Both the position numbers and the translations under genes were made by a program. A DNA stretch of 36,596 nucleotides from assembly GCA_013202955.1 (NCBI GenBank), contig JABMPP010000039.1, positions 1 through 36,596 on the forward strand. The letters are read 5' to 3'. Below the pieces are notes generated by a model. The model worked only from the letters and a program-made list of their open reading frames with translations, made no database searches and was not told the origin of the DNA. Source of the DNA: Candidatus Woesearchaeota archaeon. GTDB lineage: Archaea; Nanobdellota; Nanobdellia; Woesearchaeales; JABMPP01. This document shows, piece by piece, positions 1-36,596 of the stretch; within the stretch, counting starts at the first letter, position 1, and every line of letters starts with the position of its first letter.

Positions 1-1
1 C

Positions 2-832
2 ATCCCTCATACGGTTATCAGGGTAAACACCTTAAAGATATCGGTTGAAGAGTGTAAAAAAAGATTAGAAGCACTAAACTGGATACTAAAACAGATTCCA
101 TGGTGCAAAGAAGGATTCTGGATTGAGGGAGAAAGAAGGGATGTAGGAAACTTAAAAGAACATTTATTGGGTTATATCTATATACAGGAAGCAGCAAGCA
201 TGATTCCTCCTGTTGTTTTGGTTCCTAAGCCAGGAGACAAAGTGTTAGATATGTGCGCTGCACCAGGCTCTAAAACAACCCAGTTAGCTCAATATATGAA
301 AAATAAAGGTGTTTTGGTGTGCAATGACTACAAAGGCATGAGAATAAAGCCTTTAGGCATAAATATACAGAAATCAGGCATAACAAACAACATAATCACT
401 CTAATGCACGGCCAGTGGTTCAAAGATCATGAATTTGATAAAATACTAGTTGATGCTCCATGCTCAGGCACAGGAACAATAAGAAAATCACTAAAAACAC
501 TGAGAATATGGAATCCTATTATGATAAAAAGATTAGCAGGAACTCAAAAGCAGCTAATAGAAAAAGCATTCAATAACCTGAAAAAAGGTGGAATGTTAGT
601 TTACTCAACATGCACAATGGAGCCAGAGGAGGATGAAGGGATTATTTCCCATTTATTGAACAAATATAAAGATGCAGAAATACAAGATATAAAATTAAAC
701 ATTAAATCAAGCAAACCAATAACAGAGTTTAACAAAGAAAAATACAACAAAGAAGTAAAGAAATGCCTGAGAGTGTGGCCACAAGACAATGATACAGAGG
801 GATTCTTTGTGGCAAAGATAAAGAAGATGTAA
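2..832 (+). CDS. NOL1/NOP2/Sun-family RNA m5C methyltransferase (5'-truncated by window edge)
   Basis: Motifs QEAASM, LDMCAAPGSKTTQ, ILVDAPCSGTG, VYSTCT, GFFVA; frame is open back to base 2 (IPHTVIRVNTLK...). Confidence 0.93.
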   Translation: MPHTVIRVNTLKISVEECKKRLEALNWILKQIPWCKEGFWIEGERRDVGNLKEHLLGYIYIQEAASMIPPVVLVPKPGDKVLDMCAAPGSKTTQLAQYMKNKGVLVCNDYKGMRIKPLGINIQKSGITNNIITLMHGQWFKDHEFDKILVDAPCSGTGTIRKSLKTLRIWNPIMIKRLAGTQKQLIEKAFNNLKKGGMLVYSTCTMEPEEDEGIISHLLNKYKDAEIQDIKLNIKSSKPITEFNKEKYNKEVKKCLRVWPQDNDTEGFFVAKIKKM

Positions 833-833
833 A

Positions 834-1436
834 ATGATAAAAGCTGTTATTTTTGATTGGGGAGGAGTTGTGATAGACTCTCCTGCAGAAGCACTATTCC
901 AATATTGTGCGGATCACCTCAATGCTCCAAAGAAAGAATTCAAAAAAACATATATGAAATATGAACCAGATATCTTTAGAGGGGTTCTTTCTGAAAAACA
1001 GACCTGGGAAAAAATTTGCCAAGAGCTGGGTGTTAAAGAGCCAACTGTTGGGTCACTTTGGTATGATGCTGTTAAAAACGCTGTCAAAGAGAAAAAAGAG
1101 GTTACTCTGCTTATCAACAATCTTAAAAAAAGCGGTTACAAAGTTGGGTTTTTGTCAAACACAGAGATTCCGGCTACGAGATTTTTCAAGAAGCAGGATT
1201 ACCCTGTTTTTGACGCTTATGTATTCTCATGCTTTGAGGGCATAATAAAGCCGGAGAGAAAGATATATGAGCTGGCTTTAAACAGGCTTGGGGTTAAGCC
1301 AGAAGAATCGATATTTATCGATGACAGGGAAGAGAATGTTGAGGGAGCAAAAAGAGTTGGAATGCATGCAATAGTTTTCAAGGATATTGAACAGCTAAAA
1401 AAAGAGTTGGAATCTTTTTCAGTGAAGACAGAATGA
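834..1436 (+). CDS. HAD-superfamily hydrolase (YihX-like, subfamily IA)
   Basis: IFDWGGV, LSNT, KPE, FIDDREENV motifs. Confidence 0.88.
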   Translation: MIKAVIFDWGGVVIDSPAEALFQYCADHLNAPKKEFKKTYMKYEPDIFRGVLSEKQTWEKICQELGVKEPTVGSLWYDAVKNAVKEKKEVTLLINNLKKSGYKVGFLSNTEIPATRFFKKQDYPVFDAYVFSCFEGIIKPERKIYELALNRLGVKPEESIFIDDREENVEGAKRVGMHAIVFKDIEQLKKELESFSVKTE

Positions 1437-2035
1437 TAAAAGCAATTATTTTTGACTATGGAGGTGTATTATCAGTCAATGCAAACCTTCGTTTGTTTGG
1501 TGAGAATTATGCACTTAAATTTGGGGCAAATCCTGAAAAGTTCAATAAATTAATGATTAATAATTGGTTTCAGGCAAGAGTGAATAAGATTGATTCAGAA
1601 TTATTCTGGAAAAATCTATCTGATTTCTTAAAAATAGAAAAAGAGGTTCTCAGAAAGGATTTTATGGATTTTTTTGGATTCAGATATGATGTTTTAGAGC
1701 TAATCAAAAAACTAAAAAAGAATTACAAGTTGGGTTTATTGTCCAATCAGATAGAAGATTGGTTAGAGGAAGTTATTGAAGAACATAAACTGGATGAAGT
1801 CTTTAATGTGATTGTAACATCATATGAAAGCAAACTGGCAAAACCAGATATTGCTATTTTCAAAGAAACAGTTAAGAGATTAGGTGTAAAACCTGCGGAA
1901 TGTGTTTATGTGGATGACTTAGAGACAAATATTCCCCCCGCAAAAAAAGTAGGAATGAAAACAATTTTATTCAGGGATTTTGAACAGCTAAAAAAAGAGC
2001 TGGAGCCCTTTGTTGATATAAAGAATGGAAGGTAA
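1433..2035 (+). CDS. HAD-superfamily hydrolase (YihX-like), tandem paralog
   Basis: IFDYGGV, LSNQ, KPD, YVDDLETN motifs; ATGA overlap with previous gene. Confidence 0.88.
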   Translation: MIKAIIFDYGGVLSVNANLRLFGENYALKFGANPEKFNKLMINNWFQARVNKIDSELFWKNLSDFLKIEKEVLRKDFMDFFGFRYDVLELIKKLKKNYKLGLLSNQIEDWLEEVIEEHKLDEVFNVIVTSYESKLAKPDIAIFKETVKRLGVKPAECVYVDDLETNIPPAKKVGMKTILFRDFEQLKKELEPFVDIKNGR

Positions 2036-2038
2036 AAA

Positions 2039-2422
2039 ATGACAGAATTATTCTTATACAAGCCTGTAGACAAATTATATCATTCAGTAATGGACCATAT
2101 GCCTGAACCTATACAAAGAAAAGAAAAAACATCTGCTTTTTTACTTGGCGGAGCAGGAATAACAGCAGTTGTTAAAGGCCTACAAAAGCTTGCTGAAACA
2201 AATCTAATAAACTTTGTAATGACTGATTTTAATGAAAAATATCTGCCTGTATTGGAAGGAATGTGCATAGCAGGAATTACTGGAGTTCCTCTGTGGTATA
2301 TGACAACACACCCAACAGAATTTAAGAGGATATTAAGAGACCACCCTGTTTATTCTGCAGGAATGATTGGTGTTTATGTTGGAAGTGTAGGAACAGCTTT
2401 GGTTGATTTGATTAATGGATAA
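2039..2422 (+). CDS. Hypothetical membrane protein
   Basis: 127 aa ORF, Gly-rich hydrophobic segments, 3 nt after upstream stop. Confidence 0.6.
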   Translation: MTELFLYKPVDKLYHSVMDHMPEPIQRKEKTSAFLLGGAGITAVVKGLQKLAETNLINFVMTDFNEKYLPVLEGMCIAGITGVPLWYMTTHPTEFKRILRDHPVYSAGMIGVYVGSVGTALVDLING

Positions 2423-2498
2423 AATCCGAAACCTTTATATACTGGTTTTCTTTCCTTTGTGTTAATTAATTCTTAGATATAATTCTAAGTGACTTTAA

Positions 2499-3140
2499 AT
2501 GGAAACAAAAGATATTGTAAAAAAAGGCACAACAACAGTAGGTATTGTGTGCAGTGATGGTATTATTCTAGCTGCTGATAAAAGAGCAACTGCAGGAAAC
2601 TATATAGTGACAAAGCAGGTTAAGAAGATATACCAGATAGCTGATAATGCTTCTGTTACAATGGCCGGAACTGTGTCAGATGCACAGTTAATGGTAAAGC
2701 TAATCAAGGCAGAGACAGCTCTTAAAAAGATGAGAACAGGAAGACAACCATTGATAAAAGAGGTTGCGAATCTTCTTGGAACCTTAGTATACTCAAACAT
2801 AAGAAAAATGTCAATGATACCAGGCATTTCCCATTTTGTTATGGGTGGTTTTGACGAAACAGGATATCATCTTTATGATATATTCGCTGACGGCTCTGTA
2901 ACACTATGTGATGATTTTATATCTTCAGGATCTGGAAGTGTTATGGCATATGGTGTTCTGGAAACATTGTATAAGAAAGGTATTTCAGTTGAAGAAGGAG
3001 CAAAGCTTGCAGTTAAGTGTATAAATGCTGCACTGCAAAGGGATTCTGCTTCTGGCGGCGGTATGGATGTTGTGGCAATCACAAAAGGCGGAATTAAAAC
3101 TGTTCTAGACAAGGAATTAAATCAAAAAATAGAATTTTAA
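2499..3140 (+). CDS. psmB: Proteasome subunit beta
   Basis: Propeptide then KG|TTTVG, AADKRAT, SGSGS, RDSASGG; adjacent to aCPSF1 as is typical in archaea. Confidence 0.96.
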   Translation: METKDIVKKGTTTVGIVCSDGIILAADKRATAGNYIVTKQVKKIYQIADNASVTMAGTVSDAQLMVKLIKAETALKKMRTGRQPLIKEVANLLGTLVYSNIRKMSMIPGISHFVMGGFDETGYHLYDIFADGSVTLCDDFISSGSGSVMAYGVLETLYKKGISVEEGAKLAVKCINAALQRDSASGGGMDVVAITKGGIKTVLDKELNQKIEF

Positions 3141-3188
3141 ATTTCCCAAAATGGAAATAAAAATGTATTCTTAAAATAAGGTGTAATT

Positions 3189-5081
3189 ATGGGTGAAATA
3201 CTAAAGGAAGTTTTAAAATACCTTCCTAAAGATATAATAAGTGAAGCTACTTTTGAAGGTTCTAATATAGTGCTATATACAAAAGATAAGGATTTTTTTC
3301 TAGATAATAATGGTTCAATAAAACAAATAGTTGATGATATAAAGAAAAGAGTCGAACTAAGACCAGATCCTGTTATATGCATGGAGCTGGAAAAAGCAGA
3401 GAAAAAGATAAAATCAATACTTCCTGCTGAAGCAGGAGCAGATAATATTATATTTGATCCACAAAGGTCAATGGTTATTATTGAGGCTGAAAAGCCAGGA
3501 TTAGCAATAGGAAAGCAGGGAAGCATATTAAGAGAAATAAGAGCTGAAACATTATGGGTTCCGTTGATTAGAAGAACACCTGCAATAAGATCAAAATTAA
3601 TAGAAAACATAAGGGAAGTTCTTTATCAAAATAATGATTATAGGAAAAAGTTTCTGAAAAGTGTTGGACATAGAATATATGATGGCTGGAAAAGAGGAAA
3701 AAAGAATGAATGGGTGAGGTTAAGCTTTTTAGGAGGTGCAAGAGAAGTAGGAAGATCATGTATTTTACTACAAACCCCAGAATCAAGAGTGCTTCTTGAC
3801 TGTGGAATTAATGTTGCTTCTGAAAGAGATGCGTATCCTTTTTTGGATGCTCCTGAATTCAAGATAGAAGAATTAGATGCTGTTATTATTTCACACGCAC
3901 ATCTGGATCACTCAGGATTTGTGCCTTATTTATATAAATTTGGCTATAAAGGGCCTGTTTACTGCACAGAACCAACAAGAGACGTATCAGCTCTGTTACA
4001 GCTAGACCTTGTAAAAATACAAAGAGGAGAGGGAAAAGAGCCAATATTCACATCTGAGGAGATTAGGGAGTTTGTAAAACACTCAATAACTCTGGAATAT
4101 AATGAAGTTAGTGATATAACTCCTGATATTAGAATAACATTGTATAATGCAGGCCATATACTTGGTTCATCCATGGTTCATATGCATATTGGGAATGGTT
4201 TGCACAATTTCCTTTATTCAGCTGATATGAAATTCGGCAGAACACAACTTTTAGAGCCTGCTATAACTGATTTTCCAAGACTTGAAACATTAATGATTGA
4301 ATCCACATATGGTGGAAGAGATAATGTTCTGCCTTCAAGGGTGGAATGCGAAAAAGAGATGGCTGAAATACTTAAAAAAACAATAAAAGATAAAGGAAAA
4401 ATATTGATTCCCGTGTTGGGAGTTGGAAGAGCACAAGAAGTGATGCTTGTTGTTGAAAATCTTATAAGAACAGGTAAGGTTGATAATATTCCTGTTTATA
4501 TTGATGGTATGGTGTGGGATGTTACTGCAATACACACAGCATATCCTGAATTCCTTAATAATTTTGTAAGGAATCAAATATTTCATAAAGATAGTAATCC
4601 CTTTATGTCAGACATATTTAAGAGAGTAGGAAGCCCCAAGGAAAGAAAAGAGGTTATAGAAAATACAGGTGCATGTATTATTTTAGCAACATCAGGAATG
4701 CTTATGGGTGGACCTTCTGTTGAGTATCTAAAATCATTGTCTTCTGGCAAAAAACATTCATTGATATTTGTTTCATATCAAGGAGAGGGCTCTTTGGGAA
4801 GAAGAATCCAAAGAGGAGAAAGGGAGATTTCTTTTGGTGTTGGACATAAGCAGGAAGTGATGAAAATAAATATGGATATACATACAATAGAAGGATTTTC
4901 AGGACATTCTGATAGAAAAGAATTAATGAGCTTTGTCTATAAATGCAGTCCAAAGCCAAAAAAAGTTATTATAAACCACGGTGAGAATTCAAGATGTTTA
5001 GATTTAGCTTCTTCTATTCATAAAACAAACAGAATAGAAACAAACGCACCAAGAGTGTTAGAAGCATTAAGACTTAGATAG
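3189..5081 (+). CDS. fttA: Beta-CASP ribonuclease aCPSF1 / transcription termination factor FttA
   Basis: N-terminal KH domains (PGLAIGKQG), LGGAREVGRS, HAHLDH, AGHILGS, GFSGHSD, NHGE. Confidence 0.95.
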   Translation: MGEILKEVLKYLPKDIISEATFEGSNIVLYTKDKDFFLDNNGSIKQIVDDIKKRVELRPDPVICMELEKAEKKIKSILPAEAGADNIIFDPQRSMVIIEAEKPGLAIGKQGSILREIRAETLWVPLIRRTPAIRSKLIENIREVLYQNNDYRKKFLKSVGHRIYDGWKRGKKNEWVRLSFLGGAREVGRSCILLQTPESRVLLDCGINVASERDAYPFLDAPEFKIEELDAVIISHAHLDHSGFVPYLYKFGYKGPVYCTEPTRDVSALLQLDLVKIQRGEGKEPIFTSEEIREFVKHSITLEYNEVSDITPDIRITLYNAGHILGSSMVHMHIGNGLHNFLYSADMKFGRTQLLEPAITDFPRLETLMIESTYGGRDNVLPSRVECEKEMAEILKKTIKDKGKILIPVLGVGRAQEVMLVVENLIRTGKVDNIPVYIDGMVWDVTAIHTAYPEFLNNFVRNQIFHKDSNPFMSDIFKRVGSPKERKEVIENTGACIILATSGMLMGGPSVEYLKSLSSGKKHSLIFVSYQGEGSLGRRIQRGEREISFGVGHKQEVMKINMDIHTIEGFSGHSDRKELMSFVYKCSPKPKKVIINHGENSRCLDLASSIHKTNRIETNAPRVLEALRLR

Positions 5082-5125
5082 ATTTCTTTGGATAATTATT
5101 ATCAAAAAAAAGTTTTAAAAAGAAT

Positions 5126-5326
5126 CTAGGCCTCAATGACATGTTCAGTTAGTTTGTTCTGAAGCTCATTATACTCTTTTTTCATGCTTTCAAGCTCCAT
5201 CTTCTTATAGGGGTTGATTTGTTTATGCTGGTCGTCCCATTCTAGAACCTTTAATCGGTCTCTCATTTGGGTCATTCTTTCCTTTATTTGTTCCAATGTT
5301 TCTTTTTGTTCATCCATTTTTATCAT
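5126..5326 (-). CDS. Small coiled-coil hypothetical protein
   Basis: 66 aa charged helical ORF with upstream TATA-like element. Confidence 0.55.
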   Translation of the reverse strand: MIKMDEQKETLEQIKERMTQMRDRLKVLEWDDQHKQINPYKKMELESMKKEYNELQNKLTEHVIEA

Positions 5327-5646
5327 CCCCTTGAAATTTAGAAACTCAAGATCTTATATAAAGATTATGCTTAATTTTGTTTTTCTACGTAGATAGTGAC
5401 AAATCATTAAAATAAAATACATAAATCTATACAAATCTATACTTTTTTAGACGGGGAAAATATAACGAATTTTTTTGATGTATATACCAGAGAATAGAAA
5501 AATATATAAAGGGTAAATCCCAGAATATAACTACGCGGATATTAATCCCAAAAGTGCCATAAGGGGAAATCGGAAATCATAGGAGGCGTACGAAAACGGG
5601 GGTGGACTGTCATATGAAAGATAGCTCCATCTATGAATTGGTGACA

Positions 5647-6150
5647 ATGAAAATCACAAACAAGAAGATATTTGAGGTTGTAGGCGAAATAGTTGGTGAA
5701 GACGCTGTTCAAGTAGTCGAATATCTAAAAGGAAAAAAGAATATTTCTGAGTTTAAAATAGCTGAGCAGATAAATTCTGAGATTCATGAGATAAGGAATA
5801 TCCTATACAGGCTTCATAATCAACATCTTGTTACATATAAAAGGAAAAAAGACAGGCAGAAAGGCTGGTATATCAGCTACTGGACATTTAACAAGAAAAG
5901 AATAAAAGAGCTTGTAGCTTCTCTAAAAAAGCAGAAATTAGAGAAATACAGAGAAAGATTGGATAAAGAAGTGGAAAACAAAGATGCTTTCTTCATGTGC
6001 AAGAATGCATGCACAAGAATGGATTTTGACCAGGCAACAGATTTTGACTTTAAATGTCCAGAATGTGGCTCATTACTTGACCATCAAGACAACACAAGAA
6101 CAATCGAATTCTTACAAGAGAAAATAAAGGAATTAGAAATTACTAGCTAA
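5647..6150 (+). CDS. tfe: Transcription factor E alpha
   Basis: Winged helix (IRNILYRL...KGWYISYW) and Zn ribbon (CKNAC...CPECG); start placed at ATG 5647 after GGTGA. Confidence 0.92.
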   Translation: MKITNKKIFEVVGEIVGEDAVQVVEYLKGKKNISEFKIAEQINSEIHEIRNILYRLHNQHLVTYKRKKDRQKGWYISYWTFNKKRIKELVASLKKQKLEKYRERLDKEVENKDAFFMCKNACTRMDFDQATDFDFKCPECGSLLDHQDNTRTIEFLQEKIKELEITS

Positions 6151-7534
6151 ATTGATTATTGATTACAAATGGTTGGTAGAATTCTTTAATTATTTCACCA
6201 AAATCATGATATTTTGGTTTTCCATCTTTACCTAATAACATTCTTAAATCTCTCATTAAAACAGGATTCTCATTTATTTTTGAATGCTCTAGGTCAGTAA
6301 GAGCTTCTAAAAACTCATCCTCATGTCTAAAATGTACTGTTGGTTGAATACCAAATACATCTCCTGCCATGTCTTCTTTAGTTGGGTGTATTAAAATAAC
6401 TGGTTTTCCCATCATTAATGCGTATCTCATTTCTGTTTCTGTTCCAATACTTCTACCATCTTTTACTGTTTTGATAATCTCTTTTCCTGATTCAGTTTCA
6501 TTTTCTTCTATGTCAATGGTTCTTCTATTGCTTGGATAAAATGCTATTATAAGATCACTATAAGGAACAAAATAATTTAGGTCACGGTGTGTTGTGTGGG
6601 CTTTTCCCTTATCATCATATGTTGTGTCAGCTAAAACAATAGGATTTACAATTAAACCATATTCTTGTAATTTTCTTGAAAATTCATTAATTCTTTTTTC
6701 TTCATCTAATTTTTCCTTTACAATTTCACCTTTTTCACCATCCTTAACTTTTACACTAGTGATAGGACCTGCAGCATAAACAACAACTGATCTTTTACCA
6801 TTATCTTTATAATCATATAAAAGTTTTAAGAGACTGATAACAGCATTTTGTTTAGGCATTACAATGTGATTTACGTAATGGCTAGTTGGATCTTGTTTTA
6901 AAAATTCTCGTATTTGGCTATAAAGTTCTGGTACATATTCCTCAAGAACTGGTTGTGGTATTTTTATAATTTGACTATAAAGTGCTTGCTTTCTTTTATT
7001 AAAATCTGTAAGTGACATTGCATGAGATTTTGCTATCTCTGTATCAAGAGCTATCCAATCCAATAATTCTCCTATTTTATGAGAATATGGTGTGTGTTTA
7101 AGCTTCTCAGCTACTATTTCAGGTGCATTTATAACACTAACAATAGTATCAATGCTTCTAATATCATCTATAGATGTGAATTCTGATGGAAGCCTAACAA
7201 TATTTGGAATTGGTTGTTCTCCTGCAAAAATAGTTAATGGTGTGTCTATAATTATTGATTCATTTTGATGTTGCAGCATATGATTTTTTGCTTTTTCAAT
7301 TGTGGCATTACGATTCATTTGTTTAAGTAAATAATCAATCTTAGGAATATGTCTTTTTTTTGTATACATAACTTCTCTTGGTGTTTCCTCAAAAAGATCT
7401 CCAAGAGAGATAATATGAACATCCCCATTAAATTCTTGTTTAAAATATTTTTGTACCTGTTGAAGTAGCTCTGTTTTACCCATTCCTGGAATAGAATCAA
7501 CAATTATGTTTGCCTTTCTTTTTGTCTTTGCCAC
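6143..7534 (-). CDS. Archaeal adenylate-kinase-like P-loop domain fused to a nucleoside 2-deoxyribosyltransferase-like domain
   Basis: N-term SIPGMGKT, SLGD, IIIDTP; C-term VYAAGPI...HRD...SDLIIAF...SIGTETEMRYA...GKPV. Confidence 0.65.
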   Translation of the reverse strand: MAKTKRKANIIVDSIPGMGKTELLQQVQKYFKQEFNGDVHIISLGDLFEETPREVMYTKKRHIPKIDYLLKQMNRNATIEKAKNHMLQHQNESIIIDTPLTIFAGEQPIPNIVRLPSEFTSIDDIRSIDTIVSVINAPEIVAEKLKHTPYSHKIGELLDWIALDTEIAKSHAMSLTDFNKRKQALYSQIIKIPQPVLEEYVPELYSQIREFLKQDPTSHYVNHIVMPKQNAVISLLKLLYDYKDNGKRSVVVYAAGPITSVKVKDGEKGEIVKEKLDEEKRINEFSRKLQEYGLIVNPIVLADTTYDDKGKAHTTHRDLNYFVPYSDLIIAFYPSNRRTIDIEENETESGKEIIKTVKDGRSIGTETEMRYALMMGKPVILIHPTKEDMAGDVFGIQPTVHFRHEDEFLEALTDLEHSKINENPVLMRDLRMLLGKDGKPKYHDFGEIIKEFYQPFVINNQFS

Positions 7535-7572
7535 TTTATAGTTAAGAATTAATTATTATTTATAAAGCTTAC

Positions 7573-8229
7573 CTAACTTATATGTTTCAATATTTCTCTC
7601 ATATCTTTTTTCTCAATAACTATATCACTTACTTTGGCTAATTCATCTGAAGTACAGTTAAAAGCAATAGATAATCCAGAATTTTTTGCTATTTCAACAT
7701 CATTATGGCTGTCACCAACAAAAACACACTCTTTTAGATCAATCCCCTCTTTTTCAGCAATTTGCTTTAATGCTGTAAATTTATGTTCATAATCATAATT
7801 AGTTGTTTCTATTCCTGTTATCTCTCCATTTTCATCAAACAGAATTTCATTAAAGAAGTAATAATCAAACAATTCTTTATAATCTGGATAAACATAATTT
7901 ATTACTGTTTTATCTGTTCCTGAAATGACTGCTATCTTAAAACCATTCTTCTTTAAAGTTTCAATAAGCTTTCTTGCACCCTTCATCTCTTTAAAGTCCT
8001 TAATTGCCTCAAGAATCACTTTTTTATTGGCTCCTTTTTCCTTCCAAAGTTTGATATCATTTTCAGCCCATTCATGATAAGAAACCTCTCCTCTGTAATA
8101 CTTATCATAACAAGCTATTCTTCTTTTATCATCCATTAGATCTAAATGTTCATGAAGTCTAATCCATATGGACCCAATCTCATCAACTATTGTGCCATCC
8201 ACATCAAAAACAATAAGTTTATGTTTCAT
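7573..8229 (-). CDS. HAD phosphatase, phosphoserine phosphatase (SerB)-like
   Basis: FDVDGT, VISG, K, VGDSHND motifs. Confidence 0.85.
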   Translation of the reverse strand: MKHKLIVFDVDGTIVDEIGSIWIRLHEHLDLMDDKRRIACYDKYYRGEVSYHEWAENDIKLWKEKGANKKVILEAIKDFKEMKGARKLIETLKKNGFKIAVISGTDKTVINYVYPDYKELFDYYFFNEILFDENGEITGIETTNYDYEHKFTALKQIAEKEGIDLKECVFVGDSHNDVEIAKNSGLSIAFNCTSDELAKVSDIVIEKKDMREILKHIS

Positions 8230-8274
8230 ACAGCATTGATAAAGCTTATATAATAAAAGCTTTTCTTTAATACA

Positions 8275-9153
8275 ATGGAAGATTTAGATAAATGGAGAAA
8301 AGCCGGGAAAATAACTGGTGAAGCTAGAAGATATGGTGCAACCCTAATTAAAAAGAACTCTAAAATAATAGATGTTGTTGAAAAAGTAGAGGAAAAGATA
8401 AAGAATTTAGGTGGAGAATGCGCTTTTCCTGTTAATACCTCTTTAAATGATTGTGCAGCTCATGACACTGCAAGGCCAGAGGATGAGAGAATTTTCACAG
8501 ATGAGGTTGTTAAACTAGACCTAGGAGTGCATGTAGACGGTTGCATAGGCGACACAGCAGTCACTGTTGATCTGTCAGGAAAGCACGAAAAGCTGTTAAA
8601 GGCTTCTGAAGAAGCATTAAAAGCAGCTATTGAAGCAGCAAAACAGTTTAAATCATTAGGAGAAATCGGAAGAGCAATACAGGAAAGCATCTCAAAATAT
8701 GGGTTTGCGCCTGTAAGAAATCTTTCTGGCCATGGATTATCTGAATATAATGTTCATACATCTCCAAGCATACCAAATTATGATACAGGAGATAAAAGAA
8801 TTTTAGAAAAAGAAACAATAATTGCAATAGAACCATTTGCAAGCATGGGCAAAGGTGAGATATATGAATCAGGTGATGCAAATATTTTCTCCCAAGTCGC
8901 AAGAAAAGGGGTTAGAAACCCAATAACAAGAAATATCTTGAAAGAAATCGAGAAATATAAAGGATTACCATTTTCATTAACATGGTTAGTGAAAAAGTTT
9001 ACTTTACCAAAAACAAATTTTGCTTTAAGAGAATTAATGAACCTAGGAATTCTAAAGGGATATCCTCCATTGATTGACAAAGCACATGGAACCATCTCCC
9101 AAAAAGAGCACACATTGTATATTGGTGATGAAGTAGAAGTGTTAACTAAGTGA
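8275..9153 (+). CDS. map: Methionine aminopeptidase type II
   Basis: AAHDT, DLGVHVDG.IGD, GHGL, AIEPF, EHT with type II helical insertion. Confidence 0.95.
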   Translation: MEDLDKWRKAGKITGEARRYGATLIKKNSKIIDVVEKVEEKIKNLGGECAFPVNTSLNDCAAHDTARPEDERIFTDEVVKLDLGVHVDGCIGDTAVTVDLSGKHEKLLKASEEALKAAIEAAKQFKSLGEIGRAIQESISKYGFAPVRNLSGHGLSEYNVHTSPSIPNYDTGDKRILEKETIIAIEPFASMGKGEIYESGDANIFSQVARKGVRNPITRNILKEIEKYKGLPFSLTWLVKKFTLPKTNFALRELMNLGILKGYPPLIDKAHGTISQKEHTLYIGDEVEVLTK

Positions 9154-10143
9154 TTAAAGCATCTTAATTACATCTATTAATCTATTACTATATCCCCATT
9201 CATTGTCATACCAAGAAACTATATCTACAAAATCATTCTGAATCACTCTTGTGAATGCTGAGTCATAGATAGAAGAATGTGGATTGCCGATAATATCAGA
9301 AGAAACCAAATGTCCATCAGAGAACTCTAATATCCCTTTCAGTTCATTTTGAGCAACTGATCTAAACAAATTATCCAACTCCTCTTTAGATGTTCCTTTC
9401 TTTAAATCAACAGAAAAATCAACCAATGAGCCGTCTGCAACAGGCACTCTCATTGCCATTCCATCTAATCTATCTTTTAACTCAGGAATAACCAATGCAA
9501 CTGCTTTTGCAGCTCCTGTTGTTGTTGGCACAATATTTGTTGCAGCTGCTCTTCCTCTTCTTAAATCCTTATGAGACGCATCAACTATTCTCTGGTCTGC
9601 TGTATAAGAATGAACAGTTACCATGAATCCTCTTTGTATTCCAAAATTATCATTTAAAACTTTAGCAATTGGAGCTAAACAATTAGTTGTGCATGATGCA
9701 TTGCTAACAACATGGTCTTTGTCCTTATTATAGCTATGCTCATTAACTCCCATCACAATTGTTTTGACCTCATCTTTTGCAGGAGCAGATATCAACACTT
9801 TTTTTGCACCTGCTTTCAGATGTTTTGAAGCAAGTTCTTTTGTTCTGAAGAATCCAGTGCTCTCAACAACAACATCTATTCCTAAATCCTGCCATGGAAG
9901 TTTTTCAGGGTCTTTTTCAGCAAAAATCTTTAATTCCTTTCCATTAATAATAAGAGAGTTATCTTCTGCTTTTACATCAGCACCTAAAATCCCATGAACA
10001 GAATCATATTTAAGTAAATAAGCCAAGGAAGCAGTGTCTGAAAGATCATTTACAGCAACAAACTCAATATCAGGATCATTGAATCCTGCTCTGAATACTA
10101 ACCTTCCTATTCTTCCAAAACCATTGATAGCAACTCTTACGAT
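9154..10143 (-). CDS. gap: Type I (bacterial-type) glyceraldehyde-3-phosphate dehydrogenase; no canonical in-frame start codon
   Basis: Frame extends beyond the ORF track start (10026) to (I)VRVAINGFGRIGR at 10143; SNASCTTNCL, WYDNEWGYS. Confidence 0.9.
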   Translation of the reverse strand: MVRVAINGFGRIGRLVFRAGFNDPDIEFVAVNDLSDTASLAYLLKYDSVHGILGADVKAEDNSLIINGKELKIFAEKDPEKLPWQDLGIDVVVESTGFFRTKELASKHLKAGAKKVLISAPAKDEVKTIVMGVNEHSYNKDKDHVVSNASCTTNCLAPIAKVLNDNFGIQRGFMVTVHSYTADQRIVDASHKDLRRGRAAATNIVPTTTGAAKAVALVIPELKDRLDGMAMRVPVADGSLVDFSVDLKKGTSKEELDNLFRSVAQNELKGILEFSDGHLVSSDIIGNPHSSIYDSAFTRVIQNDFVDIVSWYDNEWGYSNRLIDVIKML

Positions 10144-10185
10144 TTTTATTACCTCTTTTTTTCCAAATTTCTTACAGTTGATAGC

Positions 10186-10219
10186 AATGTTCCAAAAATC
10201 CTTGATTTTTCAGAACATT
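10186..10219. repeat. 34-bp imperfect palindrome inserted at gap 5' end
   Basis: AATGTTC-C-AAAAATC-CTT-GATTTTT-CA-GAACATT. Confidence 0.8.
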
Positions 10220-10229
10220 TATGGCAACT

Positions 10230-13200
10230 CTAACCATTTTTCATCTCCGCTTCCTTTTCAGCAATCTTTAATCTTGTTTTAATAACAGTGTCAGGATTCA
10301 ATGAGATTGAATCAATTCCTTGCTCAACCAAAAATTGTGCAAAATCCTCATAATCGCTTGGTGCTTGACCACATATTCCTATTTTTCTGTTTTTCTCTTT
10401 AGCTGTATGTATAACTTGTGAGATTAATCTTTTAACTGCTTCATTTCTTTCATCATAAATAGAGGAAACTAACTCAGAATCTCTATCTAATCCTAATGTT
10501 AACTGTGTAAGGTCATTTGAGCCTATTGAGAACCCGTCAAATATCTCAGCAAACTGATCAGCTAATATAACATTGGAAGGAATCTCACACATAACATAAA
10601 CCTCTAAATGATTTTCTCCTCTTTTTAATCCGTTTTTTTCCATCTCAGCAAGCACCTTTTTGCCCTCTTCAACAGTTCTGCAAAATGGAACCATAATTTT
10701 TATGTTAGTTAACCCAAAAACATCTCTTACTTTCTTTAAAGCTCTACATTCTAGTGCAAATGCATCTTTATAATTCACATTATAATATCTAGAAGCACCT
10801 CTCCAACCTATCATTGGATTTTCTTCAACTGGTTCATAGAGCTTTCCTCCTACTAAATTAGCATACTCATTGCTCTTGAAATCGCTTAATCTTACAATAA
10901 CATCATTTGGATAAAAGGCAGCTCCTAATATTGCGACACCTTCAGCTAATTTGTCAACAAAAAACTCTGTTTTGTCCTCATAACCTTTAGTACGCTTCTC
11001 TATTTCTGCTTTTACTTTCTTGTCTTTTAAACTATTAAAATTCAACAAAGCATTTGGGTGTATACCAATATGAGAATTTATAATAAACTCTTCTCTTGCC
11101 AATCCTACTCCATCATTTGGCAGAAAACTATACTCAAATGCGTGTTCAGGAGAACCAAGATTCATCATTATTTTTGTTCTTGTTTTAGGAATATTCTCAA
11201 GATTGATTGATTTTACACCAAAAGTGACTAATCCTTCATATACATAACCTTCCTCTCCTTGAGAGCAGTCAACTGTAACACTTTTCACGTCTTTTAATTT
11301 TTCAGTGCCATTTCCTGTTCCAACAATACACGGAATCCCCATTTCTCTTGAGATAATAGCTGCATGACAATTATTTACCAATAGGGGGGTATATCTTTCA
11401 CTAAATACTATGTAATTGTGGTTGTCTTCAACAGTTATGTTATAAACATCATCAACTCCTAAATCTTTAACAAATGAAACTCTTGTTTGTCTAAAATCAG
11501 AACTTAAAATCCTAGAGATATTACTCTTTGTTTTTTTATCCAGTAAATTTAAAGACGTTGAAATCAATTTTTCATCAATTAACAAGTTTTTTCTTATTCT
11601 GTTATTAATTTCTGAATTAGTCCATTTTCTGAATAATTGTTTTGTATTAAAGAATCTTGTTCCCATTGTTCTAAAATCTTTGCATGTCACTCTTTTGGTG
11701 AATCTATTCAGTTCGTTAAGTTTTTCAACTATCTGAACATTGTGGATATTTCTATTTGTTGAAACTTGAGGAACAATTCCAATTCTTAAACAAGATATTA
11801 TCACTGGTTCAAGCAGTTCTTGTTTTGAAATGTAAATACTAATCCTTCCTTTTGAAAATGTCCCATCACCATCAATAACTCCTCCTAAAAAATTATAAGC
11901 CACACTTTCATCAGTTTGTAGCAACATTTCAGTAATTGATTCCATTTCAAGCTTTAATTCTCTTGCAATTAGTTTTGAATAACACCTATATGAATTTGCA
12001 TTTCCAATAACTTTTTCTCCCCTAATAAAGCCTTCTGAAGGTTTTTTTGGACTTTCCCTAAATGTTTTATTATAGGTTGCTTGTAAACATTTATTCATTT
12101 TTGTAATAAATCTTTTTTTCTCCTCTATAGGTTTTTGAATAAAAGTAACCTCTCCATGGGTTCTTGATTGATAAATATGTCCATCTGTCATTAATCCACC
12201 TAATAAATATGCAATATTTTGTTCTTTTTGAGTTGACTTAGTCAATTGTGGAATACTTTGTGCAACCAATAAACATTCCTTATTGTTTAATATATCTTTG
12301 ATTTTAGAATCAATGAGTTTTCCATCTCTAATATTCAACATTTTATGATCTGGGGTAATTTTTAAAAAATTGTTTTTCATTCTTCCACTTTGAGAAGAAC
12401 AAGTTTTGATCAATTTTCCTTTTTTCTTCATTACAGCCTGAATATTTTTCCATTCGGTTTTTAATGTTTTCCTGTTTAAAGAAGGCACTTTTAATCCTTC
12501 ATATCCTCCTTCAAAAACATTTTTTAGACTTCTAAATCCTTTATCAGTTAGAATCTTTGTATCTCCTGAAAAACATGTTCTTCCACCTCTATTTGTAACA
12601 ATAGCAGCTGCTATTTTCATTATTGGCTCCCAATCAGGATCAGTCATGTCTGTTACTAAAACATCACCTTTGTTGAACTTATGAATATCTTTTGCCTTCA
12701 TGATCATATTTACTTTTCCAGCACCTATTTTTTCTCCAACACTCTTTCCTGTCACTAATTTATTTCCTTTGCCTCTTAACTCATAATGGTCAATTTTTTT
12801 CACGCTTTTTTGAGAATGAACTGTTTCTGGTCTTGCCTGCACTATGAATAATTCATTTGTGTTTCCATCTTTTGCCCATTCCATATCCATTGGCTTGTAA
12901 TGGCCTGCTTTATGAGAATAATGATCCTCAATAATACACGCCCACTCTGAAAGCTTTATCAGCTCATCATCAGAAAGCACAAACTTTTCTCTGTCTGTTT
13001 GCTTTACAGGGATATTTTTTGTTGGTGTTTTTCCTTCTGCATACACCATTCTTATTTTTTTGTCACCAATTTTTTTGCTTATTATAGATTTGAATCCTTT
13101 TTTCATTGTTGGCTTGAAAACATAATATTCATCTGGGTTTACTGCTCCCTGCACAACATTTTCTCCTAATCCATAAGCTGCTGTTATGAAAACAACATTT

Positions 13201-13844
13201 TGAAATCCAGATTCAGTATCAATAGAAAACATCACTCCAGAGTTTGCTTTATCGCTTCTGACCATCTTCTGCACTCCAATGCTCAATCCAATTGAAAAAT
13301 GGTCAAATCCTTTATCTTCTCTGTAGCTAATAGCTCTGTTTGTAAACAATGAAGCAAAGCAGTTCTTGCATGCCTCAACAAGCTGTTTATCACCTTTTAT
13401 GTTTAAATATGTCTCTTGCTGGCCTGCAAAACTCGCATCAGGAAGATCCTCAGCAGTTGCAGAGCTTCTAACAGCAACATCAGTATTTTTTCCATACTGC
13501 TTTTGCATATGATGATAACCCTCTTTTATAGCATCCTCAACCTCTTTTGGAAGCTTGGCATTTCTTATCAAATCTCTTACTTTTTTCCCTCTTTCAGCAA
13601 GATTCTTAACATCTTTTGTGTTTAGATCTGACAAAACCTTTTTTATTTTCTCACGTATTTTTGAGTGATCTAAAAGATAATGATAAGCATGAGCTGTAAC
13701 AGCATAACCATTTGGAATATTTACTCCTTTATCTGTCAGATTCTTATACATCTCACCTAAAGAAGCATTTTTCCCTCCAACATGTTTGACATCTTCTATT
13801 CCTAACTGGTCAAACCATAGAATGAGTGCTTTCCCCTTGTCCAT
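10230..13844 (-). CDS. ppsA: Phosphoenolpyruvate synthase, intein-containing
   Basis: VGGKNASLGEM, AVRSSATAEDLP, QARPETV, GGRT|CHAAI, GFSIGSNDLTQ, GICGQAPSD; start at MDKGK (13844) downstream of a TATA box. Confidence 0.96.
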   Translation of the reverse strand: MDKGKALILWFDQLGIEDVKHVGGKNASLGEMYKNLTDKGVNIPNGYAVTAHAYHYLLDHSKIREKIKKVLSDLNTKDVKNLAERGKKVRDLIRNAKLPKEVEDAIKEGYHHMQKQYGKNTDVAVRSSATAEDLPDASFAGQQETYLNIKGDKQLVEACKNCFASLFTNRAISYREDKGFDHFSIGLSIGVQKMVRSDKANSGVMFSIDTESGFQNVVFITAAYGLGENVVQGAVNPDEYYVFKPTMKKGFKSIISKKIGDKKIRMVYAEGKTPTKNIPVKQTDREKFVLSDDELIKLSEWACIIEDHYSHKAGHYKPMDMEWAKDGNTNELFIVQARPETVHSQKSVKKIDHYELRGKGNKLVTGKSVGEKIGAGKVNMIMKAKDIHKFNKGDVLVTDMTDPDWEPIMKIAAAIVTNRGGRTCFSGDTKILTDKGFRSLKNVFEGGYEGLKVPSLNRKTLKTEWKNIQAVMKKKGKLIKTCSSQSGRMKNNFLKITPDHKMLNIRDGKLIDSKIKDILNNKECLLVAQSIPQLTKSTQKEQNIAYLLGGLMTDGHIYQSRTHGEVTFIQKPIEEKKRFITKMNKCLQATYNKTFRESPKKPSEGFIRGEKVIGNANSYRCYSKLIARELKLEMESITEMLLQTDESVAYNFLGGVIDGDGTFSKGRISIYISKQELLEPVIISCLRIGIVPQVSTNRNIHNVQIVEKLNELNRFTKRVTCKDFRTMGTRFFNTKQLFRKWTNSEINNRIRKNLLIDEKLISTSLNLLDKKTKSNISRILSSDFRQTRVSFVKDLGVDDVYNITVEDNHNYIVFSERYTPLLVNNCHAAIISREMGIPCIVGTGNGTEKLKDVKSVTVDCSQGEEGYVYEGLVTFGVKSINLENIPKTRTKIMMNLGSPEHAFEYSFLPNDGVGLAREEFIINSHIGIHPNALLNFNSLKDKKVKAEIEKRTKGYEDKTEFFVDKLAEGVAILGAAFYPNDVIVRLSDFKSNEYANLVGGKLYEPVEENPMIGWRGASRYYNVNYKDAFALECRALKKVRDVFGLTNIKIMVPFCRTVEEGKKVLAEMEKNGLKRGENHLEVYVMCEIPSNVILADQFAEIFDGFSIGSNDLTQLTLGLDRDSELVSSIYDERNEAVKRLISQVIHTAKEKNRKIGICGQAPSDYEDFAQFLVEQGIDSISLNPDTVIKTRLKIAEKEAEMKNG
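11370..12575 (-). mobile_element. Intein (402 aa) with LAGLIDADG homing endonuclease in ppsA
   Basis: Starts CFSGDT, block B TPDH, LAGLIDADG-like YLLGGLMTDG and FLGGVIDGDG, block F DVYNITVEDNHNY, ends LVNN followed by Cys+1. Confidence 0.95.
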
Positions 13845-13920
13845 TTTAATCTTAAACCATTCAGATGAGTATATAAACATTTGTTAGTATCAAGAAATGA
13901 TAAAAACCACTGTTTTTTCC

Positions 13921-13934
13921 AAAAGCTTTAAATC
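13921..13934 (+). promoter_or_regulatory. BRE/TATA promoter of sigma-70 gene
   Basis: AAAAGC-TTTAAATC about 25 nt upstream of ATG 13960, similar spacing to other promoters in the window. Confidence 0.6.
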
Positions 13935-13959
13935 TACTCTGTTTTTTCTGGACACTAAC

Positions 13960-14844
13960 ATGGATTACATTGATAAAAAACCCAAAAGTGGTCTTACTGT
14001 TTATATGGAAGAGATAGGAAAACCTGAGTATGATCCTCTTACACCTAATCAGGAAGTGTTGCTTGCTCAGAGGATAAAACAAGGAGACCAAGAAGCATTT
14101 TTTGAATTATTTAAACACAACCTAAGATTTGTTATTTCTGCTGCAAAAATGTTTAATAACTATTCTGACAAAATGTCTCTTGAAGACAGAATACAAGCAG
14201 GAAATATGGGTCTGTTTGAAGCAGCCAAAAGATATGATGAAACAAGAGGGTTTAAATTCATAACATACGCAGTGTGGTGGATAAAACAAAGAATAAGAAG
14301 TGCTTATTTTGAAAAATATAAGTATGTTGTTAAATTGCCAATGAACAGGCAAGCACTAATTGGAAAAATAAAAGAGAACCATGAAACATTCCTTGCAGTA
14401 AACGAAGGAAGAGAACCAACTTCTTATCAGTTAATAGATCTAATGAAACAAACGAGCGGAAAACTGCCTAATTTTTGTAATGTAGATGATATTTACTTAG
14501 ATGGTGTTCATATTGAAAAATCTTTAGATCAAAATCTTTGGGAAGATGATAAAAGACAAGTCTACAATAAAATTCCCGACACTAGTTCACTAGATCCTGA
14601 AAAATATTCTATGCAGACAAATGGGCATGAAGATATAGAAAAATTACTTTCGCTTCTTGATAAAAGAAGCCGTACAATAGTATGCATGTATTTAGGTATT
14701 GATGGATATCAGAAACTAACTCTTGAAGAGATAGGAACTGAGTTTGGTTTTACCAGAGAGCGTGCAAGACAGATAAAAAGAGATGCTCTAATCACGTTAA
14801 GACATCCTGCACATAAAGAACTTGTGATGAATTTAGTTGATTAA
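13960..14844 (+). CDS. Sigma-70 family RNA polymerase sigma factor (short RpoD/RpoS-like, no region 1.1)
   Basis: Region 1.2 YMEEIG..LT...E..LA; region 2 NLRFVIS, IQAGNMGL.EAA.RYD.TRGFKFITYAVWWIKQ; region 3 REPT, SLDQ; region 4 TLEEIG..FGFTRERARQI. Confidence 0.93.
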   Translation: MDYIDKKPKSGLTVYMEEIGKPEYDPLTPNQEVLLAQRIKQGDQEAFFELFKHNLRFVISAAKMFNNYSDKMSLEDRIQAGNMGLFEAAKRYDETRGFKFITYAVWWIKQRIRSAYFEKYKYVVKLPMNRQALIGKIKENHETFLAVNEGREPTSYQLIDLMKQTSGKLPNFCNVDDIYLDGVHIEKSLDQNLWEDDKRQVYNKIPDTSSLDPEKYSMQTNGHEDIEKLLSLLDKRSRTIVCMYLGIDGYQKLTLEEIGTEFGFTRERARQIKRDALITLRHPAHKELVMNLVD

Positions 14845-15356
14845 GGTATTCTTCTTAATTGTTTTATTAGATAACTGTCTTTGTCATCAGAGATTGTTTT
14901 TGCTTCTTCTTGTTTTATGGGTACTGTTTTTTCCTTCTCAAACTCACCCACAACTTTAGAATTATCTTTTAACTCCAGCTCAACAGTTGACATCTCTTCT
15001 TCTGAAAGCTGTTTTGGCTCCCATTGAAAATCTATTCCATCATTCTGCTTTCTTGGAATAATATTCACAGCAAAATGTGGCTGTTCTTGACCTGCAGGAA
15101 TTCCATTACTAACCAATATATTTGTTCCCTGTAGTTTTAATGCTTCAAATAAATGTATAGATATCTTATTAACAATCTCAAACACATGGCTAACAATATA
15201 ATCAGGAACCTGTTCTATAATTGGGAAATGATCTTTTGGCATAACAATAACATGACCAAGAGAAACAGGATTTGGGTCAAGGACAGCAACAACTTTATCA
15301 TCTTCAAATATCTTGTTCCCATTCTTTACTTCATCGCAATGTTTGCAGCTGCTCAT
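14841..15356 (-). CDS. HIT family protein, degenerate triad
   Basis: CKHC, LDPNPVSLGH, NGIPAGQEQPHFAVNIIPR. Confidence 0.85.
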   Translation of the reverse strand: MSSCKHCDEVKNGNKIFEDDKVVAVLDPNPVSLGHVIVMPKDHFPIIEQVPDYIVSHVFEIVNKISIHLFEALKLQGTNILVSNGIPAGQEQPHFAVNIIPRKQNDGIDFQWEPKQLSEEEMSTVELELKDNSKVVGEFEKEKTVPIKQEEAKTISDDKDSYLIKQLRRIP

Positions 15357-16012
15357 TCTCCAAACATCACCCGTGCAATTGAATCAAGATCTGCTCCATT
15401 ATCCTCTTCTTTTTCTTTCTTTTTAGTTGGCTTTTTAACTAGTTTCTCTGTTTTTTTCTTAACTACCTTTTTCTTTGGTTTTTCTTTGAATTCAGCCTCG
15501 ACAACTTTTTGTTTTTTAGGTTTTTCAGCCGCTTCAAACTTGGTTTTTTGAAGCAAAATCTTTTTTATCTCATCTAGCTGTTTTGTTGTTGTTTTCTTTC
15601 TTTTAAGCTGAAAACAGTTTATTCCATCATTTTCTTTCCTTGGTATAATATGTATCATGAAATGAGGACTTTTTTGGCCTGCAACAACACCATTTGCAAC
15701 AAATATGTTTGTTCCTTGTGCTTTAAGAGCTTTTAAAACAGATTGGGAAAGAGCTTTTGCGACCATAAACAAATGCTTTACATCAGGTTCTGGTATTTGA
15801 GGCATTATTGTTTGGTGCTCTTTAGGCATAAGAAGAATATGGCCAGGATTAGCTGGATTTATATCTAAAATAGCAATGCAAACATCATCTTCATAGATTT
15901 TTTTAGACTGCACTTTGCCTGATATTATATGACAAAAAATACAGTTTTTCTTCTGTAATTCGACGAGCTCTTCAGGGCTCATGTTCTTTAAATCCTCTTC
16001 AGAAAGCTCCAT
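15353..16012 (-). CDS. HIT family protein, degenerate triad, Lys-rich C-terminal tail
   Basis: CIFC, LDINPANPGH, NGVVAGQKSPHFMIHIIPR. Confidence 0.85.
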   Translation of the reverse strand: MELSEEDLKNMSPEELVELQKKNCIFCHIISGKVQSKKIYEDDVCIAILDINPANPGHILLMPKEHQTIMPQIPEPDVKHLFMVAKALSQSVLKALKAQGTNIFVANGVVAGQKSPHFMIHIIPRKENDGINCFQLKRKKTTTKQLDEIKKILLQKTKFEAAEKPKKQKVVEAEFKEKPKKKVVKKKTEKLVKKPTKKKEKEEDNGADLDSIARVMFGE

Positions 16013-16134
16013 TCTAGGTGTTTTAATGCACGTATTTGTATTTAAATGTTGTTAAAACTAAAACATACCCCAGTATACTAAAACGTAACATTTATATACT
16101 AGTTATGCCTTATGGTATATTAAAGAGGTAGATT

Positions 16135-16329
16135 ATGTTCAATGACTCCCTGTCGCCTCAATTTCTATACGAAATTCCACCCCCACAAACCCACAGAGAT
16201 GGGGAGTCCTTCATATTCAAAATGTCAGACGAAAACACAAAAGCAAGTGTGTATATGTTTTTAGTAGTTTTTTCTACAGCAGTTCTAGCTTATGTAACCA
16301 AGGATATCTCTCATATACTTAGAATGTAA
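16135..16329 (+). CDS. Small hypothetical protein with one TM segment
   Basis: GAGGT upstream of ATG, TATA near 16091, hydrophobic C-terminal half. Confidence 0.45.
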   Translation: MFNDSLSPQFLYEIPPPQTHRDGESFIFKMSDENTKASVYMFLVVFSTAVLAYVTKDISHILRM

Positions 16330-16333
16330 GTTA

Positions 16334-16347
16334 GTAAGTTTTATATA
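16334..16347 (+). promoter_or_regulatory. BRE/TATA box upstream of tRNA-Gln locus
   Basis: TTTATATA at 16340-16347. Confidence 0.55.
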
Positions 16348-16380
16348 GCAATATTAGTTCTAATTTGAGATATATTACTC

Positions 16381-16473
16381 AGCCCCGTGGTGTAGCGCAG
16401 TGGTTTCGCCCACTGGCGACGAAAGGCGACTCCTAGTCTTCGACCGGAGTCCCCTACAAGGGTTGTGTATATG
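16381..16473 (+). repeat. Duplicate of tRNA-Gln nt 1-17 followed by a GC-rich double-hairpin (REP/REPIN-like) insert
   Basis: AGCCCCGTGGTGTAGCG at 16381-16397 and 16474-16490; hairpins CAGTGG/CCACTG and GACTCC/GGAGTC; TGTAG...CTACA ends. Confidence 0.8.
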
Positions 16474-16546
16474 AGCCCCGTGGTGTAGCGGTCAAGCATC
16501 CGAGATTTTGGGTCTCGGGACCTCGGTTCGAGTCCGGGCGGGGCTA
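16474..16546 (+). tRNA. tRNA-Gln (anticodon TTG)
   Basis: Acceptor AGCCCCG/CGGGGCT plus A73, anticodon arm CGAGA-TT TTG GG-TCTCG, T arm CTCGG-TTCGAGT-CCGGG; A1-U72 is typical of archaeal tRNA-Gln; CCA not encoded. Confidence 0.95.
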
Positions 16547-16614
16547 TATTATTATCACTAATTAGTGACAAAAATAGAAACATTTATATATGAATTCTGC
16601 ATATTTTTTACCAT

Positions 16615-17346
16615 ATGTCGCGACTTAAACAGAAGATAGGAAAAGGAGTAGTTTTTTCTCTAATTACATTAATGTTAGGTGGCAGCGAAAAGAAATGTGA
16701 ATATATTCCCCGTTATTCTACAAATGTTCATCCAAAGAGTATAGAATGGGTAGATGAAAACATAGAAAGAATAGCAAAGGAACAAGAAGAAAAATTAGGG
16801 ATTAAATATCCATATCTTCCTGAAATAAAATTTGAACAACATCCTGATAAAAGTCTTGGAATGTATTATGAGCCTTATATCAACACACTTATCTTAGTGC
16901 TTCCCCAATATGCTCATTTTAATCCTTCTGAAATAGAAGAATATCTTGATCATGAATTAGGTCATGCTTATACTGACATATTAAATGAAATAAAAGGTAA
17001 TGCTAGCTGGCCAACATCACAAAAAGGAATAAAATATTACACACAAAGATTGATTTTTGAAGGAATAGCAGAATATTTCAGAAAACAAATGAAAGAAAAC
17101 ACAGAAGATAATTTTGATGATAATTATTGGCCAAAAACTCTTGGAGAATTTGTTGAAAAAATGAATTTTGAAGATAAAAAAATAATATATGATGGAGGAC
17201 ATAGCATTGTAAAACCAGTTTTAGATCATATGGGTGTTGAAGAAGGAATCTTATTTTTGATAAAAAATATTCCAAGAAAAAAAGATCTTGGGAACATACC
17301 ACAATATCAACAAAGATTATATGAAAAAGCAAATATTATTTCTTAA
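16615..17346 (+). CDS. Putative exported or anchored zincin (gluzincin-like) metallopeptidase
   Basis: Basic plus hydrophobic N-terminus; HELGH and downstream EGIAEY. Confidence 0.65.
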   Translation: MSRLKQKIGKGVVFSLITLMLGGSEKKCEYIPRYSTNVHPKSIEWVDENIERIAKEQEEKLGIKYPYLPEIKFEQHPDKSLGMYYEPYINTLILVLPQYAHFNPSEIEEYLDHELGHAYTDILNEIKGNASWPTSQKGIKYYTQRLIFEGIAEYFRKQMKENTEDNFDDNYWPKTLGEFVEKMNFEDKKIIYDGGHSIVKPVLDHMGVEEGILFLIKNIPRKKDLGNIPQYQQRLYEKANIIS

Positions 17347-17358
17347 AATGTATAAATA

Positions 17359-17874
17359 CTATGCACTTGGCATCAGATACTCAATCATTTGTTTTTCAAT
17401 ATCTTTCTTTCTCCTGTAAATATTTAATGTTTTTTGATTTCTCATGAGTTCTGTTTCAAATTCTTTCTGTGCCAACCCCTCAACATCTCCATCAATTATT
17501 TTGTGCTTAGAATTATGTCTATTTTTTTCTTCATCTGTTAATATTTTGATAATATTTTCATGCAAATCAAGCTCTTCATACCACGGGAAGTTGGAGTCAA
17601 TAACTGTTTTATTATTAATAAAAGCAGTTTTTTGGGTTTGATTAACATGTTCCTGCCATTTTTCAAGGAGTTTTTCAGCCTTATTGTAGAGATCTTCAGA
17701 AAAATATTTTGCAATATAATCTTTTTCAAGAATAAAAGAATAAACACCCCAGTTCTTATTTATATTATTCATATCAGTAAATTTGTTTGATTTAATACTG
17801 TTTAAAATATCTACTGTTTCTCCATACAATTCTTTCACTTTTTCCACAAGCATGTCTTTTTCATCAAGAAACAT
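17359..17874 (-). CDS. Hypothetical protein
   Basis: 171 aa ORF with GGTGA upstream; no motif recognised. Confidence 0.55.
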   Translation of the reverse strand: MFLDEKDMLVEKVKELYGETVDILNSIKSNKFTDMNNINKNWGVYSFILEKDYIAKYFSEDLYNKAEKLLEKWQEHVNQTQKTAFINNKTVIDSNFPWYEELDLHENIIKILTDEEKNRHNSKHKIIDGDVEGLAQKEFETELMRNQKTLNIYRRKKDIEKQMIEYLMPSA

Positions 17875-17950
17875 TATTTCACCTTACTATTTATCAAGAA
17901 ATCCTCTTTTTAGAGTAAAAACTATACATCATTTAAAAACCTTAGGTAAT

Positions 17951-18817
17951 TTAATAAAATCCAGCATTGATTGTGGAAGCTCCTGCATCAATCTTGATCT
18001 CAATGTTGCTTTTGTCTGATTCATAGTCATCGCTGTAATAAACACCATCTTTCTTAGAAAACCCGTTAAAATTAGTTGATATTGCTCCACCGTCAACATC
18101 TATCATAACACCAGAGCCTTCAGGAAACATTAAGTTTAACGTACTTGCCCCTGTTGCAATCTGTGCTTTTGTTGGATAATTAGAAAACAATAGTTTTGTT
18201 GATGTTGCTCCTGAATCAATCTGCAAATTTTTAACAACCAATCCAGTCATGTTAAAATTCATGTCAGCTGCTCCATAATCAATCTCAACATCATACACAA
18301 TATTAGGTGATAATGTGATGTCCCAGCTATCTTTTATCTGTTTCCAAACAGCAACTCCTCCTTGCCTGCCCATGAATATATCAACATCTGAGCCTGTTCT
18401 CTCATATTCCAAAGTAGGATCTTCTTTATCATTTGTTTCAATAATATTACTTATTAAATAATATTCATCTCCTTTCCTTATATCCATGTTTCCAGCACCA
18501 TAATTTAATAATAAATCAACTGTTTTGTCTCCTTCAAGAGCAGGAACCTCAAGATTGGTTTTTCTCAAATCCCCAACCTCAAACATATCTGTTACATAAA
18601 CAGCCCCTATTAAAACAGTTATTAAAAGAAACACAAAAGCCATAAATCTTGACTTAAATAACAATGCAATCCCTGCTAATATAACTCCAATAGGCCAGAA
18701 TGTCTTGAATCCACTCCATACTGATAAATTCACAACACCCATTATCTTAAAAACAAAATATATTCCTATGAGAATGAAAAAAAATCCTAGGAAAGATCTT
18801 GCTGATGCCTTTTTCAC
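17951..18817 (-). CDS. LiaF/toast-rack-like membrane protein (envelope stress associated)
   Basis: N-terminal TMs with FWP...LAG, beta-repeat C-term (YGAG, GAA, GAT, GAS); GTG start after GGAGG overlapping pspC stop. Confidence 0.65.
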   Translation of the reverse strand: MKKASARSFLGFFFILIGIYFVFKIMGVVNLSVWSGFKTFWPIGVILAGIALLFKSRFMAFVFLLITVLIGAVYVTDMFEVGDLRKTNLEVPALEGDKTVDLLLNYGAGNMDIRKGDEYYLISNIIETNDKEDPTLEYERTGSDVDIFMGRQGGVAVWKQIKDSWDITLSPNIVYDVEIDYGAADMNFNMTGLVVKNLQIDSGATSTKLLFSNYPTKAQIATGASTLNLMFPEGSGVMIDVDGGAISTNFNGFSKKDGVYYSDDYESDKSNIEIKIDAGASTINAGFY

Positions 18818-19212
18818 TTTGATTTCCTCCCTATAAGATAAAGACCTAAAACTATAAGCAATGCAGCCCATATCAAGCTTGTGTTAATCCAACTAAAAAT
18901 ATTTTTTAACAACAAAATAGCACCAATAATCACAATTAATAATCCTAATAAAATAGTTCCGTGGCCATCTTTCTTTTTTGAAGATTTTTCTGCTTTTTCA
19001 ACTACTTTTTTAACATCTTTTTGAAGTGGATTTTCAGGGATAACAACCCAAGCAATTATATACATTATAACTCCAATACCATCAGCTAAAACCAATAAAA
19101 CAGCAAAAAGTCTTATCAATATTGTATCAATATTAAAATATTCAGCAATTCCACCACAAACACCAGCGATTACCTTATCTTGTTTTGACCTGTAAAGTTT
19201 TTTAGTACTCAT
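18814..19212 (-). CDS. pspC: PspC domain membrane protein
   Basis: KKLYRS.DKVIAGVCGGIAEYF...YIIAWVVIP; extra C-terminal TMs. Confidence 0.9.
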   Translation of the reverse strand: MSTKKLYRSKQDKVIAGVCGGIAEYFNIDTILIRLFAVLLVLADGIGVIMYIIAWVVIPENPLQKDVKKVVEKAEKSSKKKDGHGTILLGLLIVIIGAILLLKNIFSWINTSLIWAALLIVLGLYLIGRKSK

Positions 19213-19258
19213 GATATCAACCCCATTATGAGAAATATAACTAACTAATATATAAATT

Positions 19259-19696
19259 TTAAGAATTTTTAAACAAATCATTGATATATTTCTTTAATTT
19301 ATCGATTCTTGGTTTACTTATGAGTTTATCAACATAACCCAAAACTATTTCTTCATCAGTGTCGGAAAAAATTGTTCCTGTGAATAATACTTTAGGAGTA
19401 TCTTGATAAGCTTCAGCAAACTGATCAGGTGTTACATCATGTTTTGCGATAAGATTATCAATCATTATTTTTGGTTTTTCTTTCAGATACATAAAAACAT
19501 CCATACCAGATAACCATTTCATTCTAAGATCAGAAATAATTAAATCATATTTATTGTTTGGAAGAGCTTCTGCTAATTTTTCAACAAGATCAGTGCCATC
19601 AGGAACAGTAGTCACATCATGACCCAACATCCTGATAATTTTAGTCAAGTCGTCAACTAATTTTTTATGATCATCAGCAAGAATGATTTTTGCCAT
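19259..19696 (-). CDS. Stand-alone response regulator receiver (CheY-like)
   Basis: ILADD, DLIISDLRM (phospho-Asp), FTG, KP; no output domain. Confidence 0.85.
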   Translation of the reverse strand: MAKIILADDHKKLVDDLTKIIRMLGHDVTTVPDGTDLVEKLAEALPNNKYDLIISDLRMKWLSGMDVFMYLKEKPKIMIDNLIAKHDVTPDQFAEAYQDTPKVLFTGTIFSDTDEEIVLGYVDKLISKPRIDKLKKYINDLFKNS

Positions 19697-19721
19697 TTTC
19701 AACAGTAGAAATTATCTGAAC

Positions 19722-19823
19722 TTAAGAATCTTTGCCATTCCATTCTTTCATAAACTCATTTATATACAATTCCATGAACTTATGTCTTTTTTCAGCAATT
19801 TTTTTGCCTATCTCTGTGTTCAT
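19722..19823 (-). pseudogene. C-terminal remnant of an HD-domain (YpgQ/COG1418-like) protein
   Basis: MNTEIGKKIAEKRHKFMELYINEFMKEWNGKDS*, resembling that family's C-terminal helix; in-frame TGA just upstream. Confidence 0.6.
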
Positions 19824-19928
19824 TCAATATTTGTTATCTCTAACTAGTAGTTAAATAACCGAAACATTTATATACCTCATAAAAACACGAATAAATATAT
19901 AAATAAGATAATTAATGAGGAACAAATA

Positions 19929-20690
19929 ATGAACCAAGGAATTGATAATATTTTAGCAAAGGATATAACTAGTATTACCACTGATGATCTGGAAGAGATA
20001 AAAAGATTATATGGGGATCTTTATGAATCTAATGCTGTTAAGGAGCTAGTTTTGGATATTATTACCCATGACCTGAAAAATCCTGCTGGTGTGATTAGTG
20101 GAGTTAGTGCTATGCTAATAGATGAACTTCCTGATAATGAATTGGTACAATTGATAAAAGACACAAATGATGATTTGTTAAATGTTATATATAATTCAAC
20201 TACACTTTACAAAGCAACATCTGGTGAAGAGATTCAAAAAGATGAATTAGATCTTAATACAATTCTAAAAAGTGTTATTAAAGAATGTAAATCACCATTA
20301 AATACTGCTGGCATGGCTTTAGAATATGATGGTAAAGAATTACCTGTTTATGCAAATCCATTAATTGCAGAAGTGTTTAAGAATTATATAAGCAATGCTA
20401 TTAAATATGCATCAGATGGTGGAAAAATTGTTTTAGAAACCAGTCAAAGGGATGGATATATACAAGTGGCTGTTAGAGATTTTGGTGAGACAATACCAGA
20501 AGAAAACTATGAGAAAATATTCCAGCGTAGAACACAGCTTGAAAATGGAAAAAATAAAGGCAGAGGTTTAGGGCTTGCAATTGTTAAGCGTATTGCAGAA
20601 GCTCATGGTGGAAAGGTTGGGGTAGAGCCAAATAAACCTACTGGAAATTCTTTTTATTTAAGATTACCAGAATATAATCCTAAAGAATAG
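19929..20690 (+). CDS. Cytoplasmic histidine kinase (HisKA + HATPase_c) with no evident sensor domain
   Basis: H-box THDLKNP, N-box NYISNAIKY, DFG, IFQ, GRGLGLAIV. Confidence 0.92.
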   Translation: MNQGIDNILAKDITSITTDDLEEIKRLYGDLYESNAVKELVLDIITHDLKNPAGVISGVSAMLIDELPDNELVQLIKDTNDDLLNVIYNSTTLYKATSGEEIQKDELDLNTILKSVIKECKSPLNTAGMALEYDGKELPVYANPLIAEVFKNYISNAIKYASDGGKIVLETSQRDGYIQVAVRDFGETIPEENYEKIFQRRTQLENGKNKGRGLGLAIVKRIAEAHGGKVGVEPNKPTGNSFYLRLPEYNPKE

Positions 20691-20702
20691 CTAAATAAGC
20701 AC

Positions 20703-22124
20703 TTAAATTTTTTCAACATCATGTGGTTTGCTTTCTTTCACACCAGCTGGTGTTATTCTTATAAACTCTGCATTCTTTTGCATTTCTTTTATATTTTTCG
20801 CTCCGCAATAGCTTATCCCTGATCTTAATCCGCCAATCAATTGATGAATAACCTCTTTTGCGCTGCCACGATAAGGAACAATTGCCTCAACCCCTTCCGG
20901 AACAGTATCCAAAACATCTTCATTGCTTTTTTCTCTTTCTCTTCTTCCAAAAGCTGCTCCATATGATGCCATTCCTCTGCTTACTTTGTATTTTCTTCCA
21001 TTTCTTAATATAGTTAACCCAGGTGACTCATCTGTTCCTGCAAATAAATTACCACACATAACAGAAGAAGCTCCAGCTGCCAGTGCTTTTGTAACATCTC
21101 CGGATGTTCTTACACCACCATCAGCGATTATAGGGATATTTTTTGCCTCTTTTGCACATTTTAATATTGCTGTTAATTGTGGAACTCCGGTTCCAGCAAC
21201 TATTCTTGTTATACATATGGAACCAGGTCCAACCCCAACTTTTATTGCATCAGCACCTACATTAATCAGATCCTCTGTGCCTTTGGCTGTTGCAACATTC
21301 CCTGCAATAACCTGAACATCCTTAATATTATCTTTTATTTTTTTAACAGTGTTTATTGCTAGATTAGAATGACCATGTGCTATATCAATAACTAAAGCAT
21401 CAGCTCCTGCTTTAACAAGCTCTTGCGCTCTTTCAAGAAAACCAGGTTTTACTCCAACAGCTGCCCCAACCATTAATCTTCCTTTTTTGTCTTTTAATGC
21501 CAACGGATTCTCTTTTACTTTTCTTAGATCCTCGCTTGTTATCAATCCTTTTATGTTCCAGTTTTTGTCCACAATGGGTAGCTTTTCAATCCTGTGCTTA
21601 TAAAGTATTTTTTCTGCCTCTTTGATATTTATCTTTTTTTGGGCAACAACCATATCATGATCTTTTGTCATCACATCTGAAACCAAAAATCTGTTTTCTG
21701 CAAAAAGAACATCTCTTCTTGAAAGAATCCCTGTTAATTTATTATCTTTGTTTACAATTAATAATCCTCCAACATCAAACTCTTTCATGAATTTTTTTGC
21801 ATCCTCAACTGTTTTTTCTTGTGGAAAAGTATAAGGGTCTTCAATAATAAAGCTTTCAGACCTTTTAACCTTAAGAACCTGGTAAACTTGGTCTTCTGTT
21901 CTCATGAATCTGTGAATTATTCCCATTCCACCTTCTTTTGCCATTCTTATGGCCATTTTTGATTCAGTGACAGTATCCATGTTTGCACTGACCAAGGGAA
22001 TATTCATGCTTATCTTTTTTGTCAGCATTGTTCTTACATTTACATCTTTCCTAGAATTCACAGATGATTTTTTTGGAACTAAAAGAACATCATCAAACGT
22101 AAGACCATATAATATTTTTTTCAT
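20703..22124 (-). CDS. guaB: IMP dehydrogenase with CBS domains
   Basis: LTFDDVLLVP, SANMDTVTE, DIAHGH, GVGPGSICITR, IADGG, RGMAS, VPEGVE. Confidence 0.93.
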   Translation of the reverse strand: MKKILYGLTFDDVLLVPKKSSVNSRKDVNVRTMLTKKISMNIPLVSANMDTVTESKMAIRMAKEGGMGIIHRFMRTEDQVYQVLKVKRSESFIIEDPYTFPQEKTVEDAKKFMKEFDVGGLLIVNKDNKLTGILSRRDVLFAENRFLVSDVMTKDHDMVVAQKKINIKEAEKILYKHRIEKLPIVDKNWNIKGLITSEDLRKVKENPLALKDKKGRLMVGAAVGVKPGFLERAQELVKAGADALVIDIAHGHSNLAINTVKKIKDNIKDVQVIAGNVATAKGTEDLINVGADAIKVGVGPGSICITRIVAGTGVPQLTAILKCAKEAKNIPIIADGGVRTSGDVTKALAAGASSVMCGNLFAGTDESPGLTILRNGRKYKVSRGMASYGAAFGRREREKSNEDVLDTVPEGVEAIVPYRGSAKEVIHQLIGGLRSGISYCGAKNIKEMQKNAEFIRITPAGVKESKPHDVEKI

Positions 22125-22210
22125 AACTACTCACGTTTAATAACAGAATGAGTGATTCATTAATAAATCTTACCCAAAAAGTTATAAAACCAACCAGATT
22201 ATCAAAAAGT

Positions 22211-23248
22211 ATGAGAACACAGCTTAATGAGAGATATGTGAAATCCTTGGAAAAGCAGCAATACAGATTTGTTGGGAATCATAGCGCTGTTAAAATTTGT
22301 GGTTGGACAAAATCCCATATAAGAGGAAATGGTGGATGTTATAAATACAAGTTCTATGGCATAAGAAGTCATCAATGTTTGCAAATGACAACCTCAATGT
22401 ATTGCGCTAACAGATGCATGTTTTGCTGGAGAGGTGCAAAAGCGCCTGTTTCAGACAAATGGTATGGTCCTGTCGACGATATAAATGATATAATAAAAGG
22501 CTCAATACAGGCTCAAATGAGCCTTCTGGAGGGCTTTAAAGGGAGTGAAACAGCAAATAAACAGCTAATAAATGAGATGCAGAATGTAAGACATGTTGCT
22601 TTATCATTAATAGGTGAGCCAGTAACATATCCTAAGCTAAATGAACTGTTAGATGAGTTCCACAAAAGAAAAATATCCACATTTATTGTTACAAACGGCC
22701 AGTTTCCTGATGATATTAAAAAACTAAAATATGTAACACAATTCTATCTTTCTGTTGATGCAGCAAATGAAAAAACCCTGAAAAAAGTTGATGTTCCTTT
22801 GTTTAAAGATTATTACAAGAGGTTATTAAAATCATTAGATATTATGAAGAAAAAACCATTTAGAACCTGCATAAGAATAACTGTTATAAAAGATGTGAAT
22901 GATGATGATCTTAAAGGATATAAAGAATTAATTGAGAGAGGTCAACCTGACTTTATTGAGGTAAAGAGCTATATGCATGTTGGGGCTTCAAGAAAATTCC
23001 TAAAAAGAGAAAACATGCCTCTACATTCTTATGTTGTTGAGATCTCAAAGAAATTAAATAAAATTCTTCCTGATTATGAAATAATATCTGAGCATGTTCC
23101 ATCAAGAGTAACATGTTTTATAAGAAAAGAGCTGAAGAAAAAGCAATATCTTAATTTTAAAAAATTCTTTGAGATGACTGATAAAAAACAAGAACCAATA
23201 GCAATTAAATATTCTTCAAAGAAAATGTGTTCAAACTTACCCAACTAA
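22211..23248 (+). CDS. taw1: 4-demethylwyosine synthase TYW1 (radical SAM)
   Basis: HSAVKICGW, CYK.KFYGIRSHQC, CANRCMFCWR, SLIGEP, EVKSYMHVG; start at 22211 inferred from TATA at 22182-22189. Confidence 0.93.
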   Translation: MRTQLNERYVKSLEKQQYRFVGNHSAVKICGWTKSHIRGNGGCYKYKFYGIRSHQCLQMTTSMYCANRCMFCWRGAKAPVSDKWYGPVDDINDIIKGSIQAQMSLLEGFKGSETANKQLINEMQNVRHVALSLIGEPVTYPKLNELLDEFHKRKISTFIVTNGQFPDDIKKLKYVTQFYLSVDAANEKTLKKVDVPLFKDYYKRLLKSLDIMKKKPFRTCIRITVIKDVNDDDLKGYKELIERGQPDFIEVKSYMHVGASRKFLKRENMPLHSYVVEISKKLNKILPDYEIISEHVPSRVTCFIRKELKKKQYLNFKKFFEMTDKKQEPIAIKYSSKKMCSNLPN

Positions 23249-23767
23249 TTCTTTCCAGTTTTTTTTATAATAATCAAACTTATTGCTAAATTCTTTTTTA
23301 GGTGTTAATAGAATATTAAGGTTTTTCAGCTTCTTCTTCAGCATGACTAATGTTTTTTCCTTTTCTTTTTCAGATGACATTTTCTCGAGCTCAAGAATAT
23401 ATCCATATCCTTTTGTATGATCAACCATAACTTCTATATTTTCCCATTTGAATGTGTGCCTTTTTCTAAACCATTTGATCTCAACATTAAACCCAGTAGA
23501 TAAGAACAATCTTTCCAGTTTTCCAAAATCATTCTTATCAAATTTTATTTCAACTTCTTCACGATGGTCATCATGTATTTTTCCCATCTTTAGCCAGACT
23601 TTTGAGAAAAAGTTGTTTTTCTGGATTCTTAGGTCCTCATCAGTGTCAAAATAATAAGATACCTGATAATCTTCATTAATAAACTCTCCTTGTTCTTTAA
23701 AGAATTCTAACAGCTCTTCATATTTATCCTTTGTTATAAAACTTCTGATCTCAACTTCAATGTTCAT
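23237..23767 (-). CDS. CYTH domain protein (class IV adenylate cyclase/triphosphatase fold)
   Basis: IEVEIR, LRI, REEVE, KR, ILELE motifs. Confidence 0.85.
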   Translation of the reverse strand: MNIEVEIRSFITKDKYEELLEFFKEQGEFINEDYQVSYYFDTDEDLRIQKNNFFSKVWLKMGKIHDDHREEVEIKFDKNDFGKLERLFLSTGFNVEIKWFRKRHTFKWENIEVMVDHTKGYGYILELEKMSSEKEKEKTLVMLKKKLKNLNILLTPKKEFSNKFDYYKKNWKELVG

Positions 23768-23770
23768 GGA

Positions 23771-24295
23771 TTAATCCTCATAATATTCCGGGCGAATAAA
23801 TCTGGTCAAAGCATAGATGATATTAACCTCTGTTGCTTTTTTTCTGTCAATCAGATTATTTGTAAACAATCCTATCATTCCCTCTTTTTGTTTTATGTTT
23901 GATGTGCCAAAAATCTCATCTATCACTGGTCCTAATTCCCTTCCATTTCTTACCTCTTTTGCAACTTTTTCAGGCATCTCCATTCCAGACCCATATCCTG
24001 TTCCTGTCTTTCCATTCTTATCAATAACAACCACTTTTCCACCAAGATAAGCTCCATGGTCTGTTTCAAAAGTATACCCTTCAATACCAATTCCCAGGTC
24101 AGCGCCTGTTTTTTCCAGTGCTTGGTTTGCTCTGTTTTTTGCGCCTTCTCTTGCTTCTTTAATTGTTGTTGGCGTTTCAGTAACCCCATGATCTGCATCA
24201 ACAGCAACAACCTCTGCATCCGGCCATATTTTTCCAACCACATTCCTAACTGCCTGCACTTTTACAGGATTTAGTGAACCAACTGCTATTTTCAT
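23771..24295 (-). CDS. yjjX: Inosine/xanthosine triphosphatase (YjjX-like)
   Basis: VGSLNPVK, GAKNRA, GIEG, ELG..., IKQKEGMIG, DR. Confidence 0.88.
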   Translation of the reverse strand: MKIAVGSLNPVKVQAVRNVVGKIWPDAEVVAVDADHGVTETPTTIKEAREGAKNRANQALEKTGADLGIGIEGYTFETDHGAYLGGKVVVIDKNGKTGTGYGSGMEMPEKVAKEVRNGRELGPVIDEIFGTSNIKQKEGMIGLFTNNLIDRKKATEVNIIYALTRFIRPEYYED

Positions 24296-24300
24296 AAGAA

Positions 24301-25533
24301 TCAACCTTTTATTATCTTTACGCTCTTAACACCTTGTGCTGTTGCTTTTTCTATTTTCATTTTTATGTTCTTGAAGCTTATTGACTCTCCTTCTTTTGGT
24401 ATCCTTTTAAGAAGATGTTCAATAAAACCACCAATTGTGTTTGCATATTTTTCAGTTAATTTTATTTTTAATGCTTCATTTATTTCATCAACAGGAGCCA
24501 TTGCATCAACTATGATTTCAGTATCACTCAGTTTTTTTATATAAGCGCTTGGCTTTTTGCTTTTGTCAAATATTTCACCAACAATCTCCTCCATAATATC
24601 TTCAATTGTAACTAGTCCAACAACATGCCCATACTCATCAACAACAACCGCAACCTGCATATCTTTTCCTTCAAATTCAGTAAGAAGATCATCTATTTCT
24701 TTTGATTCAGGCACAAAATAAGCTTTTTTTACAATCTCTTTTACTTTCATGAATATTTTATTGCCTTTTACATATTTTAATAAGTCATCCACATCAAGTA
24801 TCCCTATAATATTGTCCTTATCGCCTTCATATACAGGATATTTTGAGAAATCTTTGTTTATCACATAATCAGAAATCTGTTTTATTGTTTTTTCCCCATC
24901 TATCATATCAACATTTACATCAGGAGTCATTATCTTTGTTACTTTTGTTCCTTCAAACTTCAACACATTGTGAATCATATCAGCTGCCTCTCTGCTTAGG
25001 ATCCCTTCTTCTTTTCCCATTGTGACTATTGTTTTTAACTCTTCTTCTGAAAGCTGTTTTTCTTTTTTTGAGCCTAATACCTTAGACATTTTTCTTGAGA
25101 TAAAATCAGAGAATATAGTAAAAGGTGTTAAAACATAACATAATAACTCAATAGGTCTTGCAACAGACAAGCTGATCCTTTCTGCATTCTCAGATGCAAA
25201 TGTTTTTGGAATTATCTCTCCAAACACCAGGATAATAAAAGTCATTACTCCTGTTGCAATCCCAATTCCAGCTGAACCAAAGAGGTCTGTGAATAAATAT
25301 GTGGCAATTGCTGCTGCAGAAACATTAACAAGATTGTTTCCAACTAAAACAGTTGTTATTAATCTATGTGGATCTTTTTTAAGCCTGTAAAGCACTTCTG
25401 CTCCTTTCTTTTTCTGCTTAACTAAAGCTTTAACTTTAAACATATTCAAGGAGATCAATGCTGTCTCTACTCCTGAGAAAAATCCTGAAAAAAAGATCAA
25501 TACAACCAAAACAATAATCCAAATCCATAACAT
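24301..25533 (-). CDS. CNNM/DUF21 + CBS + CorC_HlyC domain membrane protein
   Basis: FFSGVETA, GNNLVN, FGEIIPK, VVDEYG..GLVTIEDIMEEIVGEI, TIGG. Confidence 0.92.
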   Translation of the reverse strand: MLWIWIIVLVVLIFFSGFFSGVETALISLNMFKVKALVKQKKKGAEVLYRLKKDPHRLITTVLVGNNLVNVSAAAIATYLFTDLFGSAGIGIATGVMTFIILVFGEIIPKTFASENAERISLSVARPIELLCYVLTPFTIFSDFISRKMSKVLGSKKEKQLSEEELKTIVTMGKEEGILSREAADMIHNVLKFEGTKVTKIMTPDVNVDMIDGEKTIKQISDYVINKDFSKYPVYEGDKDNIIGILDVDDLLKYVKGNKIFMKVKEIVKKAYFVPESKEIDDLLTEFEGKDMQVAVVVDEYGHVVGLVTIEDIMEEIVGEIFDKSKKPSAYIKKLSDTEIIVDAMAPVDEINEALKIKLTEKYANTIGGFIEHLLKRIPKEGESISFKNIKMKIEKATAQGVKSVKIIKG

Positions 25534-25568
25534 AATTTATTACATATAATAGAACGAATATTTAAACT

Positions 25569-25991
25569 TTACCCTGATTTGCTTTCAATATAAGCTAGAA
25601 CCTTCTCAAGTCGTTGTTTTGTGCTTCTAACTTCAACCATGTTTCCAGACATTTGTATTGTAAAATCTGCAATTAATCCTGCCTGTTCAGGAGTATGTTC
25701 TCCATCAAGCAACACTCTAAGATCATCTAATTGATCTCTTGAAATTAACAGATGCGATAAAGATGGGGTGTCAACATATTGGGAAAGATCTTTTCCACGA
25801 TAAGGCTCAAGGCAAGCAGCATATTTAGATTCCATCTTTTTCCAAACCTTATTTACATCATAATTGTTAGGAAACTTACAAAAATTAAATGCAACACCAC
25901 TCAAAACAGTCAAGTGAGCCCCCCACCTATTTACTTCAAATTCATTATATACATCAATTACATACTGGATTGCTTCTTTTTCTGGTAACAT
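25569..25991 (-). CDS. Hypothetical protein
   Basis: 140 aa ORF with its own TATA-like element; no motif recognised. Confidence 0.55.
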   Translation of the reverse strand: MLPEKEAIQYVIDVYNEFEVNRWGAHLTVLSGVAFNFCKFPNNYDVNKVWKKMESKYAACLEPYRGKDLSQYVDTPSLSHLLISRDQLDDLRVLLDGEHTPEQAGLIADFTIQMSGNMVEVRSTKQRLEKVLAYIESKSG

Positions 25992-26023
25992 CTGGAGTAA
26001 GTAATAAAAAATACTTATAAACT

Positions 26024-26623
26024 TTACTCTAAATGCTTTGTGCAGTTAAGAAGATGAACTTTGTGATTTTTGTCTTCATCTATTTCAAGAATTATAATTC
26101 CTGTATTATCTGGACAGTGTTTTCTGAATATATCTATTTCTATCTGTGTGTTTTTTAAGTGTAGCAAAAATAAAGAGATTAAGGCACCATGAGTTATCAA
26201 AAGCACTGTTTTGCTATGGTATTTTTTCAATAACCCATAAACAAACTTTTTTACTCTTTCCTGCGCGTCTAAAGGTGATTCTCCACCTTTTGGTCTGAAA
26301 GTATGAAACTCAAGATTATTATTTTTTCTATGATTCAATAAATGTCCAATAGGTTTTCCCTCAAAAGCACCCAGATCCCTTTCTCTTAATTCTTTTGAGT
26401 AAATAACATCAACATCAGGATGATGTTTTATAATCTCTTCTGCACTCTCAACTGCCCTGTCTAGATTGCTGACATAAATAACATCTATTTTCTCATTCTT
26501 TAGTCTTTCCCCAACCTTCCTGGCTTGTATTTTACCAAGCTCGCTTAGGGTAGCATTTTTATCCTGCATTATATCTTTAATATTTTCATTAGTTTCCCCA
26601 TGCCTTACAATTATTAGTTTCAT
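26024..26623 (-). CDS. Histidine phosphatase (phosphoglycerate mutase family)
   Basis: VRHGET, SNLDRA, LRERDLG, GGES, ITHG. Confidence 0.9.
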   Translation of the reverse strand: MKLIIVRHGETNENIKDIMQDKNATLSELGKIQARKVGERLKNEKIDVIYVSNLDRAVESAEEIIKHHPDVDVIYSKELRERDLGAFEGKPIGHLLNHRKNNNLEFHTFRPKGGESPLDAQERVKKFVYGLLKKYHSKTVLLITHGALISLFLLHLKNTQIEIDIFRKHCPDNTGIIILEIDEDKNHKVHLLNCTKHLE

Positions 26624-26716
26624 TTTTCAATAGGTTATTGTACCTGATTAATAAATTCTTCCAATACTACTTTAAAATAACAAAAATTTTTATATAAGAA
26701 ATAGATTCTGTGTTCT

Positions 26717-27184
26717 ATGAACAATGGCCTGGATGTATTGGAAGTTAATGTTGAGAATCTGAATTGGGAATACTTAATGGAATTCGCAGATAAATATGAC
26801 CTTTCTGAGTCTGACCTCATAGAACGCGAGAAAGAAGATAATGAACGCGGTGATAAAATTCTTGAGGAAATTCTTACAGCAATAAATGCTGAACATGTAA
26901 CAGAAACAGTACCTAAAAGAAATTATAGTGATGGAAAAATACAACAAAATTTATATAAAAATGGAGAGACAAGTATTCTTGTTACAGGATATTTTGGTGA
27001 TTCCAATAACCCTGATGGTATTACTGGCTTGAACATGATTCTTACCCACCCTTTGGAGGGCTGGGGTTTAGACTACCATAGAAAAAATATAAAAAACATA
27101 TTAGATTCACACATTAAACCTGATTCTGTCAACAAACATACTTATGAAATCACAATGAATAATATAATTCTAGACTATGTTTAA
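26717..27184 (+). CDS. Hypothetical acidic protein
   Basis: 155 aa ORF with TATA about 20 nt upstream. Confidence 0.55.
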   Translation: MNNGLDVLEVNVENLNWEYLMEFADKYDLSESDLIEREKEDNERGDKILEEILTAINAEHVTETVPKRNYSDGKIQQNLYKNGETSILVTGYFGDSNNPDGITGLNMILTHPLEGWGLDYHRKNIKNILDSHIKPDSVNKHTYEITMNNIILDYV

Positions 27185-27222
27185 CTTACTGGTTTTTTTC
27201 TAAAATTAAGAAAAGTTTATAA

Positions 27223-27561
27223 TCAAACCATTCCTAATTTTCCAGTTATCTTATCTATCTTTTCTTCATCATCTGGGCCTATTCCCATGCAAGTAACTGT
27301 GCCTGGTGCAATGCATGTCTTGCCTGCGTCTGTTATAACAGCTGTTTTAAGTGAATTATCCTCTGCAAACTGCTTATATTTATACAATTCTTCCTTGTTA
27401 TCCACCTTTAGAACAACCTTTTTAGCACCCTCAGAGCGCCATTCAGACACTATTTTCTTGTCGCTCTTCATAGCTGCTTCTACAGAAGCATGCGCTACTT
27501 GAGCAGACATCTTGCCCTTAGGCAGTTTCAGGTCCTGAATAACCAATATTACCTGTTTCAT
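27223..27561 (-). CDS. pth2: Peptidyl-tRNA hydrolase Pth2
   Basis: GKMSAQVAHA, KVVLK, DAGKT, GIGP, IDKITG. Confidence 0.95.
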   Translation of the reverse strand: MKQVILVIQDLKLPKGKMSAQVAHASVEAAMKSDKKIVSEWRSEGAKKVVLKVDNKEELYKYKQFAEDNSLKTAVITDAGKTCIAPGTVTCMGIGPDDEEKIDKITGKLGMV

Positions 27562-27602
27562 ATTTAATTAAAAGAAAACTCATTATTTAATAATCTTCTT
27601 AT

Positions 27603-28640
27603 TCACAAATCAAGTCTTTCTATAACTTTAGCCCCATATAATTTATTCAACATTTTATGAGCTCTATTTACATACTCTTTTTCTTTCAAAAGGATTCCCA
27701 TGTCCCCTCTTTCATCAATATCAAATGAGAATCTTGCAAAAGGTGATTCAACTATATGTATATCCATTCCTGCAAATTTTGATAAGAATTCTTCCATTTG
27801 TGATGTTGTTCCTGTTTTATGGATAAAAAGATCTTTTGCCAATGCATATCCATAACCTGCCATCCCTTTTTCTATTAATAATCCTGCTGTTTTAAACCAT
27901 GTTACTGGATTTACCCCAATCCTTATTGAGTATATATCACTAAGACCTTTTATTCCTCCTTTTTTTTCATCCAATATTATAAGGTTTGTTTCCTTAAACC
28001 CATAAGCACCATTCTCATTTTCAAATCTTTTATCTCTATCTGTTTTTAATCTTCCGTCTGGAATCAATCTTAAATAAACTCTTTCCAGTGAAGGCAATCC
28101 ATTATGAAGTGTTTCTTCACTTATGAAAAACTGATAATGAGTATGGTCAAAAACAGGCTTTCCATCCTCAAACCTTACGCATTGCTCAACTGATTTATCT
28201 ATCTCTTCGCCTAACACTAAAGGAGTGTCTGCATCAACATAAATTTTATGCCCTGGAATCTCTGCTGCTTCTCCACCTTTTATCATATTCTCATGCATTT
28301 TTCCATCAGACTCAATAATTTGTATTGGTTTTTCAATTGAATCAATTATTCTCTCGAGTGCTGGCTCAAGTTTTTCTTTTTTGCCAACTATAACAATATC
28401 ATTAACATATTTAGAATTATTATCAAGCTCATAAAGAATTGGTGCAATTACAGGAAGATAGGCATATTTTTCAGGCGAGGCATTTAATAGTGGTTTGTAT
28501 TTATCAAAATAATACCCTCTTGGTATTCCTTGGGCAGATGTTCCAACATATGCGGCTGCTATTGATAAATAAGCCAACCATAATGGCATATTATCTTTGC
28601 CAGCTCTGACAACAGCGCTCATCTTTAAGTTATTATCCAT
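27603..28640 (-). CDS. Divergent NTP-transferase (MobA/GT-A fold)-like protein
   Basis: AVVRAG, K.LL, IVIVG, DADTPLV, C-terminal FDID. Confidence 0.55.
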   Translation of the reverse strand: MDNNLKMSAVVRAGKDNMPLWLAYLSIAAAYVGTSAQGIPRGYYFDKYKPLLNASPEKYAYLPVIAPILYELDNNSKYVNDIVIVGKKEKLEPALERIIDSIEKPIQIIESDGKMHENMIKGGEAAEIPGHKIYVDADTPLVLGEEIDKSVEQCVRFEDGKPVFDHTHYQFFISEETLHNGLPSLERVYLRLIPDGRLKTDRDKRFENENGAYGFKETNLIILDEKKGGIKGLSDIYSIRIGVNPVTWFKTAGLLIEKGMAGYGYALAKDLFIHKTGTTSQMEEFLSKFAGMDIHIVESPFARFSFDIDERGDMGILLKEKEYVNRAHKMLNKLYGAKVIERLDL

Positions 28641-28722
28641 GATACGAACAGGTTAAAATAAGAGTTTAAAAATCTTTCTGTAATGTTTACTAAGAAGTGG
28701 TTAATTCTTCATTAAAACAAAT

Positions 28723-29289
28723 TTATATCTGTTTTTCAACTTTTTCAGTTGCTACTCTTCCACCTTTCCATTGTCCACCATAAGCTCTGCTTAGCTCACC
28801 ATAAACCTCTTTGAACACAACATTGGCTATTCTAGCACCCAATTCAAGCTCAAATGGAAACTCACTCACATTTTTCAGAGAAAAAGTCAATTCTCCATGA
28901 TATCCTGGATCTGTTTTTGTTCCCTTAAAATAAACACCACATCTCTGTAAAGTGCTTCTGGGATAAACATCCATCATTAAATAACAAGGTTCATGATTAA
29001 TATTAATCTTTTTAGATGGCAGGTTAACTTTTTCTATTGTTTTAACAAGAATAAATTCACCAGGAGCAAGAACAACCTTCTTATCGCCATCAGAAATATC
29101 AGCTATTTTTTCAATATTAGGTGTGTTTCTGTTATCAACACCAAGATATCCTTTGCTTGTCAGCTTATAGATTTCCCCAACTCTTATATCAAATCCAACA
29201 CCCTCTGGGTTGAGTTCCCTTTCACAAAGATTCTCAATAATATTATATTTTTTGTTCAATCCAAGTATTGTTTTTGCAGTTATTATCAT
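28723..29289 (-). CDS. dcd: dCTP deaminase / archaeal dUTPase family
   Basis: GFDIR, PRSTLQR.G, DPGYHGELT, RIA, Y.GQW. Confidence 0.8.
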   Translation of the reverse strand: MIITAKTILGLNKKYNIIENLCERELNPEGVGFDIRVGEIYKLTSKGYLGVDNRNTPNIEKIADISDGDKKVVLAPGEFILVKTIEKVNLPSKKININHEPCYLMMDVYPRSTLQRCGVYFKGTKTDPGYHGELTFSLKNVSEFPFELELGARIANVVFKEVYGELSRAYGGQWKGGRVATEKVEKQI

Positions 29290-29328
29290 AAAGAAATTGG
29301 TAATTTATCCCTTATTTAAATATTGTTG

Positions 29329-30414
29329 TTAATTCTTCATTAGAACGCCATTTAATAACTTGCCATCTATTCTTATCATTGGTTCTGTTATAACTTGATC
29401 CAGGTGTATTTTAGAATAAATATTACCACCAAACCATGCGTTGCTGCCTATTGCGAAATGAGCTGTTCCTAATGTTTTTTCATTGATTATTGTAGGTCCT
29501 ACAATCTTTGCATTTGGGTTGATTCCAATACCCAGCTCACCAATCCTCTTTATTCCCCAGGGATGCTTTGATGTTTTATGAGCCCAGTCCAATGTTTTAG
29601 CTATCTCTAGTCCTTCTCCATTTCCTTTTATCTTTGTTATTTCTCCATCTTTAACAAACAAAGTAACAGGCTTTTTCAGCAAAATTGTTTTGTCTCTTAC
29701 TTTCATTGAGCCATCAATAACTATCTTTCCATTAACATTCCTGTCATTGCAGGGCACATACACTTCTCCTGCTGGAATGTTCCCACCCATGCCAGGCTTA
29801 GTATATAATCCATCGTTAGAAATGGACTTCATCCCTTCTACGCCATATAGAAGGTCAGTACCTTTTCTAGTCATTACATGTATCTCTGCGGCTTTGTCTA
29901 GAAGTTCTTTTATATTTGAGCCTTTTTTAGCCATTAGAGCATAATCTACATTGATTGATTTTATTATTGAGCTAAACATTGAGCTAGGCATATCAACTAA
30001 TCCAGATGTTGAAACAAATCTATGTTTATGCTGTTTTACAAATCTTCTGAAGCTGTTTCCTATGCTTTTCATCTGGCCTATTTTTCCTGATATAGCAATT
30101 GCCAGCACACTTTTATCTTTAAGTGAGAGCATGTCCTGTATTACATTGTCATCAGCTTCTTCACTGATAAGTTTGGGCTTTTGCATGCTAAGCTTGTAAT
30201 TCAAGCCAAGTTCTTCTGCTGCTTTTGCATAGCACCCAGCAATAATTGCAGGCACTCTCTTGTTTTTGTATCCCTTATCAAACACAATCAAAACATCTTC
30301 TTTTGAAACATTTAGAGAAGTCTGAAACACATTCATAAAGCACATATAATTATCATCAACTGTTTTTAGCAGCTTTTCCCTCCTTAGGAAATTAAATAAA
30401 TCTTGTTTGTTCAT
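29329..30414 (-). CDS. M29-family (thermophilic/leucyl) aminopeptidase-like protein
   Basis: GNIPAGEVY, IGELGIGIN, NEKTLGTAHFAIG, IHLDQV. Confidence 0.85.
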   Translation of the reverse strand: MNKQDLFNFLRREKLLKTVDDNYMCFMNVFQTSLNVSKEDVLIVFDKGYKNKRVPAIIAGCYAKAAEELGLNYKLSMQKPKLISEEADDNVIQDMLSLKDKSVLAIAISGKIGQMKSIGNSFRRFVKQHKHRFVSTSGLVDMPSSMFSSIIKSINVDYALMAKKGSNIKELLDKAAEIHVMTRKGTDLLYGVEGMKSISNDGLYTKPGMGGNIPAGEVYVPCNDRNVNGKIVIDGSMKVRDKTILLKKPVTLFVKDGEITKIKGNGEGLEIAKTLDWAHKTSKHPWGIKRIGELGIGINPNAKIVGPTIINEKTLGTAHFAIGSNAWFGGNIYSKIHLDQVITEPMIRIDGKLLNGVLMKN

Positions 30415-30659
30415 TTTTGATACATGTAATAATAAAGGCCACTGTTGGCGGACAGTGGCATAAATGCCACATTCTATGACATTTAGATATTAGTAGCCTT
30501 ATTAGTATATTAGTATATAACTTATATATAAAGCTTTCTATATGAATGCCTTAGGCAAACTTTTTAAACTCTTTATCATTCTACAGAAATAATAATGGAT
30601 TTAACAGAAACACAAGAAAAAAGCTTGGAAGGATATAGGGGATTCTATTCATAATAAAA

Positions 30660-31031
30660 ATGATACATGATAACAGTCATAATTTAAGAATAGAAGGAAA
30701 TGTTGCACATTTATTTCCATATCCTGCTTTATACACTTCAGAAAAAGAAGTGCTGGAAACTAATGGTTTAGTAAAAGAAATACAAAATTCTGATGCTACA
30801 AAAATTATAATTAATCTTAATGGTGTTTCTGCTATTAGACCTAATCGTAGGATAGAATTATTAAGAAATCTTGGTATAATTGATCAAGCATTAATAGACT
30901 CTGGATTTATGACTGCATATACTAATTCTACTGCTTTGGTTGGCTATGAGGGAAATCAGAATGTTCCAGAAAATGTTGTTGATAAAATCTTTGATGATTA
31001 TAATAATGCTGTTAATTCATTGAATGATTAA
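30660..31031 (+). CDS. Putative divergent STAS-like (anti-sigma antagonist fold) protein
   Basis: LRIEG, KIIINLNGVSAI, terminal IFDDYNNAVNSL resemble the STAS pattern; DSSG motif absent. Confidence 0.4.
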   Translation: MIHDNSHNLRIEGNVAHLFPYPALYTSEKEVLETNGLVKEIQNSDATKIIINLNGVSAIRPNRRIELLRNLGIIDQALIDSGFMTAYTNSTALVGYEGNQNVPENVVDKIFDDYNNAVNSLND

Positions 31032-31052
31032 TATTCTAATGAAATCAATTCT

Positions 31053-32192
31053 TTAACTTATTTTTTCTATATTAACATTTAATCCATCACTTTTGATGTT
31101 TACCCAATCTCTTCTTTTGAACTCTAAAGAAGGAGGTAACATAAACCCTTCGTTTTTTAATAGAACAGTTATCTGAGCATTTCTCATAGCCTGAACATCT
31201 CTGTGTTTCAAAAGACCATATGCAGAATGGAATATGTTAGCTTGGTGATTTTTAACTTTATAATGAAAATTAGAATCAGAAAAATTTGCATAATACACAG
31301 AAGGATCTCCCTTTAACTTTGAACCTTCATCTTTCAAGACATCGATTGTTTCTATTCTGAGATTTATCCCATCTTTATCTGAAATCCCGATCACTAATGG
31401 ATTTACAAGTTCCATTGGTTCAACATTGAAATCAGGAATTTGTATTGGTTTGAATGGTCTAACCTGGAATAAGCTTTTTGAGGCAACACTAAACTCTAAT
31501 TGCCAGGTCCAATCAGAATCAATATCTGGAAGATCTATTATTTGATTATACCATTCGATAACTTTTCCAATGTCTCTAATCATCTTTTTCCATTTATAAT
31601 TCCTTTTATCTCTCATTGATAATTTAGAAAACTCACTGAGATAATTTATTTCATCATTATCATAAAGAAATACTGTTGTACTCGGATACTCTTTTGGTGG
31701 ATGACAAGTAATTGATACAATATAACAATTTTCTCTATTTGGGTGCTTCACTAAAGTTCCGATATGATAACTTTTTGCCTTTTCTGTTATGATTGTGTTG
31801 ATTTTATCAGGTAGATCTAAACCCCCATCATCTTCCTTCAATCTCATCGGTGAATTCTCAACTTCAAGTATTTTTTCTTCCAAAAATTCATTATAAATCT
31901 TCCGATGTAAATCAGTTATTTTATACCTATTAACATTAAGCATTTTTGTTATGTTCAGCACTTCAGAAGTTTTCAATTCACCTTCATATCCATCAAGTTC
32001 TTGTATTGCGCTCGATCTGAATAATCTAGGCCAATCCAAATGTTTAGCTCTTTTCAATACAGAATCAATTGACTCATCAGGTGTTTTAACAACCATTCTT
32101 GCTTGAGGAATATTCGGAAGATGCTCTGCAACATACATAAGAAGTCCTGCTTTTGCACCATATTTATGAACTAATTCTGCTGGGTATATCAT
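31053..32192 (-). CDS. Divergent PPDK/PEP-synthase N-terminal (ATP-grasp)-like protein
   Basis: GAKA, FRSSA..E..G, QLEF, LFQVRP; no evident phospho-His domain. Confidence 0.55.
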   Translation of the reverse strand: MIYPAELVHKYGAKAGLLMYVAEHLPNIPQARMVVKTPDESIDSVLKRAKHLDWPRLFRSSAIQELDGYEGELKTSEVLNITKMLNVNRYKITDLHRKIYNEFLEEKILEVENSPMRLKEDDGGLDLPDKINTIITEKAKSYHIGTLVKHPNRENCYIVSITCHPPKEYPSTTVFLYDNDEINYLSEFSKLSMRDKRNYKWKKMIRDIGKVIEWYNQIIDLPDIDSDWTWQLEFSVASKSLFQVRPFKPIQIPDFNVEPMELVNPLVIGISDKDGINLRIETIDVLKDEGSKLKGDPSVYYANFSDSNFHYKVKNHQANIFHSAYGLLKHRDVQAMRNAQITVLLKNEGFMLPPSLEFKRRDWVNIKSDGLNVNIEKIS

Positions 32193-32278
32193 ATGACGCT
32201 GAAAAAATTCCTGGTTTATAAATACTACCTAAAGATAGTCACAATCCTTTATATAAACAGAACACAAATCAAATAGAG

Positions 32279-33223
32279 ATGATAAAAACAATCACTTTGC
32301 AGAAGAAGCAGCTTATCAAATCAAGCATAAAGGATTTCAGGTCTTCTAAAAACATAACATGGATTGATGTTCTAAATCCATCTGAAAAAGAGATTAATGA
32401 AATATCAGAAATAACAAGGTTTCCTATTGATGAAATAGAGATGGCGCTTGATGAAGATGAAAGACCAAGAATTGTTGAGTTATATAATCATGCGCTACTT
32501 ATTGTAAGAGTTCCATACAAAGATCATAAGGAAACCCTAACAACTTCATTATCTATATTTTTCTCAGAACACAATATAATAACAATGCACAAACATAAAA
32601 TAGAATCTATTGAGAAAATAAATGATTTTTCTGAAAAAATAAAAAAAGATATGCTAAAAGACACAACATATTTTTTATACAGACTTTTAGCTGAAATAAC
32701 AAATAATTATTTCAGGTTAATGGATAATGTTGAAGAAAAAATAGATTATTTAGAAAACAAGGTTTTCCATAGTCCTGAGAACAGAACAGTTAAAGAGATA
32801 TTTGAGATAAAAAAAATGCTTATTTATTTTCATAAAGCATTTGCTTCAGACAGAGAGATACTTGTTGAACTGGAAAAAGGATATATTTCATCAATAAAAA
32901 AAACATATATGAGGCAGTTTAGATATGTTTACAATGATTTAACCCAGTTAATAGATATGGGTGGAACATATAGAGATGTTATAACAGGAGTTCTGGACCT
33001 TTACTTAAGCTCTACATCACACAGCCTGAACATAATAATGAAGAAAATGACAGCATATGCTTCATTAATATTAGTGCCTACATTAATATCAGGGATATAT
33101 GGGATGAATTTTAGATGGATGCCTGAACTGTATTGGAAATATGGTTATTTCTTTGCTTTAGGTTTAATGGTTTTCTTTGTGGTTATAATGTATATATATT
33201 TCAAGAAGAAAGATTGGATTTAA
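32279..33223 (+). CDS. corA: Magnesium/cobalt transporter CorA
   Basis: WIDV..P, ERPR, PTLISGIYGMNF.WMPEL. Confidence 0.93.
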   Translation: MIKTITLQKKQLIKSSIKDFRSSKNITWIDVLNPSEKEINEISEITRFPIDEIEMALDEDERPRIVELYNHALLIVRVPYKDHKETLTTSLSIFFSEHNIITMHKHKIESIEKINDFSEKIKKDMLKDTTYFLYRLLAEITNNYFRLMDNVEEKIDYLENKVFHSPENRTVKEIFEIKKMLIYFHKAFASDREILVELEKGYISSIKKTYMRQFRYVYNDLTQLIDMGGTYRDVITGVLDLYLSSTSHSLNIIMKKMTAYASLILVPTLISGIYGMNFRWMPELYWKYGYFFALGLMVFFVVIMYIYFKKKDWI

Positions 33224-33274
33224 TCAATATTCGAAGCAAAAAGTATATAAACATCTTTGTTCATTCTATATAAA

Positions 33275-35170
33275 ATGGCAAAACAAATAACAATAAAGTG
33301 TGGTAAGTCAAAAAATAAGTATGCATCTGGTGTAACTGCAGCTGATGTTGCTAAAGATAAAAAAATAGATGCGCTTGCAGCAAGTGTTAATGATAAGCTT
33401 GTTGATCTTTCTACAAAAATAAGAAAGGATTCAGAAATAATATTTGTAACATATGACACTCATGAAGGAAAAGAGATATTTCATCATTCTACTGCACATT
33501 TAATGGCACAAGCCGTTATAAAATTATATCCAAAAGCACTTCCTACAATCGGGCCAACTATTGAAGGAGGATTTTATTATGATTTTGATCACTCTCCGTT
33601 TTCTCCATCTGATCTAAAAGGAATAGAAAAAGAAATGAGAAAGATTGTTACTGAAAAACTGGAAGTGAAAAGAAAACAGATTCCATATAAAGAAGCATTA
33701 AAGCTTTTTAAGAAAAACAAATACAAAATAGAGTTGATTAAGGAATTTGAAAAAGAAGGCAAGAAAGTTTCTGTATATCAACAAGGAAAATTCATTGACT
33801 TGTGCAGAGGGCCACATATTCCAAACACAAGCTATCTTAAGGCATTCAAGCTTACAAAAGTGTCTTCTGCTTACTGGAGAGCTGATTCAAAAAAAGATTC
33901 ATTACAGAGAATATATGGTGTTAGCTTTCCAAAAGAATCCCAATTAAAAAACTATTTAAGATTAAAGCTGGAAGCAGCTAAAAGAGACCACAGAAAAATT
34001 GGCAAAGAACTGGATCTTTTCTCATTCCATGAAGAAGGAACAGGATTTCCTTTCTGGCATAATAAAGGGATGATTATATGGGATGAAGTAATGAATTATA
34101 TGAAAGCCATGCTGAAGAAAAACAATTATCAAGAAGTCAGAGCGCCTTTAATATTAAACAAAGAATTATGGCTAAAATCTGGACATTGGGACCATTACAA
34201 AAACAACATGTATTTTACTCTAATTGATGGGCAAGAGCATGCTGTAAAACCAATGAACTGCCCAGGGCATATTTTGATATACAAAAATTCAATTCATTCT
34301 TACAGAGATCTTCCTATAAGAATGGGTGAGTTTGGATTAGTGCATAGGCATGAGATGTCTGGTGTTCTTGCAGGATTGTTTAGAGTCAGAAGCTTTACTC
34401 AAGATGATGCTCATGTTTTTTGCACAGAAGATCAATTAAAAGATGAGATAAAAAAATTGATTGATTTTGTTACTGAGGTTTATTCAACATTTGGCTTTAA
34501 AGATTACCAAATTGAGCTAAGCACAAAGCCACAAGATTCAATGGGAAGTGATGATATGTGGAAAAATGCTGAAAATGCGTTGTCAGCTGCATTAAAAGAG
34601 AAAAAGATTGATTATAAAATAAATCCTGGGGATGGTGCGTTTTATGGTCCAAAAATTGATTTCCATATAAAGGACTGCATGGGAAGAAGTTGGCAGTGTG
34701 GCACAATCCAGGTTGATTTTTCAATGCCTGAGAGATTTGATCTTACTTATGAGGGAAAGAACAATAAAAAACACAGGCCAGTAATGCTTCACAGAGCAAT
34801 ATTGGGAAGCATGGAGAGATTTATAGGAATAATGATAGAGCATTATGCAGGAAAAATGCCTGCTTGGCTGAGTCCTGTTCAGGTAAAAATAATAACAGTT
34901 GCTGATAGATTCAACAAATATGCAGAAGGGGTAAAAGCCAAACTAGAAGAAGAAGGAGTAAGAGTAGAGGTTGACAACAAAAAAGAAACAATAGGAAGAA
35001 AAGTAAGAGAAGCTCAGATCCAAAAAATAAATTATATTCTAACAGTTGGAGAAAAAGAAGAGAAAACAAAAACAATTGCAGTAAGAACAAGAGACAACAA
35101 AGTTAAAATGGGTGTAAAACCAGACAAGTTCTTGAAAGATATTGTAAAGGAAATAAAAGAGAAAAGGTAA
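33275..35170 (+). CDS. thrS: Threonyl-tRNA synthetase (bacterial-type: TGS + editing + catalytic + anticodon domains)
   Basis: HSTAH, DLCRGPH, RDHRKIG, KPMNCPGH, QDDAH, FYGPKID, HRAILGS. Confidence 0.96.
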   Translation: MAKQITIKCGKSKNKYASGVTAADVAKDKKIDALAASVNDKLVDLSTKIRKDSEIIFVTYDTHEGKEIFHHSTAHLMAQAVIKLYPKALPTIGPTIEGGFYYDFDHSPFSPSDLKGIEKEMRKIVTEKLEVKRKQIPYKEALKLFKKNKYKIELIKEFEKEGKKVSVYQQGKFIDLCRGPHIPNTSYLKAFKLTKVSSAYWRADSKKDSLQRIYGVSFPKESQLKNYLRLKLEAAKRDHRKIGKELDLFSFHEEGTGFPFWHNKGMIIWDEVMNYMKAMLKKNNYQEVRAPLILNKELWLKSGHWDHYKNNMYFTLIDGQEHAVKPMNCPGHILIYKNSIHSYRDLPIRMGEFGLVHRHEMSGVLAGLFRVRSFTQDDAHVFCTEDQLKDEIKKLIDFVTEVYSTFGFKDYQIELSTKPQDSMGSDDMWKNAENALSAALKEKKIDYKINPGDGAFYGPKIDFHIKDCMGRSWQCGTIQVDFSMPERFDLTYEGKNNKKHRPVMLHRAILGSMERFIGIMIEHYAGKMPAWLSPVQVKIITVADRFNKYAEGVKAKLEEEGVRVEVDNKKETIGRKVREAQIQKINYILTVGEKEEKTKTIAVRTRDNKVKMGVKPDKFLKDIVKEIKEKR

Positions 35171-35177
35171 TTCTTTG

Positions 35178-35191
35178 TAAAACTTTATAAA
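35178..35191 (+). promoter_or_regulatory. BRE/TATA promoter of srp54
   Basis: AAAAC-TTTATAAA 22 nt upstream of ATG. Confidence 0.65.
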
Positions 35192-35213
35192 TAAAAGAGG
35201 GTTCATTTAACAC

Positions 35214-36563
35214 ATGGTATTAGAGAAACTTGGTGATTCGCTGAAGAACACTATGCAGAAGATTGCAAAATCAATGTTTGTAGATGAAAAACTAATAAAC
35301 GAATTAGTTAAGGATATTCAAAGAGCATTGTTGCAGTCTGATACTAATGTTAAGCTTGTTCTTGAGTTAACTAATAAAATAAAAGAAAGAGCGTTAAAAG
35401 AAAAGCCAGGTAGAGGATTGACTCAAAAAGAGCATTTAATAAACACTGTTTATGAGGAATTAGTTTCATTTTTAGGTGGAGAAGGCGCAAAAATAAATGT
35501 TGGAAAAAAACCATTCAAGATAATGTTGGTTGGATTGTTTGGAAATGGTAAAACAACAACAGCAGGAAAATTAGCCAAATTCTTTACAAAAAGAGGGCAT
35601 AAAGTTGCTTTGGTTGGGTTGGATATACACAGACCTGCTGCTATGGATCAATTAGAACAAATAGGAAAAAGCGCAAAAGTGCCTGTTTTTATAGATAAAA
35701 AGGAAAAGAACGCGCTGAAAATATGGAAAAATAATGAAAAAGAACTCAAAAAATATGATGTTTTATTGATAGATACAGCAGGAAGAGACGCATTATCTAA
35801 AGATTTAATCAAAGAGCTTAACGAACTAAACAAAGAGATAAAGCCAAATGAAGCGCTTCTAATTATGGGTGCTGATGTTGGACAGGCTGCTGAAAAACAA
35901 GCAGAGGCATTTCATGAATCCTGCAAAGTAAGTGGTGTTGTAATCACAAAGATGGATGGCACTGCAAAAGGAGGAGGAGCTTTAATTGCATGCTCTGTAA
36001 CAGGAGCTCCTGTTAAATTTATTGGTGTTGGGGAAAAAACAGATGATTTAGAGGAATTTAAACCACAAAATTTTGTTTCAAGATTATTGGGAATGGGAGA
36101 TATTGAGACATTACTTGAAAAAGCAAAAGATGCTATTGATGAAGACAAAGCAGAGGATCTGGGAAAAAAATTCCTAAAAGGAGAGTTTAATCTTATAGAT
36201 CTTTATGAACAGATGGAAGCAATGAATAAAATGGGTCCATTAAGCAAGGTAATGGAGCTTATTCCAGGCATGGGTCAGTTAAAGATGCCAAAAGGAATGC
36301 TTAAAGTTCAGGAAGGAAAACTCAAGATATGGCGTTATATGATGGATTCAATGACAAAATCAGAGCTTGAGGACCCTGAAACAATTGATTCCAATAGAAT
36401 AGAAAGAATAGCAAAAGGAGCTGGAACAACTGTTAGTAATGTAAGAGAGCTGTTGAAACAATACAGGCAGAGCAAAAAAATGATGAAGATGATGAAAGGT
36501 GGAGAAAAAGGAATGGAACGAATGATGAAGAAGATGCAACAGGGACAAGTAAAGTTTAAGTAA
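35214..36563 (+). CDS. srp54: Signal recognition particle protein SRP54
   Basis: GLFGNGKTTT, DTAGR, TKMDGTAKGGG, LLGMGD, Met-rich M domain. Confidence 0.96.
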   Translation: MVLEKLGDSLKNTMQKIAKSMFVDEKLINELVKDIQRALLQSDTNVKLVLELTNKIKERALKEKPGRGLTQKEHLINTVYEELVSFLGGEGAKINVGKKPFKIMLVGLFGNGKTTTAGKLAKFFTKRGHKVALVGLDIHRPAAMDQLEQIGKSAKVPVFIDKKEKNALKIWKNNEKELKKYDVLLIDTAGRDALSKDLIKELNELNKEIKPNEALLIMGADVGQAAEKQAEAFHESCKVSGVVITKMDGTAKGGGALIACSVTGAPVKFIGVGEKTDDLEEFKPQNFVSRLLGMGDIETLLEKAKDAIDEDKAEDLGKKFLKGEFNLIDLYEQMEAMNKMGPLSKVMELIPGMGQLKMPKGMLKVQEGKLKIWRYMMDSMTKSELEDPETIDSNRIERIAKGAGTTVSNVRELLKQYRQSKKMMKMMKGGEKGMERMMKKMQQGQVKFK

Positions 36564-36596
36564 AGTTTATATAGTTTATATTCTAAAAGTAATTCA

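What the first reader, a model, noticed from the sequence alone, without database searches (positions are those of the whole stretch)
13921..14844. Intact bacterial-type sigma-70 factor in an archaeal chromosome, behind an archaeal promoter
Seen: regions 1.2, 2, 3 and 4 are all present, including the melting motif TYAVWW and the -35 HTH TRERARQI. A BRE/TATA lies about 25 nt before ATG 13960, and the stop overlaps the convergent HIT stop (TTAA, 14841-14844), arguing it is integrated in this chromosome. Known: archaeal RNAP initiates via TBP/TFB/TFE (tfe is in this window) and does not use sigma. Inference: it is either a repurposed DNA-binding regulator or a protein aimed at a bacterial partner's or host's RNAP, plausible for a symbiotic DPANN cell. 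I cannot say from here whether such homologs have already been described.
Basis: partly seen in the sequence, partly recalled or inferred. Interest (0 to 1): 0.85.

Follow-up and report, generated by a model that had tools for sequence, protein, structure and literature searches.

The report
Bacterial sigma factor in DPANN archaeon
An intact bacterial-style sigma-70 gene sits in the chromosome of a tiny Woesearchaeota-type archaeon behind an archaeal promoter; such genes are already known to be common in this group, and what they do there is still unknown.

Summary
ATG 13960 to TAA 14844 encodes a 294-aa sigma-70 family protein. Pfam finds regions 1.2, 2 and 4. Region 3 is folded in the model, but Pfam does not detect it.

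The contig is archaeal on both sides. The gene lies between PEP synthase and two HIT genes, which are directly adjacent in both same-family genomes. GC content, codon usage, read depth and an independent assembly all fit the host chromosome. A BRE/TATA matching this genome's own promoter consensus lies 41 nt before the ATG.

The nearest named relatives are short primary sigmas of FCB-group bacteria (37-43% identity). The protein keeps 67 of 90 positions that those bacteria conserve, including the -10 melting and -35 recognition residues. That argues for purifying selection.

The genome encodes TBP, TFB, TFE and only an archaeal RNA polymerase. The polymerase's clamp lacks the three residues that E. 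coli beta' needs to bind sigma.

This is not new as a phenomenon. Castelle et al. 2021 reported sigma-70 genes in DPANN, prevalent in Woesearchaeota. I found region 2 in 167 of 401 genomes of the phylum.

Function remains inferred. The most likely reading is a domesticated promoter-type DNA-binding regulator. Rivals are a partner of the archaeal polymerase, or a protein aimed at a bacterial polymerase.

The parts
13960..14844 (+). Sigma-70 family CDS, 294 aa plus stop (protein P0001)
   Evidence: AlphaFold2 model has mean pLDDT 88.1. The top Foldseek hits shown are sigma chains, mostly from RNA polymerase complexes, best E 1.2e-16.
13919..13934 (+). Archaeal BRE/TATA promoter element CCAAAAGCTTTAAATC. 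It begins 41 nt before the ATG and implies a (near-)leaderless mRNA.
   Evidence: The genome-wide matrix has consensus CCGAAAGATTTATAAA, most often starting at -38. This site scores 6.63 bits. That score is reached by 1.6% of intragenic controls and 35.5% of gene upstream regions.
13996..14094 (+). Region 1.2 (residues 13-45)
   Evidence: PF00140, 1.5e-6
14107..14307 (+). Region 2 (residues 50-116). Includes the 2.2 helix DRIQAGNMGL and the 2.3/2.4 motif FKFITYAVWWIKQ.
   Evidence: PF04542, 3.9e-14. Alignment to E. coli RpoD shows D403, Q406, G408, N409, Y430, W433, W434 and Q437 kept.
14341..14499 (+). Diverged region 3 (residues 128-180), predicted as a three-helix domain
   Evidence: No PF04539 hit at E<=10. 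Aligned to region 3 of solved SigA chains. Helices 128-147, 155-166 and 176-179 in the model.
14500..14595 (+). Region 3.2-like linker (residues 181-212). Keeps the SLD motif; acidic residues follow it.
   Evidence: Alignment. S506 and D508 equivalents kept. Block pLDDT 56-80.
14647..14805 (+). Region 4 (residues 230-282) with the recognition helix TRERARQIKRDA
   Evidence: PF04545, 1.9e-12. R584, E585, R586, R588 and Q589 equivalents kept.
14841..14844 (.). TTAA, where the sigma stop and the convergent HIT stop overlap
10230..13880 (-). Left flank: PEP synthase with an intein. It is divergent from sigma, and the shared 79-nt intergenic region holds both promoters.
   Evidence: Orthologues in G001 and G002 lie directly next to the HIT pair.
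14841..16012 (-). Right flank: two tandem HIT-family genes (14841-15356 and 15353-16012)
   Evidence: Both are conserved next to PEP synthase in G001 and G002, 55-69% identity.

Best explanation
This is a laterally acquired sigma-70 family gene of the short, region-1.1-less, primary-sigma type found in FCB-group bacteria. A Woesearchaeota-type DPANN archaeon has kept it.

Shown:
- It is a single-gene insertion or deletion difference in an otherwise conserved PEP synthase/HIT neighbourhood.
- It is fully adapted to the host's base composition and codon usage.
- It is preceded by a BRE/TATA that fits the host's own promoter consensus at leaderless-mRNA distance.
- It is conserved at the positions that bacterial sigmas conserve.

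Inferred:
- It is expressed by the archaeal TBP/TFB/TFE machinery.
- It acts inside the archaeal cell as a sequence-specific, promoter-type DNA-binding regulator. The region 4 helix-turn-helix would read a -35-like duplex element. Region 2 would possibly read or open an AT-rich -10-like element, modulating archaeal initiation.
- It is not a subunit of a bacterial-type polymerase, because none is encoded.
- It lacks the autoinhibitory region 1.1, so unaided DNA binding is plausible (established knowledge on sigma-70; not tested here).

Sub-confidences: real, integrated and selectively maintained gene about 0.9; this particular mechanism about 0.35-0.4.
For: Integration:
- Archaeal genes lie on both sides.
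- In same-family genomes G001 and G002, PEP synthase and HIT1-HIT2 are adjacent, with gaps of about 70 and 225 nt and no sigma.
- A 2552-nt Logan contig of run X1 spans 12862-15413 with one mismatch. Its depth is 11.8, against 11 and 17.5 for the neighbouring contigs.

Amelioration:
- Gene GC is 0.33 and GC3 is 0.221. The genome's 767 ORFs average 0.325+-0.029 and 0.244+-0.045.
- Codon-usage likelihood is at the 45th percentile.
- The 80 bacterial homologue genes have GC 0.33-0.67, median 0.46.

Promoter.

Selection:
- The window keeps 67 of 90 positions that are >=90% conserved in 15 non-redundant FCB bacterial sigmas. Its sister P0003 keeps 66 of 90.
- It matches only 15 of 87 variable positions.
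- Conservation profiles of archaeal and bacterial FCB-type sigmas correlate at r=0.75.
- A tandem sigma pair in another genome of the order (G041) has dN/dS 0.275.

DNA-contact residues kept: Y430, W433, W434, Q437, R584, E585, R588, Q589.

No bacterial polymerase found:
- The only rpoC-like locus is the split archaeal Rpo1N/Rpo1C.
- No alpha-CTD was found.
- Rpo2 is split into B''/B'.
- TBP and two TFB genes are present.

Canonical docking sites are not conserved:
- E. coli beta' R275, E295 and A302 correspond to I, L and H in this Rpo1N. Their role is taken from passages of PMC8321222.
- The flap-tip region of Rpo2 is not alignable.

Cytoplasmic protein: maximum 15-aa hydropathy is 0.68, and the first 40 residues are below 0.
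Against: - No experiment and no RNA data bear on expression.
- The protein also keeps parts that matter only in a holoenzyme: the region 2.2 core-binding helix (D403, Q406, G408, N409) and the SLD motif of region 3.2. Long relatives in the order even keep region 1.1. A mere DNA binder would be expected to relax these.
- No target motif was found. The FCB-type promoter pattern is not enriched in the genome (129 observed against 135.9+-11.4 simulated).
- No conserved neighbouring gene hints at a regulon. Among 290 ORFs at 19 loci, only the sigma family recurs at more than two loci.
- Among 400 other genomes of the order, the closest copy is only 42% identical. The window's lineage is rare, and orthologue-based selection tests are not possible.
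Confidence: 0.38

Rival explanations
1. The sigma works on the archaeon's own RNA polymerase. It would bind the Rpo1N clamp coiled-coil, which is the homologue of the beta' sigma-docking site and the site used by TFE and Spt5. It would act either as an alternative initiation or melting factor, or as a competitor that modulates initiation.
For: - The region 2.2 helix, the aromatic melting residues and the SLD motif of region 3.2 are conserved in archaeal copies as in bacteria.
- Long relatives keep region 1.1.
- The only polymerase found in the genome is archaeal.
- The archaeal coiled-coil aligns without gaps to beta' 233-310.
- Sigma genes occur in 167 of 401 genomes of the phylum, which suggests a cell-internal role.
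Against: - The three beta' residues reported as needed for sigma binding (R275, E295, A302; PMC8321222 passages) are I, L and H in this Rpo1N.
- The coiled-coil segment is almost entirely invariant across the 29 aligned Woesearchaeota-type Rpo1N sequences. I did not check which of those genomes carry a sigma.
- The flap-tip helix that docks region 4 is not recognisable in Rpo2. The same paper states its absence is common in archaea.
- TBP, TFB and TFE are all present.
Confidence: 0.17
2. The sigma is made for a bacterial RNA polymerase outside the archaeal cell, that of a bacterial host or partner. It would re-programme that cell's transcription, as phage-encoded sigmas do. The donor lineage (FCB-type here, standard type in most other Woesearchaeales) would reflect the partner.
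For: - Constraints match those of true holoenzyme subunits, while the cell's own polymerase lacks the docking residues.
- At least two distinct sigma types occur in one archaeal order, separated by a branch with 95% SH-aLRT support. Archaeal rows are scattered in at least 6 places.
- The distribution is patchy and accessory-like, with tandem arrays and no conserved context.
- Castelle et al. 2021 raise the possibility that some DPANN have bacterial hosts (passage).
Against: - There is no signal peptide or hydrophobic segment.
- No secretion or transfer system is linked to the gene.
- No conserved neighbour was found.
- The hosts of Woesearchaeota are unknown.
- Nothing in the window points to a bacterial partner.
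- Protein transfer from a DPANN cell into a bacterium has, to my knowledge, not been shown (recalled, not searched).
Confidence: 0.12
3. The gene is a non-functional passenger: a transferred bacterial (or virus-borne) gene that happens still to be intact and will decay.
For: - It is absent from both same-family genomes at this site.
- No close orthologue was found in 400 genomes of the order (best 42% identity).
- Region 3 and region 2.4/3.0 have diverged, with small insertions.
- No expression data exist.
- Viruses carry similar sigmas: 186 IMG/VR stretches, best 40% identity. DPANN viral genes annotated rpoS are reported in PMC12647753 (passages).
Against: - Composition and codon usage are completely host-like, which implies long residence. 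Even so, 294 codons stay open in a 33% GC genome.
- A host-type promoter lies at the right distance.
- Conserved positions are kept at 74%, against 17% at variable ones.
- The sister P0003 is also intact at 47-48% identity and shares derived features: RERARQIK and a 1-aa insert after region 2.4.
- The gene is packed with overlapping stops in a 1.2-Mb streamlined genome.
- No phage or integrase genes were seen among the window ORFs scanned (not all ORFs were scanned).
Confidence: 0.12
4. The gene is an artefact: a chimeric assembly or a misbinned bacterial contig.
For: - The genome is a 124-contig MAG, 87% complete with 3.2% contamination.
- Only one sequencing run holds the stretch, and it may be the source of the assembly.
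Against: - Archaeal marker genes lie on the same 36.6-kb contig on both sides.
- Flanking genes are syntenic with same-family archaeal genomes to within 80 nt of the sigma gene.
- An independent assembler's contig bridges both junctions at even depth.
- Codon usage is typical of the genome.
- Closed or nearly closed genomes of the order also carry sigma genes (G018, 1 contig; G030, 3 contigs).
Confidence: 0.02

Closest known systems
Sigma-70 family genes of DPANN archaea (fam00359 of Castelle et al. 2021, Front Microbiol, PMC8204110)
   Same: Both are bacterial-type sigma-70 homologues encoded in Woesearchaeota-type genomes beside TBP, TFB and TFE, with no anti-sigma factor and unknown function (passages read). 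My own count agrees: Sigma70_r2 in 167 of 401 genomes of the phylum and in 0 of 4 control archaea.
   Different: - The paper's passages give no subtype, promoter, synteny or residue analysis. Its Supplementary Table 3 could not be opened, so I cannot tell whether this gene or its subtype is listed.
- The window's copy belongs to a minority FCB-like short type. Most copies in the order are of the standard type: 14 of 19 rows and 16 of 26.
Short primary sigma factors (RpoD/SigA-named, about 280-290 aa, no region 1.1) of FCB-group bacteria (Bacteroidota, Calditrichota, Ignavibacteriota, Latescibacterota, Gemmatimonadota)
   Same: - They are the best named matches: 38-43% identity over 89-98% of the length, and all 80 best genome loci are bacterial, nearly all of FCB-group phyla, at 37-42%.
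- Length and domain order are the same.
- Signature motifs are shared: RFDETRGFKFISYAVWWI, VRLPLN and TRERVRQIKEKA.
   Different: - The host is an archaeon with no bacterial core polymerase.
- Region 3 is no longer recognised by Pfam.
- Region 2.4/3.0 is rewritten: WWIKQRIRSAYFEKYKYVVKLPMN, with a 1-aa insert and R at the position of E. coli T440.
- There are extra inserts at residues 25-26, 70-71 and 175-181.
- Scores fall below every NCBIfam RpoD/RpoS equivalog cut-off.
E. coli RpoD/RpoS and B. subtilis SigA (group 1/2 sigmas with solved holoenzyme structures)
   Same: The window protein aligns end to end from region 1.2 to 4.2 (7ckq_F, 3e-38). The predicted fold matches sigma chains, mostly from RNA polymerase complexes. 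The melting residues and -35 residues are identical.
   Different: There is no region 1.1 and no non-conserved insert. E407 is replaced by A and L404 by R in the core-binding helix. The partner polymerase is absent from the genome.
Virus-encoded sigma factors, including the 'rpoS' auxiliary genes reported from DPANN viruses (PMC12647753)
   Same: Sigma-70 family proteins occur outside a bacterial chromosome. 186 IMG/VR stretches carry the YAVWWIKQ-type motif. One reported DPANN prophage carries an rpoS-like gene (passages).
   Different: The window gene is a solitary gene between housekeeping genes, and no viral genes were seen in the ORFs scanned. Viral copies are no closer (at most 40% identity) than bacterial ones.
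MzaA, the sigma-70-like protein of the MZA anti-phage system
   Same: The sigma part matches the C-terminal third of the model (PADLOC 1.5e-28, profile positions 428-659 of 683; NCBIfam 153 bits).
   Different: Only the generic sigma domain matches. The N-terminal two thirds of MzaA are absent, the NCBIfam cut-off (800 bits) is far from met, and no Mza partner genes are nearby.

Membership tests
Sigma-70 family | Region 2 domain (core binding, -10 recognition) | tested here: met
   PF04542, 52.6 bits against a cut-off of 24. Y430, W433, W434 and Q437 equivalents present.
Sigma-70 family | Region 4 helix-turn-helix (-35 recognition) | tested here: met
   PF04545, 46.9 bits against a cut-off of 24.1. 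R584, E585, R586, R588 and Q589 equivalents present.
Sigma-70 family, groups 1-2 | Region 1.2 | tested here: met
   PF00140, 28.5 bits against a cut-off of 22
Sigma-70 family, groups 1-3 | Region 3 | tested here: inconclusive
   No PF04539 hit at E<=10. The segment aligns with region 3 of solved SigA chains and is predicted as three helices with block pLDDT 76-91.
Group 1 (housekeeping) sigma of the E. coli type | Region 1.1 | tested here: not met
   There is no PF03979 hit and no room for it, because the protein starts 12 residues before region 1.2. FCB primary sigmas lack it too (none of the listed hits carries PF03979).
RpoD / RpoS equivalogs (NCBIfam) | Score above the curated equivalog cut-off | tested here: not met
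   The best scores are TIGR02394 at 161.7 bits (cut-off 378.7) and TIGR02393 at 154.2 bits (cut-off 354). Only the TIGR02937 superfamily model passes, at 84.1 bits against 42.9.
Sigma factor (functional definition) | Binds a bacterial core RNA polymerase and directs promoter-specific initiation | not testable with these tools
   No bacterial core is encoded in the 87%-complete genome. This needs biochemistry.
Sigma factor (functional definition) | Docking residues present on the resident polymerase (beta' R275, E295, A302; beta flap-tip helix) | tested here: not met
   The equivalents in Rpo1N are I, L and H. The flap-tip segment of Rpo2 is not alignable. Residue roles are taken from PMC8321222 passages.
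DPANN sigma-70 genes (Castelle et al. 2021) | Encoded on a contig whose other genes are archaeal and DPANN-like | tested here: met
   The nearest named homologues of aCPSF1 (71-75% identity) and Rpo1N (77-84%) are 'Candidatus Woesearchaeota archaeon' or 'Nanoarchaeota archaeon'. Synteny with same-family archaeal genomes is conserved.
MzaA (MZA defence system) | Full-length match including the N-terminal two thirds, with Mza partner genes nearby | tested here: not met
   Only profile positions 428-659 of 683 are matched. The score is 153 bits against a cut-off of 800.

The most novel reading that the evidence does not exclude
Woesearchaeal sigma factors are not used on the archaeal polymerase at all. 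They are kept to programme a bacterial RNA polymerase, that of a bacterial host or partner cell, in the way phage sigmas hijack their hosts. The sigma subtype (FCB-like here, standard type in most relatives) would then report the phylum of the partner. This would explain three observations: every holoenzyme-specific surface is still conserved; the cell's own clamp lacks the docking residues; and the genes are patchy, multi-copy and context-free.
Probability: 0.1. Interest if true: 0.9.

Novelty: new member of a known kind. Interest (0 to 1): 0.5.

Why it matters
Archaea initiate transcription with TBP, TFB and TFE. A sigma factor under purifying selection in a cell without a bacterial polymerase is a real, still unanswered puzzle, and it was first noted in print in 2021.

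This copy is a convenient test case. It is short (294 aa), lacks region 1.1, stands alone, has a defined archaeal promoter, and has a clear 'empty site' in sister genomes.

Three outcomes are possible, and each would matter:
- It binds DNA on its own. That would show how a core bacterial initiation factor can be recycled into an archaeal regulator.
- It docks on an archaeal polymerase. That would blur a textbook boundary between the domains.
- It drives a bacterial polymerase. That would be the first molecular evidence that some DPANN archaea manipulate bacterial partners.

The finding that one archaeal order holds at least two sigma types of different bacterial ancestry is a small addition to what the paper passages report.

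Tried and rejected
- **Complex prediction.** I submitted Rpo1N residues 1-330 (alignment A2) with sigma residues 1-128 (alignment A1). The score was 0.00 in two runs and controls were not run. There is no verdict, so this is not evidence either way.
- **Expression.** The look-up of sequencing runs listed no RNA holder. It listed one DNA run that holds the stretch and may be the source, plus two same-study runs with next to none of its words. This says nothing about expression.
- **Target promoters.** The FCB-type promoter pattern TTTG-N17-23-TAnnTTTG is a consensus recalled from memory. It occurs 129 times in the genome, against 135.9+-11.4 in 10 first-order Markov simulations. There is no enrichment. 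The window's sigma may read something else.
- **Conserved neighbours.** I compared 290 ORFs from the window part and 18 loci around sigma genes of the order. Only the sigma family itself (25 members at 19 loci) recurs at more than two loci.
- **Polarity of the indel.**
  - PEP synthase loci were fetched from 29 other genomes. 26 have at least 1490 nt upstream of the gene.
  - Only G001 and G002 have HIT there; 24 have neither HIT nor sigma.
  - There is therefore no outgroup for the PEPS-HIT junction. Gain in the window's genus is merely the more parsimonious reading.
  - With the Pfam region 2 model, G001 has one weak match (9.7e-5) elsewhere in its genome.
- **Mobile-element scars.** A 12-nt exact direct repeat lies at 13909-13920 and 14923-14934 and brackets the gene. 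Two unrelated 13-nt exact repeats occur in the same 1.5 kb, and the right copy lies inside the HIT coding sequence. I treat it as chance.
- **Viral origin.** 186 IMG/VR stretches encode relatives, best 40% identity, no closer than bacteria. There is no specific support.
- **MzaA membership.** Rejected.
- **N-terminal extensions of long relatives.** Apart from region 1.1 in two of ten proteins, Pfam finds no domain in the extensions and no archaeal polymerase-binding module.
- **Orthologue dN/dS for the window gene.** Not possible. The only closer sequence (P0003) is 47-48% identical and I had no DNA for it.
- **Trees.**
  - One search was a FastTree of 199 rows. Rows dropped before the tree: P0002 (self); P0122, P0131, L010 and L018 (coverage or length filter); all but every tenth of P0004-P0121; and all but every fourth of the 80 bacterial loci.
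  - One search was an IQ-TREE quick run of 83 hand-picked rows.
  - Support around the window's position is weak (81-87) apart from window+P0003 (98-99). A common origin with the G567 and G212 copies is suggested, not shown.
- **Literature.** Searches found only PMC8204110 and PMC12647753 on the topic. Castelle's Supplementary Table 3 and Supplementary Fig. 11 of the 2025 paper might bear on whether this subtype was already seen.
- **Unpublished genomes.** G363, G277 and G420 and G501, G475, G363 and G547 enter only the tallies of those two calls. No sequence from them was used.
Full report
**The object.**
- The + strand carries an open frame from 13897 to 14844.
- Bacterial and archaeal homologues of 280-295 aa align from residue 2-12 of the form that starts at ATG 13960. 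The product is therefore most likely 294 aa (P0001).
- Pfam finds Sigma70_r1_2 (residues 13-45), Sigma70_r2 (50-116) and Sigma70_r4 (230-282), all above their cut-offs.
- Region 3 is not found even at E<=10. It is found in the archaeal relative P0123.
- The whole protein still aligns with solved housekeeping sigmas from region 1.2 to 4.2 (B. subtilis SigA 7ckq_F, 3e-38).
- An AlphaFold2 model built on 59 sequences has mean pLDDT 88.1. It shows sigma-2, a three-helix sigma-3, a low-confidence linker and sigma-4.
- The top Foldseek hits shown in the PDB are sigma chains, mostly from RNA polymerase complexes.
- NCBIfam places the protein nearest RpoS/RpoD-type models, but far below every equivalog cut-off.

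**Is it really in an archaeal chromosome?** Yes.
- The window is a whole 36.6-kb contig (C26) of a 1.2-Mb, 124-contig genome that is 87% complete.
- The contig carries a proteasome beta subunit, aCPSF1/FttA, TFE-alpha, a wyosine-type radical-SAM enzyme and an intein-bearing PEP synthase.
- The nearest named homologues of aCPSF1 (71-75% identity) and of Rpo1N (77-84%) are labelled Candidatus Woesearchaeota or Nanoarchaeota archaeon.
- In the two genomes of the same family (G001, G002), PEP synthase lies directly next to the same two HIT genes. The gaps are about 70 and 225 nt, and there is no sigma gene. The sigma gene is thus a clean single-gene difference in conserved synteny.
- A 2552-nt contig made by a different assembler (Logan) from run X1 covers 12862-15413 with one mismatch. 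Its depth is similar to that of its neighbours. The run may be the source sample, so this checks the assembly and not the biology.
- The gene's GC (0.33), GC3 (0.221) and codon usage (45th percentile of 767 ORFs) are those of the genome. The 80 closest bacterial genes range from 0.33 to 0.67 GC.

**Promoter.**
- From 873 ORF starts of this genome I derived a positional signal and a matrix with consensus CCGAAAGATTTATAAA. It most often starts 38 nt before the ATG, which is the signature of leaderless archaeal mRNAs.
- The sigma gene has CCAAAAGCTTTAAATC starting at -41 (13919-13934).
- Its score of 6.63 bits is reached by 35.5% of gene upstream regions and by 1.6% of intragenic controls.
- A second TATA-like element at 13870-13877 fits the divergent PEP synthase gene read from its Met-13 (by eye, not scored on that strand).

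**Origin.**
- Among 5.8 billion clustered proteins, the only closer sequence is an unnamed 295-aa protein (P0003, 47-48% identity). All named top hits are about 280-290-aa primary sigmas of FCB-group bacteria at 38-43% identity.
- The 80 best loci in species-representative genomes are all bacterial, chiefly Calditrichota, Ignavibacteriota, Latescibacterota and Gemmatimonadota, at 37-42%.
- Within the archaeon's own order, 23 of 60 other genomes have a match at E<=1e-3, and 39 of 400 at E<=1e-25. The best is only 42% identical (G567, identical to P0123).
- Trees (FastTree of 199 rows; IQ-TREE quick of 83 rows) split the family into two halves.
  - A standard half holds E. coli RpoD and most copies from the order: 14 of 19 and 16 of 26 rows.
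  - An FCB-like half holds the window, P0003 (sister, support 98-99) and 10 other copies from the order. The archaeal rows there are scattered, with at least six changes forced by well-supported branches.
- The window's nearest tree neighbours include the copies from G567 and G212, with weak support (81-87).
- The alignment shows the two signatures plainly: [31 protein letters not shown] against RFDETRGFKFISYAVWWI..VRLPLN.
- Long copies of the standard type even keep region 1.1.

**How common is it?**
- Sigma70_r2 is found in 167 of 401 sampled genomes of the phylum, in 145 of 281 genera. It is found in none of four control archaea from other phyla. The tally includes three unpublished genomes.
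- This agrees with Castelle et al. 2021, who reported sigma-70 genes in DPANN. They describe them as 'particularly prevalent in Woesearchaeota', rule out misbinning, find no anti-sigma factors and leave the mechanism open (passages).
- A 2025 paper reports two rpoS-annotated genes in DPANN viruses (passages).
- The phenomenon is therefore known. This gene is a new member of it.

**Is it maintained by selection?**
- Of 90 positions that are at least 90% conserved in 15 non-redundant FCB bacterial sigmas, the window keeps 67 and P0003 keeps 66. At 87 variable positions the window matches the commonest residue only 15 times.
- Per-site conservation in archaeal and bacterial FCB-type sigmas correlates at r=0.75.
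- The retained residues include:
  - the core-binding helix residues D403, Q406, G408 and N409;
  - the melting residues Y430, W433 and W434;
  - Q437;
  - S506 and D508 in the finger;
  - R584, E585, R586, R588 and Q589 in the -35 helix.
- Lineage-specific changes cluster in region 2.4/3.0. There is a 1-aa insert shared with P0003, and R or K at the position of E. coli T440. They also cluster in region 3.
- A tandem pair of standard-type sigmas in G041 gives dN/dS 0.275. This shows purifying selection on such genes inside an archaeal genome, though not on this one.

**What could it act on?**
- The genome has TBP, two TFB genes and TFE.
- Its only rpoC-like locus is the split archaeal Rpo1N/Rpo1C, next to a split Rpo2. 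No alpha C-terminal domain was found.
- The archaeal clamp coiled-coil aligns without gaps to E. coli beta' 233-310. It has I, L and H where beta' has R275, E295 and A302. According to passages of PMC8321222, substitutions at those residues abolish holoenzyme formation.
- The flap-tip helix that holds region 4 has no alignable counterpart.
- The protein has no hydrophobic segment and a pI of 6.6.
- No gene is conserved next to sigma genes across 19 loci.
- An FCB-type promoter pattern is not enriched in the genome.

**Reading.** I weigh five readings.
- *Domesticated DNA-binding regulator (about 0.38).* The safest mechanistic reading is a promoter-type DNA-binding protein expressed from an archaeal promoter. 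Most archaeal regulators are bacterial-type helix-turn-helix proteins that act at BRE/TATA (established knowledge). The weakness of this reading is that surfaces needed only in a holoenzyme are still conserved.
- *Partner of the archaeal polymerase (0.17).* This is weakened by the missing docking residues.
- *Programmes a bacterial partner's polymerase (0.12).* This has no transfer route.
- *Decaying passenger (0.12).* This is unlikely given the amelioration, the promoter and the site-specific conservation.
- *Artefact (0.02).*

**Verdict.** The phenomenon is already described in the literature, and this copy is a new member of a minority FCB-like subtype. It is of moderate interest as a clean test case for an open question.

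Noticed in passing
window 10230-13880 (-): The PEP synthase carries an intein with a LAGLIDADG domain (Intein_splicing 4.9e-11, LAGLIDADG_3 2e-7). The orthologues in same-family genomes G001 and G002 are 808 aa and lack it.
   Followed up: partly
window 13842-13882 (-): PEP synthase probably starts at Met-13 (13844). Homologues align from residue 8-11, and a TTTATATA box (13870-13877) lies at -33 to -26 of that ATG on the minus strand. The 79-nt PEPS/sigma spacer would then hold two divergent promoters.
   Followed up: partly
G000:C88 132-1973 (locus L002): The same genome has a second sigma-like gene. It encodes 613 aa with only a Sigma70_r2 hit (residues 440-483) and, by eye, three similar N-terminal segments that no Pfam or PADLOC model matches.
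   Followed up: partly
L007/L117 (G041:C3 16510-20253); G021:C41; G034:C7: Other genomes of the order hold tandem arrays of sigma genes: four copies in G041, three in G021 and two in G034. The two best G041 copies are 80% identical, with dN/dS 0.275.
   Followed up: partly
L004, L007 (G016, G041): Long (454-684 aa) Woesearchaeales sigmas keep the full housekeeping architecture, including region 1.1. They also carry N-terminal extensions of up to about 330 residues with no known domain.
   Followed up: partly
P0135; G341:C5 268683-269513: Sigma domains are embedded in giant proteins. One is a 7852-aa metagenomic protein with a sigma domain at 3101-3352. Another is a 1763-aa open frame in a genome of the order.
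   Followed up: no
window 9154-10145 (-): The canonical GAPDH N-terminus (VRVAINGFGRIGR) lies upstream of the listed TTG start. It has no ATG, GTG or TTG before it. It appears to start at ATC or ATA behind a GAGGT Shine-Dalgarno-like motif.
   Followed up: no
whole genome G000: There is a strong genome-wide positional signal: A-rich at -36 to -33, T-rich at -31 to -28 and A-rich at -27 to -23 relative to the ATG. Most genes therefore seem to be leaderless. A weaker G-rich signal at -11 to -7 suggests a Shine-Dalgarno motif for some genes.
   Followed up: partly
window 17951-20690: A bacterial-style envelope-stress and signalling cluster is present: a LiaF/toast-rack protein, a PspC-domain protein, a response-regulator receiver and a histidine kinase.
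   Followed up: no
window 13909-13920 and 14923-14934: An exact 12-nt direct repeat ACTGTTTTTTCC brackets the sigma gene. Unrelated 13-nt exact repeats occur in the same 1.5 kb, so it is probably chance.
   Followed up: partly
window 14111: The Logan contig of run X1 reads G instead of T. This is codon 51, TTT to TGT (F51C in region 1.2/2.1), and it is the only difference in 2552 nt.
   Followed up: no
L111 (G000:C81 3749-6490): The longest Rpo1N frame begins with a lysine-rich extension of about 68 aa. It is absent from the gene-called form (P0390, 845 aa), and it is unclear whether it is translated.
   Followed up: no

Follow-up and report, generated by a model that had tools for sequence, protein, structure and literature searches.

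The locus described here raises the question of why a tRNA gene should be preceded by a second, exact copy of its own 5' end. The window, by which we mean the whole stretch of 36,596 nt that was analyzed, comes from a woesearchaeal genome assembly of 1.2 Mb in 124 contigs (87% complete, about 33% GC) and contains a single tRNA gene, a tRNA-Gln(UUG). This gene was called by ARAGORN, matches the Rfam tRNA model with 50.6 bits, and is the only sequence in the entire window to pass an Rfam gathering threshold; by ARAGORN it is also the only tRNA-Gln(UUG) gene of the genome.

The tRNA-Gln(UUG) locus and its likely promoter

The 17-mer AGCCCCGTGGTGTAGCG is present in two exact copies in the window, one standing alone and the other, at 16474-16490, forming the 5' end of the tRNA-Gln(UUG) gene. 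A third copy is absent from the window even when up to 3 mismatches are allowed. The chance expectation for such a repeat is 0.01, and 0 of 100 shuffled sequences contained two matches, which bears out the duplication described in the initial annotation. The two copies enclose a GC-rich insert of 76 nt (16398-16473), and the orphan fragment, whose sequence ends in the D-loop, stops no more than 1 nt from the site at which relatives carry a D-loop intron. The features of the locus are collected in Table 1.

Table 1. Positions of the features of the tRNA-Gln(UUG) locus and the basis of each assignment
Feature	Position	Strand	Basis
TATA-like box TTTATATA	16340-16347	+	Likely promoter of the whole unit; read by eye
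Orphan copy of tRNA-Gln(UUG) nucleotides 1-17	16381-16397	+	Exact repeat; shuffle test
Hairpin 1, CAGTGG-TTTCGC-CCACTG	16398-16415	+	Predicted fold; similar copies elsewhere
Purine-rich linker GCGACGAA	16416-16423	+	Predicted fold; alignment
Hairpin 2, GACUCCUAG...CCGGAGUC	16424-16455	+	Conserved family signature; covariation
A/U-rich spacer	16456-16473	+	Differs at every locus compared
Complete, uninterrupted tRNA-Gln(UUG)	16474-16546	+	ARAGORN; Rfam

A contig of run X1 (18,596 nt), made with a different assembler, has no differences from the window across 16250-16650 and speaks against a local misassembly; X1 is possibly the source sample itself, and for that reason the contig does not count as independent data. 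Small contigs from two other studies (X3 and X4), of low depth and small share, differ from the window upstream of 16381 but show no differences inside 16381-16439/16456.

The TATA-like box lies 33 nt before the first 17-nt copy. The sole TATA-like run before the second copy, at 16466-16472 as read by eye, is 1-8 nt from +1 and too close to it, so that the placement of the TATA element upstream of the duplicate, as first annotated, holds. Of 14 tRNA-Gln loci tried in relatives, 3 could not be placed and 11 were compared by eye. This comparison, suggested as a search for an empty site, found no duplication at any of the 11; these loci have a TTTATAAA-type box upstream of +1, which by our own count is 24-28 nt from +1 in five of them. 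The TATA box of the window precedes the orphan copy, unlike the gene-proximal boxes of the relatives, which makes it probable that the gene originally began with the orphan. The position of the promoter also supports the earlier suggestion that the insert is co-transcribed with the tRNA, which we infer to be the case.

A hairpin module at tRNA genes and in tRNA introns

Judged by its predicted fold, the 76-nt insert is a single hairpin-linker-hairpin module. The two hairpins, CAGTGG/CCACTG and GACTCC/GGAGTC, are present as they were described initially. The core arms of hairpin 2 lie at 16428-16451, and the stem consists of 3 closing pairs, a C/C mismatch, the GACUCC/GGAGUC helix, a UA/C internal loop and a GUC/GAC inner stem capped by a UUC loop. 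These arms are the only inverted pair of at least 7 nt in the insert, and no terminal inverted repeats were found in it. The initial annotation had read the insert as two inward-facing units, each a GTAG followed by a palindrome. The sequences TGTAG (16391-16395) and CTACA (16454-16458) are indeed there, but the 5' GTAG is the D-arm of the tRNA itself, and the sequences of the two hairpins are unrelated and not inverted copies of one unit, so this part of the description does not hold.

In the predicted fold the linker is partly paired with the D-arm part of the orphan fragment, and the spacer (16460-16471) pairs with the start of the leader. When six upstream bases were included (16375-16546), the leader and the tRNA were predicted to form separate domains (z = -1.7; 8 of 200 shuffles equally stable); when these bases were left out, the first 17-nt copy was predicted to pair with the 3' acceptor strand. 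In terms of fold energy, the leader is unexceptional (z = -1.0 and -1.7).

The insert is not unique, as a search for further copies had been expected to decide. Hairpin 2 has a second copy in the same genome (94% over 34 nt), which lies beside tRNA-Gln(CUG) on contig C4, on the opposite strand and abutting the 5' end of this tRNA. Among 40 relatives searched, matches to the core were found in two genomes from other families of the same order, at 100% and 97% over 32 nt in G003, and at 94% over 32 nt and 83% over 53 nt in G018. A genome of the same family, G001, has a match to the hairpin-1 part (89% over 28 nt) beside a duplicated tRNA-Asn 5' fragment. Variants of hairpin 1 also occur at other tRNA genes of the source genome, where motif scans and reading by eye located hairpin-1-type motifs in about 10 places; an nhmmer profile of hairpin 1 and linker was too weak for a reliable listing, and counts of variants therefore come from motif scans and our own reading.

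For a wider survey, hairpin 2 was searched with the pattern GACTCCTAG-N5-12-CCGGAGTC. Of 301 genomes sampled from the order, 19 had matches; they represent 18 of 216 genera, with 1-3 sites per genome and 30 sites in all; the reversed pattern, used as a control, gave 0 matches in all genomes listed. With a covariance model (R1) built from 29 copies of hairpin 2, the module was recognized in 17 of 151 genomes, belonging to 16 of 144 genera; the source genome yielded just the two known copies, and G001 none. In the alignment of the 29 copies, 97.2% of cells are paired, as compared with 85.7% in shuffles, and none of 500 shuffles reached as high a value. Both sides change in 7 of the 14 pairs; in shifted controls the paired share is 32-46%. 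Seven pairs, six of them outer and one inner, are uninformative, being dictated by the pattern used for the search, but covariation is seen in the three closing pairs and in the inner stem, which the pattern left free. The alignment has 24 positions of hairpin 2 that are invariant across 18 genera, and the linker is A/C/G-rich in all 29 copies.

Comparison with Rfam and analysis of covariation were both proposed at the outset: the stems of hairpin 2 covary, and no Rfam family was found for the module, the best match in 16330-16480 being a chance-level hit to Chlorobi-1 (10.1 bits, E = 3.4). A 36-nt stretch specific to the window gave 0 matches in metagenomes. Two pattern matches on viral contigs lie in high-GC, coding-like DNA and have no inner stem; these were judged to be chance matches. 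We found no published account of the module or of 17-nt terminal tRNA duplications in a search of openly accessible articles.

The contexts of the 30 genome sites and of 20 metagenome contigs with an identical 24-nt hairpin were assigned by eye. By this assignment, 23 of the genome sites are tied to tRNA genes, with the module in the orientation of the tRNA at 22 of the 23, and all tRNA-linked metagenome copies have this orientation as well. The copies in relatives lie mostly inside non-canonical introns of the tRNA D-loop and T-loop, and about 12 of the 20 metagenome copies are likewise D- or T-loop introns, the rest being intergenic. The genomic neighbors of the module are housekeeping genes. 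The insert in the window is homologous to genuine D-loop and T-loop introns of relatives, and the broader idea with which the analysis began, that of a tRNA-associated mini-element or structured leader related to D-loop introns, is supported.

Many module copies lie in D- or T-loop inserts of tRNA genes that were missed by ARAGORN. For example, the tRNA-Arg(CCU) of G018, a complete genome, became visible to ARAGORN only after three predicted inserts were removed, two of which contain the hairpin. In the source genome, a truncated 70-nt call of tRNA-Glu became one of 75 nt on removal of a T-loop insert; the T-loop intron of tRNA-Glu on contig C28 of this genome is without the module. In archaeal tRNA introns, the bulge-helix-bulge motif includes both splice sites and is made up of a 4-bp helix in the center, a 3-nt bulge on each side of it, and an outer helix. 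In all three T-loop introns tested, the central helix has 4 of 4 Watson-Crick pairs, the bulges are of 3 nt, and the 5-bp T-stem serves as outer helix. The guessed boundaries of a T-arm intron on contig C9 of G003 gave an outer helix of 1 and are probably off. Terminal inverted arms are seen in full intron copies: those in a tRNA-Ile intron of the source genome measure 22 nt at 73%, with a perfect 7-mer in addition, and those in a D-loop intron from a metagenome 17 nt at 76%. In one metagenome intron copy, the first 15 nt of the host tRNA are those of tRNA-Gln(UUG); after removal of its T-loop insert, ARAGORN (with introns allowed) called this tRNA as Pro(UGG) with a 29-nt anticodon-loop intron, and its identity is ambiguous.

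Duplicated tRNA ends beside the module

The arrangement of the Gln(UUG) locus, an orphan 5' tRNA fragment followed by hairpin 1, hairpin 2, an A/U-rich spacer and a complete tRNA, was recognized by eye at 10 further sites among the 30. These sites are in G009, G014, G041, G056 (two sites), G068, G096 (two sites) and the unpublished genome G244 (two sites). Exact flanking repeats of at least 14 nt were found at 10 of the 30 sites. Setting aside one that is a run of poly-T and one that reflects a tandem duplication of genes, there are eight such repeats, with lengths of 14, 17, 17, 17, 18, 20, 21 and 27 nt, as compared with maxima of at most 14 nt in shuffled sequences. One of these eight, in G296, belongs to an insert at the 5' end of a sequence that is not a tRNA but resembles an RNA gene.

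An unbiased scan of the source genome for exact repeats of at least 13 nt at a spacing of 30-350 nt returned 159 repeats, mostly from repetitive coding DNA. Duplications of tRNA 5' ends in this genome are those of tRNA-Gln (17 nt), tRNA-Glu (17 nt), tRNA-Thr (18 nt) and tRNA-Gly on contig C36 (13 nt exact, or 17 nt with one indel, from -8 to +9), together with a partial duplication of 16 nt at tRNA-Ser. Those of tRNA-Glu, tRNA-Thr and tRNA-Gly have the same layout as Gln(UUG), with variant modules. Mirror-image duplications of the 3' end were found for tRNA-Trp (17 nt, positions 57-73), for another tRNA (17 nt) and for tRNA-Thr(UGU) (13 nt). At the 17-nt 3' duplications, the complete tRNA comes first, followed by a T-rich spacer, a variant hairpin 2, hairpin 1 and finally the orphan 3' fragment; it is always the hairpin-1 end of the module that faces the orphan piece.

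In G056, two tRNA-Glu paralogs differ at position 9, and each orphan has the sequence of its own gene; the duplication is therefore target-derived. The majority of orphan fragments have kept the sequence of their gene, and decayed ones were found in G041, in G096 and at the tRNA-Gly locus on C36 of the source genome. Flanking repeats of at least 11 nt are missing from all 20 metagenome contigs that carry the identical hairpin, which ties the duplication to the ends of tRNA or other RNA genes and not to every insertion. The commonest repeat length is 17 nt, and it is seen at different offsets (-8 to +9, -2 to +15, +1 to +17, and 57 to 73). Such a preferred length at varied offsets looks like a target-site duplication, but the spread from 14 to 27 nt and the intergenic copies that lack a repeat argue against a simple fixed stagger. 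Given this range of lengths, a target-site duplication of fixed length is not established.

Proposed origin of a probable 5' leader and comparison with known systems

The reading that we prefer, to which we assign a probability of roughly 60%, is that the insert is a tolerated, structured 5' leader that goes back to the entry of an element at the site of D-loop introns, accompanied by a duplication of target sequence. The element, composed of a variable hairpin 1, a purine-rich linker and a conserved hairpin 2, would colonize tRNA genes and a few other intergenic sites, and in most relatives it would reside inside D- or T-loop introns that need splicing. At Gln(UUG) it would have entered immediately downstream of nucleotide 17 in the 5' end that the gene had at first; this end would have retained the promoter, and a target-derived second copy of nucleotides 1-17 downstream would have restored an uninterrupted gene. 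The resulting order would be promoter, orphan 5' exon, element, spacer and intact gene. The duplication may have arisen together with the insertion of the element or with a rearrangement. Transcription would probably start about 7-11 nt before the orphan copy and read through the module into the tRNA; the leader of about 100 nt would fold independently of the tRNA, and RNase P would cut at 16473/16474 to generate the mature 5' end of tRNA-Gln. The genome contains an RNase P RNA (RF00373, 135.7 bits) and a Pop5/Rpp14 gene (PF01900, 66.4 bits), the latter adjoining tRNA-Gln(CUG).

Hairpin 2 is conserved beyond what would be expected of a passive leader, and for this the leader model has no explanation. 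Its invariance, together with the pattern of differences in the X3 and X4 contigs, hints at either constraint or recent transfer. The orphan and the module could accordingly be under selection as a functional leader or small RNA, for instance as a protein-binding or processing module that is freed by RNase P or excised from introns; in a variant of this explanation, the acceptor strand of the orphan could act in cis on the folding of the pre-tRNA. In addition to the invariant positions in 18 genera and the covarying inner and closing stems, such a function is favored by the orientation of the module at 22 of 23 genome sites and all metagenome sites linked to tRNAs (assigned by eye), by contigs of two other studies that vary upstream of 16381 and not in the orphan plus module, and by orphan fragments that are mostly unchanged relative to their own gene. 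We nevertheless consider it unlikely, since some orphans are decayed (in G041, G096 and at tRNA-Gly on C36 of the source genome), the module was detected in only about 6-11% of the genomes sampled from the order, with no copy found in G001 of the same family, other non-canonical introns such as the T-loop intron of tRNA-Glu on contig C28 do without it, and it has no Rfam family. This explanation overlaps with the tolerated leader, and the two differ solely in the claim of a present-day function.

Integrative elements of archaea classically leave direct repeats of a tRNA terminus on the two sides of an insert. The 17-nt repeat around the 76-nt insert could in this light be attL and attR, left by a tRNA-targeting element that was later deleted to its present size. 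A similar case is described in the accessible part of PMC3293823 for Caldiarchaeum, in which a 5' fragment of tRNA-Thr and the gene downstream of it are 1.8 kb apart and separated by an insert that encodes a recombinase; here too, the 5' fragment is a direct repeat upstream of a complete gene, with foreign DNA between the two. The same part of that source proposes a link between integration events that leave tRNA fragments and the gain of introns. The Gln(UUG) insert differs from the 1.8-kb, recombinase-encoding one of Caldiarchaeum in being 76 nt long and non-coding and in belonging to a multi-copy hairpin family with tRNA-specific repeats. Two further observations are in keeping with integration. 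The 3' end of tRNA-Gln in G007 is repeated in att-like fashion, as 13-nt copies 0.6-1.5 kb apart, and the 3'-end duplications of the source genome begin in the T-loop, which we take to be a known sublocation used by integrases. However, the repeats differ from one tRNA to another (Gln, Glu, Thr, Gly, Arg, Asp, Asn and Trp) beside a single family of modules, and a single attP cannot account for them. The inserts are 60-130 nt long with no coding remnant, an integrase (PF00589) was found in 1 of 26 module-flanking regions (79 ORFs), PF00589 had no match in the source genome or in G003, and the two matches on viral contigs look like chance. An integration relic is for these reasons quite improbable.

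It is also conceivable that the first copy is the real 5' exon and that splicing endonuclease removes 93 nt, namely the insert and the second copy, as a D-loop intron. The repeat is exact, so that in-register removal of 93 nt, in any register within the repeat, leaves an identical tRNA sequence. This is favored by the position of the insert at the site of D-loop introns, by its homology to genuine introns of that kind, and by the predicted pairing of the first copy with the 3' acceptor strand when the upstream bases are left out of the fold. A bulge-helix-bulge motif was, however, found at none of the 20 in-register positions. The best three have four central pairs, mostly G-U, with 0 outer pairs and at most one inner helix pair, as compared with 4 of 4 central and 5 outer pairs in genuine introns; the other 17 have fewer than four central pairs. 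A wider scan likewise found no bulge-helix-bulge site that would restore the tRNA. The insert is also without the 3' inverted arm seen in full introns, and orphan copies elsewhere are sometimes defective. Thus, of the nascent D-loop intron suggested in the initial annotation, the location and the homology to introns stand, and present-day splicing is very unlikely. A cut by splicing endonuclease at the mature 5' end was considered separately and ruled out, there being no outer helix. The gene for the splicing endonuclease EndA (PF01974) was found in all four relatives tested, in G018 as an ORF of 185 aa, and not in the 87%-complete source genome.

In favor of the REP/REPIN doublet proposed initially, with a RAYT-type HUH transposase to move it, are the conserved irregularities of the imperfect hairpins and the presence of a Y1 gene in the genome. 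This reading is largely refuted, as GTAG/CTAC is not conserved (CTAC follows hairpin 2 in 2 of 29 copies), the hairpins are not mutual inverted copies, the model matches just twice in the source genome, and the single Y1 gene (PF01797) that the search for such transposases recovered is IS200-like, with end hairpins unlike the module, and Y1 was not found in the module-bearing genomes G018 and G056. A guide-RNA-like reading, with the module as scaffold and a 17-nt tail identical to the tRNA, was also considered; the nucleases looked for in this regard were Y1 and Cas1, and Cas1 was found in 0 of 5 genomes.

REP and REPIN sequences characteristically occur in tens to hundreds of copies per genome with a cognate Y1 gene that is usually flanked by the repeats. 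The module resembles these and palindromic elements derived from IS200/IS605 in being small and non-coding with imperfect hairpins, and differs from REP/REPIN in having no conserved flanking tetranucleotide, no inverted doublet, no cognate Y1 and a low copy number. To our knowledge, no transposase is known for the module. Y1 transposases are present in the source genome, G003 and G096, but were not found in G018, a complete genome with three module copies, or in G056, which has three to four. Among five genomes searched, reverse transcriptase (PF00078) was found in one and Cas1 in none, and no transposase, integrase, reverse transcriptase or Cas1 tracks the module consistently. An origin through reverse transcription was rejected, as PF00078 was found in merely one of the five genomes.

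Returning to the element that would have given rise to the tolerated leader, we tentatively suggest that the module stands for a family of hairpin elements in DPANN-type archaea that has not been described before. These elements would be mobile and introner-like and would insert into genes for stable RNAs, either in the D-loop or T-loop or at an end of the gene. Copies would survive as bulge-helix-bulge introns or, through duplication of the terminal 17 nt or so, as leaders and trailers, and the GACUCCUAG...CCGGAGUC hairpin may be a handle for a mobilizing or processing protein. MITEs and eukaryotic introners are short, non-autonomous elements within genes that are tolerated because they are removed by RNA processing. 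Like these, full-length intron copies of the module have terminal inverted arms, and some copies have target-derived flanking repeats. Unlike introners, the module would be removed by archaeal splicing endonuclease or RNase P and not by the spliceosome; unlike MITEs, the copy in the window has no terminal inverted repeat, and the repeats are long and variable (17 nt being the commonest) and confined to the ends of tRNA and other RNA genes.

Sharing of insert sequences between different tRNAs is known from the Thermoproteales, where it was read as intron transposition (Fujishima et al. 2010, as cited in the accessible part of PMC4033280), and such sharing implies spread between tRNA genes. As in the Thermoproteales, similar inserts are found here at the D-loop and T-loop of different tRNA species, and the module copies of relatives are predicted to be removed as introns, with the motif present in 3 of 3 T-loop cases. 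The differences are that the host belongs to a small-genome, DPANN-like order, that the module is a defined two-hairpin unit with an invariant hairpin which also occurs in leaders, trailers and intergenic DNA, and that the copy in the window is without the splicing motif and lies between duplicated exon stretches of 17 nt, a feature that the accessible part of PMC4033280 does not mention. The same part of this source covers the split tRNA genes of Nanoarchaeum and Caldivirga, which share with Gln(UUG) a free-standing 5' tRNA piece followed by structured non-tRNA sequence. Unlike in split genes, there is no complementary partner sequence preceding a 3' piece, and a complete gene lies directly downstream, which makes trans-splicing unnecessary.

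Incomplete tRNA sets in DPANN genomes have been taken as a sign of hidden, disrupted genes (PMC5829648, in its accessible part). In the source genome, standard finders recovered 19-20 tRNAs, and the module helps to account for this low count; the hairpin model R1 provides a search handle for hidden tRNA genes. How archaeal tRNA genes gain non-canonical introns and become fragmented is an old question, on which prior evidence comes, in the accessible parts of these sources, from a population study (PMC3293823) and from the similarity of introns in the Thermoproteales (PMC4033280). In this lineage a single module ties together three states, namely D- and T-loop introns, orphan terminal exons and intergenic copies, and the path between them is therefore testable by comparative genomics and RNA work. 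If the introner-like reading is true, the Gln(UUG) locus would be a fresh example of the step that makes orphan tRNA exons, which may later become introns or split genes.

Modules and tRNA genes in the genome of the window

The second copy of the two-hairpin module in the genome of the window (G000) abuts position +1 of tRNA-Gln(CUG), and at this locus on contig C4 a flanking repeat is absent. Variants of the module were found in reverse orientation at other tRNA genes of the same genome (see table). It was also observed that the tRNA terminus is often met directly by the hairpin-1 end of the module.

ARAGORN predicted only 19 tRNA genes in this 87%-complete genome, and 20 once introns were allowed; several multi-intron tRNA genes were skipped or cut short by the program. 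In addition, a partial duplicate of tRNA-Ser(CGA), spanning roughly positions 5 to 45 and including an anticodon arm, lies immediately 5' of the complete gene (G000:C28:11120-11350), with no recognisable module at this locus.

Coordinates and settings of features in the genome of the window
Feature	Location	Strand	Remarks
Second module copy	G000:C4:20265-20330 (L002 1479-1545)	opposite to tRNA	upstream of tRNA-Gln(CUG)
Variant modules	G000: tRNA-Cys (C96); tRNA-Gly(GCC) (C120); tRNA-Gly(UCC) (C36); a tRNA on C35	reverse-oriented	end exactly at tRNA +1
IS200-like element	G000:C6:1-700		Y1 transposase ORF; hairpins on both flanks
Multi-intron tRNA genes (examples)	G000: tRNA-Ile on C87; tRNA-Glu on C28; tRNA at start of C35		skipped or cut short by ARAGORN
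Sigma-70 factor, bacterial-type	window 13897-14844	+	315 aa; regions 1.2, 2 and 4
PEP synthase / pyruvate phosphate dikinase-like gene	window 10230-13880	-	1216 aa; split by intein with LAGLIDADG domain

Hairpin arrays and other repeat-bearing loci

The module also occurs within arrays of further short hairpins, in one locus of genome G298 (L042), two of genome G174 (L040 and L051) and two metagenome loci (L174 and L184). The array units around it are of the type GGAAATC-TTTG-GATTTCC. In G298 the module is enclosed by a sequence with pairing ends, GUCGCCUUGGCC...GGCCAUGGCGGCGAC; this sequence may be a further non-coding RNA that bears an insert. The hairpins flanking the IS200-like element of G000 are CCTCGCCCTAAAGGACGAGG and CTCGTGCTAAAGCACGAG, and GTATC follows both of them.

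In the relative G007 (contig C50; L057, L066), tRNA-Gln(UUG) has an insert in the D-loop region, flanked by CAAT. Beyond it the 3' end of the tRNA recurs as 13-nt copies at a spacing of 0.6-1.5 kb, every one preceded by a conserved arm of roughly 30 nt; the series looks like stacked integrated elements.

Contig composition and contig depth

An archaeal-type tRNA-Gln and a bacterial-type sigma-70 gene share the contig of the window. The top relatives of the sigma factor in the genome collection are bacterial, at about 37-42% identity, with Calditrichota, Latescibacterota, Ignavibacteria and Gemmatimonadota as the main groups among the best of them. This juxtaposition could reflect horizontal transfer into an archaeon or a chimeric contig.

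Contig depth at hairpin 2 (window 16418-16459) was 58-84 in sequencing runs X1 and X2, and on its flanks 12.6 in X1 and 2 or less in X2. The excess comes from high-depth contigs of 54-60 nt. Hairpin 2 is therefore a collapsed repeat, common to many genomes of that freshwater community.
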